Shown: positions 1 to 23,435 of the stretch, in pieces | How the letters are laid out: each line of letters opens with the position of its first letter | Numbering within the stretch: the first letter of the stretch is position 1 | NCBI GenBank assembly: GCA_016840405.1 | Contig: JAEOSK010000041.1 | Location: 1-23,435, forward strand | DNA from: Candidatus Hermodarchaeum yapensis | Lineage (GTDB): Archaea > Asgardarchaeota > Hermodarchaeia > Hermodarchaeales > Hermodarchaeaceae | Reading direction: 5' to 3' | Length of the DNA: 23,435 nt | Notes under the pieces: model-generated | What the model was told of the DNA's origin: nothing | What the model saw: only the letters and a program-made list of their open reading frames with translations | The model's database searches: none | Made by a program: the position numbers and the translations under genes

Positions 1-280
1 AGGGTCCTGAACAGGAGCGGATAAGACCGTTAAGTGGTAAATTCCTTGCTTGGCAATGGAATTAGTGTAAAGCCATGGACAACCTTCGGCACCGGTCCTC
101 CAAATTGGTATAGAGAATCAATGGCAATCGCATTGAAACTCATATACAAACTTTCGGGTATGATGCGAGCAAACGAAACCAGAACTAACTCTGTAGAAAG
201 AAATCTCAGGATAATGGAAATTACACCTACATAGAATAAAGATTTTTGAAAAAAAGAGAAGCACCCTATTCAGAAGCTTA

Positions 281-730
281 TTAATTGTCAACGGCTTTTT
301 CCAAAAGAAGATAGTGTCTTTTTTTGGCTTGATGTGCTGCAAGGGCTGCGAAAGTAAAAGCGATTGCATTAATAGGAATGAAGATTATCCGAAATGTTCC
401 AATATAGACTGAAAAAATGAGAAGGAGAATAACGAGGAGGCTCGTAGGATAAAAGCCGATTCTAAGAAACGCAAGGCGGGGTCGATAGGAGAAGCCTCCC
501 CAGCCAATGATGGCGAGAATGAGGGGAATAGGGAACAGCCACCAAATAAAGCTGGGTGTTCCTATGCTTGGAGTTGCTAAGAAGGTGATGAGAAGGGAAT
601 CTATCCAATGTATGGTGATTGTTGGTAACAGTGTGATATAGAGCATGGGTAGGAAATATCCTAAAATCACAAGAATAACTGCAATGAACACCCAGTCTTT
701 TGCACCGTTCAATAACCCTACCCTCGTCAA
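281..730 (-). CDS. Hypothetical integral membrane protein (about 4 TM segments)
   Basis: 149-aa ORF dominated by hydrophobic stretches, with a basic C-terminal tail; no recognisable family motif. Confidence 0.7.
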   Translation of the reverse strand: MTRVGLLNGAKDWVFIAVILVILGYFLPMLYITLLPTITIHWIDSLLITFLATPSIGTPSFIWWLFPIPLILAIIGWGGFSYRPRLAFLRIGFYPTSLLVILLLIFSVYIGTFRIIFIPINAIAFTFAALAAHQAKKRHYLLLEKAVDN

Positions 731-1032
731 ATGATGAATGAATCAATTGATATTTAATCCTTTAGCGGATTTAAGACTCGCTTGATTTTCGTATACTGGT
801 GGGCTTGTTCTCTGACTAAACTAGCAAATCCGCTTTTTGAAATAATCTATAGAATAATTCGCTCTCACGTCTTCGACTCGCCTAGAAACAACCTCACTTT
901 TTATTGTAGGTGTAAATACGGTTATCTACGGAAATATTCATACCGAACTAGACTACCGGCCCGAAGCTCACATAGGACTTCATGTAGGCTGTATAAATCT
1001 TATCTAAAAATTTCAGATAGATAGCTGATTTT

Positions 1033-1752
1033 CTACTTTGAAATTTTACGAAAGACAACCTCTTTGCCTACCATGCCTTTTTCTGCTAGTCTTTCTTTGA
1101 TTGAGATCATTAGTTCAGGTTGTTGGGATAAAGGGGTTCTTACTTTTCGGAAAAGGCGTTGCCAATTTCTAACTCCAAAGAGGGCAATTATGCTGAAGAT
1201 AATAACTAAAACAATACCAACTATCATGGCAAGGCTCAAAAGAATAATCTGCAATACGCCCCATAAAGGAATCACCACTAGAGGGAAAATAACAACAAAA
1301 ACAGTTTGTGAGACAATCGCATACCTTCTCACACGACGCTGTGCACACTCTTGACAGGCTACCCCATCAAAACCAAACATACCAAATGGAGAGGTAAAAG
1401 ATTGTTGGATTCGTATCAACTCGTCTGGGCATGCTAGGCATCCACAAATGGCGCACCAATCATAAGCTTGTTGCTCAGATTGACACGAACAGACACTGCC
1501 CTCAGGAAAAGGATGACGGTAGATTGACCGTGAATCATGATACACAAATCCAGTTAGGAACAGAAAATACACTCCCAACGTGATCCAAAACCAGCTCATC
1601 CATGTATAAATCAGCAAATAAAATGGAGGAAATATCCAACCAAAAAACCATCTTAAGAGACCATTAATAAAAGCAAGTATAACAAGCAGAACTCCAAGCA
1701 AAATCATGGTTTGATAAGGCTTGTTAGTACTGAGCACCCAAAGCTCTGCCAA
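1033..1752 (-). CDS. Membrane protein with an internal Cys-rich (B-box-like) zinc-binding domain
   Basis: Two N-terminal and two C-terminal hydrophobic segments flank CSC...WCAICGCLACPDE...ACQEC; GGTGGAG RBS-like sequence upstream of the TTG start. Confidence 0.75.
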   Translation of the reverse strand: MAELWVLSTNKPYQTMILLGVLLVILAFINGLLRWFFGWIFPPFYLLIYTWMSWFWITLGVYFLFLTGFVYHDSRSIYRHPFPEGSVCSCQSEQQAYDWCAICGCLACPDELIRIQQSFTSPFGMFGFDGVACQECAQRRVRRYAIVSQTVFVVIFPLVVIPLWGVLQIILLSLAMIVGIVLVIIFSIIALFGVRNWQRLFRKVRTPLSQQPELMISIKERLAEKGMVGKEVVFRKISK

Positions 1753-1883
1753 TCTACTCCACCTTTTCCCTCACACACATTATCAGCATAATCAATGAAA
1801 AATCATTCCCTTTACTGATAATACTTTCCTACAGGTAATGCCACAACAGTCAAAAAGGAGTATATCTTCACTTGAACTAGTGT

Positions 1884-1983
1884 GCCTCGGTAGCTCAGTG
1901 GTAGAGCGACAGCCTTGTATAGTGTCGACTTTGACATTCAGGTAAGCTGCTGGTCGTGGGTTCAATCCCCGCCCGAGGCTCCA
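1884..1983 (+). tRNA. tRNA-Thr(TGT) with 25-nt canonical intron (37/38; 1920-1944), CCA encoded
   Basis: Acceptor GCCTCGG/CCGAGGC, U73, D-arm GCTC/GAGC, anticodon loop CT-TGT-A|A. BHB: CTTG/CAGG helix, bulges TA|T and TA|A, outer helix AGTGTC/GACATT. Confidence 0.95.
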
Positions 1984-2059
1984 TTTCGCTTTTGGTTGGT
2001 CTTGGTAAGGACGGGTTGGGCGGTTGGGGTGTGGTTGATGTTGATGGGGTCGTGCGTCC

Positions 2060-2608
2060 TCATGGTTCATGAGGTGGTTGTGCAAGGTTGCCTTCGCGAA
2101 CGCACACATGGGTGGTGTTCGCTGGGGGTGATTGGAGGGCTTTCCGTAAGAAGGCAGTGTAGAGGGGACACTCTTCGAGTGCGGTAAAGGGGAACCACTT
2201 GAAGATTAGGGTATGCCCGTTTTCTTCTCCGAGGAAAGTATCCTGCTCATAAAGTGGCGAGTGTTCGGGGAACCGGCACAGGTAGTAGAACCCAAGCTCA
2301 TGAGATGGTGTTAAGAATAGCGGGTGGGTTGGGCCGGATCCCTCTTCATGCTGGAAGAAGTTTTCTACAACCCATAGGAGCCGTTCAATCTGAATTGGGG
2401 TCTCAGTCTCCTCGAGCATCTCGCGTTTCACAGCCTGCTCCGAGGTTTCCAGATGTCGTACCCGCCCTCCTGGGAGTGCCCAGAAGTCCCATCCCTCCAC
2501 CTGGTGTAGCAAAACGCGCCTGTCCTGGAAGACCACACCAGCGGTACGTAACATGAACCGCCCGGTTCCAACGGGAAAGAATATCATGCGTCCAAGAACG
2601 GCAGGCAT
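2060..2608 (-). CDS. NUDIX hydrolase
   Basis: Nudix box in WALPGGRVRHLETSEQAVKREMLEET, followed by RLLWVVENFF and HELGFYY. Confidence 0.9.
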   Translation of the reverse strand: MPAVLGRMIFFPVGTGRFMLRTAGVVFQDRRVLLHQVEGWDFWALPGGRVRHLETSEQAVKREMLEETETPIQIERLLWVVENFFQHEEGSGPTHPLFLTPSHELGFYYLCRFPEHSPLYEQDTFLGEENGHTLIFKWFPFTALEECPLYTAFLRKALQSPPANTTHVCVREGNLAQPPHEP

Positions 2609-2716
2609 CTCATATTTCTTTTGTCTTTAACTGCTAGTTCCTGAGTTTAGGAATAACCTTGTACGCGATGTGTTCAAACTTGGGAAGTTAGAAGTTGGTT
2701 AAGAACATGGGAAAAT

Positions 2717-2796
2717 TGGTGCGGGGGCCGGGCTTCGAACCCGGGAACTCCTACGAGACAGGATCTTAAGTCCTGCGCCTTTGACCAAACTTGGCT
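2717..2796 (-). pseudogene. tRNA-Leu(TAA) copy lacking a pairable 5' acceptor strand (nt 9 to CCA only); att-like duplicate or candidate split-tRNA 3' part
   Basis: Minus strand reads AGCCAAGTTTGGTCAAAGGCGCAGGAC-TTAAGA-TCCTG...GGTTCGAAGCCCGGCCCCCGCACCA. Upstream sequence (AAGGGGCT plus hairpin) cannot pair with CCCCCGC. Confidence 0.8.
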
Positions 2797-2891
2797 CTTG
2801 AGTCTACGGGGGGTAGAAAGCCCCTTCGGCTAACTCTATTATTTAATATAGGAAGTAGATTCCTGTTGTTACGGAGTGGGTTCTATTACAG

Positions 2892-4085
2892 GTGAATAAA
2901 GATGAAAGCATTGCGGAGCCTTATCGGTGGGTAATTCTTTGCTTGGCATGGTTGGGTTATTTTAGTGCTGGCATAGTTGCCTCCGCTCTCCCTCCCCTGG
3001 TTTCTCAGATATCAGCCGATTTGGGGTTATCAGGCACTCAAATGGGGGTGGTTCTCGGAATTGGGACATTAATGGTGGTTCCGTTAGCAATCCCGTTCGG
3101 GCTTCTTTTTGATCGAATTAACATTAAATGGGCAACCTTCGCCGGATTATTACTTATAGCCCTATCAGCGTTTTTACGAACCTTTGCCATAAGCTTTGAA
3201 AGTCTGGTTCTTTTTGTGGCTATTTTTGGAATTGGGAATACGTTAATCGTTATTGGCCTGGCGAAAATTATCGCGTTGTGGTTTGCTGGAAATGAGCGAG
3301 CAACGGCTTCGGGTATTTATGTCACAGGATTTGCCATAGGAAGTGGAATCGTTCTCATAATAACCAATAGTCTAATTGTACCACTTTTAGGAACCTGGCA
3401 AAATGCGTTCATGTTTTATGGACTTCTCGGGTTCCTTTTCGCTGCCCTTTGGCTCATATTTTGTAAAGAAATTTCACGGACGCAAGTCGAAGAACCTTTC
3501 CTTGGTGCCTTGAGAGAGAGCACGTCAACATTGGTGAAAGAGAAATATATCTGGTTAATTGGGTGCTTCGCCTTTCTGCTTTCTATTACCAGCTTTGCTT
3601 TCAGTGGGTGGCTTCCAACGTTTCTTGAAACAAAGGGCTTGACACCAGCTGTTGCTGGCGTAATCGCGTCAATCCCCCCTTGGATTGGAATCTTTGGTAG
3701 CATTACCATACCTAGACTCGGAAAACCCGGTTCGAGAAGGCTACTTCTCCTCATCCTTTTTCTGATTCAAGGCCTATTGGTATACCTCGTGATATGGACT
3801 TTTGGGGTACCTTTAATTGTAGTTTTAATCCTGTACGGATTCAGTTATGCTGGAGTATGGCCACTGCTCCTCGTAATACTCATGGATTTTCCAACCATTG
3901 GCGCAAAGTACATGGGCACCGCAACCGGGCTCTTAGCCACGTTTGGGGCAAGTGGCGGGTTTATCGGACCATTGATGGTAGGATATTTAGTCGAATTGAC
4001 AGGCGCCCTTACCCTTGGTTTCATTTTTCTGGCATTGATTCTAGTTGTGACTTTAATTCCTATACTCCTACTTCGCGAAAAATAA
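2892..4085 (+). CDS. Major facilitator superfamily transporter (CynX/NimT-like)
   Basis: 397 aa, about 12 hydrophobic segments, motif-A-like GLLFDRINIK, and WFAGNERATASGIY. Confidence 0.9.
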   Translation: MNKDESIAEPYRWVILCLAWLGYFSAGIVASALPPLVSQISADLGLSGTQMGVVLGIGTLMVVPLAIPFGLLFDRINIKWATFAGLLLIALSAFLRTFAISFESLVLFVAIFGIGNTLIVIGLAKIIALWFAGNERATASGIYVTGFAIGSGIVLIITNSLIVPLLGTWQNAFMFYGLLGFLFAALWLIFCKEISRTQVEEPFLGALRESTSTLVKEKYIWLIGCFAFLLSITSFAFSGWLPTFLETKGLTPAVAGVIASIPPWIGIFGSITIPRLGKPGSRRLLLLILFLIQGLLVYLVIWTFGVPLIVVLILYGFSYAGVWPLLLVILMDFPTIGAKYMGTATGLLATFGASGGFIGPLMVGYLVELTGALTLGFIFLALILVVTLIPILLLREK

Positions 4086-4225
4086 ACAACAAACCTTGGA
4101 TATTGCAACCCACTACTGTCTTTTTTCTAGCTCCTCGTTAGAGTATAAACAATATGGACTCTACACGATGGATATTTATCGTAAAGAGTTACAGTAGTTC
4201 AAGCTTGGGCTTCTCGGTGTTTCTA

Positions 4226-5215
4226 GTGGATCCAATTAGTAAAAAGATCATACAAGAGTTAATGGGCAATTGCCGCATCACATATCGACAGATGGCAAAG
4301 AAAACGGGGATAACGGCAACAAGCGTTAAAAAACGCATTTCAAAACTATGGAAGAATAGGGTCATCAGCCGACCCTATGTGCAGCTATCCTTAGCGATGC
4401 GTGATGCTGAGATTTCCCATACTGACCTGACCACTGATGGGACGGAACATGATGAACAACTTATCACTCAACTGGGCTCACATCCATCAGTATTTGGGGC
4501 TGTTCGGGTTGGTCTGCATAAATTTGCATCAGGTGGAAACGTTGTTGGACCCACAGGGCTCTTTGAGTTGGGACGATTTTACCGAAAGATTAGTTGTGTT
4601 AAAGAAGTGGATATCCAATTGGTCCGACCTGTGGGACCCTCACCAGTACCACCCAGTCAACTATACATCTATCGCGGACAAAAAATGACCTTCACTGATC
4701 CACAACTTAAGATCCTCCAGTTGTTATGGCAAAATGCACGGATTTCCGCAAAAGATATCGCAGAGCAGACTAACTACTCCGCACGACGAGTCGGTCAAAT
4801 TCTCCGTGAACTACAAACTGGAGGGGGTTTATACTTCATGGTCCACATGCGACCAAGCATGATGGACTCTATTCCATTTTGGCTTATCATCGATTATGAC
4901 GAAATAAAAATTGAACCATATGCTGCTGTTAAGTGGGTCTATGAGCAATTCCCAGATGCATATTGGAATGCCTGGCTATTTGCTAACAAACCTACTATCA
5001 TGCACTTTTGCACGGCAGAGACTATTCGAACGATTTCAGATATAGTAAACATCACCAAAGAGGCTCCATTTGCAAAACAAGTTCGTTCAGAGATATTCAG
5101 GCCTCAAAAATACTTTGTCGGACCTGGTTACATTCAATTAGGGGAACTGTTAGGGATCAAAGTTTCAAATCATGAAGCGGAATACTATAGTGGAAAAAGT
5201 GAACATGGCTTCTGA
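4226..5215 (+). CDS. Lrp/AsnC-family transcriptional regulator with two winged-HTH modules
   Basis: DPISKKIIQELMGNCRITYRQMAKKTGITATSVKKRISKL and TDPQLKILQLLWQNARISAKDIAEQTNYSARRV. Start placed at in-frame GTG 4226, the start of the first HTH (ORF track opens at 4154). Confidence 0.85.
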   Translation: MDPISKKIIQELMGNCRITYRQMAKKTGITATSVKKRISKLWKNRVISRPYVQLSLAMRDAEISHTDLTTDGTEHDEQLITQLGSHPSVFGAVRVGLHKFASGGNVVGPTGLFELGRFYRKISCVKEVDIQLVRPVGPSPVPPSQLYIYRGQKMTFTDPQLKILQLLWQNARISAKDIAEQTNYSARRVGQILRELQTGGGLYFMVHMRPSMMDSIPFWLIIDYDEIKIEPYAAVKWVYEQFPDAYWNAWLFANKPTIMHFCTAETIRTISDIVNITKEAPFAKQVRSEIFRPQKYFVGPGYIQLGELLGIKVSNHEAEYYSGKSEHGF

Positions 5216-5418
5216 TCGGTATTTTTTGGATTTCAGAACTCCTTCTCGGTTCAGATTATCAACCAACTGAATAATAATATTCCAATACTAGCGACTTTTT
5301 TCTTCATCTTTCAACCCTCATAGTTCACAGCTGTTTAAATGATGGTTCTGGACTTAAACAGAACGCAACAATAGCGTCTTCCAACAATTGGAGGGGCGAC
5401 CTATTGGAGGTATTATTC

Positions 5419-6594
5419 ATGAGGTTAAAATCGCGTAAAGTGATTACAATAGCCATCGGGCTGTGTTTTCTATTAGCTCTAGCCAGCGTCTCCGTTGGAA
5501 CTACTACTGCTTGGCGAAGACATCGAACCTATTTGGTATCCGCATCAGGAGATACATCGGGTGTCACCGATACAGCCCAGATTCAAGCCGCATTTGACAA
5601 AGCTGTTGAGCATCGAAGAAGTACAGTGAAGTTAGGTCCAGGTACCTTCTATCTGAACAAGGAAATCGTTGCTGTGAATTTCGATGGTACTTTCAAGGGC
5701 GCAGGGAAAGGAAAAACCATCATTCAAAACACGGAAAACCATCCATTCCCTCTTCTATCAGATCCATATTTTGGTCTTGATGGACCGCAACAAGTTGGAT
5801 TTGCTCTGATGTTTCTTTTCTACCAAAACGCCGATACAGAGAGTACGGCACATCATCCATATACAATAAAAATATCTGATATGACTATTCGTGTTGTGGG
5901 CGAATCCGAGGAATGGCAACTTCCCGGTTGGCCGGATTTCTTGCCCAACCCCACATCCATTAACCCTATCATGGTCACAGGCATAGCTAGGATGGAATAT
6001 GTTGAAGGCGAAATCTCCTACTTTAACCTATTTTGTCAGCGGTTGGAACTCGAAGGAATCATCAGTAGTTCCTACTTCTTGTTTGGGTCTAGTGCAGCGA
6101 ACGGTATCCAATTTGCCGGTTCTAACTGGCTTTATATGAGTCAATTGACAGGCATCTTCTCAGTGAAGGATTGCACCTTCAAATCGATATGTTGTGGTAT
6201 CTGTGCCTTGGGCGTATTCAAAGACTCCCTGCTCCATATCCAACACAATACTTTTGACGGTGTCGCGTGGGGAATGGAACTCTATCCCGGGAACATGTTA
6301 TGCATCATCGTGAACAATGACATGCATGAGGTTGGTACGCTTCCATCGTTATTTGGAGGCATTGGAATTTACCTCGAACAACATGATGCTGGTCCAGGAA
6401 AAATCCTAATCATTCGGAACACCATCGAATGTGCTGATTACGCAATCGGGATGTTGCTCGATGATGTGACAACATCACTCTCTGGATGTGTGATTTACAA
6501 CACCATAATTCTCGAGGGTCCCAACGCAGTGGGCATCATTAACCTTTGCAACGAAAATGTCAAATTCCATCACAACCCAATTCTTGGACCTTAA
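5419..6594 (+). CDS. Secreted right-handed beta-helix (pectate-lyase-like) protein
   Basis: GGAGGT RBS before ATG 5419; signal peptide; GDTSGVTDTAQIQAAFDKA...VKLGPGTFYL N-terminal motif; repeated I-x-x-N-T-I/F units at the C-terminus. Confidence 0.75.
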   Translation: MRLKSRKVITIAIGLCFLLALASVSVGTTTAWRRHRTYLVSASGDTSGVTDTAQIQAAFDKAVEHRRSTVKLGPGTFYLNKEIVAVNFDGTFKGAGKGKTIIQNTENHPFPLLSDPYFGLDGPQQVGFALMFLFYQNADTESTAHHPYTIKISDMTIRVVGESEEWQLPGWPDFLPNPTSINPIMVTGIARMEYVEGEISYFNLFCQRLELEGIISSSYFLFGSSAANGIQFAGSNWLYMSQLTGIFSVKDCTFKSICCGICALGVFKDSLLHIQHNTFDGVAWGMELYPGNMLCIIVNNDMHEVGTLPSLFGGIGIYLEQHDAGPGKILIIRNTIECADYAIGMLLDDVTTSLSGCVIYNTIILEGPNAVGIINLCNENVKFHHNPILGP

Positions 6595-6627
6595 ATCAGT
6601 GATAGCGAAAAACACTCACAGCCATCT

Positions 6628-6659
6628 GGGAGGCACCTGCCTCCCTCTCCATCTTTTTC
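6628..6659 (+). terminator. Hairpin plus pyrimidine/T tract after the beta-helix gene
   Basis: GGGAGGC-ACCT-GCCTCCC followed by TCTCCATCTTTTTT. Confidence 0.55.
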
Positions 6660-6716
6660 ATTGGTGAACTGAATAGAAACCTCCAAAGTGTCTTATTGAG
6701 TTGGGAGAGGTAAACA

Positions 6717-7154
6717 ATGGAGTATTCAGATCTTGTTAAAGGCTATCAGCAATTAATTAACAAGCCTAAGGCGGCTGCTCTCAAAGATGACCATGCTGAA
6801 CAAGTTGTGACAATCCATGAAACTGTATGGCTTAGGATTCTTCTCATTCACAGCCTGAAGAATCCTGATTTGGTAAGACTTGTAGTTGAGGTGTCTTTTC
6901 CGAATTGGGTATATGATATTTCCATGTCACTCAATAATGACGGAGTCATTAAGGAATCGTCACTCGGTCTTCCAGATGTATTGAAGGAGATGGTAATCCA
7001 CTTAGAGTATCTCCATAGATTGAGTGATGTGGGATTTCGGTTAGAGCTTTTAGCAGAGGAAGGGATTTGGAGTGCCTCGACTGAACTTAAACAACCTCCA
7101 TCGAAAGAACTATTCAAAGCTCTTGTACCCACAAAATCAATGGCTAAACACTGA
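6717..7154 (+). CDS. Hypothetical protein
   Basis: 145-aa ORF with GAGGT RBS and ATG, globular composition; no motif recognised. Confidence 0.75.
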   Translation: MEYSDLVKGYQQLINKPKAAALKDDHAEQVVTIHETVWLRILLIHSLKNPDLVRLVVEVSFPNWVYDISMSLNNDGVIKESSLGLPDVLKEMVIHLEYLHRLSDVGFRLELLAEEGIWSASTELKQPPSKELFKALVPTKSMAKH

Positions 7155-7304
7155 TACAAGGTTAGTATTCGACTTGGGAATATCGGTCATTGTTTGTGTT
7201 ATAACGGAAAAAGAGTGGGCAACCTGTATCAACTTGCCACACACCAGAAACGGAATTTATTATGTTTAAACTCGTGTCCTCCAGAATTCTTGAAAAAATG
7301 AAAT

Positions 7305-7415
7305 TGGTGCGGGGGCCGGGCTTCGAACCCGGGAACTCCTACGAGACAGGATCTTAAGTCCTGCGCCTTTGACCAAGCTTGGCTGTGAGGTCTATGTTGC
7401 GGTAGAAACCCCCGC
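7305..7415 (-). tRNA. tRNA-Leu(TAA) with a 23-nt non-canonical intron at position 8/9 (7385-7407), CCA encoded
   Basis: GCGGGGGT|TTCTACCGCAACATAGACCTCAC|AGCCAAGCTTGGTCAAAGGC...; removing the insert restores a complete type II cloverleaf. BHB: GGC/GCC, GGGG/CCTC, bulges GT|T and AC|A, outer TCTA/TAGA. Confidence 0.8.
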
Positions 7416-7587
7416 CGCTTAGTCTTCGGGACGCTGACCCTTTGGACAGGTCCCCCGCATAACAGGTGGAAAATCAAAGTTGTGTGGTTGCTTAAAATTG
7501 CTTCGTGTTGGAGATGGGGTACTAGGATTATTGGTGTCATGAACGGCTAGAATAAGGCTTAAAAGGTACGGGCTGTGGTTTAGTGCT

Positions 7588-7771
7588 GCCGAGGTAGCTT
7601 AGCCTGGTTGAGCGCCAGACTAGTAACCATTCTTGAAATATTAGGGTGATACTCATAGGGCTTTGCCCCAGGGTCAGAATAATGTGATGACTGGCGCACC
7701 GGAGAAATCTGGAGGTCGCGGGTTCGAATCGAAGCCCGGTGGGTTTCGCGGAAGGCCCGCCCTCGGCACCA
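7588..7771 (+). tRNA. Elongator-type tRNA-Met(CAT) with three introns: 30/31 (7619-7650), 37/38 (7658-7706), 59/60 (7729-7754)
   Basis: Acceptor GCCGAGG/CCTCGGC-A-CCA; spliced anticodon arm CCAGA-CTCATAA-TCTGG. BHBs: CGCC/GGTG with CTAGTA/TATTAG; CTCA/GGAG (one mismatch); TTCG/CGGA with CGAAGCCC/GGGTTTCG. Confidence 0.9.
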
Positions 7772-7784
7772 TTCGAGTATGTGA

Positions 7785-7861
7785 GCCTCAGTGGCATAGC
7801 ATGGTAGCGCACCACCTTGGTAAGGTGGGGGTCCCGGGTTCGAATCCCGGCTGAGGCTCCA
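7785..7861 (+). tRNA. tRNA-Thr(GGT), intronless, CCA encoded; 13 nt downstream of tRNA-Met (probably co-transcribed)
   Basis: GCCTCAG/CTGAGGC-T-CCA; CCACC-TT-GGT-AA-GGTGG; CCGGG-TTCGAAT-CCCGG. Confidence 0.95.
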
Positions 7862-7934
7862 ATTTTTCATTTATCGTCAGGTCTCTGTTGGAAATAAATC
7901 CGTGTACTGGTTAATTTGGTGTTGTGTTGGTTCA

Positions 7935-9272
7935 ATGGGTCAAACAGAGACCATGCCTTTACCTGAAGTAGTAGAATTTTCTAATCGATCACAAAAAGAA
8001 CTTCAAAATCATACCCAAATAATTGAATCAGTTACACGAACTGTTTGGCTTAATTTACCTGAAGTTACTTCGGATGTTGTCTTTCGACTAAGACGATTAT
8101 ACACCCGAGCAATCAGACGGTTTATTATCAGTCTAAAGGAGGGAAACTGCACAGAAAAGGAAATCTACCATGAACTCAGGAAGCATTCAACTTTTGCTCA
8201 ACTTCCCGCGCGCATGCTAGATCGGGCAGGACGAGAAGCCTATCAATGGTTTTCTTATTGGCGAAAGGAACGCTTTCTAACTAATGAATTACTGAAGAAC
8301 TGGGCTAAGTGGGCTTCGAAGAATGGTATTGATTTACCTGAACCTCTAATGGGAGAAAACCGCATAGTTTCTTATTCAGGAAACCTCAAAGGTTGGCCAG
8401 GCAGTCAACGTGGTCAATGGCCTCAAACAAATCTACGGATATTCATTGACTCAGACTCCCAGGATTTCCATGTATCCATTGATAAGGTGATTATCAAAAC
8501 ACGGGCTGTTATTGGTGGCACACCTGAAAAGCTTCTTCGCCAAGCGCTCAATGGAAAAAAAGGATATACGGTTGGGGCTCCTAGGCTCATTAACCGTGAA
8601 GGCAAGGTCTACTTAGCTGTACCAGTGACAACTAACGTCTCAATCCCAAAGATAGAAAATTTAACCCATCCAACAGTGATAGGTGTGGATTTAGGAATAA
8701 ATACTCTTGCTGCTGCTGTAGCAATTTCCACTGATGAACGAATACTTCCTGCAAAAGTAGTATCTGGAAAACGGCTTAAACATCAGTTAAGACGGCTTTG
8801 GGGAAAACGAAGAAAAGCTTCAAGATTGAAAAAGTCTGAGGAAATTCAAGCCCTTGATAAAAAAACCAAACGTACCATTCAACATTGGACTAACACAACT
8901 GCAAACGAAGTTGTACGGTATGCAACCAAATTCAATCAACCAGTTATTTCGCTTGAAAATCTTAGTACGTATCAAGCCACTCGTAGAAGAACCCCTTGGG
9001 CAAACCCCCAACTAAGAGACCAGCTTGGTAAATGGGCTAGAGGAGAAATTGGCAAAACCATCCAAAGAAACGCTGCATTACAAGGCATTCCTGTCATTTG
9101 GGTAAATGCAGCTTATTCGAGTCGAATCTGCCCTCGAGGATGCCTTTGCATGCTAACAAGATCTAGCCGTTCCGTTTTTCAGTGTCCTGCTTGTGGTGTC
9201 AAACTTCCAAGAGATATCAACGCTGCGATTGAACTAGCACGTCGCGGTATACGTCTAATAAAGAAATGTTAA
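7935..9272 (+). CDS. tnpB: TnpB/Cas12f-like RNA-guided endonuclease, catalytic residues intact, no adjacent transposase or CRISPR array
   Basis: RuvC-I VIGVDLGINTLA, RuvC-II ISLENLS, Zn ribbon VNAAYSSRICPRGC...FQCPACG, RuvC-III RDINAAIELARRG. Start taken as ATG 7935 (ORF opens at GTG 7902). Confidence 0.9.
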   Translation: MGQTETMPLPEVVEFSNRSQKELQNHTQIIESVTRTVWLNLPEVTSDVVFRLRRLYTRAIRRFIISLKEGNCTEKEIYHELRKHSTFAQLPARMLDRAGREAYQWFSYWRKERFLTNELLKNWAKWASKNGIDLPEPLMGENRIVSYSGNLKGWPGSQRGQWPQTNLRIFIDSDSQDFHVSIDKVIIKTRAVIGGTPEKLLRQALNGKKGYTVGAPRLINREGKVYLAVPVTTNVSIPKIENLTHPTVIGVDLGINTLAAAVAISTDERILPAKVVSGKRLKHQLRRLWGKRRKASRLKKSEEIQALDKKTKRTIQHWTNTTANEVVRYATKFNQPVISLENLSTYQATRRRTPWANPQLRDQLGKWARGEIGKTIQRNAALQGIPVIWVNAAYSSRICPRGCLCMLTRSSRSVFQCPACGVKLPRDINAAIELARRGIRLIKKC

Positions 9273-9289
9273 GATGGAATAACTCACTA

Positions 9290-9503
9290 TGTTTGTGGAC
9301 AACGCAAACACGCCCTCCAAGACCATTAAATGGCTGGATGGTGAGGGCAACGGAAAGAGCCCTGATTTGGAACGGGTAAGTCCGATATTCTTAAGCACTC
9401 TTGCCTGGCAAGAACGCTAGTGTATCCCCTCTTGCTCGATATCGGCTCCATTCCAACGAATCGTGAACTTCATGTACACGAACTTTCTCGCCCGAGGCTC
9501 CAT
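9290..9503 (+). ncRNA. Putative omegaRNA-like scaffold (about 9290-9487) plus tRNA-Thr-derived 3' segment (9489-9503)
   Basis: Non-coding stretch with nested stems: TGTTTGT/GCAAACA, GCCCTC/GAGGGC, TTGGAA/TTCCAA, CCGATAT/ATATCGG, TCTTGC/GCAAGA, TCGTG/CACGA. Lies directly 3' of tnpB and ends in CGCCCGAGGCTCCAT, identical to 1970-1984. Confidence 0.65.
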
Positions 9504-9564
9504 CTTAACACTATTTATTTTTCACCTGCATGTTTTCTATGAGAGATTTTTAAGTGTCTAAAGG

Positions 9565-10293
9565 ATGAAGTGCTATGTATACAATCTATCGCAGGTGAGC
9601 CATTCAATGAAAGTGAATAAGGAAAAGCGTCTTGCTGCTGAAGCGGCCATTAGTCATGTGGCAGATGGGATGTGTCTTGGAGTTGGAACGGGGTCAACTG
9701 TTGCGATTTTTATTGAATTACTTGCTGAGAAAATCTCCGCAGAGGGCATCTCGATTACGGCTGTGCCCAGTTCTTATGCTACGTTGCTTCAGCTTCATGA
9801 TGTAGGCGTTCCCACGATTCCGCTTGGATGTGTGGCCAGCGTGCCGTGTGCGGTTGACGGAGCGGATGAAGTTGATGCCAAATTGGCAATGATAAAGGGT
9901 GGTGGTGCAGCTCTTCTTCGTGAAAAAATCTTAGCTGAAGCTGCGCAACAATTCGTCATCATGGTTGACAATGCAAAACTCGTCAAAGCCTTGGGGACCC
10001 GGGTTCCCATACCGGTAGAAGTCCTTCCCGAGGCGCTAGCAATTGCAATGGATCGCATCCAACAACTCGGCGGCTCACCCATGCTTCGCCAAGCTGAAAG
10101 AAAAGCAGGTCCAGTAATCACCGACAATGGAAACTTCATCCTGGATGTGACAGTTCCAAAAATCTCCAATCCTGCAAAGCTAGACAAAGACCTGAAGTTA
10201 ATCCCAGGAGTAATAGAGAGCGGCCTTTTCCCAGACCAAGCTGATATCATCTATGTTGGCCAAGAAAAAGGCGTCAAGCTCTTACAGCGGTGA
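9565..10293 (+). CDS. rpiA: Ribose-5-phosphate isomerase A
   Basis: GVGTGSTV, VDGADEVD, IKGGGAALLREKI, PVITDNGNFILD, IPGVIESGLF. True start may be ATG 9607. Confidence 0.97.
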   Translation: MKCYVYNLSQVSHSMKVNKEKRLAAEAAISHVADGMCLGVGTGSTVAIFIELLAEKISAEGISITAVPSSYATLLQLHDVGVPTIPLGCVASVPCAVDGADEVDAKLAMIKGGGAALLREKILAEAAQQFVIMVDNAKLVKALGTRVPIPVEVLPEALAIAMDRIQQLGGSPMLRQAERKAGPVITDNGNFILDVTVPKISNPAKLDKDLKLIPGVIESGLFPDQADIIYVGQEKGVKLLQR

Positions 10294-10432
10294 ACTGCTC
10301 ACACCTGTAGGTGTGGGCTTCCTGTTTCATCCCATCGGCTCATGCTGACTGGTCCGCAGGCTCTACTCGCCGTTCCGGCGATGTTGCCCGGTCACGTGTA
10401 CCTTGGTTCTCGGATCACGGACCAAGACCTCA
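10290..10432 (-). ncRNA. Orphan IS200/IS605 right end / stand-alone TnpB omegaRNA
   Basis: The 72 nt at 10361->10290 align without gaps to the right end of the tnpB element at 15482-15553 (46/72 identical by hand count), including GCCTG.GGA, GTCAGCA, TGAA.CAGGAA.CC, a subterminal hairpin and terminal AGTTCAC. TTTAAA box upstream; 5' boundary approximate. Confidence 0.8.
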
Positions 10433-10562
10433 CTATTAGCTTCCAAGGAGCTTGTTTAAACACCACAAACTATCACAAAACTGCTGAATTATGTTCTTTT
10501 CAGGGTTTTTAAATAAAACATAACATGCATAAGGCACGAATTGCTTTGCTTGAAAGTACACT

Positions 10563-10685
10563 GGGCCCGTGGCCAAGCCGGATAGGTTTTACCTCCCTGG
10601 AGAAGGCGCCGGCCTCCTAAGCCGGAGATCCCGGGTTCGAAAACGTCCATTACATATGACGTCGATATTCCCGGCGGGCCCGCCA
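10563..10685 (+). tRNA. tRNA-Arg(CCT) with two non-canonical introns: D-loop 20a/21 (10584-10602) and T-loop 59/60 (10642-10668)
   Basis: GGGCCCG/CGGGCCC-G-CCA; CCGGC-CT-CCT-AA-GCCGG. BHBs: CCGG/CTGG (AT|A, AG|A) and TTCG/CGAT with outer ACGTC/GACGT. Confidence 0.92.
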
Positions 10686-10690
10686 TTTTC

Positions 10691-11287
10691 TCATTTTTCT
10701 GCGGCAATATCGGCTGGTGCTACAAGATAGTAGGTGGTTTCGCCCTGTCGATCCAATACAGCAAGCATGAGTTTTTTCCGATTTCTTTTCGCCTGTTTGC
10801 TAAAAGCATCTAGCTCTGTGACTTTCAGGGGTGATCCCTCTGAAATGGCGCAAACAAAGTATTTTGCTGTAGCTTCGTTCAATTTTGCTCCCCGAGGATA
10901 GACGCGAAATAATAATCCTTTCCCGTATCCTGTACGAACGACATATCCTCTACTTCGCAAGTCACTGTAAACCAAGAACCGAGTCCAAAGTCCTGGGTGT
11001 CCTTCTGCTAACCGTTCAAGTAGATCTGAAAATTCGAGCTTAGTACCTTCTGTGTCATGAACTTGAATGCGTTCGCGTCGGCTTAGCAACAAGGCTTCTT
11101 CAGGTTCCAAGGTTAACTTTGCGGTGCTCGTCAAGGTTCCATAATACCCGGCTTCATACAGTACGGGCGCATATTCTCCCTTCACTACTACGCGTCCTCG
11201 TACAAATTTCGCTGGAATTGCCTCATCTGGAAGGTGAGACCGTTCGCTCTCTGAGGCAGTTTTTTTCACCGGTTTTTCTCCAGCCAT
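10691..11287 (-). CDS. endA: tRNA-intron (splicing) endonuclease subunit, probably the non-catalytic/structural subunit
   Basis: FLVYSDLRSRGYVVRTG...FRVYPRG...RKKLMLAVLDRQGETTYY is the EndA fold signature. The catalytic His position reads Thr (EATAKYFV). Confidence 0.88.
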   Translation of the reverse strand: MAGEKPVKKTASESERSHLPDEAIPAKFVRGRVVVKGEYAPVLYEAGYYGTLTSTAKLTLEPEEALLLSRRERIQVHDTEGTKLEFSDLLERLAEGHPGLWTRFLVYSDLRSRGYVVRTGYGKGLLFRVYPRGAKLNEATAKYFVCAISEGSPLKVTELDAFSKQAKRNRKKLMLAVLDRQGETTYYLVAPADIAAEK

Positions 11288-11354
11288 CTTCAGGCACCAC
11301 TATTCAAATCGAAAAGAGGCGAAGCTATATAACATTCTTCCCGTCTCCCAAAGA

Positions 11355-11846
11355 TTGATGGAATCTTGGGAACAACGACTCAAAGAAGAATTTTCCAATT
11401 CAACCAAAAGCGTGATACTGGGCATTGGAAATGATCTTAAAGCTGACGATGGAGTTGGACCCCACATCATCGCCCAATTGGAAAACCAAGCTCCCGTTCA
11501 AATTGATCTCATAAATGTCGGTACTGTTCCTGAAAATTTTATCAGTCTTCTAATCGAAAAACAACCAGAATTCATTCTTCTACTTGATGCTGCTCTCATG
11601 CAAGCCGAACCTGGCACCATCCGCCTCATCGACAAAGACAACATTGGTGGGATCGCGTTTTCCTCCCATCAACTGCCCCTCACTTTCTTCATTGAATACC
11701 TCGAAAGCAACATTGCAACCACCATCCTGGTCTTAGGAATTCAACCCCTGACAGACGATTTTGCTCAACCCATATCCGAACCCGTACAAACCGCGGCCAA
11801 TCAAATCATCAACACCCTCACCCAAATTTTCCGCGAAACCATTTGA
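11355..11846 (+). CDS. hycI: Hydrogenase maturation protease (HycI-like)
   Basis: ILGIGNDLKADDGVG, GTVPENF, LLDAA, FSSHQLPL, VLGIQP. Confidence 0.92.
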   Translation: MMESWEQRLKEEFSNSTKSVILGIGNDLKADDGVGPHIIAQLENQAPVQIDLINVGTVPENFISLLIEKQPEFILLLDAALMQAEPGTIRLIDKDNIGGIAFSSHQLPLTFFIEYLESNIATTILVLGIQPLTDDFAQPISEPVQTAANQIINTLTQIFRETI

Positions 11847-11889
11847 AAACGCTTATAAACCACTCCCCCCCACCTACATCCCGCATTGT

Positions 11890-12021
11890 CCCGGCGTAGC
11901 TCAACCTGGTAGAGCGTCTGGCTGTAGGTAATAACCGCACCCCGAGCCTCACGGCAATGACGCGGTGTCAACCAACGCAGATACCAGATGGTTCCTGGTT
12001 CAAATCCGGGCGCCGGGACCA
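11890..12021 (+). tRNA. tRNA-Tyr(GTA) with 55-nt canonical intron (11928-11982), CCA encoded
   Basis: C1-G72 acceptor CCCGGCG/CGCCGGG-A-CCA; TCTGG-CT-GTA-G|A-CCAGA; central helix CTGT/GCAG; TATA box CTTATAAA at 11852-11859. Confidence 0.95.
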
Positions 12022-12134
12022 ACTCCTCCCCTTAAATTCTCACTCAGACCAGAGGCGCTTATCATCTTTCCAAATCTCTGAAAGACAACCTTTTTATATC
12101 GCATAGAATCGAATTTCCTCTGGAGGGTAAAAGG

Positions 12135-13409
12135 ATGCGAATTTTTAGTTCCTCTTTTAGAAAAGGTAAGCCCTATCTTCTAATTTCGTTGATATGGCTT
12201 GGAGGATATTTTGGTTCGTCTTTTTTTCTTCTGAATCCGATTCTAGCTTTATCCGGAAATGATGTGCATTGCAAAGCTTTCCATATCAGTTTTCAAATAT
12301 CAGGCTACGGCTCATGGGCTAATGAAGGACCTACTCCCATGCCTTCTGCACGAGGTTATCATGCCCTTGCATATGATGTCGAAAACGATCGAACCATTCT
12401 TTATGCAGGTGCCGATCAATATTACGACACATTTCAAGATACCTGGAGTTATGATCACAACACTAACACATGGGAGAATAGGACTCCAACCAGTTCCCCA
12501 CCCCCCCTAGGCGCTCATGCCTTGGCGTATGACTCAAAGAACGAGGTTGTAATTCTCTTTGGAGGAGATGTTGACCCCTTTCTTTCCACAGCTGAAACTT
12601 GGGTTTATGACTATGATACCAATACTTGGACTAACCGGACCACAAGTGTTGCACCACCCCCTCGGTCCGGTCACTCGATGGTCTTTGACACTCAATCTGA
12701 ACGAATCCTTCTCTTTGGCGGACAATACTGGGATGGCCAGTTTGAGTATGCTTACCATGATACATGGACCTACGATTACGATACCAATCAATGGACAAAT
12801 GTCACTCCTGCCATAAGTCCTGGAAATCGAATGTTTTATGGCATGAGCTATGATGAAGTGTTTGATCGAACCGTCATATTTGGTGGATTCTCAGGAGGGT
12901 CAGGTGTAACGAGAACGGGTTTTAATGATGAAACCTGGGTCTTTGATTTAGAAACCGCGAACTGGACCGAATTGACCATAACAGAGGCACCAGGAGCACG
13001 AGCCTATGGCAAAATGGTATATCATTCAGCTATTGGGTGTTCTGTACTTTATGGTGGCTGGAACGAAGAGACGGGTCAATATTACTCAGATACTTGGGCT
13101 TACAATTACTCTACGAATACATGGACGCAACTCGATGTGTCGCCTAGTCCGAACATTCGCCTTCGACATCAACTAGCCTACGATAACGAATCAGAACGGA
13201 TCGTATTATTCAGCGGTGCGTCTACAGGCTTTAGCTACCAACAAGCCACATGGACATTTGAATTTACACCAGTACAGCCTCCACCTCCTCCCCCAATTCC
13301 AAGTTTTCCGATCGAAAGCATTCTAGTAGGCATTATCATTGGAATCTTATGTGTTGTCATTATAAGACGAAAAAGACAGCAGCAAATCAACGATACAAGA
13401 GAAGAATAA
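12135..13409 (+). CDS. Cell-surface Kelch-repeat beta-propeller protein with Pro-rich linker and C-terminal membrane anchor
   Basis: Six repeats of P-x-R-x-x-H-x-L/M-x-Y/F-D...ILFGG...DTW-x-YD-x-x-TN-x-W; N-terminal hydrophobic segment; PPPPPPIPSFP, TM helix, RRKRQ tail. Confidence 0.9.
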   Translation: MRIFSSSFRKGKPYLLISLIWLGGYFGSSFFLLNPILALSGNDVHCKAFHISFQISGYGSWANEGPTPMPSARGYHALAYDVENDRTILYAGADQYYDTFQDTWSYDHNTNTWENRTPTSSPPPLGAHALAYDSKNEVVILFGGDVDPFLSTAETWVYDYDTNTWTNRTTSVAPPPRSGHSMVFDTQSERILLFGGQYWDGQFEYAYHDTWTYDYDTNQWTNVTPAISPGNRMFYGMSYDEVFDRTVIFGGFSGGSGVTRTGFNDETWVFDLETANWTELTITEAPGARAYGKMVYHSAIGCSVLYGGWNEETGQYYSDTWAYNYSTNTWTQLDVSPSPNIRLRHQLAYDNESERIVLFSGASTGFSYQQATWTFEFTPVQPPPPPPIPSFPIESILVGIIIGILCVVIIRRKRQQQINDTREE

Positions 13410-13525
13410 CGGCAATCAGCTCATTTATTCTCAGTTCTCCCCAAACAATACAGTATGCAACAATCTTTTTCTAACTCTCTAAAGGATAACCTTTAAATTA
13501 ACCCGCATGATTTCCAGATTACTGC

Positions 13526-13633
13526 GCCCGTTTAGTGTAGCCAGGTCTATCATCTGGGACTGTCAATGATCTATGGGTTGCATAGGTCTGCGGATCTCCT
13601 AGGACTCGGGTTCGAATCCCGGAACGGGCGCCA
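13526..13633 (+). tRNA. tRNA-Asp(GTC) with 30-nt canonical intron (13566-13595), CCA encoded
   Basis: GCCCGTT/AACGGGC-G-CCA; TGGGA-CT-GTC-A|C-TCCTA; BHB CTGT/GCGG with outer GATCTATG/CATAGGTC; TTTAAAT box at about 13492. Confidence 0.93.
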
Positions 13634-13674
13634 CTTCCTTTTCTTTGGGCTATTGGAGTTGGAAGAAAGTGTAG

Positions 13675-14193
13675 TTAGCGATGGTTGTGTCTTCCATAGT
13701 CATCCCAAACTACATGCATGGGATGCTTTGGGAGGTCTTTAAGGAGCTCGATGAAGGTTGTGGGTTTAAAGTTGACCTCTTTGAGTTTCGATATGTCGAA
13801 CCATTTGAAGTCTAGCACCCAGCTTCTATCTGTTGAATGTTGTTCTTCTTGCCCAAGAAATTCATCTTGTTCCCATACTCCTGTTGCTTTTGCGGGTGTT
13901 ACGAGGAAATAGAATTCAATGGAATGAAACTTCTTTCCATTGAAAATAAAAAAATTCTCAAGTATCCACAGGAGGCGTTGAACCTTGATTTCGAAATTTG
14001 TTTCTTCAAAGAGCTCTCTTTTGACACCTTCTTGAAGGGTCTCGTGCAGGTAAACTTGGCCACCCGGAAGCACCCATAAATCATCATCCTCTAATCGACA
14101 TAGCAAGACTCGGTTCTTCCCATCAAGCATAACACCTACGGCTCTTACAAAAAACGACTCAATCTCCGATTCGATCTTAATCTTCTTTGGCAC
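13675..14193 (-). CDS. NUDIX hydrolase (paralogue of 2060-2608)
   Basis: WVLPGGQVYLHETLQEGVKRELFEET; RLLWILENFF; HSIEFYF. Confidence 0.9.
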   Translation of the reverse strand: MPKKIKIESEIESFFVRAVGVMLDGKNRVLLCRLEDDDLWVLPGGQVYLHETLQEGVKRELFEETNFEIKVQRLLWILENFFIFNGKKFHSIEFYFLVTPAKATGVWEQDEFLGQEEQHSTDRSWVLDFKWFDISKLKEVNFKPTTFIELLKDLPKHPMHVVWDDYGRHNHR

Positions 14194-14345
14194 TACCCAA
14201 ACCTCTCTCGAAACTCAAATTTTAGAGGAAACCTGTCTTTGTTGTCCAATATAAACCCCTAGCCATGAAACGGGCAACATTTTCCCTTTGTTAAGGTCGA
14301 GAAGTAAACGGGGACTTCAAATAGCTACCTGCAGAACCTAATTAC

Positions 14346-15530
14346 ATGCTATGAACCTACAGGTATCGCTTATACCCGAATAAGGTTCAGCGTGAACAAA
14401 TTCGTAAAAACATTGATGCTTGTCGGTTCGTCTATAATTGGGCCTTGGAACAAAAGAAACTCGCCTATGAGACTGATAGTAAATGTCTCAGCTGGTACGA
14501 CCTGAACTATTTACTCACAAGTCTGAAACAAGACCATTCCTTTCTAAAGGAAGCCTACTCTCAGTCTCTTATACAGGCCATTAAGCGAGTAATTCTAGCG
14601 TATAAACACTTCTTTCGGCGAGTCAAACTAAGAAAGAACCCTGGATATCCCAAATTTAAAAGCAGAAAGGCTCGTAGACAGTCTTTTGTTGTCCCGCAAT
14701 TTTTTGATGTTGACTTCGAAGCCAATCGAGTATGTCTGCCTAAAATTGGGAAGATAAAAGCCGTCTTTCATCGAAGGTTCACAGGCAATCCTAAAGAATG
14801 CATAGTTGTTTCTACTAAAACGGGTAAGTTCTTCATTTGTATCGTAGTAGAGGATGGAAAACAGCCTCCTAGAAAGAGATTGATAACCTCAGAGGGTTCA
14901 GTTGGCATTGATGTCGGGCTCACTTCCTATGCTACACTCTCCTCTGGTGAGAAAATTAAAAATCCGCGACCGATTCAACATGGGTTCAAAAGGTTACGCT
15001 GTCTTCATCAAAGGTTAAGTAAAAAGAAGAAGGGGTCGAAAAACAGAGAGAAAGCAAGATACCGGCTAGCCCGATACTATGAACATGTTGCTAATCAGCG
15101 AATAGACTTTTTACAGAAACTATCCACTCGAATAATTCGCGAGAACCAAGCGATTATAGTGGAGAGTTTGAACGTTCGTGGCATGATGGGAAATAGAAAG
15201 CTTGCTAGACAAATTTCAGATGCGGCATGGTCTAAATTTCTTCGAATGTTGAAGGATAAAGCCGAAATATGTGGCGTAACCCTGATTGAGATTGGGCGAT
15301 TTGAGTCTACAAGTAGACTCTGTTCAGCTTGTGGATTCAAAAATACTGCACTTCAAATAGCAGATCGAGCCTGGGTATGCCCAGAATGTAGAACCCACCA
15401 TGACCGGGATATTAATGCCGCGCAAAACATAAAGATGATAGGACTTCGGTCTATCATGACACCGGGGGAACCTCGGGAAGGGCCTGTGGAGTTGTCAGCA
15501 CTGGCTGAAGCATTGAAGCAGGAAACCTAA
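14346..15530 (+). pseudogene. tnpB: IS200/IS605 (IS1341-type) tnpB with an in-frame TGA at codon 3; remainder intact
   Basis: ATG CTA TGA ACC TAC AGG TAT CGC TTA TAC CCG reads M-L-*-TYRYRLYPNKVQ...CRFVYNWAL (typical OrfB HTH start), in frame with 14445-15530. GIDVGL, IIVESL, CSACG/CPEC and DRDINAA are present. Confidence 0.85.
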
Positions 15531-15553
15531 TCTGTAAGGACTAGGTAGTTCAC
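14346..15553 (+). mobile_element. IS1341-like element (tnpB only); right end and omegaRNA end at ...GGTAGTTCAC 15553; left end not located
   Basis: tnpB 3' end overlaps GCCTGTGGAG...TGAAGCAGGAAACC-hairpin-GGTAGTTCAC; no tnpA in the window. Confidence 0.8.
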
Positions 15554-15607
15554 GAAGTGTTTAATCGAAACCTTAAAAAGGCGTTTGTACATTGTCGCCT
15601 TAACTCC

Positions 15608-15820
15608 GCAGACGGTCTGCTTCGCTGGAGCGACGGCTGGTTTGGCGCCGCATGTTTCTGCCTGGGCAAAATTGCTAATGAGACGATGTTCCCGTTCTGC
15701 TTCATAGGACACAGGGTTCCAAGTCTTCTCGTGCGGGCTTAAGCTATATGGGCTCATTGGAAGCATGGTGCCGTCTGGTGAGGGAAAAATAGCCGTCGTA
15801 AATTGAGCAGTTTCGTTGCT
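15608..15820 (+). promoter_or_regulatory. Highly structured non-coding leader (or ncRNA) upstream of rpoB, downstream of a TATA-like CCTTAAAAAG at about 15571
   Basis: Nested stems 15630-15639/15790-15799, 15644-15658/15760-15772, 15677-15682/15753-15758, 15691-15695/15733-15737; no credible protein in any frame. Confidence 0.55.
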
Positions 15821-15831
15821 GAGGGTAGAAT

Positions 15832-18800
15832 ATGGCAATTTCGTCTGAAGACCGTTGGGCAGTTATGAAATCCTTTTTTATATCAAAGGGGTTAGTCCGG
15901 CAACATCTCGATTCTTATAATGACTTTGTTGAAAGGCGTATTCAACGTATTATAAGTGATGTAGGAAAAATCGAGCCTGATATTCCGAATTATTATGTCC
16001 GTCTAGGAAGGGTAGAAATTCAGAATCCTTCAGTTCGTGAAGCGGATGGTTCGGTTCGTAATATTGCTCCTGCTGAGGCGCGAATCCGGAATCTTACGTA
16101 TTCTTCCCCCATTTATCTTGAAATGACACCCGTATATCGAGATGAAAAAACAGGGATGGAATATGATGAAGAGACCACAAGCGTATATGTGGGTCGACTT
16201 CCCATCATGCTCAAATCCGCGTTTTGTCGACTCGCAGCAATGACGCCTGAGGAATTAGTTGAAGCCGGTGAAGATCCAAGAGACCCCGGAGGATATTTCA
16301 TAATTAACGGATCTGAACGCGTGTTGGTAACACAAGAAGATTTAGCGCCCAATCGGATTCTTATCGAGGAGGCTACGAGTAGTAGTTCTTGTACGCATAT
16401 GGCTAAGGTCTTTTCAACCGCTCGCGGCTTCCGTGCTCCTGTGACGATGGAACGCCGTGCTGATCATACCTTCCGGGTTTCTTTTCCGTCAGTCCCAGGA
16501 AAGATTCCACTCGTCGTGTTAATGCGTGCACTTGGATTAGTCACTGATCGGGACGTGGTCACAGCAATAACAGATGATCCCGAACTAGGCCAGGAATTAA
16601 TCCCCAGCTTCCACGCTGCCGAGTCCTTGGTAGTTCCTAAAGACTCCAAAGCCACTCAGGAAAACGCCTTGGATTATATTGGGAAGCGTGTAGCAGTGGG
16701 TCAAACGAAGGATTATCGTTTACGACGTGCACAACAAGTCCTAAACAGATATCTGCTTCCTCACATCGGAACGGATGACGGCGCTGCAGTCGCAAAGGCC
16801 CATTATATTGGGCAAATGACTCAACGCCTTTTGGAACTGAGCGTTGACCGCCGTGAACAGGATGACAAAGATCATTATTCGAATAAACGGTTGAAACTTG
16901 CAGGTGACCTTCTTACAAGTCTTTTCCGTGTAGCCTTTCTGAATCTCTGTCGTGATATTAAATACCAGCTAGAGCGAACGGCAACAAGGGGACGGAAACC
17001 CAATATCAAAACTGCAGTCCGTGCTGATGTAATAACCGAACGGTTACGACATGCATTAGCGACTGGGAACTGGGTTGGCGGAAAAGCTGGTGTTAGCCAG
17101 CTACTTGATCGTGTTAATTACATGTCCTCGATGAGCCATCTTCGTCGTGTGGTTTCTCCACTAAGCCGAAGTCAACCACACTTCGAAGCCCGTGACCTCC
17201 ATCCCACACATTGGGGGAAAATCTGCCCCAATGAAACCCCTGAAGGTCCAAACTGTGGTCTCGTCAAAAACCTCGCATTAATGTCATACATCTCTGTAGG
17301 GTCTGATGAAGCAGAGGTTGAAGAAGTTCTTCTTACGCTGAAAATCCAGCCTATTGGTGCGAAAACCAGTAAGGATCAAAAGGGAACTTATGTCTATTTG
17401 AATGGACGGTTTGTAGGGACTCATCATCAGCCTGAATTATTAGTTACTCGGATACGTGATAGACGACAGAGAAATGAGCTAAATGATCAAGTAAATCTTG
17501 CTTTCTATCCTGATACAAACGAAGTCCAAATTAATTCGGATGCAGGGCGTGTTCGCCGTCCACTGATTATTGTCAAAGATGGGCTTCCTCTACTTGAGAA
17601 GCAACATGTTGAACGGGTTCGCAACCGTGAACTAGCATGGGATGATCTGGTAAAAGCCGGCATCATTGAATATCTCGATGCCGAAGAAGAAGAAAACACC
17701 CTAATCGCAATGAATCTACCAGATTTAACACCGGAGCACACGCATCTTGAGTTAGTTCCAGAAACAATTCTTGGAATATCAGCGAGCCTGGTTCCCTTTG
17801 CCGAACATAACCAGTCACCTCGAAATACCTACGAAGCAGGGATGGCAAAACAAGCTCTTGGACTTTATTCCGCTAATTTCAGTCTACGCGTTGATACTCG
17901 TAGTCATCTCCTCCACTATGTCCAAAGTCCAATAGTCACAACAAGACCTATGGAAGTAATAGGATATCATCGCCGACCAGCTGGTCAAAACTTCATTGTT
18001 GCTATCCACTCGTTTCAAGGCTATAATATCGAAGACGCATTAGTAATCAATAAGGCATCTATTGAACGAGGTATTGCCCGGTCCTCATTCTTCCGCTGTT
18101 ATGATGCAGAAGAACGCAAATACCCTGGTGGACAAGAGGACAAATTTGAAATTCCTAGTCGCGAGGTTCGTGGTTACCGCGCGTCAGAAGCATATCGATT
18201 ACTCAGTGAAGATGGAATTATTGAACCTGAATTTCAGGTTGGTGGAGACGAAATTCTCATTGGGCGAACTAGTCCGCCTCGGTTTCTAGAAGAATATACT
18301 GAACTCGAAGTTCCCGGGCCTAAACGTCGAGAGACCTCTGTCAGTTTACGTCATGGTGAACAGGGAACTATCGACAAAGTCCTTATCACCGAAACCATCG
18401 ATGGGAATCGCCTTGTAAAAGTAAAGGTCCGTGATGAACGAATTCCCGAACTTGGTGACAAATTTGCCAGCCGTCATGGTCAGAAAGGTGTTATCGGTCT
18501 CCTAGCACCCCAAGAAGATATGCCCTTCACAGAGACTGGTGTGGTCCCGGATCTAGTAGTGAACGCTCATGCCTTTCCAAGTCGAATGACGCTTGGTCAA
18601 ATCCTCGAATCAATGAGCGGAAAAATCGGCTGTCTTCAAGGTCAACCAATTGATGCAACACCTTTCTCAGGTAAGAAACTTGAAGCCATGTTTCAAGAAC
18701 TTCACGAATTGGGCTTCAAATATAGTGGTCGAGAAACCATGTATAATGGTGTAACCGGTCACAAATACGATGTTGATCTCTTTGTTGGTGTCGTTTATTA

Positions 18801-19194
18801 TCAAAAACTTCACCACTTGGTTGCCGATAAGATGCATGCAAGGGCACGTGGACCAGTCCAAATTCTGACACGCCAACCAACCGAAGGGCGTGCTCGAGAA
18901 GGAGGATTACGCTTTGGCGAAATGGAGCGGGACTGTCTTATCGGTCACGGAGCTGCGCTTCTCTTACGTGAAAGGCTCTTGGAAGAATCGGATAAATACA
19001 CAGCGATGGTCTGCGAAGACTGCGGTATGCTCGCTGAATATGACCGTAACCGAGATCGTTACCGATGTCGTGTTTGTGCACCCCAAACAACTACCATTAG
19101 TAAAGTTGAGATGTCGTATGCTTTCAAACTCGTCCTTCAGGAACTCATGTCGCTAGGTATCTGGCCGCGCCTGAAATTAGCAGATCGAACATAA
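15832..19194 (+). CDS. rpoB: DNA-directed RNA polymerase subunit B (Rpo2, unsplit)
   Basis: GYFIINGSERV, ETPEGPNCGLVKNL, GDKFASRHGQKG, RFGEMERD, C-terminal zinc motif. Confidence 0.99.
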   Translation: MAISSEDRWAVMKSFFISKGLVRQHLDSYNDFVERRIQRIISDVGKIEPDIPNYYVRLGRVEIQNPSVREADGSVRNIAPAEARIRNLTYSSPIYLEMTPVYRDEKTGMEYDEETTSVYVGRLPIMLKSAFCRLAAMTPEELVEAGEDPRDPGGYFIINGSERVLVTQEDLAPNRILIEEATSSSSCTHMAKVFSTARGFRAPVTMERRADHTFRVSFPSVPGKIPLVVLMRALGLVTDRDVVTAITDDPELGQELIPSFHAAESLVVPKDSKATQENALDYIGKRVAVGQTKDYRLRRAQQVLNRYLLPHIGTDDGAAVAKAHYIGQMTQRLLELSVDRREQDDKDHYSNKRLKLAGDLLTSLFRVAFLNLCRDIKYQLERTATRGRKPNIKTAVRADVITERLRHALATGNWVGGKAGVSQLLDRVNYMSSMSHLRRVVSPLSRSQPHFEARDLHPTHWGKICPNETPEGPNCGLVKNLALMSYISVGSDEAEVEEVLLTLKIQPIGAKTSKDQKGTYVYLNGRFVGTHHQPELLVTRIRDRRQRNELNDQVNLAFYPDTNEVQINSDAGRVRRPLIIVKDGLPLLEKQHVERVRNRELAWDDLVKAGIIEYLDAEEEENTLIAMNLPDLTPEHTHLELVPETILGISASLVPFAEHNQSPRNTYEAGMAKQALGLYSANFSLRVDTRSHLLHYVQSPIVTTRPMEVIGYHRRPAGQNFIVAIHSFQGYNIEDALVINKASIERGIARSSFFRCYDAEERKYPGGQEDKFEIPSREVRGYRASEAYRLLSEDGIIEPEFQVGGDEILIGRTSPPRFLEEYTELEVPGPKRRETSVSLRHGEQGTIDKVLITETIDGNRLVKVKVRDERIPELGDKFASRHGQKGVIGLLAPQEDMPFTETGVVPDLVVNAHAFPSRMTLGQILESMSGKIGCLQGQPIDATPFSGKKLEAMFQELHELGFKYSGRETMYNGVTGHKYDVDLFVGVVYYQKLHHLVADKMHARARGPVQILTRQPTEGRAREGGLRFGEMERDCLIGHGAALLLRERLLEESDKYTAMVCEDCGMLAEYDRNRDRYRCRVCAPQTTTISKVEMSYAFKLVLQELMSLGIWPRLKLADRT

Positions 19195-19219
19195 TGATTT
19201 AGAATAGGAGGTAATTACA

Positions 19220-23082
<3,863 letters not shown>

Positions 23083-23285
23083 CAATACTCTTGGTGAAAC
23101 ATTTTGCCAAAAAAGTACATTTTTCCAGATTTTTTTAATATGCTGTGCATAGGACTTAAAAGGGATTATTGGAATTCAGCTCGTCTCACAACCAGCTTCC
23201 GTAGCCCTTATATGCGACGGTGTGCTGCAACCTTCGTTGCATGATGCATTGCGATAAAGAAACATGATCTAAAGAGTGATTTTTA

Positions 23286-23435
23286 ATGGATGCCGAAACT
23301 GCAATCCGATTAGCTGTGAAGTCAGGAAAAACTATGTTTGGTGCAAAACGGACTCTACATTTACTTCGAACAGGGTCACCACGTGTTGTGATATTAGCTG
23401 CAAATGCACCAACCCAACTAGTCAACGAAGTTGAT
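23286..23435 (+). CDS. rpl30e: 50S ribosomal protein L30e (partial, runs off the window)
   Basis: MDAETAIRLAVKSGKTMFGAKRTLHLLRTGSPRVVILAANAP; conserved position after rpoA2. Confidence 0.92.
   Translation, partial: MDAETAIRLAVKSGKTMFGAKRTLHLLRTGSPRVVILAANAPTQLVNEVD

Follow-up and report, generated by a model that had tools for sequence, protein, structure and literature searches.

The window, a 23,435-nt stretch of DNA on contig C36 of genome G000 of a Hermodarchaeota (Asgard) archaeon (2.7 Mb in 77 contigs, 86% complete), carries what is very likely a working gene for tRNA-Leu(UAA), the tRNA for leucine codon UUA, interrupted after base 8 of the tRNA by a 23-nt intron of the protein-spliced (EndA/RtcB) type. 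Upstream of the gene, the leader holds an exact copy of the 5' strand of the acceptor stem, which is predicted to stand in for the true strand while the latter is engaged in the splicing motif. We place the probability of the whole explanation, a spliced intron at position 8/9 together with a role for the leader, at about 0.8; its core is independent of the helper. The features on which this account draws are collected in Table 1.

Table 1. Features of the tRNA-Leu(UAA) locus and its surroundings, with two further tRNA genes of the genome. Positions are those of the window unless a contig is named. BHB, bulge-helix-bulge.
Feature	Position	Strand	Remarks
tRNA gene with long insertion at or next to the anticodon loop	1884-1980
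Second, 5'-defective copy of tRNA-Leu(UAA)	2717..2836	-	exon 2 at 2796-2717, 79/80 identical; degraded intron and exon 1
Insertion specific to G000	2797-7304		flanked by 80-bp direct repeats of exon 2
MFS transporter	2892-4085		inside insertion
Double-HTH regulator	4154-5215		inside insertion
Two ORFs without family	5404-6594, 6717-7154		inside insertion
Exon 2, tRNA positions 9-76, anticodon UAA	7305..7384	-	80 nt, CCA encoded; Rfam and in silico splicing
3' acceptor strand	7315-7309	-	inside exon 2
BHB intron between U8 and A9	7385..7407	-	23 nt; sequence, in silico splicing, alignment pairing
Exon 1, tRNA positions 1-8, GCGGGGGU	7408..7415	-	sequence and in silico splicing; invariant in 14/14 orthologs
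Leader strand GACUAAGC	7417..7424	-	eight contiguous pairs with D-arm bases GCUUGGUC (7378-7371); extends BHB outer helix
Leader hairpin	7430..7451	-	between leader copy and outer-helix strand; stem-loop in MFE fold
Leader copy of acceptor 5' strand, GCGGGGG	7452..7458	-	identical in 7/7 bases; 43 nt 5' of exon 1
Putative archaeal promoter (BRE/TATA-like box)	7492..7505	-	CGAAGCA and AUUUUAAG region; kept in 13 orthologous loci
tRNA-Thr(GGU)	7785-7861
TnpB/Cas12f-like gene	7902-9272	+	OrfB_IS605, TNB, and RuvC-like domains; directly after tRNA-Thr(GGU)
EndA paralog (one of two)	10691..11287	-	Pfam tRNA_int_endo and tRNA_int_endo_N; PDB relatives
tRNA gene with long insertion at or next to the anticodon loop	11890-12018		58 nt
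tRNA gene with long insertion at or next to the anticodon loop	13526-13630
tRNA-His(GUG), locus L046/L047	G000:C10:14174-14339		three insertions; tRNA-His at 14187-14339
tRNA-Leu(CAA)	G000:C77, exon 1 at 8970	-	22-nt intron at 8/9

A tRNA-Leu gene interrupted after base 8

The unspliced genomic sequence escapes common tRNA annotation. ARAGORN calls no tRNA at the locus, and the Rfam tRNA model returns a partial match over model positions 9-63 that stays below threshold (27.3 bits against a cut-off of 29). Once positions 7407-7385 are deleted in silico, ARAGORN recovers tRNA-Leu(taa) as a complete class II tRNA of 88 nt whose stems are all paired. Exon 2 is 100% identical in nine other genomes of the same genus.

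The exon–intron junctions fold into a BHB motif that is built in large part from the tRNA itself. [quoted passage not shown] Toward the intron, the inner helix UCUA/UAGA closes the structure; on the exon side, G(-1)G1C2 faces G10C11C12 in an outer helix of 2-3 bp, within which G1-C2 pair with G10-C11. Two 3-nt bulges around a 4-bp helix, with flanking helices h and h', are the attributes of an archaeal EndA-dependent BHB in its strict form (hBHBh'). Since the first base of the intron is U and base 9 of the tRNA is A, the junction cannot slide in G000, and the site is fixed at 8/9.

A preliminary description of this DNA had proposed a 23-nt intron at 8/9 that leaves an 8-nt 5' exon, flanked by just such a strict motif. 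Both proposals are upheld: exact removal yields a canonical tRNA whose junction recurs in intronless orthologs, every element of the motif as originally written is present, and the comparative data given below support a functional, spliced intron. The accompanying expectation was that standard scanners would probably report a truncated gene. ARAGORN and Rfam both miss it, but tRNAscan-SE 2.0, when run for archaea, lengthens its candidates by 60 nt and seeks end-proximal BHB introns (PMC8450103).

Two further points concern the transcript. A split or trans-spliced tRNA was considered and rejected because one promoter-like box precedes an unbroken run of exon 1, intron, and exon 2. Three metatranscriptome runs with a small share of words in common with the locus, checked over positions 7150-7950, contained no spliced or unspliced transcript and no contig of the locus. 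The only RNA contig that touches exon 2 was examined as a candidate spliced product and set aside, as it has three mismatches in 35 nt, a different leader, and an uninterrupted GCGGGGGU-AGCC; it comes from another organism, as an intronless gene or transcript. Taking the gene structure together with its comparative record, we are confident that the locus is a working tRNA-Leu(UAA) gene with an intron after base 8, a judgment drawn from sequence comparison.

Conservation of the intron and of its pairing

We searched for exon 2 in 60 related genomes and queried a public collection, with one genome per species, using a pattern in which exon 1 and exon 2 may stand 0-30 nt apart. These searches recovered the gene from 14 species-level genomes that belong to two genera of one Hermodarchaeota family, and the 8/9 intron is present in all 14. 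Its length is 23 nt in ten species of the genus that includes G000 and 14-16 nt in the sister genus. An uninterrupted tRNA-Leu(UAA) elsewhere, which the preliminary description had regarded as evidence against the intron, is found neither in the G000 assembly (86% complete) nor in the 18 other family genomes searched. In five additional genomes of the genus (75-87% complete), a renewed search with the anticodon arm yielded no tRNA-Leu(UAA) of any form.

Outside this family, orthologs in other Asgard families are intronless. Loci L015, L016, and L023 have an unbroken GCGGGGGU-AGCCAAG or a close variant of it; L015 matches the predicted spliced junction exactly, and L016 differs from it by one change. 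The intronless state of these more distant families indicates that the intron was gained in the family studied here.

With all 14 sequences aligned, the proposed structure is paired in 94.5% of cells; sliding the 3' partners one to three columns out of place lowers this share to 20-44%. For the central helix, counted over 13 distinct sequences, the share is 100%. Three pairs have changed on both sides and are still paired, two of them in the inner helix and one in the helix that joins the leader to the D arm. Between species, the inner helix takes the forms UCUA/UAGA, UCUCC/GGAGA, UCAC/GUGA, and UCUAC/GUAGA (4-5 bp). Conserved pairing of this kind, with compensatory changes, is not how a pseudogene behaves. 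At the four loci of the sister genus (L011-L014), the inner helix h' is reduced to 0-2 bp and the motif takes a relaxed bulge-helix-loop form; despite the short intron, these loci retain both the leader copy and the leader/D-arm helix.

Elements of the leader

At 13 tRNA-Leu loci the BRE/TATA-like box is kept, with about 33 nt between it and the leader copy downstream. Its position leads us to infer that transcription starts roughly 10 nt before the copy, which would thus be transcribed near the very 5' end of the precursor. All 14 intron-bearing tRNA-Leu orthologs have the copy, which in one of them reads GCGGGGC, and it is absent upstream of the intronless orthologs.

Nearer to the gene, the strand GACUAAGC pairs with the D arm and lengthens the short outer helix of the BHB motif, which accounts for the good conservation of the leader just 5' of the gene. 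In this leader/D-arm helix, an A-U pair of one genus is replaced by G-C in the other; two further pairs carry a change on a single side and stay paired as wobbles. The stem-loop that separates this strand from the leader copy is conserved, and its closing pairs covary, being A-U/C-G in G000, G002, and G007 and C-G/G-C in the other aligned loci. The 3' side of the same hairpin resembles the 3' acceptor strand of the tRNA. Judging from constrained folds, the spare strand may fold back on the hairpin after splicing, which would make the leader bistable.

Two other identities were considered for the leader element and dropped on inspection by eye: a C/D or H/ACA sRNA, as it has no boxes, and the 5' half of another tRNA, as it has no U8 and no partner half.

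The same site in other tRNA genes

The 8/9 site is not unique to tRNA-Leu(UAA) in G000, where tRNA-His(GUG) and tRNA-Leu(CAA) are interrupted at the same position. Among 37 tRNA genes of the genome with a readable T arm and acceptor stem, an upstream heptamer that pairs fully occurs within 80 nt in three: tRNA-Leu(UAA), tRNA-His(GUG), and one chance match inside a neighboring tRNA gene. Counted by intron status, the copy accompanies three of three genes with an 8/9 intron (Leu-UAA, His-GUG, and Leu-CAA), as against one of 35 other readable tRNA genes, that one by chance. Three other tRNA-Leu genes, read as UAG, CAG, and GAG, share the same acceptor stem and have neither the 8/9 intron nor the copy.

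The tRNA-Leu(CAA) intron is homologous to that of tRNA-Leu(UAA) and resembles the tRNA-Leu(UAA) intron of sister species. Its leader repeats the arrangement described above, with a GCGGGGG copy that precedes exon 1 by about 39 nt and is followed by a hairpin. Further introns lie downstream of the 8/9 intron in this gene.

The tRNA-His gene combines a different sequence with the same geometry. Its structure was set by comparison with intronless orthologs; removal of one segment with low-stringency ARAGORN gave hundreds of spurious calls. The 8/9 intron is 32 nt long, with a CGGG/CCCG central helix and bulges A U|A and A A|G, and the leader copy GCUGGGA lies 13 nt upstream in G000. The gene also has a second insertion of about 22 nt in the D arm, with approximate boundaries, and a canonical 37/38 intron. 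It has A73 as its discriminator and U at base -1, a combination shared with eukaryotes. Within the sister genus, three species have a tRNA-His gene with neither intron nor copy, and one species has both.

These loci also bear on where the copy came from. Intron-bearing tRNA-His loci have a conserved box, different from that of tRNA-Leu, at the same position relative to the leader copy, and in intronless tRNA-His genes that box stands at the same distance from the true exon 1. At tRNA-His, the unit (c)cgu-GCCGGG is visibly repeated. The copy would therefore sit where the 5' end of the gene ancestrally lay relative to the promoter, which fits an origin by short tandem duplication of that end; on the sequences compared, this is probably how the leader copy arose.

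Predicted folding and the proposed role of the leader copy

When the precursor is folded (energies predicted at 37 C), the MFE structure joins the leader copy to the 3' acceptor strand; the T, variable, and anticodon arms form, and the hairpin of leader and BHB motif occupies the place of the D arm. The RNAalifold consensus of ten species contains the same long-range helix between the leader copy and the 3' acceptor strand. Constrained folds with the full leader favor the BHB conformer over the conformer with the true acceptor stem by 5.5-11 kcal/mol in 14 of 14 species. Cutting the leader to 12 nt, or replacing the copy with adenines in silico, brings the difference between the conformers to between -4 and +4 kcal/mol. 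At tRNA-His loci, the copy shifts the balance by 6-9 kcal/mol in constrained folds. In the unconstrained MFE structure, the central helix is shifted by one register, and this fold comes out 2 kcal/mol ahead of the strict BHB. A local complement of the leader copy is present inside the leader as well, and the copy could sit in a hairpin of its own. The acceptor stem is invariant and shows no covariation; the evidence that the copy pairs with the 3' strand consists of sequence identity, co-occurrence, and predicted thermodynamics.

The preliminary description held that splicing must precede folding of the cloverleaf. That statement stands for the acceptor and D arms, whose 5' strands are tied up in the motif. 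It does not extend to the anticodon, variable, and T arms, which, along with a substitute acceptor helix supplied by the leader copy, are predicted to form before splicing. These folding predictions suggest that the leader copy helps splicing in the manner described and that it is probably what makes position 8/9 spliceable, a claim we hold less firmly than the intron itself.

The main competing view accepts the intron as real and spliced, and treats the upstream copy as a functionless leftover of tandem duplication, with EndA binding alone capturing the BHB conformer. The position of the copy at the ancestral 5' end is what such a leftover would show, and the near-equal predicted energies of the tRNA-Leu conformers without the copy suggest that help may not be strictly needed. 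Against this view, the copy is kept in 14 of 14 tRNA-Leu loci and in 14 of 14 intron-bearing tRNA-His loci while neighboring leader bases vary, and no copy is found wherever the 8/9 intron is absent. Within the tRNA-His copies, only the pairing positions 1-6 are kept; positions 7-8 drift, which is the pattern that selection on pairing would produce. The predicted BHB conformer of tRNA-His is 4-11 kcal/mol worse if the copy is missing. Taken as a whole, this makes a functionless copy unlikely, although it is the strongest of the alternatives.

It is much less plausible that the upstream copy is the true exon 1, in which case the intron would be about 66 nt long (7451 to 7385) and the downstream GCGGGGGU would be intron sequence. 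The identical heptamer could form the same central helix with the CCUC of the intron, and it stands at the ancestral distance from the promoter. Yet the heptamer is followed by A or C instead of the near-universal U8, and it is imperfect in one tRNA-Leu species and variable at positions 3, 7, and 8 of the tRNA-His copy, whereas the downstream copy is invariant in every species, U8 included. Moreover, the covarying leader/D-arm helix extends the outer helix only if the downstream copy is used, and the intronless orthologs have U8-A9. We accordingly retain the reading in which the 8-nt segment next to the intron is exon 1 and the upstream heptamer is an accessory strand of the leader.

A second exon 2 and the insertion between the copies

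A second, 5'-defective copy of the gene lies about 4.5 kb away in the window. It has two adjacent acceptor mismatches, a broken outer helix, a 5' bulge of 4 nt, and no leader copy. Lacking a usable 5' exon, it is not an uninterrupted gene of the kind that would speak against the intron. In genomes G002, G014, and G011, the flank with the NUDIX gene, which in G000 follows the second copy, comes immediately after the tRNA-Leu gene; this comparison identifies the 4.5 kb between the copies as an insertion specific to G000 that is missing from the other three genomes. The possibility that the locus is a decaying pseudogene, with the real tRNA-Leu(UAA) in the unassembled 14% of the genome or represented by the second copy, draws on the 86% completeness of the assembly and on the very existence of a nearly identical exon 2, but it is scarcely credible given that exon 1, exon 2, and the BHB motif are conserved with compensatory changes in 14 species, that no family genome has an uninterrupted copy, and that the damaged second copy is unique to G000 and sits at the end of an insertion.

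Searches with Pfam and PHROGs found no integrase in the insertion. A homolog of its 145-aa ORF adjoins a different tRNA gene in G002, which hints that the insertion could be a mobile element that targets tRNA genes. On the other side of tRNA-Leu(UAA), the TnpB/Cas12f-like gene occurs at the same place in G010 and is absent in G002 and G014. The window holds five tRNA genes, and in three of them a long insertion sits at or beside the anticodon loop.

Proposed maturation pathway

With the intron assigned to position 8/9 and the copy to the leader, the following course of maturation can be proposed. The primary transcript would start about 10 nt before the exact leader copy of the acceptor 5' strand. 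Within the precursor, the copy would pair with the 3' acceptor strand, so that a tRNA-like body could form from the substitute acceptor helix and the T, variable, and anticodon arms. The true 5' strand would meanwhile build the BHB hairpin in place of the D arm. A two-subunit EndA would cut both bulges, and RtcB would join U8 to A9. The true 5' strand would then displace the leader copy, the D arm would form, and RNase P would remove the whole leader. We infer the order of events to be EndA, RtcB, strand exchange, and RNase P.

Components of such a pathway are encoded in the genome. Besides the EndA paralog in the window, a second paralog is present on contig C14 (both PF01974), and RtcB and the RNase P RNA are encoded as well. 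[quoted passage not shown] The EndA paralog in the window sits 3.3 kb from the tRNA-Leu gene.

A more general formulation would be a cis-acting folding switch of Asgard archaea, in which a spare acceptor strand, derived from tandem duplication of the 5' end of a gene, is required for splicing and lets introns persist at positions 8/9 to 10/11, which would otherwise clash with the tRNA fold. We regard the arguments for and against this broader proposal as evenly balanced.

Significance and comparison with known systems

To our knowledge, archaeal tRNA introns persist only at sites that allow a BHB motif to form beside an otherwise folded tRNA body. The 8/9 intron tests that rule, as its motif draws the 5' strands of both the acceptor stem and the D stem away from the tRNA. 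The data suggest that two leader elements solve the problem, one by lengthening the splice helix and the other by replacing the borrowed strand. If this is true, the leader copy would represent a new and simple kind of RNA folding helper in tRNA maturation. The same arrangement would explain how genes escape annotation, with the result that MAGs look short of essential tRNAs; within this Hermodarchaeota family, tRNA-Leu(UAA), tRNA-Leu(CAA), and tRNA-His would drop out of annotation based on ARAGORN or Rfam. It would also offer a testable handle on intron gain in the archaeal lineage closest to eukaryotes, where intron gain would go together with tandem duplication of the 5' end.

Noncanonical BHB sites of archaeal tRNAs have been listed at 3/4, 20/21, 22/23, 25/26, 29/30, 30/31, 45/46, 53/54, 56/57, and 59/60 (PMC4090602). 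The 8/9 site does not appear in that list or in the other reviews and papers covered; coverage of the older literature was incomplete, and an earlier listing is possible. Intron-rich tRNA genes of Asgard archaea have been described for Atabeyarchaeia and Freyarchaeia (PMC11291895). The studies taken for comparison focus on Atabeyarchaeia and Jordiarchaeia, and "Hermod" is absent from the text of the preprint (10.64898/2026.10.13.758758). A published description of a leader copy or helper of the acceptor strand was likewise not found in the literature covered, of which the older part was included only partly. BHB introns themselves are well known; what stands out here is the unusual 8/9 site and the arrangement with a leader copy.

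With the noncanonical BHB introns of Thermoproteales and other groups, the intron described here shares two 3-nt bulges around a 4-bp helix, a short length, and presumably the same enzymes, a broad-specificity EndA and RtcB. As in the extreme 3/4 case, the motif borrows bases of the acceptor stem, and here it also borrows bases of the 5' leader. A further parallel exists with the split tRNAs of Nanoarchaeum equitans and Caldivirga maquilingensis and with permuted tRNAs, in which sequence outside the tRNA, in a leader or trailer, likewise pairs with tRNA or intron to assemble the BHB motif. Unlike those systems, the gene described here would yield one transcript in the normal order, and its extra strand is not part of the BHB motif but is predicted to occupy the 3' acceptor strand.

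What the first reader, a model, noticed from the sequence alone, without database searches (positions are those of the whole stretch)
7785..9503. Stand-alone TnpB/Cas12f-like nuclease with a structured RNA whose guide position is a tRNA-Thr 3' end
Seen: an intact RuvC (D-E-D) TnpB-family gene starts about 70 nt after tRNA-Thr(GGT), with no tnpA, no array and no TCAC/TCAA-type IS end. It is followed by about 200 nt of densely paired non-coding sequence. That sequence ends in TTCTCGC-CCGAGGC-T-CCA, which reads as the T-stem 3' strand, acceptor strand, U73 and CCA of a Thr tRNA. 15 nt (9489-9503) are identical to tRNA-Thr(TGT) at 1970-1984, and the segment fits that isoacceptor better than the adjacent GGT gene (CGGCTGAGGCTCCA), so it is not a simple local duplication. 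Established: TnpB omegaRNAs carry the guide at their 3' end, and tRNA 3' ends are the usual att sites of integrative elements. Inference: a domesticated RNA-guided nuclease aimed at tRNA-Thr 3'/att sequence, for defence against or competition between tRNA-integrating elements, or for homing to tRNA loci. The 5 nt just 5' of the match (TTTCT vs host ATCCC) differ at 3 positions, which could protect the host gene. A CCA end could also let tRNA-processing enzymes mature the guide.
Basis: partly seen in the sequence, partly recalled or inferred. Interest (0 to 1): 0.88.

Follow-up and report, generated by a model that had tools for sequence, protein, structure and literature searches.

The report
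tRNA-targeting TnpB homing cassette
A transposase-less RNA-guided nuclease gene (TnpB) sits behind a threonine tRNA gene of an Asgard archaeon; its guide copies the version of that tRNA gene found in relatives without the insert, and it has spread sideways into the same spot in several species like a natural gene drive, though cutting is untested.

Summary
An intact TnpB gene (7935-9272) follows tRNA-Thr(GGT). Behind it lies a covarying omega-RNA scaffold (about 9287-9483), then a 14-nt tRNA-Thr 3' end (9489-9502) at the guide position.

In ten congeneric genomes the site is empty, and in seven of them the orthologous tRNA-Thr(GGT) ends in exactly these 14 nt. All five occupied lineages carry a recoded tRNA (positions 49, 65, 67; position 6 in four). 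That puts two mismatches in the guide's seed.

The 30 nt 9477-9506 are invariant. This ties for the longest invariant run in the 1.8-kb alignment.

Occupied and empty alleles alternate between sister genomes. Four-fold sites of tnpB are 0.60-0.74 identical where host genes are saturated (0.30-0.43), so the cassette entered the same site horizontally. The 86%-complete genome has no TnpA or serine recombinase.

A 52% paralogue shows the same logic at tRNA-Pro: its guide matches the intron-less allele, and the linked gene carries two introns around the match.

Best reading (about 0.55): an RNA-guided homing cassette. Cleavage, TAM and RNA ends are untested.

The scan noted similar cassettes in other Asgard genomes before. 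Those notes are not independent evidence.

The parts
7785..7861 (+). tRNA-Thr(GGT), 'type 2' allele linked to the cassette (C49, G65, T67, A6). It differs from the guide at 2 of 14 positions.
   Evidence: every occupied locus has this 3' end; seven of the ten empty loci have the 'type 1' end, which equals the fragment.
7862..7934 (+). Left junction (somewhere in 7862-7873; a variable 1-5 nt spacer, then a T-rich run), followed by the conserved left-end/promoter-like block shared with paralogues.
7935..9272 (+). tnpB, 445 aa from the conserved ATG (the GTG at 7902 is also open). RuvC D-E-D and the zinc finger are intact; dN/dS is about 0.2.
9287..9483 (+). omega-RNA scaffold: a long-range closing helix plus four inner stems, ending in ..GAAC.
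   Evidence: 13 of 40 pairs compensatory; homology with paralogues ends at GAAC
9484..9509 (+). Guide region. 9484-9488 take the place a TAM would hold in a target. 9489-9502 equal tRNA-Thr positions 63-76 of the empty allele. 9503-9509 are a cassette-specific tail. 9477-9506 are invariant in 5 lineages.
9510..9534 (+). Rest of the cassette-specific spacer (to 9517), an oligo-T terminator-like run, and the native tRNA trailer that follows CCA directly in empty alleles. Homology with empty sites resumes at 9535.
   Evidence: (an empty-type contig joins 7861 to 9538)
1..174 (+). 3' part of the paralogue's omega-RNA (its gene is on contig C11, which abuts the window start). Its guide region 156-174 matches an exon piece of tRNA-Pro(TGG).

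Best explanation
The 1.64-kb insert is an RNA-guided homing cassette with no transposase.

Proposed mechanism:
- TnpB loads the omega-RNA transcribed just behind its gene.
- The RNA's 3' guide carries the last 14 nt of the cassette-free allele of tRNA-Thr(GGT).
- The complex would cut that allele near the tRNA 3' end, when DNA of a cassette-free relative meets a cassette-bearing genome or the reverse.
- Repair from the occupied allele copies in the cassette and nearby markers.
- The tRNA copy linked to the cassette is spared because positions 65 and 67 differ in the guide's seed. These changes are compensated at positions 49 and 6, so the tRNA still folds.
- The TGT and CGT genes share the 14 nt but have another T-loop where the TAM would lie.

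Shown: the anatomy, the constraint, the match between guide and empty allele, the polymorphism and the horizontal spread.
Inferred: cleavage, the TAM, repair-mediated copying and the RNA ends.
For: (1) Site. All orthologues (73-94% aa, five lineages) lie between tRNA-Thr(GGT) and rpiA. Ten congeneric genomes have an empty site.
(2) Guide and allele. Seven empty alleles end in the very 14 nt of the guide. All occupied alleles carry the recoded end.
(3) Same-species pair. M62 (occupied) and G012 (empty) have about 99% identical flanks. Their tRNAs differ only at positions 49, 65 and 67, leaving a G6-U67 pair.
(4) Tree. On the rpiA tree, occupied and empty loci are sisters three times.
(5) Age. 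Four-fold-site identity between occupied lineages is 0.60-0.74 in tnpB against 0.30-0.43 in rpiA, EndA and HycI. dS is 0.5-0.8 against more than 2.4. dN/dS is about 0.2.
(6) Constraint. 9477-9506 ties with the tRNA's own 3' end as the longest invariant run. The neutral-like per-site invariance is 0.48.
(7) Protein and RNA. The catalytic residues are intact and the scaffold covaries with the guide unpaired.
(8) No transposase. No TnpA or serine recombinase was found.
(9) Paralogue. Its guide matches the intron-less tRNA-Pro allele. All six genomes with the paralogue have introns on both sides of the matched 14-nt exon piece. A sister clade's antisense guide spans the exon junction that its intron splits.
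(10) Decay forms expected of a homing cycle. G003 has the recoded tRNA and the cassette-type trailer but no cassette. G001 has an intron-bearing tRNA-Pro with only a left-end remnant. The M57 lineage has a frameshift.
Against: - No cleavage, TAM or RNA-end data exist.
- The guide matches empty alleles over only 14-15 contiguous nt. The invariant tail (9503-9509) does not match the trailers of sampled empty alleles.
- If the guide starts right after GAAC, its first 5 nt mismatch the tRNA.
- The co-conversion pattern would also arise from passive recombination.
- The recoded tRNA could predate the cassette.
- The genomes are MAGs.
- RNA contigs cover only parts of the tnpB coding region, and DNA carry-over is not excluded.
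- How the first insertion arose is unexplained, given its imperfect 17-nt direct repeat.
Confidence: 0.55

Rival explanations
1. Passive relic. A small element entered the tRNA gene once, through a tyrosine integrase acting in trans or an IS-type event. It duplicated the tRNA 3' end as an att-like repeat. The haplotype then moved among species by ordinary homologous recombination. The fragment is a scar that happens to lie where the guide sits.
For: An imperfect 17-nt direct repeat runs from the T-loop to CCA, which is typical of tRNA integration. The native trailer lies to the right of the fragment. Caldiarchaeum shows a similar insertion with a tRNA fragment (PMC3293823). Passive recombination also gives linked flanking markers.
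Against: The cassette has no integrase. A neutral scar would not be the most conserved 30 nt of the element. The cassette-specific 7-15 nt after CCA are not host sequence. tnpB is under purifying selection with its active site intact. Repeated entry into diverged species without any drive is unlikely. The paralogue repeats the guide-versus-allele logic on either DNA strand.
Confidence: 0.2
2. Host-beneficial defence. The fixed guide targets the attP of viruses or plasmids that integrate into tRNA-Thr. The recoded host tRNA avoids self-cutting and also removes the attB.
For: The guide covers the part of a tRNA that integrative elements usually copy. The invariant tail after CCA matches no sampled host trailer and could be foreign flank.
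Against: IMG/VR has no match to the 18-mer that spans CCA and the tail. JGI metagenomes have no match other than the locus itself. The cassette is absent from most close relatives and behaves as a young, horizontally moving insert. One lineage carries a frameshift.
Confidence: 0.12
3. A non-cutting role. The complex binds DNA or RNA without cleavage, for instance to regulate tRNA-Thr or rpiA transcription, or to use the CCA-ended tail as a tRNA mimic.
For: The position is fixed next to a tRNA and the rpiA promoter. The guide ends in a discriminator base plus CCA.
Against: The RuvC triad is invariant, unlike in TldR-type repressors. The genome holds no target with a full match. No 5' acceptor strand is present to form a minihelix. 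The locus is dispensable in sister genomes.
Confidence: 0.05

Closest known systems
IS200/IS605 TnpB with omega-RNA (ISDra2 type; restorative homing; reviewed in PMC13565253)
   Same: Same protein family, with RuvC and a zinc finger. A structured RNA begins at the gene's 3' end, with the guide at the RNA's 3' end. The guide matches the site as it looks without the element.
   Different: No TnpA in the genome, no recognisable IS end hairpins, a single fixed site in every lineage, and a guide that is invariant across species. The target lies inside an essential tRNA gene, and a recoded resistant copy is linked to the cassette.
TnpB-driven gene drive of IS605 in plasmids (bioRxiv 10.1101/2025.02.20.638934; cited in PMC13565253)
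   Same: Spread of the element into copies that lack it depends on TnpB, not on TnpA. That is the mechanism proposed here.
   Different: That case was shown experimentally, on multicopy bacterial plasmids, for an ordinary IS. Here the case is chromosomal, archaeal, between species, inferred from comparison only, and includes tRNA recoding.
Free-standing homing endonucleases such as phage T4 SegB, which cuts tRNA genes (PMC2330249, as cited in PMC13565253)
   Same: A nuclease gene beside tRNA genes, a target in the allele lacking it, a resistant linked allele, co-conversion of flanking markers, and patchy distribution among close relatives.
   Different: Recognition here would be by a guide RNA, not by the protein.
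tRNA-Thr(GGU) gene disruption in Caldiarchaeum subterraneum (Sugahara et al. 2012, PMC3293823)
   Same: Population heterogeneity at a tRNA-Thr(GGU) locus. A roughly 1.9-kb insertion is flanked by an orphan tRNA fragment and a remodelled tRNA that gained an intron. This matches the tRNA-Pro paralogue locus here.
   Different: That element was called a putative recombinase element. No guide RNA or nuclease logic was proposed, and I did not test whether its ORF is a TnpB.
TldR, TnpB-like nuclease-dead repressors (as summarised in PMC13565253)
   Same: An immobilised TnpB relative with a conserved guide aimed at a host sequence.
   Different: TldRs have lost the RuvC residues and are vertically kept regulators. 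This protein keeps D-E-D and behaves as a young selfish insert.

Membership tests
TnpB / OMEGA RNA-guided nuclease | RuvC-like domain with the D-E-D triad, plus a zinc-finger (TNB) domain | tested here: met
   Pfam PF01385 and PF07282 above their cut-offs. D263, E352, D438 and four Cys are invariant. The protein aligns to solved TnpB/Cas12f chains.
TnpB / OMEGA RNA-guided nuclease | A conserved structured RNA downstream of, or overlapping, the gene's 3' end, with a variable or targeting 3' segment | tested here: met
   Consensus fold with 13 compensatory pairs. Scaffold homology ends at GAAC in four clades, each followed by unrelated sequence. Expression of the RNA was not shown.
TnpB / OMEGA RNA-guided nuclease | RNA-guided, TAM-dependent DNA cleavage | not testable with these tools
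   A TAM of the form RRTYC is only inferred, from three guide/target pairs.
IS200/IS605 or IS607 transposon | A TnpA (Y1 or serine recombinase) in the element or the genome, multiple copies, and end hairpins | tested here: not met
   No PF01797 or PF00239 match in the 86%-complete genome. There is one copy, plus one 52% paralogue at another fixed site. Every orthologue is at the same site.
Homing endonuclease gene (functional class) | Presence/absence polymorphism at one site among close relatives, and an element younger than its flanks | tested here: met
   One metagenome holds both occupied contigs and an empty-type joint.
Homing endonuclease gene (functional class) | The nuclease recognises the empty allele, and the linked allele is resistant | tested here: inconclusive
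   At sequence level, the guide equals the empty allele over 14 nt and the linked tRNA has 2 seed mismatches. The paralogue's target is flanked or split by introns. Cleavage is untested.
tRNA-integrating element with a tyrosine integrase | An integrase gene, and att direct repeats made of the tRNA 3' part | tested here: not met
   An imperfect 17-nt repeat is present. The 1.64-kb insert encodes only tnpB. An integrase acting in trans was not searched for.
TldR (nuclease-dead TnpB repressor) | Loss of the RuvC catalytic residues | tested here: not met
   The triad is invariant.

The most novel reading that the evidence does not exclude
Transposase-less TnpB cassettes act as RNA-guided homing elements on archaeal tRNA genes. 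They also drive tRNA gene remodelling: the resistant tRNA copies they carry (recoded stems here, non-canonical introns at the tRNA-Pro paralogue locus and the nearby tRNA(CAT)) spread by co-conversion. This would give a concrete origin for many odd tRNA introns and orphan tRNA fragments in Asgard and TACK archaea.
Probability: 0.3. Interest if true: 0.9.

Novelty: new variant of a known kind. Interest (0 to 1): 0.8.

Why it matters
TnpB is the ancestor of Cas12, and its natural role is still debated. A fixed-site cassette without a transposase, aimed at an essential tRNA gene and carrying its own resistant tRNA copy, would be a natural RNA-guided gene drive in the closest archaeal relatives of eukaryotes.

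It would make an old idea directly testable: that tRNA introns and recoded or split tRNA genes arise as protection against elements that target tRNA genes. It would also give a mechanism for the heterogeneity at tRNA loci seen in archaeal populations. Finally, the cassette is a compact nuclease with a natural guide/target/immune-allele triplet, which suits biochemistry.

Tried and rejected
- Exact search for the guide plus tail found nothing in IMG/VR. In JGI metagenomes it found only the locus itself, L074 and L075. So no foreign target was found, and no empty allele with the cassette-type trailer.
- The genome-contig scan with the protein returned only the G010 relative.
- A screen of the 450 nt downstream of all 14 TnpB-like genes in the genome for tRNA matches gave nothing. 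12-mers are at chance level (23% of random windows). A 16-nt hit at C17 fell in an ARAGORN false call. Matches to a 'tRNA-Glu' call were scaffold motifs of another omega-RNA family. The tRNA-guide pattern is therefore specific to this protein family.
- I considered that the fragment was a remnant of a second, disrupted tRNA. No 5' half lies upstream of the left end.
- I considered a giant intron splitting the tRNA. The annotated tRNA is complete and self-consistent.
- I first read the tRNA-Pro 5' piece as part of the guide. It lies about 790 nt beyond the guide in this window (66-85 nt in L018 and L065) and is a separate orphan fragment.
- Similarity between an empty trailer (G012) and the left end (8-9 nt) was judged to be chance.
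- The RNA contigs did not cover the omega-RNA, so the RNA ends remain unknown.

Full report
**What is there.** The window is contig C36 of a 2.7-Mb, 86%-complete archaeal MAG. A close relative's record names it Candidatus Hermodarchaeota, an Asgard group.

- tRNA-Thr(GGT) lies at 7785-7861.
- An ORF opens at GTG 7902 with a conserved ATG at 7935, and ends at 9272. It hits OrfB_IS605 and Cas12f1-like TNB and aligns to solved TnpB/Cas12f chains.
- D263, E352, D438 and four zinc-finger cysteines are invariant in 13 homologues.
- The 14 nt 9489-9502 equal the 3' ends of tRNA-Thr(TGT) at 1884-1983 and of tRNA-Thr(CGT) on contig C76. The 15th base matches TGT only.

**The RNA.** I aligned the 3' non-coding regions of five orthologous lineages and three paralogues.

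- The consensus structure has 40 pairs, 13 of them kept through changes on both sides. It has a long-range closing helix, and the last roughly 30 nt are unpaired.
- Homology with four paralogue groups stops at a shared ..GAAC (9480-9483). Behind it each group has unrelated sequence.
- This is the anatomy of a TnpB omega-RNA, and the tRNA fragment begins 5 nt into the guide position.

**Empty sites change the reading.**

- All orthologues found (73-94% aa: G010/L056, L057-59, L060-62, L063-64, and the window's own species L075) sit between tRNA-Thr(GGT) and rpiA.
- In ten other genomes of the genus the tRNA is followed within 15-60 nt by the rpiA promoter.
- In seven of these the tRNA-Thr(GGT) gene itself ends in the 14 nt of the fragment ('type 1').
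- Every occupied locus has a 'type 2' end instead, which differs at tRNA positions 65 and 67. These are compensated at position 49 (all five lineages) and position 6 (four of five).
- So the fragment is the alternative allele of the local gene, not a piece of the TGT isoacceptor.

**Boundaries.** The best pair is the same-species comparison M62 (occupied) versus G012 (empty).

- Their flanks are about 99% identical. Their tRNAs differ only at positions 49, 65 and 67, which leaves a G6-U67 wobble pair.
- To the right of the fragment come 7-15 cassette-specific nt, and then the trailer that follows CCA directly in the empty sister.
- G010 versus G013 shows the same pattern.
- In the window, homology to empty sites ends at 7861 and resumes at 9535.
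- One estuary metagenome holds both occupied contigs and an empty-type contig that joins 7861 to 9538.

**Constraint.**

- In the five-lineage alignment, 9477-9506 (scaffold end, fragment and 4 more nt) is invariant. It ties with the tRNA's own 3' end as the longest invariant run.
- Only 48% of four-fold sites and 72% of scaffold columns are invariant.
- The loop just upstream and the sequence after 9509 do vary. A neutral scar would not behave like this.

**Age and spread.**

- On an rpiA tree, occupied and empty loci are sisters three times: G010/G013, M60/G012, and G000+M57/G002.
- Between occupied lineages, four-fold sites of tnpB are 0.60-0.74 identical. Those of rpiA, EndA and HycI are at saturation (0.30-0.43). 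dS is 0.5-0.8 against more than 2.4.
- dN/dS of tnpB is about 0.2.
- The cassette is therefore much younger than the species it sits in. It entered the same site repeatedly or by introgression, while remaining a functional gene.
- No Y1 TnpA or serine recombinase was found in the genome.
- Flanking markers travel with the cassette in a gradient: positions 65, 67 and 49 in 5 of 5 lineages; position 6 in 4 of 5; an anticodon-stem variant in 3 of 5; a 32-nt intron in the tRNA(CAT) about 200 nt upstream in 3 of the 4 lineages where it could be read.
- Decay forms exist. G003 has the type 2 tRNA and the cassette-type trailer but no cassette. G005 has type 2 with an empty-type trailer. The M57 lineage has a +1 frameshift at codon 17, carried by contigs from three separate assemblies.

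**The paralogue.** A 52% paralogue lies on contig C11, which abuts the window start. Window 1-174 holds the end of its RNA.

- It sits beside 5S rRNA and tRNA-Pro(TGG) in at least six genomes.
- Genomes without it (G002, G014, G011) have an intron-less 77-nt tRNA-Pro.
- All six genomes with it have two non-canonical introns that flank a 14-nt exon piece. 13 nt of that piece equal the paralogue's conserved guide region.
- A sister clade (L072) carries an antisense guide that spans the exon junction. Its tRNA-Pro has one intron, which splits exactly that junction.
- G001 and G010 keep the introns without the nuclease; G001 retains a left-end remnant.
- ARAGORN finds no other tRNA-Pro, so I take this gene to be in use (inference).
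- The three guide/target pairs share a possible TAM of the form RRTYC. The TGT and CGT tRNA-Thr genes, and the cassette's own DNA, lack it. With three cases this is only a lead.

**Explanation.**

- The data fit an RNA-guided homing cassette. The guide specifies the cassette-free allele of an essential, slowly evolving gene. A cut near the tRNA 3' end would fall where both junction irregularities lie, if TnpB cuts 15-21 nt from the TAM as reported for ISDra2 (from my own knowledge). Repair from an occupied allele would then copy the cassette together with its resistant tRNA end.
- TnpB-dependent, TnpA-independent drive has been reported for IS605 on plasmids (bioRxiv 10.1101/2025.02.20.638934, as summarised in PMC13565253).
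- Free-standing protein homing endonucleases that cut tRNA genes are known, for example T4 SegB.
- A survey of TnpB diversity lists immobile, active TnpBs but makes no mention of tRNA.
- The closest descriptive precedent is the Caldiarchaeum tRNA-Thr(GGU) locus (PMC3293823).
- Rivals are an att-type scar spread passively, a defence guide against attP sites, and a non-cutting role. Their weights are given in the rival explanations.

**Caveats.**

- Nothing here shows cleavage, the TAM or the RNA ends.
- The guide's match to sampled empty alleles is 14-15 nt, and the invariant tail is unexplained.
- The origin of the first insertion, and whether the type 2 tRNA predates it, are open.
- The genomes are MAGs.
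- Metatranscriptome contigs cover only parts of the tnpB coding region.
- Earlier notes of this scan describe similar cassettes in other Asgard genomes. I reached my reading before seeing them, and they are not independent evidence.

Noticed in passing
window 1-174 (+), with G000 contig C11:237-1538: The window starts inside the omega-RNA of a 52% TnpB paralogue. Its guide region (156-174) matches an exon piece of the neighbouring tRNA-Pro(TGG). That gene carries two non-canonical introns in every genome that has the paralogue, and none in G002, G014 and G011.
   Followed up: yes
window 946-963 (-): An orphan copy of the first 17-18 nt of tRNA-Pro. Its leader resembles that of the tRNA-Pro gene on C11; in L065 the equivalent fragment carries the leader of intron-less alleles. 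It lies beyond the paralogue cassette and recalls the tRNA fragment described in Caldiarchaeum (PMC3293823).
   Followed up: partly
window 7588-7771 (+): A tRNA with a CAT anticodon and three introns, missed by ARAGORN and by Rfam at gathering score. One intron (7619-7650, 32 nt) is present or absent among relatives. In G000, G010 and M57 it travels with the occupied haplotype, while their empty sisters lack it.
   Followed up: partly
window 7301-7413 (-) and 2713-2824: Class II tRNA-Leu-like genes with a non-canonical intron, not called by either tRNA tool. They explain the many 'repeat' hits across the genus. ARAGORN finds no tRNA-Pro at all in this genome.
   Followed up: partly
window 14445-15530 (+): A second TnpB of a different family (23% identity), intact by Pfam, about 800 nt downstream of the tRNA at 13526-13630. 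No tRNA match was seen in its 3' flank.
   Followed up: partly
window 10691-11287 (-): The tRNA-splicing endonuclease gene (EndA) lies in the same tRNA- and TnpB-rich neighbourhood, next to rpiA, and keeps this position in relatives.
   Followed up: no
window 8031-8052 and 9475-9484: A 22-nt invariant stretch inside tnpB contains a 10-nt copy of the scaffold end (TACACGAACT). This may be chance on top of a conserved protein motif, or a nucleic-acid signal.
   Followed up: no
L057:1471-1521 (also L058, L059): The closest orthologue lineage (94% aa) has a 1-nt insertion at codon 17 of tnpB. The longest ORF is then 352 aa, while the RNA and guide stay intact.
   Followed up: yes
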